From NCBI GenBank assembly GCA_038087875.1, contig CM075977.1, positions 266,724,001 to 266,788,000 of the forward strand: a DNA stretch of 64,000 bases, in the 5' to 3' direction. Below, in pieces: positions 1 through 64,000 of this stretch (its first letter is position 1; every line of letters begins with the position of its first letter). Under the pieces are notes generated by a model. That model ran no database searches. It had not been told where the DNA came from and saw nothing but the letters and a program-made list of their open reading frames with translations. A program made the position numbers and the translations under genes. The DNA comes from Malacoraja senta. Taxonomy: Eukaryota.

Positions 1-450
1 ATCTCACAAATTTGATTTAGTTTTTTGAGGGTAACCAAAAACTGTTGATGAGGGCAGGGCCATAAACATAGTTTATATGGACCTCAACAAAGCCTTTGAT
101 AAGGTTCCGCATGGTAGGCTGTTCCAGAAGGTTAGATAGTATGGTATTCAAAGAGAATGAGCTAACTGGATACAGAATTGGCATAATGGTAGGAAACAGA
201 TGGTGGTGATGGAAGTATATTTTTTAACCTAGAGGCCTGTGATTAGTGATGTACCTCAGGGATTGGTGCTGGGCTCATTGCTATTTGTCATCCATATCAA
301 TGATTTGGATAAGTATATAAAAGGCATAATTAAATACATTTGCAGATTACACTAAAATAGGTAGTATTGTGGAGTGTGAAGGAGGTTATCAAGAATTACA
401 ATGGGAGTTTAATTCAGATAAATGTGAGATGTTGCACTCTGTGAAGTGAA
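1..450 (+). mobile_element. CR1 (HER1-like) LINE RT fragment
   Basis: Degenerate translation VYMD..KAFDKVPHGRL, PQG.VLGSLLFV..INDLD, FAD.TKIG. Confidence 0.85.
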
Positions 451-599
451 ACCAGGACATGGTCAGCGTATCTTCGTCACCACCGTATGTACCTGTGATG
501 GCACTTTCAAGGAAGTAAGCACTTGTTGTCTTGGATCCCTCTGGGTAGTGATTACAACACTACCCAGGCACTACCATACACTGAGAAGGTCATGTCATG

Positions 600-1567
600 T
601 CATGGCGCTGTGGCTCAACCAGAGAGACCTACGTCAGGTAATGCCGCAGTGCTAGGTGACTCAATAGTGAGAGGTACGGACAGGAGTTTCTGTGGCAACA
701 GGCGAGACTCGAGGATGCGGTGTTACCTGCCTGGTGCCAGGGTCCAAGACGTCTCGGACCGATTGCTGAGCATCCTCAAGGGGGAAGGGGAGCAGCCAGA
801 AGTGGTTGCGCATGTCGGCACAAACGACATCGGGAAGAAGAGGAAGGAGGTTCTGCAATGAGAGATTTAGGAAGAAGGCTGAAAGGCAGGACCTCTATGG
901 TGGTTATCTCTGGTTTGCTTCCAGTAGCTCGTGCTGGTGTGGGCAGGAACAGGGAGATAGGGGATCTGAATGTGTGGCTGAGGACCTGGTGCAGGGGGCA
1001 GGGATTTTGATTTATAGACCACTGGGATCTCTTCTGTGGTAGGGATGACCTGTACAAAAGGAACGGGTTGCACCTTAACTGGAGGGGGACCAACGTTCTG
1101 GCAGGCAGTTTTGCTAGTGCTACACGGGTGGGTTTAAACTAAATAGCGGTGGAGGGGGGGGGGGGGGAAGGGTCGACAAATTGGAAGTATAAGGAAGGAG
1201 TTAAAGGAAAAGGGAGTACAGGTAAAGTTATGAAAGACACCCGAATTAATGGGACGGAAAGTTCAAGAAGGGATAAGAGAGTAAAGTCAGGTGAAATAGA
1301 AACCGGTGTGAGAGGGGAGGTGAATTAAAAGTGTTATATATGAATGCGCAAAGTATAAGAAATTAAGTGGATGAGCTTTGGTCTCAGTTAGAGATTGGTA
1401 GGTATGATGTTGTGGGAATTACAGAGACATGGCTGCAAGAGGACCAGGGCTGGGAACTGAATATTCAGGGTTATACGTCCTATCGAAAATCTACATAGGT
1501 GGGCAGAGGGGGTGGGTAGCTCTGTTGGTAAGGAATGAAATTCAGTCCTTTGAGAGGGGTGACATAG
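600..1567 (+). mobile_element. CR1 LINE: ORF1 SGNH-esterase region and start of ORF2 APE endonuclease, interrupted by DIRS
   Basis: VLGDSIVRG...PGARVQD...HVGTND (ORF 523-861), frameshifted VVISGLLP...DHW; then LYMNAQSIRN, VVGITETWL. Confidence 0.9.
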
Positions 1568-2058
1568 AATAGTAAGATTAAACGAGAACTTACCAGTTCA
1601 AAGTTTGATCATTATTTTATGAGGAGTACGTTGAGGGAATACGTGAAGAACCCCGCCAGGATGCATGCGTGTCATTCTTCAAAGCAGCGGTGTGAAATCA
1701 CAGATAACTGTAATGACTGAACATAGTAAGATTAGAAAAGAAGATACCAGTTGAGTATATGATCAAGGGTGGGAGCGGAGGGCACGTATTCCTTCAACGT
1801 ACTCCTCATAAAATAATGATCAAACTTCGAACTGGTAAGTTCTCGTTTAATCTTACTATTTTACTTCGGAGTCACGTGAGTGACTACGTGAAGATTTCAA
1901 AGCTCTGTGATTTCATGCCGTGGAAATGAGTCCATGCATCACATCTGCCTTAATGACTATGGGAGGAATTGAGTTAACATGATTAGACATGAATACGACA
2001 TTGAAATCCATGATAAATTTATTAACACCAAATTATAGCCCCTATTTATGGGGTGAAA

Positions 2059-2919
2059 TTATATTACAGTACTTAAAATTGTTTCTGCAAACGTTCCAGG
2101 TTTAATTACTGGTTTATGATAAAATAGTTGGAAAGTTTTCTCCCTTGACCATCCTGCTGTCTTGAGGATTTGGTCCATCGGAACATCCAACTGCATAGCT
2201 GCCGATGTAGCTGCAGCCCTGGTGGAATGAGATTTGAAAATGTTAGTATCCACCCCAGCCTTTATTAGAACCTGTTTCAGCCATCTTGAGATGGTCTGGA
2301 TCGTCACTTTTTTGTGAGGTTGCTTGTGGCTGATTAATAGTGCCATCTCTTTGCCTCTGATGATTTTCGTATACTCCATATATAGCAGTAAATGTCTTAC
2401 TATACAAAGACGATCATCTGTCGGGTAAGCCCTAAATTCTATATTGAGGCCTGCTGACCCCTGTCTGTTCTGCTTGACTAATTCATAAATATGACACGTT
2501 ATATTCCCAGATGAAGAAGTCATGTTGTCCAGTCTTAATTTATGTAATGACTGTACCCTTTGTGCCGTGACCAATGCCATCAGCATGACTGTTTTCAGTG
2601 TCAGTCTTTGTAGGGACAGAGCTGTTGCTGGAGACCAATTCCTTAGCATAGTCAGGACAATACTCACATCCCATATTTGGGAGTACCTGGTTCTTGGGGG
2701 ATTGATATTAAAAATTCCCCTCATAAGTTTTGTTACCAGGGGGTGAGTCCCAACAGAATGACGCTCTGTTCCTTGGCTTAGATATGTTGACAGGGCACTT
2801 CTGGCGCAGTTGATGGCACCATAACTGAGCCGCTCATCATAATGGAGGCCTGCCAGGAATTCCAGAACAGACAGGATGTTCATTGATCTGTAGGTGATGT
2901 TGTTTCTGTGACAGTACAT
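2059..2919 (-). CDS. DIRS tyrosine recombinase (N-terminus cut by a premature stop)
   Basis: LVTAQR, HSTR, AGWS..TF..FY catalytic motifs. Confidence 0.88.
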   Translation of the reverse strand: MYCHRNNITYRSMNILSVLEFLAGLHYDERLSYGAINCARSALSTYLSQGTERHSVGTHPLVTKLMRGIFNINPPRTRYSQIWDVSIVLTMLRNWSPATALSLQRLTLKTVMLMALVTAQRVQSLHKLRLDNMTSSSGNITCHIYELVKQNRQGSAGLNIEFRAYPTDDRLCIVRHLLLYMEYTKIIRGKEMALLISHKQPHKKVTIQTISRWLKQVLIKAGVDTNIFKSHSTRAAATSAAMQLDVPMDQILKTAGWSREKTFQLFYHKPVIKPGTFAETILSTVI

Positions 2920-3029
2920 CTACCATTTCCTGATATATACCAGGTACTGTTTTTTGGTGGACTGTCTGTGGGCCGCTGAAATAATGTTCACTGTTCGGTC
3001 CGTCAGTCCCAGTTGCAGTAGATGTACTT

Positions 3030-4769
3030 TTAGACTCTACAAATTAATAAGTTCATATGGTTATGACATGGGTGGCTTTCCCTTGTTACGGGATGAACCA
3101 GTAAATCTGGTATATTCAGGATGGTGATGCATGGTTCTAATACCATGTCGAGTATCACAGGGAACCATGGTTGAGTAGGCCAATCGGGTACTACCAAAAT
3201 ACCAGACGCAGAGTCTTGCTGTATTTTCCTTAATACCCGACTGATGAGGCAGAAAGGAGGGAATGCATAAATAAACAATTTCCCCCAATGCAGCGAAAAT
3301 GCATCTGTCGCCGCTGCCCCAGGGTCTGGTTCCCATGAAACATAGTTTGATAACTGGTGATTAAGCCTGGATGCGAATAGATCGATATCTGGTGTTCCAT
3401 ACCGTGCTGTAATATCAGCAAATACTTTTTTATCCAACATCCATTCGGTGTTTTCATTAAATTTGCGTGACCTGGTGTCTGCCACTGAATTTAGTTTACT
3501 TGGTAGGTAAGTAGCTGATATCCAAATATTTCTCTGGATACACCATTGCCAAATTGTGTTGGCCAGATTGTCACATGATGTCGATTTGTTTCCACCCATG
3601 TGGTTGATATATGCTACCACGGTGGTATTGTCAATCTGTAGTCTAACATGCTGGTGACATAACCCAGAACAATATGACTTTAGGCCATGGAATGCACCCA
3701 ACATTTCCAGGTAGTTTATGCCCAGTGTTTGTAATAATGACGCCTCCTGTGCATTCCATCTACCTCCACAGCTGAAGATGGAATTGGTAGCACCCCAACC
3801 AAGTGCACTGGCATCCGTTTGTAGCACCATAGAAGGGTTGCTGATAATGATTGGATTGGAACAATGCCGAATGTTATCTTTCCACCATTTTTGTTCCATT
3901 ATGGCTTCGATTGGTAGCTTCATTGGTCTGTCAAAATGACCAGCATTAACTTTGAGTGCTCGTATTTTTGCCCTCTGTAAGTTTTGATAATGTAAAGGTC
4001 CGAATTGTGTGGCTGGAAAGGCAGCCACTATTTTGCCAATTATTCTTGCTACCAATCTGATGGATGGTTTACTGATGTCAATAAGGTTATTGCAAGCCTC
4101 TATTAAGGCTATAGCCTTTCCCTTAGGCAAAGTCACCGACATGTGAACTGAGTTAATGGTGAACCCCAAATAATCCATTGTGGTGGAAGGGTTTAATTTA
4201 GATTTAACTGGATGGATGATAAACCCCAGTTTTTCAAATAATTGTTTCGTGGCTGTTACTGTTTGTTTGGCCAATTCCAAAGTTTTGCCCACAATAAGTA
4301 TGTCATCTAGTTATGCCATCGCCATATGTTTTTGTTTCCGCAGAAACGCTAGGGCTGGTTTCAAAATTTTTGTGAACAGCCTGGGGGCTGATGTTAGCCC
4401 ATTTGGTAGTGCTCTGTACTGCCAGAGCTGTCCCATCCAGTTGAATTTTAAATAACATCTGTGGTCACCTCGTATAGGCACTGAATAGTAAGCATCTTTT
4501 AAATCGATGCTTGCCATGAAGTAACCTTTGGAAATCAATTGTTTAGCAGTAACAAAGGTTTCCATTTTGAAATGAATATATTGTACAAAAGTATTCAAAT
4601 TTGTCAAATCTATGATGATGTGACAACCACTATCTTTTTTGTTTTTGGTAAAGATATTGGAAACAAATTCCAGCGATTCGTGTTGGGTTTTTTCAATTAC
4701 CCCTTTTGCGTAAAGCCGCTCCAGTTCAGCATGTGCTTCTGATGTTTCTTTACCTGAAAGTACGAACAT
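3030..4769 (-). pseudogene. DIRS pol: RT + RNase H + adenine-methyltransferase-like domain
   Basis: IDLKDAYY, LPNGL.SAPR.FTK, YLDD with Y mutated to a stop near 4311, TDAS..GWG, IN.LE, DN.TVVAYIN..GG, DLFAS...YAFPPF. Confidence 0.9.
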
Positions 4770-5134
4770 TCGGTTTGGTACATGCTGGAGGGCTATGTTT
4801 GTGTATAAATTCTATGGTATATCCCTGGATACTGCTTAAAATATAAGTGTCTGTAGTTAACATACTCCATGCATCCAGAAAGAAGTGTCATCTCCCACCA
4901 ACCTCCATACTCCCTGCAATTCATAAGGAACCAGACCCACCTGCCTCCATGGTTACCAGTGGCAGGTTTACTTCTTTTTGTGAATCCTTCGTGGGGGTTG
5001 AGGCGCCGGTGTCTGGGTTTGTGGTTGGGTTGGTGTTGGGGGTTTGCGCATCTTCCACGAAGGCCGGTCTGGGCCATGGCCTAAAAAACCCCGATGTTCG
5101 GTGTACCTGGTCTTTGAGCTTTCACCAGTTTGTC

Positions 5135-5480
5135 TTATTCTACTGGTGGGTGCATAAGGGTGCTGTTTATGGCCATAGTAGGTTTTTGATGATGTCGCTT
5201 TGATGAGCCCCAGGGTTTTGCCTCCTCATCGAGCTCTTTGACTTGCTTGGATAGGTTACCTCCAAATAGTAAAATTGGTAGTTTTATGTTTCCAGGTTTG
5301 CACAGACCTGCAAATTTCGGGTTTAAAGCAGGTCGGATGGCACTCTTCCTGATGCTGTTTATTTCGTATTGAGTATTACAGAGCAGTGCTAGTGCATCCT
5401 GTTGATCCTGCGACATCTCCTTTTCATCTACTGTGCGGGCGAAAGCTGTTATTCCCGTTGTTAGGAGCTTCAGTACAGTT
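5135..5480 (-). pseudogene. DIRS gag C-terminal remnant
   Basis: DALALL...R...I.P.LN...LLFG..L, located upstream of pol. Confidence 0.65.
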
Positions 5481-5547
5481 CCCTGGTGGCAAATGTCTTG
5501 CCGTGGTGTCCATTACAGCCTGTTCCTATAGCTGCTTAAATGACATA

Positions 5548-7428
5548 TAGGAGGTGGTGACCATAATATGATTAGTTTTAATCTACAATTTGTGAGGGAG
5601 ATGGTAAAATCAGAAGAGTCAGTATTACATTTGAACAAAGGGGACTATGGAGGCATGAGGGAGGAACTGGCCAAAGTTGACTGGGAAGGGACCCTAGCAG
5701 GGATGATGGTGGAACAGCAATGGCAGGAATTTCTGGAAATAATCCAGAAGATGCAGGATCATTTCATTCCAAAGAGGAGGAAAGATTCTAACAGGAGTAA
5801 GAGGTAACCGTGGCTGACAAGGGATGTCAAGGACAGTATAAAACAAAAAGAGAAGACGTATAACTTAGCAAAGATGAGCAGGAAGCCAGAGGATTGGGAA
5901 ATGTTTAAAGAACAATAGAAGGTAATTAAAAAGGCAATATGGGGAGAAAAGATGAAGTATGAAGATAAGCTAGCCAAGAATATAAAGGAGGATAGTAAAA
6001 GTTTCTGTATGTGAAAAGGAAAAGATTAGTTATGACAAATGTGGGCCCATTGAAGACAGAAACAGGTGAATTTATTATGGGGAAGAAGGAAATGGCAGAC
6101 GAGTTCGACTGGTTCTGTCTTCACTAAGGAAGACATAAACAATCTCCCGATGTACTGGGGACAGAGGATCTAGGGTGACGGAGGAACTGAAGGAAATTCA
6201 CATTAGTCAGGAAATGGTGTTGGGTAGACTGATGGGACTGAATGCTGATAAATCCCCAGGGCCTGATGATCTGCATCCCAGGGTACTCAAGGAGGTGGCT
6301 CTAAAAATCGTGGATGCATTGGTAATCATTTCCCAATGTTCTATATATTCTGGATCAGTTCCTGTGGATTGGTGGGTAGCTGATGTTATCCCACTTTTTA
6401 GGAAAGGAGGGAGAGAGAAAGCAGGGAATTATAGACCAGTTAGCCTGACATTGGTGGTGGGTAAGATGCTGGAGTCCATTATTAAAGATGTAATAGGTGC
6501 GCATTTGGATAGCAGTAACAGGATCGGTTCAAGGGTTTACAAAAGGGAAATCTTGCTTGACTGGAATTTTTTGAGGATGTAACAAGTAAAATGGATAATG
6601 GAGAACCAGTGGAAGTAGTGTATCTGGACTTTCAGAAAGCCTTTGATAAGGTCCCACAGGAGATTAGTGGGCAAAACTAGAGCACATGTTATTGGGGATA
6701 GGATATTGACGGATAGAAAATTGGTTGGCAGACAGGAAACAAAGAGTAGGAATTAACGGTTCCATTTCAGAATGGCAGGTAGTGACTATTGGGGTGCCGC
6801 AAGGCTCGGTGCTAGGGCCGCAGCTACTTACAATATATATTAATGATTTAGATGAAGGAATTAAAAGTAACATTAGCAAATTTGCAGATGACACAAAGCT
6901 GTGTGGCAGTGAACTGTGAAGAAGATGCTATGAGGATGCAGGGTAACTTGGACAGGTTGGATGAGTGGGCAGTTGCATGGCAGATGTAGTATAATGTGGA
7001 TACATCTGAGGTTATCCACTTTGGTGGCAAGAACAAGAAGTATTATTATCTGAATGGTGTCAGATTAGGAAAAGGAGACCTGGGTGTCCTTGTACATCAG
7101 TCACTGAAAGTATGCATGCAGGTACAGCAGGCAGTGAAGAAAGCTAATGGCATGTTGGTCATAATGAGAGTATTTGAGTATAGGAGCAAATAGGTCCTTC
7201 TGCAGTTGTACAGGGCCGTGGTGAGACCTCACCTGGAGTATTGTGTGCAGTTTTGGTCTCCGAGTTTGAGGAAGGACATTCTTGCTATTGAGGGAGTGCA
7301 GCGAAGGTTCACGAGGTTAATTCCCGGGATGGCGGGACGGTCATATGATGAAAGAATGGAATGACTGGGTTTGTATGCACTGGAATTGAGAAGGATGAGA
7401 GGGATTCTTATAGAAACATGTAAAATTA
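5548..7428 (+). mobile_element. CR1 LINE ORF2 (end of APE to end of RT), degenerate
   Basis: [69 protein letters not shown]. Confidence 0.92.
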
Positions 7429-8837
7429 CAAGACTAAGTGGGCCCAGCATCACACGGGAGGGCTGGTCCCCCAACGCAATATTCCACCTTTCCATCAATT
7501 CCAATATTGGTGGCCAGTGGGGGGGGGGGGGGCTTTCTGGAGCGCTAGTTTGGGTGTTGTGGGCTTAAGGGACTGGTTTCCAGAGGGCTAGTATGGACAT
7601 TGTGGGCCGAATGGATTCTTGGGCTGGCAGCTCAGTCACTCAAGCCTGTTGTGCTGGCAGCTCACTCACTCATGGCTGGTGGGCTGGCAGTTGACTCACG
7701 GCTATTTCTTGAAATTCCATTTCAAGCAGAGTGCAAGGCCACCAAATTCAAGTGCAGTTTCTTACCACTTCAAGCAGGGTGCAAGGCCACCAAATTCAAG
7801 TGCAGTTTCATACCATTTCAAGCAGGGTTCAAGGCCACTAAAGACAGCGAGTCATGACCTCTCCCTCCTCCTTCTTGCAGAGACTGAGCCACGCCCACAC
7901 ATCTGGGTTTTATAATCCCTCCCCCTCCCACCAGAAGGGGCATGGCCTTCATGGCGTGATTGACAGGAGAGAGAATCTTGACATTTTTTAAACAGTAATA
8001 ATTATTTTATTTTTCATCGATGGGAAGAATTCTCGGCACCTGATGAGTGGAGGGGGACTGAGTAAGATGGCCAAAAATCACAGCCGTACGTGGTAGCATT
8101 TTTTCTAAAATCAATATAAAGCACAAACAGGAAGTGATCAAGATTAGACTTTTAATTATATAGAAGGCAAGCCAACTTTAATTAGGCAAGGCAACTTTAA
8201 TTAGGCAAGGCAACTTTAACTAGGCAAGGCAACCTTAATTAGGCAACACAGCTTTAGCATTTCCAAACGAAAGGCAACACAGCTTTAGCATTTCCAAACC
8301 AAAGGCAACACAGCTTTAACATTTCCAAACCAAAGGCAACACACAGTTTAGTAGACATGTGTTCAGTGTTATTCACAGCTCAGACTGAGAGACTTGACCC
8401 TCTCGCTTCCCCCATCTTGCAGAGACTGACTCAGGCACTCAACACTTCCGGGTTTTATAGTCCCTCCGGAAGGGGCGTGGCCTACAGGAGAGAGAATCTC
8501 AACATTTTGTAAACACTAATAACTCTTTTATTTTTCATCGATGGGAAAAATCCTCTTGTCCTGCGCAGCGGAGGGGGACTCTGAGTAAGATGGCCAAAAA
8601 TCACAGCCGTACGTAGCAGCGTATTTTCTAAAATCAATATACAGAACAACAGGAAGTGGTCAAGATCAGCCTTTTAGTAATATAGATAGCACAGATTCAT
8701 ACAGCATTGACAACTGGGCCAACATGATGGACAAAAATCATAGCGATATAGGGTAGTGCTTTTTCTAAAATCAATATACAGCACAGACAGGAAGTGGTCA
8801 AGATGAGTTATATAGATAATTATTTTAGTTATATAGA
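7429..8837 (-). mobile_element. Non-autonomous Helitron-like element with stacked 5' ends
   Basis: Minus-strand 5' end A|TCTATATAACTAAAA; 3' end ...AGTCTTG|T (degenerate CTAG); internal minisatellites at 8165-8350; duplicated modules. Confidence 0.65.
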
Positions 8838-8839
8838 TA

Positions 8840-9400
8840 ATAATGGTACCTGCCTGAACTACCTTCTCTGGCAGCTTGGTCCATATATCCACCACCCTCT
8901 GTGTAAATATGTTGCCCCTCAGTTTCGTATTACATCATTCCTCTCTCACTTAAAACTTATGTCCTCAAGTTCTTGATTCCCCTACTCTGGGTAAACAATT
9001 CTGTGCATTCACCCTATCTATCCCCCTCATGATTTTATAGACCTCAAGAACACCTTTGCCAGCCCTACCTCGTAGCCAGCCCAACATCTCCCGATAACTC
9101 AGGTCCACTAGTCCTGGCAACATCCCTGTAAACTTTATCTGCACTCTTACCAGTTTACCAACAGCCTTCCCATAATAGGGTGACCAAAACTGATCTCAAT
9201 ACTCCAAATACGGCCTCACCAACATCTTGTACAAATGTAACACAACACCATAACTTCTATACTCAATACCCTGATTGCTGAAGGCCAATGTACCAAAAGC
9301 CTTCTCGACCACCCTATCCTACTGTGATGCCACTTTCAGAGAACTATGTACCTGTATTCCTAGATCCCTCTGCTCTACAACACTCCCCTGCCGTTCACTG
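8840..9400 (-). mobile_element. CR1 3' fragment
   Basis: Reverse complement of CR1 C-terminal RT (RPYLEY.DQFWSP) and 3' UTR. Confidence 0.75.
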
Positions 9401-10246
9401 TGAAATGCAGAATATTTTTTTCCCCCTGGATAGAGGAATCAATAATTAGAGGACATGGGTTTAAGATGAGATGTTGACTGGCCTCTGATTACCATTCTTA
9501 TATATGTCCTTTTTAAAAACAATCATGTCACTTTTGTGGCCTTTCTGTTCATGACATTCCTGTAGCTAAGGAGGATTAGAAAATGATAGTTTGAGCTGGT
9601 GCCATTGCTACTCTTGCCTTTCTTTGAACTGGCCTGGATATCTGCATTTATCTATTCTATTTACCACTTTCACTGAAGAGGTCTGTAATTAGAGATATTT
9701 TCTGACATTCCCACCAGTCTTTAAGCCACGTTTCAGGTCTAGTTACAATATCACACTCCCACATGTCCATCTGTGCGCGCAGTACATTTCCTAGAAGATG
9801 CATTGCACTGAAATATGAATAATTAAGGACTGCCAATCTCTCTTGTTTCCCTTTTCCAAAACGTTGTTATCTCTGCCATTCAGACTTACTAAATACACTT
9901 TACTAAATTCCTGACTTTGTTGACTAATTTGCCTCAAATCCCTTCTGAAACTGGCAGTCAGGTTCCTGTCCTCCTGCCAAGCTCGAGTGGACCATTTACA
10001 GCAGCCTTTACAATCTTTCCCGCAAGATTTTTACCCCTGGGCCTTGAGATGTAACCCATCCAACTTATACACCAGCGTTGGTCAAAAAGCTGCAGACATC
10101 TAAAGCTCTTCCTCCAGCAGCAATTTTTTTAAACCATACATTTATTTATCATCTTCTATTTTTGTGGCCACCGGCAATGAAATCCTGCTTTTAAATCTCA
10201 CCCTTATCTCTCTGTGTGTCATTCTTTTTAGAACATAGAACATATA

Positions 10247-11823
10247 CAGTGTCCTCCATAATGTTTGGGACAAAGACCAATCATTTATTTATTTGTCTCT
10301 GTACTTCACAATTTGAGATTTGTAATAGAAAAGATCACATGTGGTTAAAGTGCACATTGTCAGATTTTAATAAAGGCCATTTTTATACATTTTGGTTTCA
10401 CCATGTAGAAATTACAACAGTTTTTTTTTACATAGTCCCCCCATTTCAGGGCACCATAATGTTAGGGACTCAGCAATGTCATGTAAATGAAAGCAGTCTT
10501 GTTTACTTTTTGTTGCATATCCTTTGCATTCAACGACTGCTTGAAGTCTGCGATTCATGGACATCACCAGTTGCTGGACCTGTATTGCAGCCATCTTTAT
10601 CTTATGCTTGTTTGGGGGCTAGTCCCCTTCAGTTTTCTCTTCAGCATATAAAAGACATGCTCAATTGGGTTCAGATCGGGTGATTGACTTGGCCACTCAA
10701 GAATTGACCATTTATTAGCTTTGAAAAACTCCTTTGTTGCTTTAGCAGTATGTCTGGGATCATTGTCTTGTTGTAGAATGAACTGCCAGCCAATGAGTTT
10801 TGAGGCATATGTTTGAACTTGAGCAGATAGGATGTGTCTATACAAATAATTCATTATGCTACTACCATCAGCAGTTGTATCATCAATGAAGATAAGTGAG
10901 CCAGTACCTTCAGCAGCCATACATGTCCAGGCCATAACACCACTATCACCATGTTTCACAGATGAGGTGGTATGCTTTGGATCTTGGGAAGTTCCTTCTC
11001 TCCTCCATAATTTGCTCTTGCCATCACTGATATAAGTTAATCTTCGTCTCATCTGTCCACAAGACATTTTTCCAGTACTGTGGTTGCTCTTTTAAGTACT
11101 TCTTGGCAAACTGTAACCTGACCATCCTATGTTTGCATCTTGCAGTGTAGCCTCTGTATTTCTATTCATGAAGTCTTCTGCAGACAGTGGTCATTGACAA
11201 ATCCACATCTGACTCCTGAAGCGTGTTTCTGATCTGTCGGACAGGTGTTTGGGGATTTTTCTTTATTATAGAGAGAATTCTTCTGTCATCAGCTGTGGCC
11301 TGCCAGTCCCTTTGCGATTAGTAAGTTAACCAGTGCGCTCTTTCTTCTTAATGATGTTCCAAACAGTTGATTTGGGTAAGCCTAAGGTTTGGCTGATGTC
11401 TCTAACAGTTTTATTCTTGTTTCTCAGTCTCATAATGGCTTCTTTGACTTTCATTGGCACAACTTTGGTCCTCATGTTGATAAACAGCAAAAAGGTTTCC
11501 AAAGGTGTTGGAAAGACTGGAAGAAAGACTAGGTGCTGAGAGCTCTCTTATACCTGCATTAAGGAGGCAATTAAACACACCTGAGCAATTACAAACACCC
11601 ATGAAGCCATGTGTCCCAAACATTATGGTGTCCTGAAATGGGGGGACTATGTATAAAGACAGCTGTAATTTTTACCTGGTGAATCCAAAATGTATTAAAA
11701 ATACCCTGACAATGTGCACTTCAACCATGTGTGATTTTTTTCTCTTGCATATCTTAAATTGTGGAGTACAGAGGCAAATAAATAAATGATGGGTCTTTGT
11801 CCCAAACATTATGGAGGGCACTG
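10247..11823 (-). mobile_element. Full-length Tc1 (DD34E) transposon with IR/DR-type TIRs
   Basis: TA|CAGTGTCCTCCATAATGTTTGGGAC ... GTCCCAAACATTATGGAGGGCACTG|TA; TIRs of ~230 bp with inner DRs near 10452-10470 and 11610-11630. Confidence 0.95.
10490..11475 (-). pseudogene. Tc1 transposase, frameshifted
   Basis: VKHG..VMAW.C, QQDNDPRH, WPSQSPDLNPIEH. Confidence 0.9.
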
Positions 11824-13163
11824 TAGAAGTACAGCGTAGGAACAGTCCCTTTGGCCCACAATGTACGTGCCAAACATTATTGCCAAGATAAACAAATCTC
11901 TGCTTGCACACGACCCATATCCTTGCATTCCATGCATATTCCATGTGTACCTAAAAGCCTCTTGAATGCCTCCACCACCACCCCTGTCGACGCCTTCTAC
12001 GCATGTACTACACTCCATGTAAGTCAAGTCTTTTACATTGCAATGGAGCGTGTAGCCATGTGTCTGTACCCTCCCACCTCACGATACCTTGCAGGCACTC
12101 AATGTCATGTTTGACCCTGTCACTAGGGTGGCCATGTATCATCCTAAAATTGTATATGTGATCACAGAAAAAGCTCCATCGGGTGGGCATTGGAGTGGAG
12201 AGGGGGGCAGGATGGTGAACAGATTTCACTCACACAACAGCTGAGAAAATGTTTTTGTAGGCAGTTAAGCCTCCCGCTGTGCAGCCATGCCAGAGCAGGC
12301 CCATCTGACGGCATGGAGCCATGAACGAACCCGGCAGCCGAACTGACCACCAAGAACGAGAAACAAGGCAGGGCCCGGGGGCCAACAAGAACTAATACCC
12401 TTCGGCCGCTGAGAACAATGACCTGACGGCCACGTGCAGCAGAAGCTTGGTAGCCCCAAAGATCGGAGAGTCGAGGCAGGATCCGCTGGCGGCAACGGAT
12501 GCGAGGAGTGGACCGGTAGGAGATGGATCCGGGTATTGCCTCCAGTGCCTGCAAGGTCGGTTGCAGGAGGTGTCCCCCGCTACACAGTGGTGGTCAGCAG
12601 TGTCACATCTTTGCCTAAGATGTGGAATAATAATACGGTCACAAGATTTACGGGTTTCATTCCTTTGTCAGTGTGTTTATTGTCTCCACCGAACATGTTC
12701 TCCCGCCTTGGCTTACACATGTGATCTGACCTCCAAGCCAGCTGATTCAAAGGTCAAGATATTTGCATATCATTATCATGACATAGTCTCATACCAGACT
12801 CATCGTCATGACATCTCTCCTTTACCAGAATTAAACTTTAAATTAATTAGATTTCTTTCTAATATACTTTCCAATTAGACTCTTACATTTGGGCTTCTTT
12901 GTGTTTTCATTTGTGTTCCAATAACTCACAAAACAAATGCATTACAACTGTCTTTTTTTTCAAACCCTTTCTCCCCTGCTTTGGAAGATTCACTATTGTT
13001 GTAATCACTTGTCTTGTCCCTGGCCTTACTTTTACATTTCTTTGCAAAATGATCTTTGTCTCTACATTTCGTACATGTTCTACCTTTTGCTGGAAAACAT
13101 GCATCTTTCCCTGTGTGACCCTTGTTGCCACACCTGTAACACTCGATCTCACGTTCAGGCTTA

Positions 13164-13528
13164 AGGGCCTGCCCCACTGTACGAGATAAATCAAGAATTC
13201 TCCCGAGTTTTCCCCTGATTTGAACTCGGAGAATGTCCTTAGCGGGTCCGTAGGAGTTCGTGGATGTCTCGTAGCGGCTCGTACGAGTAGCGGTAGGTAC
13301 TCGGGAAATCCGGTAAACTCGTGACGTTTTTTCAACACTGTGAAAAATGTCCACGAGTAAAAAAATACTTGTGATGAAAAAAATGGTTACTTTTTACTCA
13401 TACGGGTTGCTACGAGACATCCACGAACTCCTACGAACTCCTACGGACCCGCTACAGACATTCACCGAGTTCTAAGGGGGAAAACTCTGGAGAACTCTTG
13501 ATTTACCTCGTACAGAGGGGCAGGCCCT
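13164..13528. mobile_element. PIF/Harbinger-like MITE
   Basis: TIR AGGGCCTGCCCCACTGTACGAG / CTCGTACAGAGGGGCAGGCCCT; TTA TSD; splits the gag. Confidence 0.8.
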
Positions 13529-13783
13529 TTACTTCTTGGTCTACCGTAGGACAGCCAGTCTTGGAATCTTTCAATTTCATGCTGTGAAATTGTCCCTCAA
13601 CAGCTTCCAGTGCCACTGCAATCAACAAAGCATCATTAAGGTTTAACTCACCCCCTTTTTCTAGCAACCTTCTCCTGAGCTTGTCTGACCTGCAATGCTG
13701 GACAAACCTGATCCAATATCTGTTTTTTCACATCAGCAGCCACATATTTGCATCCTACAGACACCTGTGTGAGTCTCGTCACC

Positions 13784-13918
13784 TTCTTCTTCTTGGGTAT
13801 GGCGTGCACAGCCTAAAGTTGCAGGTCAACTTGTTCTATTTGATCTTGTTTGTGCAAGCGGGTTGATTGCATTAGTCGAACCAGGGTGGACCACGTGACG
13901 GTTGCAATCTCCCACTCC
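13784..13918 (-). mobile_element. Ribozyme-headed short retroposon, copy C
   Basis: Perfect 12-bp TSD AGTCTCGTCACC (13772-13783, 13919-13930); (AAG)n tail; homologous to the copies at 53243 and 53490. Confidence 0.9.
13866..13918 (-). ncRNA. Minimal HDV-like ribozyme (mutated copy)
   Basis: P1 GGAGUGG/CCACCCU, P2 AUUGCA/UGCAAU, P3 ACC/GGU, L3 GUCACGU, C-UAA. Confidence 0.7.
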
Positions 13919-15089
13919 AGTCTCGTCACCAATTGAGCAACGCTGGTCCTTTTCCTGCTTTGTTTTGCGGAATAAATGGCGTTGAAATCTAGCATTTGGC
14001 ACCACCACATAATGACTGTTCTTATAGTCTTCCTTCATTCCGGTGTCAGGGAGCGTTCTAAACGTTTCTTGAACTGCTGGCCCCGCGGTGAAGAGAAGAA
14101 ACGCTCTCCGCTGAGCTTTCTGCCCCGGCGTACTCTCATCAAGAAAGAGCCCACGACTGTCGGCGTAGGCCTCGAATTCCTCCAGCCAAGTGTTCCACTT
14201 CACGCTGACGGTACTCGCATCACCCGTCGGATCGAAGTGTGGAACTCCGCGAAGTGCTAAGAAATCAGCTCCAGCGACTGCTATTATGAAACCTTTTTGG
14301 AGCTCGTAGCCAGGGATTCAGATTCCAAAATATCCTCGTCGCCAATGTCACATCTTCGCCTAAGATGTGGAATAATAATACGGTCACAAGATTTACGGGT
14401 TTCATTCCTTTGTCCGTGTGATTATTGTCTCCGCCGATCATGTCCTCCCGCCTTGGCTTACACAGCGCACATGCGATCTGACTTCCAATGCAGCCGATAC
14501 AAAGGTCAAGATATTTGCATATCATGATCATGACTCATAGTCTCATACCAGACTCATTGTCATGACTGGCAGAGCAGAGGGACATCGGGTTATGGGCCTG
14601 CAGGCTTCCTGGATTGGGGGGCTCCAGGACTTCCAACGTGGACTAGACTTTGTTAGTGTTTTCTGTTTTATTTAAAATACATTTAAAAAAATCATAAACT
14701 GCGCCATAATTGTGGCAATTGTGCATTTGTGGTTGTGCAAAATAATGTCACTGTGCTGTGCACACATGACAGTAAAGAACCATTGAACACCCCTTTAATG
14801 TGAATAATATTTTTTATATATAGAAAAATTCACAAGCGTCCCAAGACTGTTGCAACTGAAGGTTACATTTTTTTAAATGCAAAAAAACCCAGTATTTTTG
14901 AAATCACAAAACAAAAACACTTTATTTAGGAAAAACATTGTGAATGCACATTGGCAAATATTAGTCCAAGTGAATTTAAGTGCAGGGTGGAGGTTAGTGA
15001 TAAAGTTAATGAAGTCACGGGTGCAGAAGTCAGCCCCGATGCAGTCATTGATGTCGTGGAGAAAAAGTTGGGGAATGGAGCCAGTGCAT

Positions 15090-15310
15090 GTTTAGAAAGT
15101 GTCTCTCAGTTGCTATCCATTTTAACCCGTCTTCCCATTCCGATACTGACTTTTCTGTTCTATGCCTCTGCCATTGCCAGAGTGAGACCACACGCAAACT
15201 GGAGAAATAACACCTCATATTCCGCTTGGGTAGTTTACAACCCAACAGAGTGAACATTGAATTTTCCATTTACAGGTAACTAGTTATCCCTCACCTTTCG
15301 CTGCTCCCCC
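15090..15310 (+). mobile_element. Penelope-like GIY-YIG C-terminal fragment (continues after 21655)
   Basis: Similar to 43476-43700: HF..PSHS.TD.SVL.L.HCQSE...KLE...LIFRLG.L.P. Confidence 0.7.
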
Positions 15311-15730
15311 TACATAAAGGGCCTGTCCCACTGCGGGGACCTAATTGCCGAGTTTAGAAGAGTTTGCCCTCGACTCATACTCGCAGCATGGTCAACACGA
15401 GGTCCTAGTAGGTCTTTGTAACTCTCCTTCATGCTCGAGAGCAGTCCCCGTGTAATCGAGGCCTCAGCTAGGCCGCGGCGTTTTTTTCGACATGCTGAAA
15501 AATGCCCGCGAGTAATAAAAGGTTGCCATGGAAAAAATCGATATTTAACATTTTGGACAAAAGATTTAGAAGATACCCAATGCCCTGGATGGATAGAATC
15601 AAGTACACAGGACAAGATGTTAAGAAGTCCCTTGTGCCAATACGTGGGGAGCATTTCACGACATTCGTTGATTGTTGAGAGTGGTAGACGCTCAATATCG
15701 GGGGGGTAACCTTCAGGACAGTTGGGCACA

Positions 15731-15795
15731 GGACACATCATCAGCAGTGTACCCTTGCATCACTGGGTGTTTCGGCCTTTTAACACTATACACCC
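15731..15795 (-). ncRNA. Putative hammerhead-like core in HERO 3' UTR (second copy at 19680-19744)
   Basis: GGGUGUA-UAGUGU..GGCC-GAAACACCC...ACACUG-CUGAUGA-UGUGUC; helices I and III in register, helix II weak. Confidence 0.4.
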
Positions 15796-15865
15796 TCCAC
15801 AAGGGCGGCCCGCTGCAGGATGATCAACCCTCAGCGCGTGACCCGTGTCAAACCGTCCCAAAGAT

Positions 15866-18800
15866 TCACCCCGACATACTTGGGGCCCAGCATGGGTCTT
15901 TCCGCTTGAGCCAAATCCACCGGCTGCTTCTTTCAGCCGCCTCTGAGAGTGATCTTATGGTCTTCCGCAGAGCCTGACCGTGGATTCCAAGCTCCTTCAG
16001 CAGTCTGATGGTAGATGACGCAACAAATCCTCTGCATCCCACTTCAACTGGATAGACTTTGGTGTTCCAGCCACGCTGCGTTGCCTCTGCTGCAAGCTCT
16101 GCGTAGCGCAGCTTCTTACGCTCATAGGCCTCCTCAACAGAGTTCTCCCATGGAACTGTGAGCTCTATGATGTAAGCAGTCTTCTGTGAAGGGGACCAGA
16201 ACACCAAGTCTGGCCTGAGATTGGTGGAAGCCATTTCAGGTGGAAAAATTAGTTGTCGGCCGATGTCCGCCAGCATCCTCCAGTCATGGGCCCTGCATAG
16301 GTTTCCTTCTTCTGATCTGGTGGAAGGAAGTTTAGATGTTTTCTGTCCTTCTCGGACAAAGGTTGTTACCCTTGGGGGGGGGGGGGGGTTGCTTGCTCTC
16401 GGAGGCAAGGAGTTGGTCGCACACCGCCTGTTCTCAAGGGCTGATGCCAGGCTTTTTAGTACCTGATTATGCCGCCACGTGTATCTCCCTTGCGTGAGGC
16501 TGGTCTTGCAGCCTACCATGATGTGTTTGAGGGTCGCTGGAGTTGGGCAGATGGCACAGGTTGGATCCTCGCCGTACCACTGATGGAGGTTCTTTGGTGA
16601 TGGAAGCACGTCATATGTCGCTCTGATGATGAAGCTGATCTTGCTTGCTTCCATTTCCCATAGTTCTTTCCAGTTGATCTTCCTCCGCTCCACACCTTCC
16701 CACTGCATCCATTGCCCCTGTTTGGCAAGAGAGACCGCCTTGCACTTCTTGCGGCCTCCTCCTGTCGCCGCACCTCCTCAACCACCAACGTCCTCCGCTC
16801 TGATGTTGTGGCCTTTCGCCAAGTTGGTTTACTTGTCATAAGGCCAAAGCCTCCTCTTCCCTGCTGGACTTGCCCCACTATGTCTTTGTGCCTCAGGGCT
16901 GATGAAGCTTGCTGTACTGCATCAGATGGTGTCCACTTCCGGCCAGTTGCTAGGGGTGGCGCAACAGCACTGATGGTCTTGTCTCTAGAGTCTCTCAGTG
17001 TCATCTGGAGTCTTACTTTAGAACACTTATATTCCTCTGTTAGACTAGTGAGAGGTAGTTCCAGGACCCCTTTGCCATAGAGGCCGATGTTAGTTAGACA
17101 TCGTGGGACACCGAGCCATTTCTTCACGTATGAAGTTATGGTTCGCTCCATCTTCTCCACAGTTGTTATTGGGGCTTCATAAACGGTCAGTGGCCACATT
17201 GTCCGAGGAAGGAGTCCAAACTGTAGGCACCAGAGCTTCAGTTTCCCAGGCAGTAGGGTCTGATTGATGTTCTCCAGGCCGTTGACAATTTCTTGCCTTA
17301 GTTGTTGCACCTGCTCTTTGTCCTTGAGACTTGCGTTGTACCATCTGCCCAGGCTTTTAACTGGCTGCTCAGACACTGTTGGTATTGGGTCGTCACCGAT
17401 ACAGAACCTTGTGTCTCTAAGCACCCCCTTGACTATGGAGATGCTTCAAGATTTACTTGGTTTGATTTTCATTCGGGCCCACTCGATGTTCTCCTGCAGC
17501 TTTCCAAGTAGCCACTTGGTGCATGCTGCAGTAGTGGTTAGTGTTGTCATGTCGTCCATGTATGCCCTCATCGGTGGCAGACGGAGCCCAGCCCTGGTTC
17601 GTTCACCGCCCACCACCCATTTTGAGGCCCTGATGATGACTTCCATGGCCATTGTAAAGGCCAAGGGTGAGACTGTGCAGCCTGCCATGATGCCTACTTC
17701 CAAGCGCTGCCATGTTGTACTGAAGTCAGCTGTTGTGAAGCACAGCTGCAGGTCTTGGTAATATTTCTTGACCAGTGTGGTGATGAGCTCTGGTACATGG
17801 AAAAAGGCAAAAGATTCCCAAAGGAGTTCATGGGGAACTGAACCAAATGCATTGGCCAGATCGAGGAAGATCACATGTAGGTCGCTCTTGTCCTTCTTAG
17901 CTGCTTGGATCTGGTGCCAGATCATGCTTGTATGCTCCAAGCAGCCCGAAAATCCTGGAATTCCTGCTTTCTGTACAGATGTATCAATGTACTTGTTTGT
18001 TACCAGATAGGTGGACAGCCTTTGTGATACAATGCTGAAAAAGATTTTTCCCTCGACGTTGAGGAGACATATTGGCCGGAATTGGCTGATGTCTGACGCA
18101 TCCTTTTCTTTAGGTATTAGCACGCCGCCTGCCCTTCGCCACGCCTTAGGTATTGTTTGCTTCTTCCACACCACCCTCATGAGCTTCCATAGAAAGCGTA
18201 ACACATCCGGTGCGTTCTTGTAGAGTTTGTATGGTACTCCGTTTGGCCCCGGAGCTGATGCTGCTCTTGCTCGCCGGACCGTGTTCTCCACCTCTTTCCA
18301 TCTCAGAGGGCTGGTGTCCAGGTTGAATTCAGGTGGTTGAATAGGCGGGATGTCATGTGGGATGACTAACTGCTCATGCCTTTTCGTGTCTTTGTGGGCC
18401 TTTTCCAGGTGTTCCTCCAATTCCTGTTTTGATGTTTTCAAAGTTCCACTTTTTTCCTTTGCGAAGAGGTCTTTGATGAACTTGAAAGGGTCTTTGTAGA
18501 ACCGTGTTCATGAGTGTTCTTTCTTCTTGCAAAGTTCCCTCAAGTTCTCTGCTTTTCGCAAGGTTGCCAATCGGTTCTTGATGTCCCCTTGGAGTAGCAT
18601 GAGACCTTCTCTCTCTGCGTCAGTTGCTTTTTTCCATTGCCTTTTCAACTGTCTCCTCTCTCTGATTAGCCTCTCGATCTCCTGCTGCCTCCTGGACTTG
18701 ATTGGTGTTGGTAATTTCTTTCCACCTCTCCCTTTACTCACCCCAAACCGTTCTTCTCCATAGCTGTAGATTGTGTTGACAATCCTTTCAAGCTTTTCCA

Positions 18801-19340
18801 CTGCTGTGCCCGCTTGTTGCTCCAAGATATGTATAAGGTCACTGTTGACCGTCTCCCACTCTTTCTTTTCAACAGCTTTGGGCCATTTCACTCCAGGTTT
18901 GTGCCCTTTGATCTTTCCCTCCAATGGAGGTCTTTGTAGTTGTTGCGTGGGCTCCTCCACCGGCATTTCTGTGCTTGTATCACCCTCTTCAGTGACATGG
19001 GTGCTGATGCTCTGCGAACTTTGGTTTGTGTCCCGTCGCTGTGCTTCACTCGACTGATTTGACTGGTTGCTTCATAAGAAGTACTGGTCAATGCGAGGCC
19101 CATGTTTCTGCTCTCTCAAGCACTTTTTCTTCCCTTGGTGGATCTTCAAGCCCTTCACTGATGTTATTTTCTCCCAACCACAGATGCACACCTGAAGTTT
19201 GTGTCCCGCAGCTGTTGTGGATGTCTCATGTGCCATGCTCTCCTTGTCAGTAGTCGTTTCCGTTCCTGGGTCTGTAACCGTGTTATCAATCGGTGAGCCA
19301 TCTTGCGCCACCGCTCTCGCAGGCTCTATGGGGTATTCTC
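15866..19340 (-). pseudogene. HERO ORF (Zn finger - RT - CCHC - restriction-like endonuclease)
   Basis: CICGWEK...IHQGKKKC; LDLANAFGSV, GIMAGC..SP, AYMDD; CAIC...HIMVGC, RHN, RPD..IIELTVPWE..K..RY. Confidence 0.92.
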
Positions 19341-19543
19341 TTTAGTTTACTTTTAGTAGCATTTAGCGGGTGTCTCCAACTAGCTGAAACAGCGTTGGGG
19401 ACTGCTGTCATGGGTAGCTAGCCCATGACGGCCCCAGTGGGGTCTGTTCCCTCCTGTCAGCTGTCTCTCCAAGCTGTCACATGGACTTTCCCATGTTGTC
19501 TGCTGTCCTTTCACAGCAGTCACTGGACGAGTCCAGATTATCA

Positions 19544-20880
19544 GAATCAAGTACACAGGACAAGATGTTAAGAAGTCCCTTGTGCCAATAGGTGGGGAGC
19601 ATTTCACGACATTCGTTGATTGTTGAGAGTGGTAGACGCTCAACATCGGGGGGGGGAACCTTCAGGACAGTTGGGCACAGGACACATCATCAGTAGTGTA
19701 CCCTTGCATCACTGGGTGTTTCGGCCTTTTAACACTATACACCCTGGGAGAGGTTGTGTCTTTAAACTATGGTACTAACATCTTTTCTGTTCTCCATCTC
19801 ATCATTGTTTGAAATTCAGTCTGGTTTGGTGGTGTCGTCTTAACATTGGTAAATGGGGTTAGAGCAGAATTCAGCCATACAGTCATGAGTGTAGAGTGAG
19901 TATAGCATTGTTCTGCGAGCACATCCTTGTGGTGAACCATTGTTGAGAATGACTATGGCGAATGCTGAGTCGCCTATTCTTACTGATTGCAGTCTATGGA
20001 TCAAGATGTTAAGGATTCTGTTGCAGTGAGGGCTGTGGAGTCCTAGGTCCAGGAGTTTGATGTTGAATTTGGTTAGAATCATGTACCAGAAATTTCTGCT
20101 TGTAAGCAGGGATTAGGAGCACAACCATGTGGTCAGATTTTCCAAAATGCAAGGGCGGCCCGCTGCAGGATGATCAACCCTCAGCGCGTGTCCCGTGTCA
20201 AACCGTCCCAAAGATTCACCCCGACATACTTGGGGCCCAGCATGGGTCTTTCCGCTTGAGCCAAATCCACCGGCTGCTTCTTTCAGCCGCCTCTGAGAGT
20301 GATCTTATGGTCTTCCGCAGAGCCTGACCGTGGATTCCAAGCTCCTTCAGCAGTCTGATGGTAGATGACGTAACAAATCCTCTGTATCCCACTTCAACTG
20401 GATAGACTTTGGTGTTCCAGCCACGCTGCGTTGCCTCTGCTGCAAACTCTGCGTAGCGCAGCTTCTTACGCTCATAGGCCTCCTCAACAGAGTTCTCCCA
20501 TGGAACTGTGAGCTCTATGATGTAAGCAGTCTTCTGTGAAGGGGACCAGAACACCAAGTCTGGCCTGAGGTTGGTGGAAGCAATTTCAGGTGGAAAAATT
20601 AGTTGTCGGCCGATGTCCGCCAGCATCCTCCAGTCACGGGCCCTGCATAGGTTTCCTTCTTCTGATCTGGTGGAAGGAAGTTTAGATGTTTTCTGTCCTT
20701 CTCGGACAAAGGTTGTTACCCTTAGGGGGGGTGGGGGGTTGCTTGCTCTCGGAGGCAAGGAGTTGGTCGCACACCGCCTGTTCTCAAGGGCTGATGCCAG
20801 GCTTTTTAGTACCTGATTATGCCGCCACGTGTCTCTCCCTTGCGTGAGGCTGGTCTTGCAGCCTACCATGATGTGTTTGA
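19544..20880 (-). mobile_element. Second, 5'-truncated HERO copy in tandem, split by a 404-bp foreign segment (19746-20149)
   Basis: 19544-19745 matches 15596-15796; 20150-20880 matches 15800-16530. Confidence 0.9.
19840..20082 (-). mobile_element. Rex1/L2-like RT fragment
   Basis: QSVRIG...LN.GSPQGC....LYSLYTHDC. Confidence 0.7.
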
Positions 20881-21424
20881 AACATGCTGAAAAATGCCCG
20901 CGAGTAATAAAAGGTTGCCATGGAAAAAATCGATATTTAACATTTTGGACAAAAGATTTAGAAGATACCCAATGCCCTGGATGGATAAACCTAGAACGTG
21001 ATTCCTTACAAGAGCTATCATTGGCTTCTATTCTAGAGGTAGGTCGTAGTAGGTCGTAATGCTATCGTAGGTAATCAAAGGCAATCGAAGGTAATCGAAG
21101 GTAGTCGAAGGTAAAGCTCGTTGAGAAAAAAAAGGTAAGTAAACCGACCGGTAATGTTAAATGCCCGCTAAACTTTATTAAAGGTTGTCTGGCTTCTTAA
21201 AAGTGTCTCCACTCCTTCTCCCCCCCCTTCTCCGCCCAATTCTCCCCTTCTCTCCTCTTCTCTCCCCTTCTCTCCCCTTCTTTCCCCTTCTCTCCCCCTC
21301 TCTCCCCTTCTCTCCCTCCCCCCCCCCTCTCCGCGCTCTCTAAAGGACTTACCGTAACTGTGCCAGCGGTCTTTTACTTTTCTGTTCATTTGTGTGAATT
21401 TCAGACAGCGCTCCCCCGCTTTCC

Positions 21425-21563
21425 NNNNNNNNNNNNNNNNNNNNNNNNNNNNNNNNNNNNNNNNNNNNNNNNNNNNNNNNNNNNNNNNNNNNNNNNNNNN
21501 NNNNNNNNNNNNNNNNNNNNNNNNNNNNNNNNNNNNNNNNNNNNNNNNNNNNNNNNNNNNNNN
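21425..21563. other. Assembly gap
   Basis: Run of N. Confidence 1.
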
Positions 21564-24500
21564 CGGGCGCGCGGTTTCATCGCTGACGGTCGATTCAACG
21601 AGCTTGAAGGTCGAAGACAGTCGCTGAAAAGTCGCGTTAGTGGGACAGGCCCTTTACCCTGCCCCTTCTCCCTCCCCCCTACCCTGTGCTCCACCTGAAC
21701 TCGTATCTATTCCTCCCCTCCCCTCCCCTTCCACTAGCTTCACAATTCACAACTTTGCAAACGTTTTGTCTGACACCTGTCTTTTCATGTCTGGCATTAG
21801 TCCAACCCTACCTATCAAAAAAGCCTCCTCACCTCTGTCAACCTATTACCTGCCAGGCTTTGTCCTGCCCCTCCTCCCTTCCAGCTTTCTTTCCCACTCC
21901 CCCTCCTACAATTAGTCTAAAATGGGGTCCCGACCCGAAACATCACCTATCCATGTTTTCCAGAAATGCTGCCTGACCCGTTGAGTTACTCCAACACTTT
22001 GTGTCTTCTGTTGAATTTGTATATGGCTTGAATATACTCATGTATGGTATGATCTGACTAGATAGCAGGCAAAATAAAAATATTTTGCTATATCTCAGTG
22101 CATGTGACAATAATAAACCACAGCCAATACCATCTTCATTAACAAGTTGTTTCTAAACAAAGAAACAAATTGAATTTAGTACAACTGAAGAAAATCAGTG
22201 GAGCAAGTTCTGTGACAAATGGCTGACATGTCCACAAAGTTTGATCTTTCTCCCATGGATATTGAAAGGCCAAGGATGGGAGTTTGCAGATACCTTCATC
22301 ATGGTCTTCGATACGAGAATTCTACTTCTATTTAGAAATTTGGAAATGTCACTCAATTACTAATGAAAAAAAAAGAGACAAGAGCAAATGAGTAATCATG
22401 GACTAATTTATCCGTTCAATGGCAGATACTGAAGTCTATCATCAGGAATTAATTGACTGCTTTTGAACAACTGCAAACTGATAAAAAAATGGCCAACGTA
22501 GATTTAAGATCACATCCGACATCAAATGGAGTATTTTTTAGATTATTTTACATGATGGATAGAGGAGTGTCCATGGATATTTTCTATGTGATTTTTTAGG
22601 GATTTGGTAAAGAAATGTGTGCAGGAAAATAGCTGGAAATATAAAAACCATTGGGTGGTTTGAGGCAGAGAAAGTAACTGCCAAGTTTTAAATAAATAGC
22701 AAAGATACAGATTCATAAAGCGTGCAAGGAAATAAAATCATGTACTGTTCCGTACTATATTTGAGAATTTGAGGAATGTTCTGCCCAGAAGGCCATGTCT
22801 AGTTAGTGTGATTTTCAGAACCTAAACAATGTCCTTTATGTATGGCAGTAATTCTCCATGAAAATGTGTGTATGGCAGTAATTCTCCATGAAAATATTTG
22901 CCAGGCTGCCTCAAAAAAACTTTCTCTTTCAGGATAGTCACAAAATGTTGGAGTAACTGGCAGCATCTCTGGAGAATTTGATTGGTCTGGGTGCCGGGGG
23001 TTATGGGGAGAAGTCAGGAGAGTGGGGTTAAGAGGGAAAGATAGATCAGCCAGGATTGAATGGCGGAGTAGACTTGATGGGCCGAATGGTCAAATTCTGT
23101 TCCTATCACTTATGCACTTATGAAAAGGAATAGTTGACGTTTCGCGACGAGACCCTTCCTCAGACTGAAGTTTGTAACAATACTTGAGAGATAACTGGTG
23201 ATGGTCTTTATGCTTCTGCCCATCAGCATATTTTGCTCCTGTGGCAATTTAACTGTCCAGTGTGGGGTTTAACAGTTGTAGTTTGTCCATTGTAACATCT
23301 CTTACAGTAGATATAACTATGTGCTGAGGGTTGCAAAGATAGTTGTTAGCCTGTGGTTGTCTGACAATAAGCAGTTATAGCAGAGTTGCAAACTGTTATT
23401 TTGATTGCAGTCAGGCTGAACTGCTCAGCAGTGTAATGATTATGGTGCCGCTCTGAATCTGATGATACCATTCAGCTCATCAGACGATCAGGTAACCAGA
23501 ATTGAAATTCTGAATCACAGTTTTCAAATGTTATTTCTCAACAAGTCACACTGCATAATCAGTGATACGAAGAAAGAACCATGAAACCATCATATTGCTA
23601 CGTAGGTGTAGTACTTGAAAGGGTACACGTTAACTTTAATCTCTGACAGGAGAATGGAGAACACAGAATTTCTGTTCATTTGATATGCAGCTTTCTTTTG
23701 TCTTTTTTTAAACCAAGGAATGCTATTGTGCTGTTTTATCTTTTCATCTCCTATTCGATTGAACATATTTTTGGTATGCTGACATATAGCATACCATGTG
23801 TTAGCACTATGCTGCATTTTGCACTACCACCCATTGCTTTCTCAGGATGGAGATCCAATTTTAAAATGCTCAAGGCTTGTTTGCCGTCCAAAATTGGAGC
23901 TAAAATGGAACATATGATTCTGATGGAACGTCATTCAATTTTGTGTATCTGCCAGCGTTACCATGCAATATTCATGAAAGGGCATGAGCCCTAGTGACAC
24001 ATTCTCCATGCCAGCCACTGTGGATTGTAATCATGTATTGTCTTTCCAATGGCTGGATAGCACGCAACAAAAGTTTTTCACTATTCCTCGGTACACGTGA
24101 CAGTAAACTAAACTAAACTAGCCACGCAGTAGCTGCCGCGGCAGAGAAAGAAAGTCCTGGGAAAAGGGAAAAAGCACTCACATGCACATTCACATACAGT
24201 CAAGTGGACATACAAGTCCTGGTAAATGCAATACGTTTCATGGTCACGCAAGATACATCAGGATGAACTGCACACCTTCCTTTTAAAATAACCTCCAACA
24301 ACCTTGCCCCCTTCAGCCTCCTTTCTCCCCTTTTCCAACCCCCTCTCTCCCTATGCCCCTGCTAGTCTTACATGTACACCTTCCTACACTGGAGGGGGGG
24401 GAGGCTCTAACAGAAAATACATTTTGCGCAGAGTCTGAATTATTTCAGTGTAGTGCCACTCCTTCAGAATTGCTGAAGGATTGGTACTACAGAAAGGCTC

Positions 24501-27500
24501 CATGCGGTTGGAGTTCCCCAAATCGGTCTCCAGCAAAGGCCAGCAACTCCTCGATGTTGGGCCGCAGTGCGGACGGAGATACAATACGGAAAAAATGGCA
24601 TCTCCGTCGAGGTAAAAGATTTTAAAAAAGTTTCCCCCAACCCCCCCACATAAAACAAACTATAGAACACTAAAAACATACATTTAACACATACTATTAA
24701 AACAACAAAGAAAGAAGGGACAAACAGATTGTTGGTGAGGCAGCCATTGCTGGCGCCACCGCCATTCAAATGTTATAATCAGTATGGGGGCATGGTTTCT
24801 ATGCTACTAGACTTTACCAACTGTTCATTGACCTGTAATAATGGATTTTTACTTGGAGAAGGTTACCTGGGGAACCACATATTTCCCTGACTTTTTGAAG
24901 TAATCTCTCTCTCTTCCTCAATTAGGAGGCCCTTTTTTAAAAATCACTTGCACCCAAAGTTTGCCTCCCCTGCTTAGCTGTGAGACTGTGGGTCTGAGGT
25001 TGCCCCTTGGTAGTCATAAGATCATAAGATCATAAGTTACAGGAGCAGAATTAGGCCATTCGGCCCATCAAGTCTACTCCGCCATTCAATCATGGCTGAT
25101 CTATCTCTCCCTCCTCATCTCATTCCCTTGCCTTCTCCCGATAACCTCAGCCAACCGTACTAATCAAATTTCTCATGGTCCATACCCAGCGACTCATTCA
25201 GAGATCCTGTTCATGAAAAGTTCTGGGTTATTAATGGGAACCCTTACTGGGAAATTAATGCAGGCTGCCTGCTCTTGTGGGAAGCCCGCAATGTTGGCAA
25301 ATCCCAGTGTCCGAGAAGTAACCTGGTCATCACAGAGACCAAAGTATGTTATATCATTTCTTCGTGAATGCTGCGCTTGACTGACCCACCTGATACTTTG
25401 GAAGCAGCAAAGAGAGAGATAATGTAGAGATTCACTGCAGTTAATTGGAAAGTTGCTGTGGCTCGGAAGTTGAGAGTCAAGGTAAGCTTGAGCTACAGAG
25501 ACAGTACAGTCAAGGCCAAAGAGCATGGATGGAGATCCGCCTGCACTATTCCACGCATTTAAATGATGACAGCCTTGGAAATCATTGGGCAAAGGGGTTA
25601 AGGGAGGATATGGTGCCTCTGGGGACTGTAGAGGCAGCCTCTTCACTGAGGGGACCGGAGGCAAAGATAAGTCCGAAGTTCCATCCTGCCCTGGATATCC
25701 AGCTAATATTATAACACTGCGTCAGCTCAAGATGCTATCAGACAATCTCAATAAGTAACCCCGTGGAGGTCAGAAGGTATTTGAGCAGTAGGTATCCAGT
25801 CTGCTCTACCGATATCGGCAGTGATTTGCAACAATCTCAACTAACTAACTTGATTTAATCAGATTAAAATCTAATTGTGAATTGTTTTGTCAAGCAGAGC
25901 AAGGTGATGAATTGTTGGTACAAGTGAAGGCAAATAAATGACAGACCTAATGTGGGAACTAGAAATGTAACGTACAGAAATACTTAATGCTGGTCATAGT
26001 CACGGGGAACATGTCAAAGGCAACTTGCTTCAGTTCTTTTGTGATTGTTGTTCATCATAATAGCGCTCAGAGTACAGTCACTTTTAAATTATTTTGCTAC
26101 TTGCACATAAACAATACAGCTTTAGGTGTAAAAGTAAACCTGGTGAGCCAAACTTCTGTAAATGTCCTTTTTAATATGTGATTGCCATTTTGAAAATGGC
26201 ATTCCATCTCTCCTAAGTGGTTTTGTGCACTCATCCAATAATGCTTGTGTTCAATGGAGTTATCAGCATTTATGACAGGTTGTGACTCTCAGTGCATTTA
26301 AATGCTTGACACATCCAAATACCACAGACTGAGGTGATTCTGTATTTGCTGCCTTTTGCTACAAGGTTTGCTGCCTGCTGGAATTGGTGGCCATACTTGG
26401 CCAGTGGCTGTCAGAATGTATTAATCTGCTATTTCTCAACACATCGTGACTATGTTGTAATCTTTGATAACTTTTTCCCTGTTCAATCTTCCACCACTTT
26501 TTGTGTTGTCTGCAAACTTACTATGTCACCTACATTCTCATCCAAATTGCTAATATAAATAGTGAACAACTGTGGGCTCAACGTTCTTCCAACTCCCACT
26601 GACTATTTGAGAGCCTTTAGTACAATCCCATCAAAATTCCATCCCTTCTTATTTCTCAGTCCCATTCATGTAGTCTCACTGAATGAACCCCACCACTGAG
26701 TACCACTGTGATGTTCTTCCAAATGATAAACATAACCCCCTCTTCTCTTACCTCCATCTCTATCTCCTGTTTATCTCTCCTTTTGCATGTGGAAAGTAGG
26801 ATATTGAATTGTCAGTCCCGTCCTTCCCTCAACCATGTTTCTGTAATTGCAATAATGTCCCCATCGCCTGTATCTATCCATGCCAGAGTTCATCTGCCTG
26901 AGCAGGCAGGCCTCTTACGTTGGAATAAATGCAGCTTAATCCATCAATCTGCCCTCACCCCCTGCCATGCTCCTGCCTATCCAGTGTACTGAACTTGTTC
27001 TCTTTAACTTCTGTATTTATCTCAGCTTTCTCATATGCCTTACTGCTGTTTTAGGTCCTAAAACCCAGCCAGACTAGTTTAAATCCTCACTAATAGAACT
27101 TGCAAATCCCCCCCACCAAGACATTGATTCTGATCTCTCTTGTACAGGTCACCTCTGTTCTAGAGGACACCCCATTTGTCTAAAATCCTGAACTCCTGCA
27201 CTAACTTCTCAGCCAAGCATTCATCAGCCTAATGATGGTAATATTGTGGGCTCTGCACAACATCACCAGGAAAAATTAATCGGCAAACATTGGTCAGGAA
27301 AAATATCAGGGAGCTTCACACCAGATTACTGCAGGGTGAATACTGTAATATATCCATAAGCAGAAAATCCATCTCTGGGGTGTCATGATATCAAAAGCAA
27401 CCCCTTTGGACATTTAGGCTGTAATCTGCTGACCGCGAAGTAATAAGCATGGCTTGTTAAGACAGCTTCCAATTCCATAGGGCGACTGTGCCTGGAATAT

Positions 27501-28199
27501 GCGTCGAAAGGATCCCACAAGGACACTGACAAATATTGGATCTTCCCCAAGGTGAACAGTCGTTATAACTATAATGCATCCCTTCCTCAAAGCATAGATG
27601 TTCTGTATTATATATAACTACCGTGCTGCTGCAGAAATCTTACATTGAGTGATAGTAGAGGTATAGCGTCAAATTCCACCAAATGCCTGAGCACTTAAAT
27701 TCAAATTGATAAATGATTTTTTGAATAATAAGCAGATAGCAGTGATGTTGATTGTTGAAGAGCCCACCTCTCTCCATAATGTTCTTTGGGGATATAAATC
27801 TGCAGTCAGTGTCTCCCTTTGATGCCAGGTTCACAAAGTTGGCTCTTCCCTTTGACATGGTTAAATAGGCCACTCAGTTCAAGGCCAGCCAAGGATTGAA
27901 TGCTGACCTAGTCAATGAAGCCCACATCCTTTGAACATTTGTTGTTTGATTCCTAATTTTGGGCAAATATTAGAACATAGTACATAAAACATAGAACAGT
28001 AAAAGATCCTTTGGCCCACAATGTGCATTATCAACTTGATGTCAAGTTAAACTAACCTCCTCTGCCTGCACATGGTCCATAGCCTTCTATTTGTTGCATA
28101 TCCATGTGCCTATCTGAAACCTCTTAAATACCAATATCATTTGTCCATCCACCATCACCCATGGCAGTGCATTCCAGGCACCCAACCACTGTGTAAACA

Positions 28200-29810
28200 A
28201 GCTTTTAGTTCTGTTTCATTTACTTTAGTTTATTAGTGTCACATGTACTGAGGTACCGTGAAAAGCTTTTTGTTGCGAGCTATCCAGTCAACGAAAAGAT
28301 TATTCATGATTGGCCTTGATGATTACAATCCAGCTGTCCACAATGTACAAATATATGATAAAGGGTATAACATTTAGTGCAAGATGAAGTCTGATAAATT
28401 CAGTTAAAGATAGTTCAAAGGTCCCCAATGAGGTGGATGGGAGGTCAAGGCCGCTCCCTAATTGGTAAGAGAATGGTTCAGTTACCTGGGAAGAAACTGT
28501 CCCTGAATCTGGAGGTATGCATTTTCACACTTCAATACCTCTTGCCTGATGGGAGAGGGGAGAAGAGGGAGTGACCAGAGTGAGACTGGTCATTGATTAT
28601 ACTAGCAACCTTGCCTTGGCAGCGTGAAGTGTAGATGGAGTCAATGGAAGGGTGGTTGGTTTGTGTGATGGTCTGGGTTACGTCCCCAACTCTCTGCAAT
28701 TTCTTGCGGTCTTGGATGGAGCTGTTCCCAAATCATGCTGTGATGCATTCTGAAAATGCTTTCTACAGCGCATCTGCATAAGTTGGCGAGGATTGTTGGG
28801 AACATGCCGAACTTCCTAAACCTTCTAAGGAAGTGGAGACGTTGGTGTGCTTTATTTGGCATTGCTTTGATGTGGCCTGTTCAGGACATACTGCTGGTGA
28901 TATTTCTTCCTAAGAACTCAAAGCTTTGACCATCTCTACTTTGCCACCATCAATGTATACATGGGTATGTGTATGGCTTTGCTTCCTGAAGTCAACCACA
29001 ATCTCCTTTGACTTGCTGATATTGAGAGGGAGGTTGTTGGCTTGGCACCAGGTTACGAGGTTGTCAATCTCCTTCCTGTAATCCGCCTCGTCATTATTTG
29101 ATATCCGGCCCACAATAGTAAATTGAGATGGATTGGTATTTGATTGCACAGTCATGAGTGTATAAGGAGTTGAGTAGAGGATTGATAATGCATCTTTGTG
29201 CGACACCAGTGTTGAAGGTTATCGTAAAGGATGATTTGTCACTTATCCTCAATGATTGTGGTCTGTTTGTTAGCAAGTTGGCCCATGCACTTCCTAAGGA
29301 CATGGCCAGGGACTCCATCTGGGCCAGTTGCTTTCCACAGGTTCACTCTCAGGAAGGCCATTGTAACTTCTACAACAGAGATCTCGGGAAAGGTACACAA
29401 GAGTCTAATTGGACGGATGTCATCGTCCTGTTGGCCTCCTGCTCAAAGCGAGCATAGAATGAATTAAGTTCATCAGGGAGAGCCGCACTATTGCCCATGA
29501 TGCTGTCTGACTTTGCTTAGTATTCAAGCCTTGCCACAGTCGGCAGGTATCTGAGTGATTATTCTAGGACTCAAGCTTAACCCGGTATTGTCCCATGGCA
29601 TTCCTGATAGCTTTGCGAAGATTGTAGTGAGGCTTCTTGTACTGCTCAGGATCATTTGACTTGTACGTAGCGGCCTTGGCCCTCATCTGGGAATGAATTT
29701 CACATTTCATCCATGATTTCTGGTTGAGGAACATTCGGATTGTCTTCTTCGTCATGCACTCCCCTACACACTTGCTGATGAAGTCAGTCAAGGCAGTGAC
29801 GTACTCATTC
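28200..29810 (-). mobile_element. Rex1/Babar-like LINE remnant with internal deletions
   Basis: YVTA.TDFI.KCV, LYTHDC, TIVGRISNNDE..YR.EI..L..WC..NNL.LN.SK.KE..VDFRK, QRLHFLRR. Confidence 0.8.
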
Positions 29811-31991
29811 AGCTTGGCTCCGCGCATCTCCTTTAAACTTTCCCCTCTCACCTTAAAGCTATGCCCTCTGGTCCTTAACATTTCTACCCTGGGAAAAAGG
29901 TTCTGATTATCTACCCCATGTATGCCTCTCATAATTTTATAAATTGTTGACAAATATTTCAGAGTTGTCATTGGATCGATATTGATTACTTTGAGTTTTT
30001 CTAAAAGAATGATGAAAACGAATTCCTTTTGAGAAATGGAAGAACTGGAGATATACTGAAGGAAATGTTCAAATGTTCAAATGGATTGATTAATCTTGGA
30101 GGGGGATAGTCGATCTTTTGGAGAGGCCATTTTTAATTACATAGTTGTGTGTTATGTTCAGTCTTATATTTGATCCTCAATTCTTTCCTTCCGGTTAATG
30201 AATCTGTATCTATTAATCTGCACTATTAATCTGGAGAAAGGGATTGAGAGGGACCTTAACAAGGGTAATTTAAATTTAATTAGTTACAAATTTATAAAAG
30301 GTTGGGAGAAAAAGTTAGTATCAGTAAGATAATCATGAAACTGTCACAAATCAGAATCTGGTTCATTGATTTTCTTTTGGGGAAGAAATCTTCTGGCCAT
30401 TATGGGACTCCAGACCTATCAATGCTGTTGACCCTATGTGGCTCTTATTAGCAGCCTCACAGGCCACGCAAACCAGGATTGATGTAGGCAAGGGCAATAA
30501 ACATCCATATCGCACAAACTTTAATGCACAATACATTTGAAAAAAATATATATTTTTCATTATTGTCCTGGAATTTAAGCATCCCAGAACTTCAGGCAGA
30601 TCCAATTTTCAAATAAGATAATCATTTTTCAATTTTAAAGAATGAGATTGTGGGATGCAAATAAAACAACATGAAGAAAGCTGCCAGAGTGTTTGGGTAG
30701 GGATTCCAATGTGTGGACTCTGGTCATTAATGATCTGTTTACAAAATGAATAGTTAGATCCAAGGCAGGAGAAGAGTGGAGTGTGTCTGATGTTTTTCAC
30801 TTCGGATCACGAGACAACAATGTGTTGATGGTTCTTTTGAATTAGTAACTGAAATGATTATTTACAACCAAAGTTTCTCAACCTCATCCCCAACGTTCTC
30901 TTTCAGCTCCAGCTTGATGCTACCAGGGGTGAGGGCTCAACATCGAACCCTCTCCTAATTTATTCTGTTTGTTATCCTCTGCGAGAGGTGGAGCACTGGA
31001 CAGTTTTTGAGGACCGCTGGCACTCATAAGTTCATAGGTTATAGGAGCAGAATTAGGCCATTCGGCCCATCAGGTTTACTTTGCCATTCAATCATGGCTG
31101 ACCTATCATTCCCTCTCAACCCCATTCTCCTGCCTTCTCCCCATAATCCCCGACAGCCATATTAATCAAGAACCTATCAATCTCCAGCCTGAAAATATCC
31201 CTTGACTTGGCCTCCACAGCGTCTGTGGTATTAAAATCAAAGTAAAAACCTTTGGCAAAAATACTATCTCAGGGCATAAGAATTGAAATCTCTGGTAGGT
31301 CGGTGTAAACTGAAATGGCCAACGACACACTTGTGCAGACATTCCCTGTTCCTCTCTGATCCTTGATCACTGTGGCTTGGCAACATCTATCCCACTATCT
31401 CTGCAGATTTCTCACAAGATTGTGCATGGGTTTGGGTGCATGGTATTCATGGGGCAAAATATAACACTGATGCAGAGGAGGAAGAGAAGCAAGGTGGTGG
31501 AACATTATACCTGTGGAGTGTAATGCTGCTGCCGATCATGACCTCGAATGGAACATTAAGGGCACAGACACACAGGATGCTCAGGATCAAGATCTTCCCT
31601 TGTGTTCTTCTATCACTCACGTTACATCTCACTCATCCCCCTTTCACCAATCCCACATTTAGTTTAGAGATACAGTGCAGAAACAGGCCCTTCAGCCCAC
31701 CGAGTCCGCACTGACCAGTGGAAAGAGAAACCAGAGACCAGGGGAAAAGAGAAAATAACCAGTTGATGAGGAGTCCTTGACAATTGTGTCTGCTTTCCCA
31801 AGGCAGCCTGTAGATGCCGTTGATGTAGGGGTACATAGAGAATAATAAGAAGTAAATTTAAAAAGAGATATTTAACAGCATTAAAAAGACCGTTACATGC
31901 CATTTTGGTCACTAGTCCTTCCATTTAATTACAAGCTTTATCGTAACTTTTGCATAAATCAGCACCGTGTTACAATTCAGAATAAATATAT

Positions 31992-32185
31992 GGAGTAACT
32001 CACTGGGACAGGCAGCATCTCTGGAGAAAAGGAAAAGGTGACGTTTCGGGCCGAAACCCTTCTTCAGACCCGTTTTGTCCCGAAATGTCATCTATTGTTT
32101 CCAGAGATGCCGCCTGACCCACAAAGTTACTCCAGCTTTTTGTGTCTATCTTCGGTGTAACAGCATCTGCAGTTCCTTCCTACAC
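31992..32185. mobile_element. Penelope-derived inverted-tail mini-element (relatives near 33615, 34303, 47862, 58627)
   Basis: Inverted pLTR-like arms with CTGAAGA..GAAACGTC; 17-bp flanking duplication. Confidence 0.7.
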
Positions 32186-32759
32186 AGAATAAATGTATGG
32201 ATGTTTTAATATGAAATGTGGTTTCTTGCGACAATAATGATTCCTATTTTATTGGTATATATCATATGTATTCAATACACGATAAGTTGAGATTTTTCAT
32301 TTTATAATCCATTGAAGACTCCCATGTCAATTCCCTCTCACGAAGAAGTTCATTAAACACATACAAAATTACAGTTCATGTATCTGTGTGCAGGCAGTGA
32401 TTGAGGATTTTCACCGAGGTTTTCGTTCATGGTAAAAATGACCTGACAGGTTATCTCAAAAGCAAGCTGTTCCTGTAATTAGGGTATCCAGTGATATTCA
32501 TTCACCTACATTTGCTCAATGGTGCTCAGTTTGGATTTATTCAGCTTTGCCCTGATGGTTTACAATATTCGTTTTGCACAGTTTCGCAGATAGTAAAGCA
32601 ATCCATGTTCACATGCACCAAGTTGTAGACTTCATTCAGGTGTGGCCTGATTGGAAGCAAGTGTCCTTCATGGCACACAAGCGATGTCCATAATCATCTT
32701 CATCACAAGAGGCTCAGCATCGTTGCTGGACTGTCAAAGGCATTATGAACACCAGACTT

Positions 32760-33040
32760 TGGACTTCACTTCAGAGATACAGAGTGGAAATAGGCCGTTT
32801 GGCCCACCGAGTCCGTGCCGACCAGCGATCCCCGTATACCAACACTATCCTACACACACAAGGGACAATTTACATTTTTGACCGAAGCTAATTAGTCTAC
32901 AAACCTGTATGTCTTTGGAGTGTGGGAGGAAAATGGAGCTCCCGGAGAAAACCCACGCAGGTCACAGGGAGAACGTAAAAACCCCGTAGTCAGGATCGAA
33001 CCCTGGTCTCTGGTGCTCTAATGTATCAACTCTTCTGCTG
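32760..33040 (-). mobile_element. tRNA-derived V-SINE (HE1-like)
   Basis: B-box GGTTCGATCC, V-domain GTTCTCCC.GTGAC..GCGTGGGTTT.CTCCGG, CR1-like tail. Confidence 0.8.
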
Positions 33041-35039
33041 TAACTTTGCCAATGAATTTGACCATTTCAAAAATGCACTTCTCTTATGCTGTATTGGCAT
33101 GAAGATAGCTATTGTCCATCACATGAAGGATATTTATTTCTTATCAGGCCATACCTTGTGAACTACCAGCAAAAAGATGGTTAAATCAAAACTGAGCACT
33201 ATTGAGCAGAATGTAGGTGAGTGCAAGTCACTGGATACACTAAATACAGGAACAGACTGTTTTTGAGATAAGGTGTCAGGTTGTTTTTACCATGAGAAAA
33301 AACCTTGAGGTGAAAATCCTGGTACACTGCCAGCACACTGATACATGAACCGTAATTTCGTCGGTGTTTAATTAAATTCCCTGTGAGAGGGAATTGACAC
33401 GGGAGTCTTCAATGTATTATAAAATGGAAAATTTTAACTTTTCATTTATTAAATAGAATAGACACAATTATTGTTACAGGAAATCACATTAAATTTTCAA
33501 AAACATCCATGCTAGATGGGAAAAGAAGTGCTTGATATTAATTTATTATTATCATGTTTCAGATACAAAAAAAAATAGTTTTGCATGCAATCCAGGTAGA
33601 TCATATTATAAAAGGACACAAAGTGCTTGAGTAACTCAACAGGTCATGCAGCATCCCCGGAGAACATGTTTTGAGCCGTGACCCTTCTTCAGACTGTCGG
33701 AAGAAGGATCTTGACCTGAAACATCACCTATTCATGTTCTCTACAGATGCTGCCTGATCCACTGAATAACTCCAGACCTTTGTGTCCTTTTGTGTATTAA
33801 CGATTATCTATAGCTCCTTGTTTCTAGCTCATACCATACATGAGTATAACAAGTAGTTCCAAAGAGAAAATAAACTGCATGCAGAATATCATGGTGCAGT
33901 GAAAGAGAAAGAGCAGATTTAAAAATCTGCAATGAGGTAGATTGGGAGATCAGGAATACATACTTAGCATATGAGCAGTACACTCAAGAGTCTGAATACA
34001 GAGGGGAAGGAGCTATTCCTGAATCTGGTGGTATATGCCTTCAACCAAAGAGAGGAAAAGAGAAAATAACCAGATGATGAGGAGTCCTTGATAATTTTGT
34101 CTGTTTTCCCAGGGCAGCCTGTAGATGCTGTTGATGTGGGGGTATCTACAGAATAATTAGATGTAAATTTAGAAAGAGACCTTTAGCAGCCTTTAAGAGA
34201 CCTTTACATGCCCTTTTGGTCACTAATCATTCCATTTCATTACAAGCTTTGTCGTAACTTTTGCATAAATCAGCACCGTGTTACCATTCAGAATAAATAT
34301 ATGGAGTAACTCACTGGGACAGGCAGCATCTCTGGAGAAAAGGAAAAGGTGACGTTTCGGGCCAAAACCCTTCTTCAGACCCGTTTCGTCCCGAAATGTC
34401 ATCTATTCCTTTTCTCCAGAGATGCCGCCTGACCCACTAAGTTACTCCAGCTTTTTGTGTCTATCTTCGGTGTAACAGCATTTGCAGTTCCTTCATACAC
34501 AGAATAAATATATGGATGTTTTAATATGAAATGTGGTTTCTTGCAACAATAATTGTTCCTATTTTATTGGTATATATCATATTTATTCAACACATGGTAA
34601 ATTGAGATTTTCCATTTGAAGACTCCCATGTCAATTCCCTATCACGAAGAATTTCATTAAACACGTACAAAATTACAGTTCATGTATCTGTGTGCAGGCA
34701 GTGGATGAGGATTTTCACCGAGGTTTTCGCTCATGGTAAAAATGACCTGACAGCTTATCTCAAAAGCAAGCTGTTCCTGTAGTTAGGGTATCCAGTGATA
34801 TTCATTCACCTACATTTGCTCAATGGTGCTCAGTTTGGATTTAGTCAGCTTTGCCCTGTTCGTTTTGCACAGTTTCTCAGATAGTAAAGCAAACCATGTT
34901 CACATGCACCAAGTTGTAGACTTCATTCAGGTGTGGCCAAATAGGAAGCAAGTGTCCTTCATGCCCCATAATCATCTTAGTCACGAGAGGCTCAGCACCG
35001 TTGCTGGACTGTCAAAGGCATAATGAACACCAGACTTTA

Positions 35040-35335
35040 GACTTCACTTCAGAGATACAGAGTGGAAATAGGCCATTTGGCCCATCGAGTCCATGCCGCT
35101 CAGTGGTCACCCCGTACACTAGCACTATCCTGCATACTGGGGACAATCTACAATTTTTACCGAAGGGAATTAACCTACAAACCTGCACATCTTTGGACTG
35201 TGTGAGGAAACCGGAGCACCCGGAGAAAACCCACACGGTCATAGGGAGAACATGCAAACTCTGTACCGACAGTACCCGTAGTCAGGATCGAAACCAGGTC
35301 TCTGGGGCTGTAAGGCAGTGCTGCCCCACATTGAA
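35040..35335 (-). mobile_element. V-SINE (HE1-like)
   Basis: Same tRNA head, V-domain and tail. Confidence 0.8.
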
Positions 35336-35989
35336 CAGGAATTCCCATACCATGACAGGGTTCCATTCTCGACAACTGTCCATAACCTGAACTGGTCGTG
35401 GGTTGGAAATGGGCGTAAGCGGTATGTGTGGGAGAGGATCACAGTTGTTGATGCAGGTGTGGGAAGAGCAGCCGCCAGCCGGCCTGACTGATTCAGTGAG
35501 TGAGTGAGTTTGCTCCACACTCTCAGCTATGCACGGCTGACCCAGCTCCTCACTGTTGTGGCTCTAGATATTGAAGGGATAATGAAGGGAGGCAAGGCAC
35601 ACTGAAACGCTCCATTCCTACCCAACAAAAGATGCCTGCAGCCCCACAGTTTCCAGCAAATCATCACCATCCACCCGCTGGTCTCCCGCACGTTCATTCA
35701 CATTAGCAGGCAATCATAACCGGGTGAAGAACAGAATTATGAATAATTTGACCTGGGGGAGGGGGTCACATTAATGTGAATCCTATTTAGAACAGATATT
35801 TAAATACTGTGGCAGTAACGGAAACAGTTTGGGAACCAGGTGACCTCTAGTGAGTGATTCCACAAAGACCTTCCAGGATTAATAATACAGAATTCACAGT
35901 GTTTTATGATATATTCAAGGATTGGAACGGAGCCATGTAGTCTTACATTTGTAGTCTTGTAGTCGAGTTGTAGTCTTACATTTCCAGAC

Positions 35990-36290
35990 ACCAGTGTTCG
36001 ATCCTGATTACAGATCCTGACTACAAGTTTGTACGTTCTCCCCGTGACCGCATGGGTTTCCCCGGGTGCTCCGGTTTTCTCCCATACTCCAAAGACATAC
36101 AGATTTGTAGGTTAATTCACTTTGGTAAAGATTGTAAATTGTCCCTAGTGTGTAGGATAGTGTGTAGGATAGTACTAGTAGGATAGTGTGTAGGATACTG
36201 TGTAGGGTAGATAGTATGGGGATCGCTGGTTGGTGCAGACTCATTGGGCCAAAGGTCCTGTTTCTGCGCTGTGTCTCTAAACACTAATCT
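35990..36290 (+). mobile_element. V-SINE (HE1-like)
   Basis: GTTCGATCCTGA, V-domain, tail. Confidence 0.8.
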
Positions 36291-37130
36291 CTAAAGAGGC
36301 TCCAGCTATATTCAGGCCAAAGCAGCTTGCTTGATTAATACCCCATTCACACATTAAATCTTAATTTCCTACATCACAAATGCACTGTGGACGAGGTGCA
36401 TTAAGTAAAAACTTGTTGCTCTACCTCACTAAGACTTCTCAGGATCATATCCTAAATCCATGACTGTTACTTCTGAGGGAAAATCCATAAAGAGCATGCA
36501 AACTCTTCCACCTGCAAAGTTCCCATCCCAAAGTCACACAGCTTCTTATAACACCCATAACACCTTTCCTTCATTGATAAGCAAAATTCCCAAAAGACCA
36601 ACAGAAAGGGCTGGAGTAACTCAATGGAGTAGGCAGGCAGCATCACTGAAGAGCATGGACAGGCAAAGCTTCAGATCGGGACCCTTCTCACGGATTGTGG
36701 TAGGAAAGTGGGAAGAGAGTTGGGAGCAGGACAAAGCCTGGCAAGGGATGAAAGGGAAGAGACACAAAAAGCTGGAATAACAATGGATCAGAGAGCAATT
36801 GAAGTATGAAGAAGAGTCTCGACCTGAAATGTCACCTATTCCTTTTCTCCAGAGATGCTGTCTGACCCGTTGAGTTACTCCAGCTTTTTGTGTCAATCTT
36901 TGGTTTAAACTGCAGTGTCTGTCTACAGTTCCTTCCCAGACAAGTGATGAAAGAGATTTGTTTGGTCAATGAGTGGAGTAAGTGACAAAGGCTAGAGATG
37001 AACATGAGACAAAAGGGTGTCAGATAGGGATAGAAGAGGAGTGGAATGTAAAGCCAGAGGGAGGGATTAAGATGGAAGGGGACAGAATGGCAGATGGGGA
37101 AAAGAGGGGCTGGTAATTGGGAGATATGTA

Positions 37131-38148
37131 GCAATGTTACAAAATGTTGAGATTTTAAAAATAAAGTCTGCGATTTATCCCATCAGATAAAGCATAAAAA
37201 GAAGTTTAATTTGACACCTAATTCACTTTCATATCTTCAGTATTAAAAAAGTTATGGCCATTTTCATACTCGGCAATTAGCATCTTGTTCCCTATTGCTT
37301 TTCCATTGACTTAACACAAAAGCTGTGATCGAGGACAGTCAAAAGCCCATAACTTTCTTAAAAATTAAGAGAACTGAAAGAAATTTTCAGTTATTATAGA
37401 TTGAAGCATTCTGAAACAAATATGAAACAATCTTACTTAGAAGACATGAAATTAAAGCATATAATTAGTTAGTTACCTAATTGTAGCTAATTACAAAATT
37501 CAATTACTAGAGCTAAACATCTATCAATTTCTTAAGAATAGATTAACATTTTTAAATAGCCTAAGTGTCCAAATAACATTCACACAGGAATTCACAATAT
37601 AACATAATTTTTAAATCTCATTGTCATGAATTTACAGGCCAAATGGAAGGAATTGAATGTTTACTACCTGTAAATTAATGGGCATTTAAATCATCTTGCG
37701 AGTGAGGATTTCTGGAACGCGATCTTCTGGAACGTTCATTTGCGGTGAATTTAACCCCGTATCGGCATGAAAAATACTGCCGTTAGTTCGGGGAATAAAA
37801 TCACCGTTTCGCATGAAAAAATGTGAATTAAAGGCTTCTTAAGAAGCACGTTTATACATTAAAAGAAACCACTCGTTTACCTGTCCCTTATGTGAAATCC
37901 GTCCCCTTCAGGAGCTGATTTTAAAATGACTCCAGGGCTGACATTGTCGATTTAATAAAAAAAATAATTCACAAAACGCCCCTAAGAACGATTTTTCAGC
38001 AAACGCTTGTACTCCAACGAAATATAATACAGGACAAGGTAGGAGAAACCCGCGTTTTAAGCCCGCCCCCCCCTTAAAGGCGCCAAAATCACGCACACGC
38101 CCAGTGGCAGAATTACAGCGCCATTGAAGGTAAGTATTGTAACATACC
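37131..38148. mobile_element. Unclassified non-autonomous DNA transposon
   Basis: TA|GCAATGTTACAA ... TTGTAACATACC|TA: imperfect 12-bp TIR; AT-rich; interrupts a Penelope tail. Confidence 0.55.
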
Positions 38149-38269
38149 TAAGATATGGGTTTGTACTAGGATGGGAAGGGGGCTGGGATGATGTACTGGC
38201 AGTGAGAGGGCGCACAGGAAAGATTCAAGAAAGCATTTGTCAAGATTAGTTATAAATGGGCAATAAAAA

Positions 38270-38431
38270 CTTCACGAGTTACCGCGTTTCACGAGGACCT
38301 GCCATTAGCGTTACGAGCCGCTACGAGACATCCACGAGCTCCTACATACCCGCTACGTACATTACACGAGCTCGAATCAGGGGAGAACTCGGGAGAACTC
38401 TTGAATTACCTCGTACAGTGGGACAGGCCCT
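38270..38431. mobile_element. Partial Harbinger-like MITE (one end)
   Basis: CTCGTACAGTGGGACAGGCCCT|TTA. Confidence 0.75.
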
Positions 38432-40684
38432 TTAGACAGTAACTTACCCACACTCGTGACACTAATATTCCCTCATTTGTTCTTGAATGTTGCTATTCAA
38501 ACTTTTATAAAGAAAGAGAAAGGTCATATTGAGGAACTTACTGGTGGATGATGCATGACATTTAAATAGCATCCATGCACTGAAATGAATCCTGTGGAGG
38601 AGTTTTCCACAATGAATTTCTTCCAAACATCTCATGAGCGACACGCATCCTATCTTTAAAAGACACTAAGTGCTGGAGTAACTGAGCAGGTCAGGCAGCA
38701 TCTTCGAAGGACATGAGTATGTGATTTTTCAGGATTCCTTTCGCAAGCCAGCATCTGCACTTTCTTGTGTCTACTTCATATCTTTCAATGTTTGAAGAAA
38801 AGATGGATCCAATGGTACAGAATATTGTTCTATAAATCACCTCAAAACCTACATTTCGTGGATCATGCTGCACGTCATCATTAAAGTGATGTTAGTACAA
38901 TGTTGCAGCACAGTTTAAAACGTGCAAGAGGTTTGTTTCCATTGATATACTTACTTTAACAATCGCTCAACTAATGGAAGTCTTTAATTCATGTGCAATT
39001 ACATTTATTTATCAGGCTTTTTTTGTGTGATTTGGCATCAACTTTCTTTTATTTTGTTTTCAGTTTGTTTAAATGTTCAGGCACATCTCCATTTGGGAAT
39101 AAATCCCAATCCGGCAGAAAATGCTAATGTGATCTTTCAGAAATATCTGCAGAACAATTTATTACTTGTCCTTTAGATTCTGTCATTATTGTCAAGAAGA
39201 GGTCATGTCTCGTTGGCTCTGCTGTTCAGCAAATACATGCACATTACTTGTCATGAGCACATGCTAATGGAACCATCTAAACTTCACACTGATACACACT
39301 TTGTGTACAAAATCATGAGAGCAATAGATCAGGTAGAGTCTCTTACCCAGAGTAGGTGAATCGAGGACCTGAGGACATAGATTTAACGTGAAGGAGAAAC
39401 GATTTAGTAGGAATCTGAGTGGTAACTTTTTCACACAATGGGTGGTGGGTGTATGGAACAAACTACCAGAGGAGGTCATTGAGGCTGGGACTAGCCGAAC
39501 GTTTATGAAGCAGTTAGGCAGGTACATGGATAGAGGGATATGGACCAAACGCAGGCAAATGGGAATAGTGTAGCTAGTGTAACGATGATAAAGGAAACAG
39601 GCCATTGTTGGCTGTTTGCTAGGTGAGAGCGGGAACCTGGTGCGACTTGGGTGGGGGAGCGATGGAGAGAGAGGGAGTGTAGGGGTTCCTTGAAGTTGGA
39701 GGAATCAATATTCATACTCTTGGGTTGTAATATGTGTCATCCACAAAATGCTCTGTAATAACTCACCTTGCTGCATAAGAGAATGTGTGCTAATATGTGC
39801 GCATTTGTCCGTAAATTATTTTTCTGAGTTTAGAGATTAAAATCAAACCTCAAGAGTCAAGAGTGCTTTATTGTCATACAGGTATGTCCTGAAACAGTAC
39901 GATGGATGAAATACTTACTTGCAGCAGCACGGTAGACACATAAACCTGTGTGGCCAGGGTGTTCACATTTCCTTTGACTGTAAATACCTTGCCTGTTGTG
40001 TAGGAATGAACTAATGATGCTGGTTTACACCGAAGCTGGACACAAAATGCTGGAGTAACTCAGTGTGTCAGGCAGCATCTGGGGAGAAAAGGAATAGGTG
40101 ACGTTCCGGGTCGAGAATCTGAACCCAAAAGAGCGGAACATATGGATAGAGATTTAAACCTTCTATCCTATATTAGAAAATAAACCCCACATCATCTGTT
40201 GTTTGAGCAGTAACCTTAAGCTGTATCTTTTGCTGAACACTCACTGATTGTCCCTTCCCACTTGGGAATTGCCGGATATAATCTATTCACTGCGTGAATC
40301 CAAAGAAATGGGTATTGTGCAAATTGGAATCGAGCTAATGCGGCATTAACTATTTTTTAATATTTCAGAGAGTGATGACACCATTCACTCATGCTGTGCC
40401 TGTGCGAGATTGTGGTGATTGAGCAACACAGCACAGAGCTAGTCTTCCTATATTCACATCACAATGACCCGCTACACATGAGAGGCAATTTACAGTGACC
40501 AATTTACCTACCAACCCACTTCTCTTTGGGATATGGGGGGGGGGGGGGAACTGGAGGACCCATAGGAAGCCCACACAGTTACAGGTGCAAACTCTACATG
40601 TATAACATTGGAGATCATGGGTTAATCTGGAGGTTGCACCTCTACTAGTTTGCTCACCCAAAACATACAGTTTCTTAGTTTTTA

Positions 40685-40985
40685 ATTTTTGCGATACAGC
40701 GTGAAAACAGGCCGTTCCACGCACCGAGTCCGCGCCGACCAGCGTTCCCCGTACACTAGCACCATCCTACACACCGGGGCCAATTTACAATTTTTACCAA
40801 AGCCGAATTAACCTACAAACCTGCAGGTCTTTGGAATGTGTGAGATGAAACCGGAGTTACCAGGTATAACCGGAGTTACCAGGTATAATGTACAAACTCC
40901 ATACAGACAGCACCTATAGTCAGGATCAAACCCGGGTCTCTGGTGCTGTAAGGCAGCAACTCTACGCTGCAGCACCGTGCCACCT
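40685..40985 (-). mobile_element. V-SINE (HE1-like)
   Basis: tRNA-like head and CR1-like tail. Confidence 0.75.
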
Positions 40986-41819
40986 TCCGTAAATCAGTTT
41001 GACCATATAAAGTCAATAGTAGTGCACAGCCAATATTTGCGCCAGGAAGATTACCAGCCTTGGTGTGGGCAAGTTGGGCTGAAAGGCCTGTTTCCACACT
41101 GTATGACTGTAGGCCTGAGATTTTCAACACTTCTGCTTTGAATCACAAGAGATGTTTATTCACAGAGAACCAGCTTTGAAGAAGGTCTCGCCCCAAAACG
41201 TCACCCTTTCCTTCTTTCCAGAGATGCAGCATCTACGCATCAAAAGCCCACCCCAAGCATACAAAATAATTCTGCAAGAAATATCTAGACAAAATAATAA
41301 AATATGCTAACAGTAACTCGCCTAAGCAAGAATGGCTCCTACACTTGTAGTAATTTCTTGTCATGCTCTCCTGTGTAGTAAAGTGAGCTGTCAAAACGAC
41401 TTTAGTTTAGTTTAGAAATACAGTGCCGAAACAGCCCCTTCGGCCCACCGTGTCCGTGTTGACCAGTGATCCCCGCACATTAACCCTATCCGACACACTG
41501 GTGACAATTTACAATTTTTACCAAAGCCAAATTAACCAACAAACCTGCAGGTCTTTGGAGTGTGGGTGGAAACCGGAGCACCCAGGGAAAACCCACGCGG
41601 TCAGGGGGAGAAAGTACTAACTCCTGAGGATTTTTTTGTCGTGTTCTTTGGGGCAGTTTTTACCTTTTAAAAACCAACTTGCAGTCCTATCAGACAATTA
41701 TCTGAGCTGGATAAGGTGCTCAAGTCAACTTGAACTCACTGTTTCAAAGTGAGACCTTTGGAAATCTTTTCTGGTGGCCCCACTGGAGCAATAAAATAAT
41801 GTTCTCTGGTTATAAAAAA

Positions 41820-42470
41820 AAAAGCAAACTCAATGCTAGCATTTATTTCTAGAGGGCTTGTATACAAAAACAGAAGTGTAATGCTGAGGCTCTATAAGGC
41901 ATTAGTAAGGCCGCATTTGGAATATTGTGAGCAATTTTGGGCACCATATCTGAGGAGGGATGTGTTGGCTCTGGAGAGGATCCAGATGAGATTTACAAGA
42001 ATGATCTCAGGAATGAGTAGGTAAACCTATGATGAGCGTTTGTCGGCACTGGGCCTGTACTCACTGGAGTTTAGAAGAATGAGGGGGACCTTTATTAAAA
42101 CATACAGAATAGTGAAAGGCTTGGATAGAGTGGATGTGGAGAGGATGTTTCCACTAGTGGAAGAGTCTGACTAGAGGTCATATCCTCAGAATTAAAGGAC
42201 GTTCTTTTTGAAAGGAGATGAGGAGAAATTTATTTTGTCAGAGGGTGGTGAATCTGTGGAATTTTTGCCACACAAGGCTGTGGGGGCCAAGTCAATTGAT
42301 ATTTTTAAGGCAGAGATTGATAGATTCTTGATTAGTACAGGTGTCAGAGGTTACAGGGAAAAGACTGGAGAATGGGGTTAGGAGGGAGTGATAGATCAGC
42401 CATGATTGAATGGCAGAGTAGACTTGATGGGCAGAATGGCCTAATTCTACACCTATCACATGAACTTATG
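41820..42470 (+). mobile_element. CR1 3' end
   Basis: MLAFISRGL.YK...LRLYKALVRPHLEYC.QFWAP plus 3' UTR. Confidence 0.88.
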
Positions 42471-43279
42471 ACCTATATCTTCTGGTGGAGGGCATCCAAG
42501 GCACAATGGATATTTTTTGGGGAGAATTGTCCGAATCCAAAGTTCCCCAAAAACCCACTATTGATGCCTTGGTTTGCAAAGAAGTGGCTTAACACATTAC
42601 CTTGGGGGACATGCAGCAGAACCGATATACTAGAGGGAAAGATTATGAGAATGAGTAAAAAGTGAGACAACAATAGAAAACTTTGAGTATGCAGTCTTTC
42701 TTCATTGTCATTAACAAGTTGGTTGCAATTTATTACAGAAACTAAGGGTTGGTGTGCATTTTTGCATCAGCCAATCTATCCAATTCTGAGATTCCACACA
42801 CAAGTACCTTAAATGTGTCACTTTATCAGCTATGATTTTCTTAGGTCTGCTGGCTGGGATAAATTCCCTCTGCATTGTCAGTATTACACACTAATACTTC
42901 AATGCCTGACAAATGCCATAATATATGCTAAGGCAGATGCATCTCAGAGGCTCTATTTCTGTCAGTTTCAGGGCTATTTAAAGACACCTTCTGCCAATGA
43001 TTTATGTTGTACAATTCAGACACTTTGCTAAGAAGTTTAGTCATACATCGAGGCACATAAATGTTACAATGGTTGAAAGCCAAGAAGGGCAAAACACAGA
43101 GGAAGGGAAAGGACCTCGGTTAGTTCAGTGGGTAAATGTGCGATAGTGTGTGTCACTGAATCGTACCGTACAGACTGTTTGAATTACAGATTATGGTCCA
43201 TTTTACGTACTACAATTTTATCTTATTGAGCATTAGAGAAACAAAATTGCATCTCAGTGAATATGTATCTGAGTGCTGG

Positions 43280-44135
43280 TAGACACAAAATGCTGGAGTA
43301 ACTCAGCGGGACAGGCAGCATCTCTGGAGAGAAGAAATGGGTGACGTTTCGGGTCGAGACCCTTCTTCAGACTGATGTCAGGGGAGTGGGGGAGACAGAG
43401 ATAGAATGTAGTCAGAGACAGTAACTGGGAAGGGGGAGGTGATGGAGAGAGAGGGAAAGCAAAGGCTATCTGAAGTTAGAGGTCAATGTTCATACCGCTG
43501 GGGTGTAAGCTAACCAAGCGAAATATGAGGTGCTGTTCCTCAAATTTGCTCTGGGCCTCACTCTGACAATGGAGGAGGCCCAGTACAGAAAGGTCAGATT
43601 GGGAATGGGAGGGGGAGTTAAAGTGCTGAGCAACCGGGAGATCAGGTAGGTTGAAGCGGACTGAGCGCAGGTGTTCAGTGAAACGATCGCCGAGCCTGCG
43701 CTTGGTCTCACCATTGTACAGAAGTTGACACCTGGAACAGTGGGTACAGCAGATGAGGTGGAGGAGGCGCAAGTGAACGTCTGTCTCACCTGGAAAGAGT
43801 TGGGGTCTTTGGATGGAATCGAGGGGGGAGGTAAAGGGACAGGTGTTGCATCTGGGGAGGGGTGGTTTGGTTGGGAAGGGATGAGTTAACCAGGGAGTTG
43901 CAGAGGGAACGGTCTCTGCGGAAAGCAGAAAGGGGTGGAGATGGGAAGTTGTGGCCAGTAGTGGGATCCCATTGGAGGTGGCGAAAGTGTTGGAGGATAA
44001 TATGCTGTATGCGACGGCTGATGGGGTGGAAGGTGAGGACAAGGGAGACTCTGTTCTTGTTGCGACTGGGGGTGGGGGAACAAGAGCGGAGCTACGGGAT
44101 ATCGAGTAGACCGTAGTGAGGGCCTCATCTATAAT
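43280..44135 (-). mobile_element. Penelope-like element 3' part: GIY-YIG endonuclease plus pLTR with minimal hammerhead
   Basis: LY.GETKRRLGDRF.EHLRSV...PVAQHFN...EEQHLIFRL....P.GMN. Confidence 0.88.
43338..43374 (-). ncRNA. Minimal Penelope-type hammerhead ribozyme
   Basis: CUGAAGA-AGGGUC/GACCC-GAAACGUC with palindromic ACGU stem III. Confidence 0.7.
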
Positions 44136-44269
44136 GGTTGAGCTTATGTAAAGTGATATTTGTAATGAACTGTATACAAAAATGAATTTCACTGTACCTC
44201 GGTACATGCGACAAATAAAGTGCCATAACTTTACTATTCTTCATCAAGTTATCCAATGAAATGTAGCAG

Positions 44270-44910
44270 CACAATGGCACAGCTGGTAGAGCTGTTGCTT
44301 CACAGCTCCAGCGACCCAGGTTCGATCTTGACCTTGGCTGCTGTCAGCGAGTAGTTTGTACATTTGGCACATTGGGCGACACAGTTCCGCAGCGGTTTAG
44401 CTGCTGCCGTACAGCACCAGAGACCCAGCTTTCATCCTGACTGCAGGTGCTCTCTGCACGGAGTTTGTACTTTCTCCCTGTTACCGCATGGGTTTTCTCC
44501 GGGCGCTGAGGTTTCCTCCCACATTCCAGAGACGTGCAGGTTTGTAAGTTAATTGGCTTCTTTAAAATGTCCCCAGTGTGTAGAATAGACCAGTGTGTGG
44601 GTGATCATTGGTCAGTGCGGAACCGATGGGCCAAACGGCCTGTTTCCATACTGTATCTCTGAACTAAACTAAACTAAAACTCTCCCTGTGAACATGTGGG
44701 GGGTTTTCTGGCCACTCCAGTTTCCTCCCACTTCCCAAAGACGTGCGGATTTGTAGGTTCATTGGCCTCTGTAAATTGCTCCTAAAGTGTAGGGGGAGGA
44801 TGAGAAAATAGGGTAGCATCGACTTAGGGTGCATGGGCTTTCAATGGGTCGGCATGGGCTTGGTGAGCCAAAGGGCCTGTTGCCATGTCTATCTTTAAGC
44901 ATAAACTATA
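44270..44910 (+). mobile_element. Nested V-SINE within V-SINE
   Basis: Head at 44270 interrupted by a full SINE 44365-44680; V-domain resumes at 44680. Confidence 0.75.
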
Positions 44911-46109
44911 CTAAACTTCACATTCGTTTGAAAAGACAGAAAGAGTTGAACACCTATAATACTGCACAATGCTCTAGTTTTTGGAGTGGCCTAACACCTG
45001 CAGCTCTCTGTTTCAGAGAGATGAGCATCAGCAAGGATAATGCACAAATATCATAAAATGCCTGGTTTGTTGACTCCAATGTCCATAACAGCATTGTGAC
45101 CTAGAACACTAACCTTGAGTAAAACTGGAGCAAAACACAAAGTGCTGGTCAGCGGGTCAAGCAAAATCTTTGGAGGACATCAATAGGCAAAGTTTCAGGC
45201 TGGGCCATGCAGGCTACAGAGAACACACAGAAAGATATGCTTTTGTAATGCATCTAAGGCACCTGCTTGCTTGACTAGACCGTAAGCTCTGAAGTGGTGG
45301 CATTTAATCTGCTCGGAGATGGCATGTACCCCTGACTTTGGACAGAGTTTCATGGGCTACTTTATAACATCAAAACAGGAGTCAAATAGTTGACATCTTC
45401 AGAGATCCAAGCCTGGCCCAGAAGCTGAAATGAAGAGGTGCAGAAGGAGAGATGACAGATCCTCGGAGAACATTTGAGTTAATGGAAAATTGTGTTAATT
45501 CAGCACAGAATAAACAAGCCCAATTTTTTGCTGAATTTAAAAAATAGTTAAACTGAGAGTAAAATGTAATAGCTTGAAATGTCTAACACTGCCAACTACT
45601 CAAAAATGTATAATTATTTTCTTGGTATGAATATGAATGTGTCATGAGTCAAAACATTCAGCTCATTATTCGTCATTATAACTGTACATCGTGTATTTTA
45701 AATATATTTAACATTAAAATTAGGATTTTAATTGCACTGCATTAAGAGAGCACTGACACCGAGATTGTACTTTGGAAGCAGTATATCATTTTCCAAGAAA
45801 TTCGGGGGAAAGCTGGCTAGCCAGTTACACATTGGCTTCTAGTTACCAGCTTGGTCTCTGCCACAACTTCCATTCCCACTGGAAGAGAAAAAGGACACAG
45901 TGCAAAATGTTTTGCTGATTGTGATAGTCACAGTCATATAGCACGGAAAATGGCCCTTCAACTCACCGTGTCCATGCCATCCTTCAGTACCTAGCAATTT
46001 TGACCCCAATTGCCAGCTCTTGCTCCACAGACGTCCATGGGTTGGTGATTCAAGACCTTGTCCAGATACTGTGCTTAAGTGCTGTGAGAGTACCTAACTT
46101 CAAGATGTC

Positions 46110-46590
46110 AACAAAATAGAGAGAGTACAGAGGAGATTTACTAGAATGTTGCCTGGGTTTCAGCAACTAAGTTACAGAGAAAGGTTGAACAAGTTAGGTC
46201 TTTATTCTTTGGAGCGCAGAAGGTTAAGGGGGGACTTGATAGATGGATAGACAGAGTTGACGTGGATAAGCTTTTTCCATTGAGAATAGGGAAGATTCAA
46301 ACAAGTGGATATGATTTGAGAATTAAGGGACATAAGTTTAGGGGTAACATGAGGGGGGACTTCTTTACTCAGAGAGTGGTAGCTGTGTGGAATGAGCTTC
46401 CAGTGGAAGTGGTGGAGGCAGGTTCGATTTGATCATTTAAAAATAAATTGGATAGGTATATGGACGGGAAAGGAATGGAGGGTTATGGTCTGAGTGCAGG
46501 TAGATGGATCTAGGTGAGAATAAGTGTTCGGCACGGACTAGAAGGGCCGAGATGGCCTGTTTCCGTGCTGTAATTGTTATATGGTTATAT
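46110..46590 (+). mobile_element. CR1 3' end
   Basis: ERVQRRFTRMLPG...LGLYSLERRRLRGDL; (TTATATGG)-type tail. Confidence 0.85.
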
Positions 46591-47614
46591 GGTTCTCCCA
46601 CCCACTCAAGGAGTGTGTCCCAAACTTCAACTACCCCTTGGGTGAAACAAAAAGCTTCCTTAGTTGTTGTCTAAATATCTTACCCCATACTGTGAACCTG
46701 TCCCATATTTTGAAACATCTCTGCCTTGGGGGAAAGTTTCCATTATCTACCCTATCGTTGACCCACATAATTTTGTATTACTGCAAGCCCATTTCATGCT
46801 GCAGGCAGAGAGGATATTTGCCCCCATTAGGTTAGAAGCAGGAGAATACCTTTACATCTGTAATAAATTCAGAATTAGTAAAAGGAGAGGTGATTCATGG
46901 CGTGCGGAGTTGCTATTGTTTAAACATGCAATAGTACTTACTTATGTGCTATGATCAGTGTTTCAATCTCTTTCATTATTTACTTATTTTATGCAGTCAG
47001 TATAAATACGCATTAAAATGCTGATAATATCTGTCAAATTTATGCATGACATTTCCTTCACACTATGGCAAAGTTAGTTTGCGCAACGTACATGTACTGG
47101 AAGGGACTAATAGTCTCGGTAAAAAACTCAGCCCAGTCATATTCTTTGCCTGCGTTGGAAGGAACTGCGGATGCTGGTTTACAGTGAAGATAGACACAAA
47201 ACGCTGGAGTAAAACTGCGGGTCAGGTAGCATCTCTGGAGAAAAAGTATAGGTGACGTTTCAAATCGAGTCCCTTCTTCAGACTGAATATTGTGTGCTTT
47301 CTTGACCACCTCGCAGAGGCAAGGGAACAAAGATGTTAAGCAGTTACTTAGGCATATAAGAGGAAGGAAGATTAAATTATCTGCCCTTTTTAATAAATTA
47401 GTGTGATTGAAATTGTTTGTATACACTAGAGAATATTCATCACTATGTTCCCGGTGGTAAACTAGTCTAGTGCTTCTTCCTACCCTACCCTTCTAGCTTT
47501 TAACCATTCTTTCATTTGTTACAGCTCAAAGTCAAATCAGAACTCATCTCACCATTCACCTATTTACCACCTGATCTTCCATTTTTGAGAAATGTAAACC
47601 CTTTCTTAGTTCTG

Positions 47615-48340
47615 ATTAGTTTAGTTTAATTTAAAGATACAGCGTGGAGGTAGGCCCTTCAGCCAACCGAGTCTGCGCCGACCAGCGATCCCCATACAAC
47701 AGCACTACCCTACTCACTAGGGACAATTTACACCAGGGGTCGGCAACTTTGTTCTGCATAGGGGCCGGGACGCATGTCTGTGAGCGGATGGCGGGCCACA
47801 TCTATCAGGTGTACACATGGATCCCGCCCCGGATGGCAGGCATCAAATCACGTGTTCACAGAAGGTAGACAAAATTGCTGGAGAAACTCAGCGGGTGAGG
47901 CAGCCTCATGCAATCCTTGCATGTCTGGCCCGCTGAGTTTCTCCAGCATTTTTGTCTACCTTCGATTTTTCCAGCGTCTGTAGTTCTTTCTTAAACGTGT
48001 TCACAGAAGGTGCGTGGCCGTGCCGGCGGCTTTGCGCAGGATGCGGTACAGCCAGAGCTCGGCCGCGCTCGGGGTGGGCGCTCGGCGGGCCGGATGATTT
48101 TGGGTTACGGGCCGCATTCGGCCCAGGAGCCGTAGGTTGCCAACCCCTGATTTATACCAAAGCCAATTAAACTACAAACCTTTACATCTTTGGAATGTGG
48201 GAGGAAATCAGACCATCCCGGAGAAAACCCACGCGGTCACGGAGAGAACGTACGAACCGTACAGACAACACCCGTAGTCAGGATAGAACCCGGTCTCTGG
48301 TGCTGTACGGCAGCAACTTTACCGCTGCACCACCATGCCA
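47615..48340 (-). mobile_element. V-SINE hosting a hAT MITE
   Basis: SINE halves at 47615-47733 and 48150-48340. Confidence 0.8.
47734..48149. mobile_element. hAT (Charlie-like) MITE
   Basis: TIR CAGGGGTCGGCAAC / GTTGCCAACCCCTG; 8-bp TSD ATTTACAC/ATTTATAC. Confidence 0.88.
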
Positions 48341-49394
48341 CCCCAAGATGAATAGTATTCCATTTGAAACAATAACCATTTTCCACTTTCCACAAATGCT
48401 GGCTGACCTGCTAATTGATCCCTGCATTTTCTGATTTATTTTAAATTTCCAGCACCTTTCCAACAAAACCAGCATCTTGGACAGCATGGTTGAGTCGGGC
48501 CGAAAGGCCTGTTTCCGTGCTGTATGACTATGACTAGTTTAGGAAGCCGAGTTCTTTCCCTCTCCTGCATATGCTTGTACTATTTTTGCATGGGCGACAT
48601 TGACTTGAAGGGAGAACAATAAAAATAAGAGGTTGCAGTTGCCTTCAATGACATGCTGATAACCAAATGCCGCCTTCATTTTGAAAGTGGCATTTTTAGC
48701 CGGAATGGCACAAAAGACCATCCTTCAATTCCATCCGCTGACCTCACATGAGTTTTGGTGACACTTTGACAGGGGCACCACTCAATTGCACAAATGAGGT
48801 GTAGGCAACAGATTGCATAATCATGGAGCCAATCCTCTCAGCTAAATTGGCTTGTAACTGCTGTAAAGCTCAGGCAATGTGCAGCTGCTCTGAATTACCA
48901 GTGCTCCACCGCACAATCTGCTTAGCGAACAGGCTCCAGTCTATTGTGCTCCATAGTTAACCATGTTTACAAGCTGTGAAGAAGAAAAAAACAATATTCA
49001 AGAGCATTGATAATTTTACAGGTCGCGGCATTCAGTGATAATCAGGTGAGTACTGAGAGGTGGCAAATGCCAGGGGGCAGGGTGGCGTGGCCAGAGTGTG
49101 GGAGGCTAAAAGTGTGTGGAGGTCACGGCTTGGTGGGAGTAGTAGTAGTGATGAACGATGGTGACAGGAAACTAATGGGAAAGGCCTGAGCTGTGACTGG
49201 CCATTGATCTTGGAAAAGCACGGTTCCGTCTTGGTACCCAGGAAGGAATTCTTTTAGAATTTCATTTATATTTCTCAGTTTTTTGTGGTGCCAGAGAATC
49301 ATGAGTAGGATTGATTTAAAAAAAATACACTGTCTGGTGCTTAGGTGAATTTTTTAAATATGGTCCTTTAGCAGATGCTGGATCAAGGAAAAAA

Positions 49395-50165
49395 AAGAAT
49401 GGATCTACTGGGCTTATATCCACTGGCATTTAGAAGGATGAGAGGGGATCTTATAGAAACATATACAATTCTTAAGGGATTGGACAGGATTGATGCAGGA
49501 AAAATGTCCCCGAAGTTGGGGGAGTGTAGGACCAGGGGTCACAGTTTAAGAATAAGGGGTAGGCCATTTAGGACTGAGATGAGGATAGACCTTTTCACCC
49601 AGAGAGTTGTGAATCTGTGGAATTCTCTGCCACACAAGGTAGTGGAGGCCAATTTGCTGGGTTTTCAAGAGAGTTAGATAGAGCTCTTAGGGCTAATGGA
49701 ATCAAGGGATATGGGGAGAAAGCAGCAACAGGGTACTGATTCTGGATGATCAGCCATGATCACATTGAATGGTGGTCCTGGCTCGAAGGGCCAAATGACC
49801 TACGCCTGCACCTATTTTTCTATGTTTCTAAGGATAAACGTGGAAAAGATAGGGTGAATGTACATAGTCGTTCACCCAGGGAAAGCTGGAGGACAGACGT
49901 TTAAAGTGAGAGGGGCAAGATTTAATAGGAACCTGAGGGGCAACTTTTTCACTCAGAGGGTGGTGGGTATATGGACTGAGCTGCCAGAGGGAAGTAATTG
50001 AGGTAGGTACAATAATAGCATTTTAAAGACACTTGGACAGCTACGTGGATAGGAAAGGTTCAGAGAGATATGGGCTAAATGCGGGCAAGTGGGACTACCG
50101 TAGATGGGGTTTCTTAGTCTGCATGTACGAGTTGGGCCGAAGGGCCTGGTTCCAGGACTCTATGT
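49395..50165 (+). mobile_element. Two adjacent CR1 3' ends
   Basis: LGLY.L.FRRMRGDLIETY.ILKGLDR and 3' UTRs. Confidence 0.8.
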
Positions 50166-51414
50166 TGACAGTGGCTAACTCTTGCCATTGGTCTGTACCT
50201 CCTGCTATATGTCTAAAAAAAATTACAATGGGAACTTGTACACTTCCCTAATCCCCCAGTAGCACAGGGCGCAGCTGGTAGAGCTGCTGTCTCAGCACCG
50301 GAGACCCAGGTTTAATCCTGATATCAGGTGCTTTCTGTGTGGAGTTTGCATGTTCTTTCCATGATCGTGTGTGTTTTCTCTGGGTGCTCCAGTTTTCTCT
50401 CACATCCCAAAAAACCTGTGGGTTTGTAGATTAATTGGCCTCTGTATATTGAAAAAAATCGTTCTAATGTTCAGGAATGTATGAGATAGTGGGATAACAG
50501 TGTGTTGCTGTGTGTTGGTGTTTCCATGTGCGATGTCGAAAATAAACAGTCTTCATTTTATTAGTTAGAAAGATTGTCAACTGTATGATCAACTTTCTGA
50601 AGGCTGGAACATGACAACTTCTGTACCTTTTATGATTTCTGTGCAGCAACTTCCTCAGTCATGTGGTATTCATGGATTCCACAGCGGTAATCCGCTTGAT
50701 TTCATCTATTAATTCAGCGACTAAAATTCAGACTGTTGTAGTTTCTGTATTACACCATGAAGAGACACCGTGTAGAAAATGTACTTTGGAATATATTCTC
50801 TTTCCATGTTTGAAACTCCTATTTTGTGGCATTTAAATATTGCTTTGTTGAAAAATGAATGACAGATTTTCATTCCATTTCAGAAATTGTCTTATGTTCC
50901 CAGAGTGCCTCTCTGCCTCTCTGCCTTTTTGTGTTTCTGAAATAAAACAAACTCGAACATTTTTAGGAAGACAAAAATGCTGGAGAAACGTTTCGGGTCG
51001 AGACCCTTCTTCAGACCATTTTAGAGTCATACAGACCTCTAAACGGGCCCATTGGCCCAACTTGCTCACACCAACCAACATGTCCCATCTACACTAGTCC
51101 CACCTGCCTTTGTTTGGCCCATATCCCTCTAAACCTATCCAATCCCTGTAACTGTCCAGATATTTCTCAAACGTTGCAATAGTACCCGCCTCAACTACCT
51201 CCTCCAGCTGCTCCATATACCCCCCACCCTTTGTATTTAAAAAAAGTTACCCCTTAGGTTCCTATTAAATCTCCCCCCCCCCCCTTCACGTTTAATGGTC
51301 ATCACTTTCAGTAATAATTAGGTAGGTACTAGGAGAAGATTGAAGTAGCCTAATGTCAGTGGGTGAGGTGGTGTAGTCCAGAAAAAGGGAGGCTAAAATT
51401 GTGTGGAAGCCATT

Positions 51415-52045
51415 AGAGTTCAAGTTCAAGTTCACATTTATTGCCACATGCACCAATTGAGGTACACTGGAATTTGACTTACCATGCAGCCATACAAAGC
51501 ACAATACACAATAGAATATAACATGAACATCCACCACAGTGGAATCAACTTCTTCACTGTGGTGGAAGGCAATAACTTTGTCAGTCCTCCTCCTTTGTTC
51601 ATCCGTGGTCGGGGCGATGAACCCTCCACAGTCGTCGCTACGGATGGCCCGATGTACAGGCCCTCTCGTCGGGATGCTCGAAATTCCGACGTCGGGACGG
51701 ATGGACACTCCACGGCTTGGACGTCCCGAATCGGCCGCTTCCTACTGGAGACCGGGGCTTCACGATGTTATAGGCCGCAGGCCGGCGGCCGGAGCTCTTA
51801 AAGTCCACACCGCACCCGTGGCTAGAAGCTCCGCAGACCGCGGCTTCAGTATGTTATAGGCCGCAGGCCGGCGGTCAGAGCACTTCTTCTGGTGACCCTC
51901 GGCAAGGGCTCGCCCTCTCCGTGATGGGAAGTCCACGCCGCGCCCGTGGCTAGAAGCTCCGCAGACCGCGGCTTCAGAATGCCGTAGTTCGCGGGCCAGC
52001 GATCCTCAGGATGTCGTATCTGCGGGCCAGCGATCGGAGACCCTG
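51415..52045 (-). mobile_element. Non-autonomous retroelement with (TTGAAC)n tail and GC-rich internal tandem repeat
   Basis: Microsatellite tail at 51415-51435; duplicated unit at 51766-51850 and 51852-51978. Confidence 0.5.
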
Positions 52046-53242
52046 TGAACCAATTGTGAACTTTCTGTAGGGTGGAATAGCAGGGATTCCCTTTCAACTC
52101 TATAGCGGAAATATGGAGTATTCACCCTGTCTTGGACACCCTTTGCTCACCTTCACAGCACCACTCCTCACCTCTCCTGGAGCTCTTTGGTGGGCTTTCC
52201 TTGTGCAGGAGACTATTTGTGCTGCTCCTGAATCCTGGTCTACCCACTCCCACCAGAATTACTACTACTGCCTGCCAGCCGCAAGTGATTCTTACTGAGA
52301 TTCGCTGAGAGCATGATCGTGAAACATAAAGGTGACAATCCTCACTGTGTACGCTTTTCACATATCCTAATACAGCCCACACCCTACACTAGTTCCAAGC
52401 ACTCTGCCTGACAGTTTAAAACCACGGCTACTGAGATATAATAAGCCTCATTTCAACTGTAGAGAGTGACTTACTGCATCAGGCAGCTTTTAAATTAGCA
52501 ATGTTCACTGAAGCTTAACGGTTTAAATCCCATAGTCATGATGGTGTATATTTTTAGAAACAGGAGAGGGTTAGTATCCGGTATCCCTATGGATGGACTC
52601 TTCAGGTGGGAGCCAGCATTAATTTTGCTGTCGATGGAGAACTGTATAATATCTTTAAAACATGGTGGTGTGTGAAATATTTGCAGCCTCCATTTCAGTG
52701 CTCTGCATGATACCTGGGTTTTACTGTGGAATGGATCTAAATACTTTTACTGTCTAGCCACTGCTCTCCAATGCAATTGCAAAACGAATTTCAATGATAG
52801 GTATAAATGACATTGATTTTTATCAGGAAGTGCAGTTAATCTGGTTATACCTCGTGTGCTGAGAAGATAAGCATCTTATGTCTGTTCATTTATTTTTCTT
52901 ATTACTTTTCTCTCTGCTTGCTATGCTATTTTAAATTTAGCAGGAGATTTGGATGCTCTGTTTATGCTGTATTTTACTTTTGATTACTTTTTTAAATTTC
53001 AGTCAATCCTCTTTTCTATTTTTGATTTCAATCAGTCCCAGGTAATGTGGTTGTTTCCAGGCTGAAGGGATATCGTAATATTGCAGCTGATGGAGCTGCT
53101 GCTTCACAGCACCAGAGAATGGGCTTCAATCTTGCCCTCGGGTGCTGTCTGCACTTTCTCCCTGTGACCGTGTGGTTTTTCTCTGCGGTGCTCCAGTTTC
53201 CTCCCACATCCCAAAGACGTGTGGCTCTGTCAGTTAATTGGC

Positions 53243-53295
53243 GGGGTGGGAGATTGCAACCTTCACGTGGTCCACCCTGTTTCGACTAATGCAAT
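53243..53295 (+). ncRNA. Minimal HDV/CPEB3-like self-cleaving ribozyme
   Basis: P1 GGGGUGG/CCACCCU (G1-U wobble), P2 AUUGCA/UGCAAU, P3 ACC/GGU, L3 UUCACGU, catalytic C at 53286. Confidence 0.85.
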
Positions 53296-53379
53296 CAACT
53301 CGACGTGCACAAACAAATTGATCCAATAGAACAAGTTGACCTACAACTTTAGACTGTGCACGCCATACGCAAGAAGAAG
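53243..53379 (+). mobile_element. Ribozyme-headed short retroposon, copy A
   Basis: TSD TAATTGGC (53235-53242, 53383-53390); (AAG)3 tail. Confidence 0.9.
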
Positions 53380-53489
53380 TTATAATTGGCCTCTGTGAAA
53401 TTGTCCCTCGTGCATAAGGAATGGATCTGTAAGTGGAATAACATAGAAATAGTGTGAATGGATATTCGATGGGCTACAGTGAAGGAGCT

Positions 53490-53542
53490 GGGGTGGGAGA
53501 TTGCAACCTTCACGTGGTCCGCCCTGTTTCGACGAATGCAAT
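53490..53542 (+). ncRNA. Minimal HDV/CPEB3-like self-cleaving ribozyme
   Basis: P1 GGGGUGG/CCGCCCU, L3 UUCACGU, J4/2 CGAA (C at 53533), P2 AUUGCA/UGCAAU. Confidence 0.85.
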
Positions 53543-53623
53543 CAACCTGGCGTGCACAATCAAATAAGATCAAATAGGACAAGTTGTCCTACAACTTTAG
53601 GCATACGCAAGAAGAAGAAGAGG
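53490..53623 (+). mobile_element. Ribozyme-headed short retroposon, copy B
   Basis: TSD AGGAGCT (53483-53489, 53624-53630); (AAG)n tail. Confidence 0.9.
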
Positions 53624-53809
53624 AGGAGCTGCGTCTAATACAGAGATGGCATCTGCAGATTTCACAATTCTCAGGCTGGGAAGCCGGCCCATTCGACATG
53701 CTCTAACCCAATGGTGCAAACAGTGAATTCCCTCCTTCCTTTTCCCCCTCCTCTCTTCCCCGTGCCCCAACAAGGTACGCACCCATTGCACCCAGCACCA
53801 AACTGAGGC

Positions 53810-54205
53810 ACACCACTAGTCACAGGCCTCCAGTCTAAAAAACCAACCTTCCACTATCGCCCTCTGCTTCCTTCCATGGATCCAATTTTCTATTCAGTCA
53901 GCTATCTCTCCATGGATCCCATGTGACCTAACCTTGCAGAGCACCCTACCATGCGGAATCTTGTCGAATGCGTTGCTGAAATCCACATACACAACATCTA
54001 CAGCTCTGCCCTCATCGACCTTTTTGGTCACATCTTCAAACAACTCTATCAGATTTGTGAGATACGATCTCCCACACACAACTGTGCTGACTATCCTGAA
54101 TCAGCCATCTAAATGCATGGATATCTTTTCCCTCAGAATACTCTCTAGTAAATTTCCGACCACAGATATTAGACTTATTGGCCTGTAGTTCCCAATGTTT
54201 TCAAT
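53810..54205 (-). mobile_element. CR1 RT fragment
   Basis: GNYRPISL.SVVG; LTNLIE.FEDVTK.VDEG.AVDVVY.DF..AFDK. Confidence 0.85.
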
Positions 54206-54589
54206 TTCTTCCATATCCCGAACTTCACCATTGCTGTTTTGAATCCAGTCAATGACTGAGCTTCCACAACCTTCCGCAGACGTCGATTCCAAAAATAACA
54301 CAGCCATTTGAACCGACATTTTGCCTTATTTCAATCCTAAATAGTCTATCTCTTTTGTGACTGTGCCAACTAGTTCTAGATTCCTTAGCCCAGGAGGCAT
54401 CCACCCTGTCATACCTTGTACAAATATTGTTTACTTCAATGACGTTTAAATGCAATACACATAGGAACTTCAGCCCACTAAGTTCACGACGACCATCGAT
54501 CACCTGTTCACACTAGTTCCATTTTATTCTAATTTCTCATCTGCTCCCTAACATACAGATGTCATTTAACCTACTGACCCACAAGTTTA

Positions 54590-55050
54590 CACAGGTTCAC
54601 AAGTTATAGGAGTAGAATTAGGGCATCTGCCCCATCGAGTCTACTCCGCCATTCAATCATGGCTGATCTCTGCCTCCTAATTCCATTTTCCTGCATTCTC
54701 CCCATAACCCTTGACACACGTTCTAATCAAGAATTTGTCTATCTCTGCCTTAAAAATATCCACTGACTTGACCTCCACAGCCCTCTGTGGCAATGAGTTC
54801 CGCAAATTAACTGCCCTCTGATTAACTGCCCTTGCCTCATTTCTAAAAGAGCACCCTTTAATTCTGAGACTATGACGTCTGGCCCTAGACTCTCCCACCA
54901 GTAGAAACATCCTTTCCGCATCCACTCTATCTATGCCTTTCATTATTCTGTAAATTTCAAAGAGGTCCCCCCTCAACCTCCTAAACTCCGGCGAGTAGAG
55001 GCCCAGTGCTGTCAAATGCTCATCATTTGCTAACCCACTTATTCCTGGAA
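54590..55050 (-). mobile_element. CR1 3' end
   Basis: LGLYS.EFRRLRGDL.E.YRIMKGIDRV. Confidence 0.85.
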
Positions 55051-56207
55051 TTCTTTTGGCTGTGGGAGAAAACCTGAGCACACCAAGGAAACCCACACAG
55101 ATACAGGGAGAATGTGAAAACTCCTCACACACGCTCCCGGGGTCAGGATCGAACCAAGATCGGTGGCACTGTGAGGCAGCAGCTCTACCAGCTGCTCCCA
55201 CAGTGCCAGCTATGTGTGTCACTGTGCCGCTGTAAGTTATCCTAGTTATTTCTACCAGGGTGCTTGCTTGTCGAGGGACTGGGGAAAACTGACAGGAAGA
55301 AGAGCTAGTTATAAATTGACAAAAAAGGGAGATTATGTCACAGTTTGTGGAATGGTTTGAAGTTAATAACGGCGGAACATATTTTTGAAGTTTAAACATC
55401 AGTCATCAGTTGGCACTGCAATGCAGGAATGATCAAGGGAAGCTTAAATTTTTATTAAGTGAACATTTGTTCAGTAGGCCATGCATAGGTAATAAGTATT
55501 TAACGGCTTATCTCTGATTCCTTTTTATTTCACGCTCATTCAGTGCTACTTCGGAGCACGGCCAGGCCATTCCCATCACAATGACCGAAAGCAGATTAAA
55601 TGCATGGACTACACAGCAGGCTGCCTGCGCTTCTGCAGAAGGATGGGATTTTTCTAAAATGAGACACTAAGCCTTTCTGCCTTCTGCCTATTTACCCAGT
55701 CAGTGTGTTGCTACACCTCCAACCACTTGGGGAAACTCCGGGGGAATCAGTTGAGCAGCAACAGCCACTGAAAATGTGGGAGTAGTTTTCCATTAACGGA
55801 AACATTTTATAATAGGTGCCTGAGAAACTTAGTTTGCCTGTGTTTCCATGGCAGTTAGCAGAAGCCATAGAAATCAAGTTGACTTATAAGATGCACCGTG
55901 GGACTCCAATGGCTGATTTATGACTTGAGCCAAGTTCGACTCCATTTGGTTAGAATTCGGGGAGTGAGGATTTTTTGTCCTGAGCATCATGTCTGGTATG
56001 TTAAATGTTGGAAGTGAAGTAATTGTGTGACACAAATGCACAACCTTCAACGTATAAAGAAAAATATGTTATATCCAGGTTATTTGATTTCTTCACAGAG
56101 CTAAGTCTGACAGAAATAAGACGTGAACAATCGTGCAGATGATTGAGCTGTGGTTATAAAGCATCCATCAAAGCTGGTAGCTCTCTCTCAGCAGCCTCTG
56201 CAGGAAC

Positions 56208-56306
56208 ATGCCGCTACAGCAGATCTCAGTTGTGCCGGCAAAGGAAACCTCCAGTAATGGAAGAAGCTCAACAGGCAAGAACAAAGAGAAGAACAAGGAT
56301 ATGGAG
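56208..56306 (+). CDS. MARCHF1: First coding exon of membrane-associated RING-CH E3 ubiquitin ligase MARCHF1 (MPL.QISV-type N-terminus)
   Basis: Translates MPLQQISVVPAKETSSNGRSSTGKNKEKNKDME, then a phase-0 GTGAGG donor; closely matches the mammalian March1 isoform start as recalled (MPLHQISVIPARETASNGRSSMGRNKEKNKEVE). Confidence 0.85.
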
Positions 56307-57170
56307 GTGAGGTTAAGGATTGAACTGATTGTACTGGATTCTTCAATTTGATTTTAATTTTGCTTCAGCTGTTTTATGAGTTTGTGATGTTCAGATTTCA
56401 AATGAACTCGTACTGCTAACGAAAGTTCTCCACGTAACCAATGGATTTTATCTTTTGAGTGATATGTTTAAATCTTCATCGGTGTTCCAATTATACTTGC
56501 GGATACATGCTTTTTGAATAACAAGGATACATTGCATTCCATTTGTTCAGGGTGGAGAATATTAGCGTACAAGGGCAGTTTGAGATTAAAAAGGAAGAGG
56601 TGTTGGCGTTCTTGAGAGCATCAAGGTGGATAAATCCCCAGAGTTGATAGGATCTATCCCAGGTTATTGAGAGAGGCTAGAGAGGAGATTGTGGGTGATT
56701 TGACGAAGATCTAAATGAGTCTTCTCTAGCCACAAGCGAGGTCACAGAGGACTGGAGAGTAGCTGACGTTGTTCCTTTATTTAAGAAGGAAAGTAAAGAA
56801 AATCTAGGGAATTCTGGATGGGTGAGCTTCACATCAGTGGTCAGGAAACTATTGGCGAGGATTCTTCAGGATAGGATTTGCTCCCATTTGGAAGATAATG
56901 GATTAATTAGGTACAGTCAGCGTGGCTTTGTATGCGGCAGGTCGTGTCCTACTAACGACCGAGTTTTTGGAGAAGGTGGCGTAAGTGATTGATGAGGGTA
57001 ATTGTTGTCTACATGGATAAATGATGGATGTTGTCTACATGGATTTTGGTAAGGCATTTGATAAAGTCCCCCCCCCCCCCCAACCCTCATGGTAGGCTGA
57101 TCCAGAAGATTAAGATGCATGGGAATAACATTGATGGTCATATAGATTCGAAACTGACATGTCATCTCTA

Positions 57171-57250
57171 GAATGTTGTTCTTGCATCACACCCTTCAAC
57201 CTTCTACTAATTAGTAGAAGGTTGAAGGGTGTGATGCAAGAACAACATTC
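57171..57250. repeat. Perfect 80-bp palindrome
   Basis: 57171-57210 is the exact reverse complement of 57211-57250. Confidence 0.97.
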
Positions 57251-57627
57251 AGGTCTGAGATCAGTGGAGTTCCACAAGGATCTGTGCTCAAACCTTTGTT
57301 GTTTATGATATAGATATACGTAAATGACTTGGACATAAACGCAGATGGGTTAGTTAATAAATTTGCAGATGACACCAAGATTGCTGTGGTTGTGGACTGA
57401 GAGGAAGGTTTTTAAAGATTACAGCAGGGTATAATCAGCTATAGAAAAGTGAAGAGAAGTTACGGACTGAGTTTAATGTGAGCACGTGTGAGCTTTGCAT
57501 TTTGGGCAGTCCAATGCAAGGGAAAAATATCCAATTAATGGCAAGACCCATCATTGATGTTCAGGGGGATCTTGGGTCCAAGTCCCTAACTCCCTGAAAG
57601 TGGCAACATGAGTAGATAGCATGGTAA

Positions 57628-57958
57628 AAGCCCTGTCCCACTGTATGAGTTCATTTAAGAGTTCTCCCCGAGTTTGCCCCGATTTCGAACTCGGAGATTT
57701 ACGGTAATGGCCGCTCGTCAGTACTCGGGGCTTTCGTGGACATTTTTCAACATGTTGAAAAATCTTCATGAGTCTTCCTGTGCTTACCTGCCATTAGCGA
57801 GTCTTCCCAAGTACCTGCCGTTTGCGTTACGAGCCACTAAGAGATGTCCCCGAGCTCCGACGTACCCGCTACATTCATTCTATGTGCTTACCACGAGCTT
57901 GATTTTTTTTAAAACTCGGGAGAGCACTTGAATGAACTCGTACAGTGGGACAGGGCCA
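57628..57958. mobile_element. Harbinger-like MITE
   Basis: TIR GCCCTGTCCCACTGTA.GAGTTCATT; TAA TSD whose removal restores CR1 GGTAAAGAAGGCA. Confidence 0.85.
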
Positions 57959-57972
57959 TAAAGAAGGCACAT

Positions 57973-58100
57973 NNNNNNNNNNNNNNNNNNNNNNNNNNNN
58001 NNNNNNNNNNNNNNNNNNNNNNNNNNNNNNNNNNNNNNNNNNNNNNNNNNNNNNNNNNNNNNNNNNNNNNNNNNNNNNNNNNNNNNNNNNNNNNNNNNNN
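57973..58100. other. Assembly gap
   Basis: Run of N. Confidence 1.
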
Positions 58101-58184
58101 TGAGCATTGTGCATTCACACAACGGAATCTTTACTAACATTGGACGTACAGACGGATGACAGCCACAGAGTTTTATATAATAGA

Positions 58185-58574
58185 CTAGGCCAACTGGACA
58201 CCGAACGTGCATTTGCGGGGGGGGGGGGGGGGGGAGGCTGTGGCATCACACTAATCACCCCCTTTCCTCCAAAGCACGGAATCCGGCACCCACAAACACA
58301 CACACTCATCACACCCCTTGATATTATCTTAATATTTTAATTTGCTTCTTTTATCCCATCTCCACCCTATCCACTGCCGAATAGCCCTCACCTCTCAGAT
58401 GCGTCTAGAGGTGTTGGGGCAGAGGGAAAATTTAATGTTAGAAAAGAAAAATTTGAAGAGGAGGAGGGTGGAGAGGAGAGGGGTGGAGAGAGGAAAGAGA
58501 GGATGGGGAGAGAGGTGAAGGGGGGGGTTGGAGCGGGCGTGCATGAGTCAAGCCGCGGGCTGTGAAGAGAGAAG

Positions 58575-58610
<36 letters not shown>

Positions 58611-60389
58611 AGAGACAGAGAGACTGGTACACAAAAAAAAGCTGGAAAAACACAGCGGGTGCAGCAGCATCTATAGAGCGAAGGAAATAGGCAACGCTTT
58701 GGGTTGCAGCCCATCCTCAGACTGGTTTTCTACCGAAACGTTGCATATTTTTTTCGATCCATAGATGCTGCTGAACCCGCTGATGATATACAGGTTTTTT
58801 TTGTGTACCTTTGATTTTCCAGCATCTGCAGTTCCGTCTTAAAGACAGAGAGACTGTTGGCGGGCTGTTTTCCCAACGCGCATTTGCGGGAGGGGGCGGT
58901 GGGGATGCGGCATCACACTCACACTAACCACCCCCCAAACTCCCACTAACCACCCCCAAACACACTCGGGGAGAGGGGGGGAGGATGGAGAGGAAGACGG
59001 GGTGGGGAGAGAAGAGAGGAGAGGGAGATGGGGTGGGGAGAGAAGAGGAGAGGGGGAGGGAGGGGAGAGGGGGAAGAGAAAAGGGGAGAGATTGGGGAGG
59101 GAGAGGAGATCAGGGTGGGTGAGAGGGAGGGGGAGGAGAGTGGGGAGTGGGAGGAGAGCGGGGAGGGCAGGAAGGGGGAAGAGGGTGGGAGGGGATGAGG
59201 GGAAGGGTAGAGGAGTAGGGGGAAGAGAGGGAGAGAGGGAGGTTGGAGGGAGAGAGGTGGGGAGGGAGAGGGGTAGAGTGGGGAGAGAGGGGTAGCGGGG
59301 AGTGGTGCAAGAGAGAGGGGAAGGGGGTGGGGGGGAGATGGGGGTGAAGAGGGGTGGTGGAGGGGGAAGAGAGGGGTTTGGAGGGGAGGGAGGGGGAGGG
59401 GAGAGAGGGGGAAGAGTGGGGAGGGAGAGTTGAAGTAGGAGGGGTAGGGGTAGGGACAGTCCATCTGTTCCCCATTCCCTATCACCCCCAATCCTCTTTC
59501 TCTATTGCCACACATGTGACGACGCCCTTCGACACAGGCTGTGGGGTTGGGGGGGAGGGGCTGGGGCTGCTGCCAAGGCATATGTAAATGAATCCATTCC
59601 GATTGGACATCTGTTAGCATCGGGCATTGTGACATCACACAATGGAATCTTTACTAACATTCTATGGCTGAGCTGTTTTTTTAATCATTTTTAAATGTTT
59701 GGGGGTGGGGGGGGGAGACATTTTGAAATTTCCCCATTCCCTATCACCCCCACACACGTGGCGACGCCCTTCGACACAGGCTGCGGGGTTGGGGCGGAGG
59801 GGCATGGGGTGTGGCTGCTGCAAAGGCATATGTAAACGGATTCATTTCGATTTGTCACACGTGTCGCAGGGCGTCGCCACGTGTGTGGGGGTGATAGGGA
59901 ATGGGGAAATTTCAAAATGTTAAACAAACAGCTCTCAGCAAAAGAATGTAAATGAAGGTTCCGTTTTGTGATGTCACAATGCCCAATGCTACGGGGGTTG
60001 GGGGGAGGGGCCGGGGCTGGGGCTGCTGCAAAGGCATATGTAAATGGGTCCATTCCGATAGGACATCTGTGACCATTGTGTATTGTGACATCACACAACG
60101 GAATCTTTACTAACATTCTATGGCTGAGCTGTTTTTTTTAAACATTTTGAAATGTTTGGTTTGGGGGGGGAGAGGTATTTTATTTTAAAAAGTGTACATA
60201 AACATGACCAAATTTAATCAGGATTGTCTATTCGTAAATATAAACGTAATCTCTTCAGAAACGGTAAAAAATATCGGCGTTTCCGCGCGCCGCGTGGGCG
60301 TAGGGCGGTATCAAAGGGCTGCGTGGCACAAGTCAAGCAGAACGTTGGCCGTACAGACGGATGACAGCCACAGAGTTTTATATAATAGA
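58185..60389 (-). mobile_element. Non-autonomous Helitron-like element (second family), joined to the 5' end of another unit at 58101-58184
   Basis: 5' A|TCTATTATATAAAACTC at 60389; 3' CTAG at 58185-58188; internal polypurine tract and duplicated modules. Confidence 0.7.
58960..59460 (+). repeat. G/A-rich low-complexity tract
   Basis: Near-pure purine strand with many G runs. Confidence 0.9.
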
Positions 60390-60697
60390 TAGAAATAGAT
60401 AGATAGATAGATAGATAAGATACATCGCAAAAGCAGGCCATTCGGCCCACCGGGTCCGTGCAGACCAGCAATCATCACTATCCGACACACTAGGGACAAT
60501 TCACAATTTTACAGACAATTAACTTACAAACCCGAGCGACTTTGTAGTGTGGGAGGAAATTGGAGCACCCGGAGAAAGCCCATGCCATCACAGGGAGAAC
60601 GTATAAACACCGTACAGACAGCACCTGCAGTCAGGATCAAATCCAAGTCTCTGGCACTGTAAGACAGCAACCCAACTGCTGCGCCAGTGTGCCACCT
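60390..60697 (-). mobile_element. V-SINE with (TCTA)n tail
   Basis: tRNA head, V-domain, tail. Confidence 0.75.
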
Positions 60698-61324
60698 TCT
60701 CAGAGCTTCCCCTTGAAATCTGCCGTTTCGATTAACTTGAGCTAAGGCTTTGTGCCACAGACAGTCTTATCCAGCAGGCCGACAGACCCTTAGGCAAGAA
60801 ACGATAAAGAAAATTGTTTTGAATTACATCCTGGAGTTAACTTCTGAAGAATTGCAGGAAAGCAATATTTCCAATTTTCTATCCAGAGCTTCCTATTCCG
60901 TACCTCTGAGTACCGTAGTTGATGATTCTTGCATTCCAGTGTTTATAAGGCACATGAGGATGGTGCAAAATTGGCAGTGTAATTGCAGTGTAAGGATGTC
61001 ACTCGGACTTATTCTTTTGCATGAATATCAGTCAATTGTACCAAATCCCCCCCCTGTACAGTCTTCTTTTAGGTGTGAGGCCACGGATTTTATTTATTGA
61101 TGCATGGATGTGGTGAACTAAGGTGAAATTAATCTAATGTCGAGCATTAATTCCCCTGACATGTTGAACTAACTACATATTTACCTGCTGTCAATTCTGC
61201 ATGATTTTAAATGTGTTTCAGTTGCATTTAATTTTTAAACTTTATATATCTGTAAAGTTACATATCCTGCCACCACTTTTTGCTTAACAATGAGTGCAAT
61301 CAAACTGATCTACAAAGTTTATTC

Positions 61325-62300
61325 ATGGAGGTGGAGTGGTGGGTGAGAAGACTTTTTATGTAGGTGGGGGCAAGCCCATTGAGGGCTTTGTAGACATGGA
61401 GGAGGATCTTGAAATGCACAGGGAGCCAGTGGAGAGAGGCCAGGATCGGGGTGATGTGGTCCCTTTTTCGGGTGCCCGTCAGGAGTCTCGCTGTGGCGTT
61501 TTGGACCAGTTGCAGGCGGGACAGGGAAGATTGGCTGATGCCAGTGTAAAGGGAGTTGCAGTAATCTAGGCGGGAGGAGATAAATGTTTGGATGATCTTT
61601 TCGAGGACATCAAACTGGAGGAATTGTTTTATTTTAGCTAAAGTAAAGTAAAGTAAAGTAAACTTTATTGTCAATTCAAATAATGCAACAAGTAGTTACA
61701 CAGAGGATTGAAATTGCGTTTCCCCATACTCCAATGTGCAAGTAATATTTATAACACAGACAGACAATATACCAATAAAGATAGACAATGGACATATACA
61801 TTATATAAAATATTCACAGTGTGCCAGAGTGTAGTAAAATTTTGAGGTATGTTATTAAGGTGCAATAATAAAAGGTGCAATATAGAAAAGTGCAAATAGC
61901 ATACTGCAGACATTGAGTTAAAGTTAATTTGACAGTCAGTTGGTCTTTGTGTAATGTTCATGGAATTTTCTTGAGTGTGTTGAGTAGTCTGATGGTCTGA
62001 GGGAAAAAGCTGTTTTTGAATCTGGTGGTTTTGCTCCGCATGCTGCGGTAGCGCTTGCCGGATGGTAGGAGGGTGAACAGTTTGTGTGCTGGGTGGGTGG
62101 TGTCTTTGATGATATTGGTTGCTCTCTTGCGACAGCGAGATGGGTATAAGTCCTGGATTGCTGGTTGGGGTAATCTAGTGATCTTCTCCGCTGTCCTCAC
62201 CACTCTCTGTAGGGCCGTCCGAAGCTGAAAGAAGCTAGCTTTTACCACGGCATTGACTTGTTTGTCAAATTTCAGTGCTGAGTCAAATATCACGCCACGC
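61325..62300 (-). mobile_element. L2 LINE RT fragment interrupted by a Rex1-like 3' end (about 61640-62220)
   Basis: GVIFDSALKFDKQVNAVVKASFFQLR | AKIK..ISSRLDYCNSL..HITPILASLHWLPV; insert HP.H.LF.LLPSGKRYRS with (TTTAC)n tail. Confidence 0.85.
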
Positions 62301-62934
62301 CAAGAGAGCATTAGAATTCACGTGAAGTGTAAAATGTTGGCAGGGAGAGCCAGGGACTAGCCTTTGTCCACTAGTGTAGCTGGGACATGTTGGCCGCTGT
62401 GGGCAATTTGGGCCGAAGGGCCAGTTTCCTCACTGTATCACTCTATGGCTCTATGATGCCCATCAACACCACCCCCCCCCCCCCCCCCGTCTCCTGTATC
62501 CATATAATTTGCCAGGCTTTGTTCTGTCCCGACCTCTTTTCCAGCTTTCTCCCCTTTCTCCCTCACCCCTCCCCCTCCCATTAAAATCAGTTTGAAGAAG
62601 TTCCTGACCTGAAACATCACCTATCCATGTCCTCCAGAGATGCTACCTGATCTGCCCAGGAACTCCAGCACTTTGTGTACTTCATTAACGTTAAGAAGGT
62701 TAATGGCCAGCATGGTCTCGGAGGGCCAATGGGGATGTTACCACAATGTATGATTCTCTGAGACTAAGTTGGTAAAAAATAGAAATTGGTTATAGATAAG
62801 TAAAAGAAAAACTGAAAAGTCAAGCAATCAACATTTTGAAATAATTTGCTTCCTTCTTTCAAAATAACCTTTAAGAAAGATAACAGACATAAGTGTACGT
62901 ATTTGGTGCGCCTATATTTTAAACTTGATGTGTA

Positions 62935-63082
62935 AGACGTACCAGTATGTAGGTTAATTGGCTTGGTAAATGTAAAAATTGTCCCTAGTGGGTATAGGAT
63001 AGTGTGAATGTGCGGGGATCGCTGGGTCGGCGTGGACCCGGTGAGCCGAAAGGGCCCGTTTCTGCACTGTATCTCTAAACTA
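62935..63082 (+). mobile_element. V-SINE 3' part
   Basis: Same tail as the other copies. Confidence 0.7.
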
Positions 63083-63299
63083 AAAAAAGTGATGATATGG
63101 TATTCAAATGTGGTTAAAATGTAAAATAACAGTATTATCACACTACTTTCATCTTCAATACAATACATCTTTATACACAACACGTAATTTGGCAGCATCT
63201 TTGTGTAGTCACATTCTGAACCTCAATTCTATGATTGATGAACAACACACTTACTCCAAATATTTTATAGATTATTTGGCAATGTGGTAAAATCAGAAA

Positions 63300-64000
63300 C
63301 TAGGTTCCTGAATCTGAACAAAGGCTGTTCTAAGGGTTATAAGGCATGAGTTAGCATTGATAGATAGAGAAACTTTACAATATGTGTTGACAGTAGACAG
63401 ACAATTTTGATTTGTGCGTGAAACTGAAGCACAAGAGATTGAAGGTTATATACTGACAAGGATTGAGAATTATTTGACGGACAAGAAATGGAAATTCAGA
63501 GTAAATTGATGATATTTAAAGAAAGTATACATAAATTACTTCAAATATTTATTCTTTTCTGGCACAAAAATAAGTCAGGAAATTGTTTTTTTTGTCAGGT
63601 TTAGGAGTAAGATTTGATCCTAAAAGATTGCCAGAATATGCAGAAGGCCTCAGGATTGGGAGCAGTTTTATAATTCCAGACAAAAGAAGATTGATAATGA
63701 AAGAGAAGTTGGAATCTGAGAGTTAACTTGCAGGGAGACAAACACATTCTGAAAGCATTTATAAATATGTGAAGAGTAAAAGACTAATGAAGCCAAATAG
63801 AGGTCACCCAGACAGCAGTCAGAATGCAGTAAAATTAAATTTGGAACAAAGAAATGGCAGAACATTTAAACACATAACTGGTTCTATCTCCATAAAGAAG
63901 GATGCAAATAAACTCTCAGATATGTGAGGGAACCTAGGATCTATTGAGTGGGTGGAATAGGTGGAAATGATTGTTAGTAAAGAACTAGTGCAAGAGAAAA
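63300..64000 (+). mobile_element. Degenerate CR1 ORF2 fragments
   Basis: Similar to 5860-6220 (PEDWE.F, FYKYVK.KR, KEMAE.LN.Y). Confidence 0.6.

What the first reader, a model, noticed from the sequence alone, without database searches (positions are those of the whole stretch)
53243..53623. A ~135-nt retroposon family whose head is a minimal HDV-like ribozyme instead of a Pol III promoter
Seen in sequence: three copies (53243-53379 +, 53490-53623 +, 13784-13918 -), each with its own TSD. The first 53 nt fold into the HDV nested double pseudoknot: P1 GGGGUGG/CCACCCU with G1-U wobble, P2 AUUGCA/UGCAAU, P3 ACC/GGU, L3 UUCACGU, then GU-UUCGA-C(G/U)AA. The remainder is a stem (CGUGCACA/UGUGCACG) with an inner AAGUUG/CAACUU hairpin and an (AAG)n tail. 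No A/B boxes and no ORF. Established: HDV-like ribozymes make the 5' ends of R2, RTE and L1Tc elements and of R2-derived SIDEs. Inference: a promoter-less SINE released from host pre-mRNA (here MARCHF1 introns) by self-cleavage and mobilised by a LINE, possibly RTE-type given the tail. I do not know of such a family described in chondrichthyans, but cannot search.
Basis: partly seen in the sequence, partly recalled or inferred. Interest (0 to 1): 0.93.

Follow-up and report, generated by a model that had tools for sequence, protein, structure and literature searches.

The report
Ribozyme-headed mini retroposon family
Three copies of a ~135-base jumping element each begin exactly at the cut site of a 54-base HDV/CPEB3-type self-cleaving RNA fold, which related sequences support by compensating base changes; this is a very small vertebrate version of a known trick of LINE elements, and actual cutting is still untested.

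Summary
There are three copies (53243-53379 +, 53490-53623 +, 13918-13784 -). Each has its own target-site duplication and an (AAG)n tail, and each starts at G1 of the predicted ribozyme. Copy 1 sits in a host SINE whose intact copies show the empty site.

On the 54-nt head, the only Rfam hits with E<1 among 4227 families are CPEB3_ribozyme (E 0.031) and HDV-F-prausnitzii (E 0.12). Both are below their gathering scores.

A metagenome scan with the 19-base core found 11 distinct relatives in unknown eukaryotes. Across these, P1 and the pseudoknot helix P2 keep pairing through double changes: 90.5% of cells pair, against 39-46% in slid controls. The relatives that carry P4 sit at the exact 5' start of decayed LINE copies with an APE-type endonuclease, and one hits the CPEB3 model at E 7.5e-6.

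My reading is a bipartite non-autonomous LINE derivative with a P4-less, CPEB3-like HDV-type ribozyme head.

Untested:
- cleavage (the single read-laying run was lost to a filter);
- the parent LINE (RTE or Vingi);
- the MARCHF1 context.

The scan has noted this family 69 times elsewhere in the same genome. It is a new variant of a known kind.

The parts
53243..53296 (+). Copy 1, ribozyme head (54 nt). P1 53243-49/53272-78; J1/2 53250-51; P2 53252-58/53290-96; P3 53259-61/53269-71; L3 53262-68 UUCACGU; GU 53279-80; P4-less linker UUCGA 53281-85; J4/2 CUAA 53286-89 with the candidate catalytic C at 53286.
   Evidence: CPEB3_ribozyme 15.7 bits, E 0.031; HDV-F-prausnitzii 17.5 bits, E 0.12; both start P1 at 53243; own covariance model, 66.3 bits.
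53297..53379 (+). Copy 1, 3' module. Outer stem 53304-11/53355-62; inner hairpin AAGUUG-ACCUA-CAACUU 53333-49; (AAG)3 tail 53371-79. Presumed recognition and priming site for the LINE reverse transcriptase.
   Evidence: MFE -14.4 kcal/mol, z -2.38; hairpin stems invariant, substitutions only in the loop.
53235..53242 (+). Copy 1, 5' target-site duplication TAATTGGC. The 3' copy is at 53383-53390, preceded by TTA.
   Evidence: (D15/D17/D20) and 49: intact host-SINE copies give the empty site.
53490..53623 (+). Copy 2. Ribozyme 53490-53543: A-to-G in the P1 3' strand keeps a U.G pair; J4/2 is CGAA, with the C at 53533. There is a 10-nt deletion of the 3' strand of the outer stem. Tail (AAG)4 then AGG. 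TSD AGGAGCT at 53483-89 and 53624-30.
   Evidence: only CPEB3 and HDV-F-prausnitzii hit, E 0.23 and 0.6; 62.8 bits.
13784..13918 (-). Copy 3, decayed. G3-to-A breaks one P1 pair; first base of L3 U-to-G; GU-to-GG after P1. Tail (AAG)4. TSD GGTGACGAGACT at 13930-13919 and about 13783-13772.
   Evidence: 56.5 bits.
53160..53450 (+). Host SINE copy into which copy 1 inserted. It is not part of the element but provides the empty-site proof.

Best explanation
This is a roughly 135-nt bipartite non-autonomous LINE derivative, a 'ribozyme-SINE'.

Anatomy. Its first 54 nt form a P4-less HDV-like ribozyme with the core letters of the CPEB3 ribozyme. Its last roughly 80 nt form a stem-loop module ending in an (AAG)n microsatellite.

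Proposed mechanism:
1. The element has no promoter of its own and is transcribed as part of whatever Pol II transcript runs through it. This step is inferred.
2. The head folds into the nested double pseudoknot and cleaves immediately 5' of G1. This gives an RNA whose first base is the element's first base. The step is inferred from the fold, from covariation, and from all three insertions starting at G1.
3. A LINE-encoded protein with an apurinic/apyrimidinic-type endonuclease (APE) and a reverse transcriptase recognises the 3' stem-loop and tail. It primes on the (AAG)n repeat at a nicked target and copies the RNA to its 5' end. This produces full-length inserts with target-site duplications (TSDs) of variable length, 7-12 bp. 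The TSDs and tail are shown; the rest is inferred.

The parent LINE most likely carries the same ribozyme, or a version with P4, at its own 5' end, and the element arose from it by internal deletion.
For: - Boundaries. Three TSD-flanked copies and an empty site fix the 5' end at G1.
- Family assignment of the head. On copies 1 and 2, the only Rfam families with E<1 among 4227 are the two HDV-like models, CPEB3_ribozyme and HDV-F-prausnitzii. Both align P1 and P3 as predicted. L3 UUCACGU and CCCUGU are identical to the CPEB3 consensus. A decoy descriptor hit at 5027 gets no HDV-type hit.
- Relatives. A scan with the core 19-mer found 19 loci (11 distinct sequences) whose unsearched strands complete the fold. 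The 10 other hits (one bacterial gene and three singletons) do not complete it. Those of them that were searched with the covariance model score 13-16 bits or nothing, against 56-93 bits for the true copies.
- Covariation. 90.5% of cells pair, against 39-46% when the partners are slid. The covariation score is 0.416, against at most 0.08 when slid and 0.184 when shuffled (0 of 500 shuffles as high). The pseudoknot helix P2 is 92% paired, with double-sided changes at 5 of 8 pairs and four different helix sequences. P1 pair 5-32 flips between U-A and A-U.
- Catalytic base. The candidate catalytic C is present in 13 of 14 sequences.
- LINE link. In the P4-bearing relatives, similarity between copies starts at G1 within 4 nt. 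An open reading frame follows whose homologues carry PF14529, an endonuclease domain of non-LTR elements, and whose later part resembles RVT_1 clusters.
- CPEB3 likeness. One such relative hits the CPEB3 model at 27.3 bits, E 7.5e-6.
- Precedent for activity. P4-less HDV-like ribozymes are active in vitro (PMC10879173, citing Riccitelli 2014).
- Precedent for the role. HDV-like ribozymes make the 5' ends of R2, RTE, Ingi/L1Tc and LOA elements and of their non-autonomous derivatives (PMC5786205, PMC3414825, PMC4035085).
- Transcription. 31-mers of the element occur in RNA-run contigs of several coded organisms.
Against: - No cleavage has been shown.
- Rfam scores are well below gathering (15.7 against 35; 17.5 against 44).
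- P4 is reduced to a 5-nt linker, UUCGA. P1.1 is at best one G-C pair plus a doubtful second pair. Activity of this exact architecture is therefore unproven.
- The covariation rests on about four independent lineages. Part of the aligned core (P3, L3 and the 3' strand of P1) was fixed by the search pattern, so only the 5' strand of P1 and both strands of P2 are independent tests.
- A precise 5' end would also follow from an internal promoter that starts transcription at G1, as in L1Tc Pr77, where a promoter and a ribozyme coincide.
- The parent LINE was not found in this window, so the claim of two LINE-derived ends is an inference.
Confidence: 0.78

Rival explanations
1. The fold is a relic. 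The head descends from a LINE ribozyme, but the P4-less version no longer cleaves. The fixed 5' end comes from transcription starting at G1 from an internal promoter that overlaps the head (as Pr77 overlaps the L1Tc ribozyme), or the fold serves only as a protective or protein-binding 5' structure.
For: P4 is reduced to UUCGA and P1.1 is weak. L1Tc shows that one 77-nt segment can be both promoter and ribozyme (PMC3383444). R2 work treats the ribozyme fold as 5' protection (PMC13708176). Cleavage was not observed here.
Against: The same P4-less architecture, with P2 compensated, also occurs in an unrelated eukaryotic sample (L013 and L023). This argues that the minimal form is maintained. The candidate catalytic C and the CPEB3-type L3 and J4/2 letters are intact in the consensus. 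P4-less HDV-like ribozymes cleave in vitro (PMC10879173).
Confidence: 0.12
2. It is an ordinary Pol III SINE with cryptic A and B boxes, and the ribozyme-like fold is incidental.
For: By eye, TGGGAGATTGC at +5 matches 6 of 9 specified A-box positions. GTTTCGACTAA at +37 matches 6 of 9 B-box positions (GGTTCGACT in copy 3). The spacing is about 32 nt.
Against: ARAGORN finds no tRNA. There is no Rfam hit to tRNA, 5S, 7SL or snRNA at E up to 10. The B-box-like letters are absent from the P4-bearing relatives and are shifted by an extra U in L013 and L023, which creates a TTTT stretch (Pol III stops at T runs; my own knowledge). The covariation follows the ribozyme helices.
Confidence: 0.05
3. It is a chance resemblance to the HDV fold in an otherwise ordinary short retroposon.
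For: A loose descriptor hits 1.5 times per shuffled window and 3-4 times per window with decoy bases at the catalytic position. Rfam scores are below gathering.
Against: Covariance-model E-values of 0.03-0.6 against all 4227 families were found on two copies, for HDV-like families only. P1 and P2 covary in relatives. A P4-bearing relative reaches E 7.5e-6 on the CPEB3 model. The fold starts at base 1 of the repeat in two independent element families.
Confidence: 0.03

Closest known systems
NARTc / RIME / SIDER, the non-autonomous derivatives of L1Tc/ingi LINEs in trypanosomatids (PMC3185411, PMC3383444, PMC4035085)
   Same: They are short, dispersed, ORF-less elements. They keep the LINE's 5' HDV-like ribozyme as their first bases, keep its 3' end, and are mobilised in trans.
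   Different: Their head is 77 nt, contains a P4 and doubles as a Pol II promoter (Pr77). Their tails are poly(A). Their hosts are protists.
R2 SIDEs, short internally deleted elements (PMC3414825)
   Same: They combine the ribozyme-bearing 5' end and the 3' UTR of the parent LINE, have no ORF, and release their 5' end by self-cleavage from a co-transcript.
   Different: SIDEs are specific to the 28S rDNA site and depend on a restriction-like-endonuclease LINE. This family is dispersed, has TSDs of variable length, and relatives of its ribozyme head LINEs with an APE-type endonuclease.
Mammalian CPEB3 ribozyme (Rfam RF00622)
   Same: L3 UUCACGU, CCCUGU, J4/2 CGAA (copy 2) and the G1.U base of P1 are the same. 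CPEB3 is the best-scoring Rfam family by E-value for the window copies (E 0.031 and 0.23). It is a significant hit for a P4-bearing relative (27.3 bits, E 7.5e-6).
   Different: CPEB3 is a single-copy, conserved intronic ribozyme with a 7-bp P4. Here P4 is missing and the P1, P2 and P3 sequences differ. The scores are below the family's gathering score, so this is not a member of that Rfam family. Identity of L3 and J4/2 may reflect functional constraint rather than descent; the bacterial HDV-F-prausnitzii consensus has a similar ACC-UCUaCGU-GGu.
Minimal, P4-less HDV-like ribozymes: drz-Mtgn and theta ribozymes (PMC10879173)
   Same: They have the same reduced architecture without a P4 domain, are about 50-60 nt long, and are shown to be active in vitro.
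   Different: About 99% of those are in Caudoviricetes gut phages, often downstream of tRNA genes, and none was reported in the eukaryotic genomes that study searched. Here the context is the 5' end of a eukaryotic retroposon.
Bipartite non-autonomous Vingi and RTE LINEs (Kojima 2018, PMC5786205; Kojima 2015, PMC4494074)
   Same: They consist of a 5' end plus a 3' end of a LINE, joined by internal deletion. RTE is listed among the clades with 5' ribozymes.
   Different: Vingi is not among the six clades listed there as having ribozymes (R1, R2, R4, RTE, Ingi, LOA). Whether this family derives from Vingi or RTE was not testable here.

Membership tests
HDV-like (delta-like) self-cleaving ribozymes | Nested double pseudoknot with helices P1, P2 and P3 in the order P1-P2-P3-L3-P3'-P1'-(P1.1)-(P4)-J4/2-P2' | tested here: met
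   The helices are present in copies 1 and 2. Across 14 sequences 90.5% of cells pair, with double-sided changes in P1 and in 5 of 8 P2 pairs; slid controls give 39-46%.
HDV-like (delta-like) self-cleaving ribozymes | G1 at the cleavage site, forming a G.U wobble at the base of P1 | tested here: met
   G53243 pairs with U53278. In the alignment this pair is G.U in 10 of 14 sequences and A-U in 3 of 14. This is met at the sequence level only.
HDV-like (delta-like) self-cleaving ribozymes | Catalytic cytosine as the first base of J4/2, directly before the 3' strand of P2 | tested here: met
   C53286 (CUAA), C53533 (CGAA) and copy 3 (CUAA). A C occupies this position in 13 of 14 aligned sequences.
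HDV-like (delta-like) self-cleaving ribozymes | P1.1: two pairs between L3 and the two bases that follow P1 | tested here: inconclusive
   The GU after P1 can pair as G-C plus a U.U mismatch with L3 positions 2-3, or as GU/AC with positions 4-5. The letters are identical to the CPEB3 consensus, so what forms there can form here. They do not vary, so there is no covariation test.
HDV-like (delta-like) self-cleaving ribozymes | Mg2+-dependent self-scission 5' of G1, abolished by changing the catalytic C to U | not testable with these tools
   This needs an in vitro assay. The RNA-read test was lost to a filter.
Rfam RF00622 CPEB3_ribozyme and RF02682 HDV-F-prausnitzii | Covariance-model score at or above the curated gathering score (35 and 44 bits) | tested here: not met
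   15.7 and 17.5 bits for copy 1; 13.1 and 14.4 bits for copy 2; no hit at gathering in the whole window. It therefore works like these ribozymes but is not a member of these narrow families.
Bipartite non-autonomous LINE (SIDE / NARTc type) | TSD-flanked insertions with a LINE-type 3' tail and no ORF | tested here: met
   TSDs of 7-12 bp and (AAG)3-4 tails. The empty site is shown. The only reading frames are 10-19 codons long and differ between copies (read from the sequences).
Bipartite non-autonomous LINE (SIDE / NARTc type) | The 5' and 3' parts are identical to the two ends of an autonomous LINE in the same genome | not testable with these tools
   No LINE in this window carries this head or tail. 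Other notes of this scan name a Vingi-like LINE elsewhere in the genome; I could not read it.
Classical SINE (Pol III) | Head derived from tRNA, 7SL, 5S or snRNA, with an internal promoter | tested here: not met
   ARAGORN finds nothing. No such Rfam hit at E up to 10. Only weak box-like matches, 6 of 9 specified positions, seen by eye.
Theta ribozymes | Minimal HDV-like ribozyme placed 3' of a phage tRNA | tested here: not met
   There is no tRNA nearby, and the context is a eukaryotic retroposon.

The most novel reading that the evidence does not exclude
This LINE-borne ribozyme lineage, which includes P4-bearing forms in unknown eukaryotes and a P4-less form in this genome, is the kind of element from which the mammalian CPEB3 ribozyme was exapted. 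The 54-nt head would then define a further class of SINE-like 'head' that works after transcription, by cutting the element out of a host transcript, instead of acting as a promoter. It would also be the first high-copy use of a minimal, P4-less HDV-like ribozyme in a eukaryote.
Probability: 0.18. Interest if true: 0.85.

Novelty: new variant of a known kind. Interest (0 to 1): 0.66.

Why it matters
- HDV-like ribozymes are known to make the 5' ends of several LINE clades and of a few non-autonomous derivatives, in insects (rDNA-specific) and trypanosomes. A dispersed, apparently abundant 135-nt family in a vertebrate genome, with no Pol III head, would show that self-cleavage alone can stand in for a promoter in a SINE-sized element.
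- It would move minimal P4-less HDV-like ribozymes out of the phage world. The 2024 theta-ribozyme paper (PMC10879173) left their eukaryotic occurrence open.
- The core is CPEB3-like, and P4-bearing relatives hit the CPEB3 model significantly. This gives a concrete, testable candidate for where the mammalian CPEB3 ribozyme came from.
- Every intronic sense copy that still cleaves would cut its host pre-mRNA, which may matter for gene expression in this genome.
- Ribozyme heads and LINE UTR modules are now used as parts in RNA-templated gene-insertion systems (PMC13708176), so a 54-nt head has practical interest.

Tried and rejected
There is no evidence on RNA 5' ends. I did not try another route.
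- The exact 21-mer ATTGCAACCTTCACGTGGTCC gave 0 hits in metagenome, viral and prokaryotic genome contigs. Relatives appeared only with the shorter core that carries one N.
- Of the 29 metagenome hits, I rejected 7 (L004, L009, L011, L012, L015, L021, L026) as one GC-rich bacterial gene and 3 (L008, L017, L024) as singletons. None has a complementary 5' strand of P1 or a P2. Those searched with the covariance model score at most 16 bits or nothing.
- Three other descriptor hits in the window were rejected. The hit at 16345 (+) is low-complexity sequence. The hit at 51967 (-) lies inside a local tandem duplication. The hit at 5027 (+) has a 5-nt gap between P2 and P3 and no HDV-type Rfam hit. 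The shuffle and decoy controls show that such hits are background.
- Pfam found nothing on the four ORF fragments of L022. The endonuclease assignment rests on homologues that carry PF14529, and the reverse-transcriptase assignment only on Atlas look-alikes.
- No parent LINE lies in the window. The long ORFs belong to a DIRS-like element and to a second RT-bearing element that a first-reader note calls HERO.
- Kojima 2011 (the Vingi paper) and Ruminski 2011 are not held, and the supplement of Kojima 2018 is not held. Vingi 5' ends and tails could therefore not be compared.
- Two literature searches were uninformative: GUUCACGU as a string and a loose search for shark terms.
- The MARCHF1 context and the identity of the organism were not tested.
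Full report
**1. The observation**

A 24-mer from the head and a 22-mer from the tail hairpin each match exactly these three places in the window at up to 3 mismatches, with 0 expected by chance. A covariance model built later from the family finds the same three and no others in the window.

Each copy ends in (AAG)3-4 and is flanked by its own direct repeat:
- Copy 1: TAATTGGC.
- Copy 2: AGGAGCT.
- Copy 3: GGTGACGAGACT.

Copy 1 lies inside a copy of an unrelated SINE that occurs at least five times in the window. The intact copies read ...GTTAATTGGC(C/T)TCTGTAAATTG... (families D15, D17 and D20). This is a true empty site, and it puts the first inserted base at G53243. Direct repeats of variable length, 7-12 bp, plus a microsatellite tail are the signature of target-primed reverse transcription by a LINE with an APE-type endonuclease (established knowledge). 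They are not the signature of a DNA transposon.

Pairwise identity between copies is 91-96% in the head and 82-92% in the rest.

**2. The fold in the window copies**

Numbering from G1, copy 1 reads as follows:

| Part | Sequence and positions |
|---|---|
| P1 | GGGGUGG (1-7) with CCACCCU (30-36); G1.U36 wobble |
| J1/2 | GA |
| P2 | GAUUGCA (10-16) with UGCAAUC (48-54) |
| P3 | ACC with GGU |
| L3 | UUCACGU (20-26) |
| After P1 | GU (37-38) |
| In place of P4 | UUCGA |
| J4/2 | CUAA, C at 44 = window 53286 |

The nested part, P1 plus P3, is also the minimum-free-energy fold of the whole element.

A loose descriptor for this topology is not convincing on its own. It finds copies 1 and 2 plus two other places. 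Shuffled windows give 1.5 hits (0.2 if P2 must be at least 7 bp). The same descriptor with A, G or T at the catalytic position gives 3-4 hits per window. I therefore looked for evidence that does not depend on my descriptor.

**3. Rfam**

On 71 nt around copy 1, only two of 4227 families reach E<1:
- CPEB3_ribozyme: 15.7 bits, E 0.031.
- HDV-F-prausnitzii: 17.5 bits, E 0.12.

L3 UUCACGU and the following CCCUGU are letter-for-letter the CPEB3 consensus.

Copy 2 repeats the result, with E 0.23 and 0.6. Its CGAAU aligns to the CPEB3 J4/2.

The scores are far below the gathering scores of 35 and 44 bits, and nothing in the window reaches gathering. These models cannot see P2, and they expect a P4 that is absent here. 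A descriptor-type decoy at 5027 gets no HDV-type hit.

**4. Relatives and covariation**

Exact 21-mers of the head were absent from the public contig collections. The 19-base core CCTTCACGTGGTCCNCCCTG found 29 metagenome loci. They fall into three groups.

- Ten are chance hits: one GC-rich bacterial gene seen seven times, and three singletons. None has a complementary 5' strand of P1 or a P2. Those searched with my covariance model score at most 16 bits or nothing.
- Group B is two AT-rich contigs, L013 and L023. They carry the same P4-less ribozyme as the window (GGGGUGG..., UUUCGA linker, CUAA), but with P2 as GAUGACA/UGUCAUC instead of GAUUGCA/UGCAAUC. That is two compensated double changes in the pseudoknot helix.
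- Group A is seventeen loci giving nine distinct sequences. They carry a larger version. P1 is GGGGAGG/CCUCCCU, so pair 5-32 is flipped from U-A to A-U. P2 is UGACAGGU/ACCUGUCA or GACAGAU/AUCUGUC. There is a real P4 hairpin (GACAUU...AAUGUC, or GCGGC...GCGC). J4/2 is C(C/U)AA directly before the 3' strand of P2.

The search pattern fixed only P3, L3, the 3' strand of P1 and the following G. The 5' strand of P1 and both strands of P2 are therefore independent tests.

On the 14-sequence alignment A3, with P2 written as a pseudoknot, one search gives:

| Measure | Observed | Slid partners | Shuffled |
|---|---|---|---|
| Cells that pair | 90.5% | 39-46% | 78.4% mean |
| Covariation score | 0.416 | at most 0.08 | 0.184 mean (0 of 500 as high) |

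P2 is 92% paired, with double-sided changes at 5 of its 8 pairs. P1 pair 5-32 is A-U in 7 sequences, U-A in 4, G.U in 1 and U.G in 1. P3 pair 17-29 is A-U in 5 sequences and G.U in 9.

The candidate catalytic C is present in 13 of 14 sequences; the exception, L016, has U there.

The number of independent lineages is small, about four, so these are few events. Even so, four different P2 sequences each complementary over 7-8 bp at the same place is not what chance gives.

**5. Link to LINEs**

In group A, BLAST similarity between loci begins at the ribozyme's first base, within 4 nt (G1 is position 184 of each segment). So in a second, independent element family the ribozyme is again the first thing in the repeat.

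Downstream lie decayed reading frames:
- The 138-aa fragment has 171 homologues at E up to 0.001. Many carry PF14529, an endonuclease domain of non-LTR retrotransposons.
- For the 172-aa fragment, 96 of 100 nearest Atlas clusters are RVT_1 clusters, at scores of 0.91-0.92. This is a lead, not proof.
- Pfam itself did not recognise the fragments.

This ribozyme type therefore heads LINEs with an APE-type endonuclease. That fits what is established for R2, RTE, Ingi/L1Tc and LOA (PMC5786205, PMC3185411, PMC7761336).

Rfam on the group-A ribozyme of L006 gives CPEB3_ribozyme at 27.3 bits, E 7.5e-6, with no other ribozyme family. The lineage is CPEB3-like by the curated model as well. The window family is best read as its P4-deleted form.

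**6. The 3' module**

The last roughly 80 nt fold into an outer 8-bp stem and an inner 6-bp hairpin just upstream of the (AAG)n tail (z -2.4, 1 of 200 shuffles as good). Within the hairpin, the only differences between the three copies lie in its loop. Copy 2 has lost the 3' strand of the outer stem.

A stem-loop next to a microsatellite tail is what LINE reverse transcriptases of the 'stringent' type recognise (established knowledge). The short frame ...QIDPIEQVDLQL-stop, read from the sequence, may be the last codons of the parent ORF. Another note of this scan says the same. I could not test it.

**7. What I could not do**

- The look-up of sequencing runs shows that near-identical 31-mers of the element are held in RNA-run contigs of at least four coded organisms, and in likely-DNA or untyped runs of about ten. 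This shows presence in transcripts and in related species. It says nothing about cleavage.
- No LINE with this head or tail lies in the window.
- First-stage notes elsewhere in this genome describe a Vingi-like LINE with a CPEB3-type ribozyme at its 5' end, sharing the tail with these elements. These notes are unchecked and I could not read the sequences.
- The literature I could read lists bipartite non-autonomous derivatives for Vingi, but does not list Vingi among the ribozyme-bearing clades (PMC5786205).

**8. Comparison with what is known, and novelty**

The principle is known: a LINE 5' ribozyme kept by an internally deleted, ORF-less derivative. Examples are R2 SIDEs (PMC3414825) and NARTc, RIME and SIDER (PMC4035085).

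What differs here:
- The size: 135 nt in all, with a 54-nt head.
- The loss of P4. Minimal HDV-like ribozymes have so far been placed almost entirely in gut phages, and none was reported in the eukaryotic genomes searched in PMC10879173.
- The CPEB3-type core.
- The host and the dispersal in the genome.

Six searches of the held literature found no description of such a family in fishes or of a Vingi ribozyme. Repbase and Dfam could not be consulted.

The scan has flagged this family 69 times on other DNA of the same genome, so it is abundant. That count is not independent support.

I class it as a new variant of a known kind. Confidence is about 0.78 that it is a genuine ribozyme-headed non-autonomous LINE derivative. 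Confidence is lower, about 0.7, that the P4-less head itself still cleaves.

Noticed in passing
L006:988-1062(-), L025:2908-2982(-), L016:574-648(-), L002:13382-13456(-), L005:1949-2023(+) and 12 further metagenome loci: A family of CPEB3-like HDV-type ribozymes with a full P4 lies at the exact 5' start of decayed LINE copies with APE-type endonuclease remnants, in contigs of an unidentified eukaryote (JGI and ENA metagenomes). One scores 27.3 bits, E 7.5e-6, on Rfam CPEB3_ribozyme. The host organism and the LINE clade are unknown.
   Followed up: partly
L023:598-651(+) and L013:855-908(-): The same P4-less ribozyme as in the window, with a compensated P2, lies in AT-rich eukaryotic contigs. 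Here the roughly 280 nt upstream of G1 are also conserved between the two contigs, so the ribozyme sits inside a longer repeat rather than at its edge. L023 also holds a second copy (245-304) of part of the region that follows the ribozyme.
   Followed up: partly
L002:13457-13495(-) and L019:947-985(+): The first 39 nt of the ribozyme (P1 to P1.1) are duplicated in tandem directly upstream of the complete ribozyme. The cause is unexplained.
   Followed up: no
window 53243-53623: Two independent insertions of the family lie 110 nt apart in the same orientation, in or next to one host SINE copy. This may be chance or a local target preference.
   Followed up: no
window 2059-4769 (-): A DIRS-like retroelement: ORFs with RVT_1, with RVT_3 plus a weak Dam methyltransferase match, and with a Phage_integrase (tyrosine recombinase) domain.
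   Followed up: partly
window 15490-20987: An RT-bearing element with an RVT_1 ORF at 17446-18441 (-), called HERO in a first-reader note. It is bracketed by a 300-nt direct repeat, 99% identical (15800-16099 and 20150-20449, D8).
   Followed up: no
window 36038-36200, 44475-44640, 44684-44850, 50357-50520, 53160-53450: At least five copies of a SINE family with the core GGTGCTCCAGTTTCCTCCCACA...CAAAGACGTG...GTAGGTTAATTGGC. It is the host of copy 1.
   Followed up: no
window 5027-5093 (+): A sequence that mimics an HDV-like fold: 7-bp P1, L3 UCCACGA, GG after P1, a GCCAUGGC hairpin, CUAA, and a 7-bp P2. It has a 5-nt gap between P2 and P3 and no HDV-type Rfam hit. I treat it as a chance match. 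It lies just beyond the DIRS-like element, on the opposite strand.
   Followed up: partly
window 58440-59422: About 1 kb of purine-rich low-complexity repeats of GGAGAGG type (D1).
   Followed up: no
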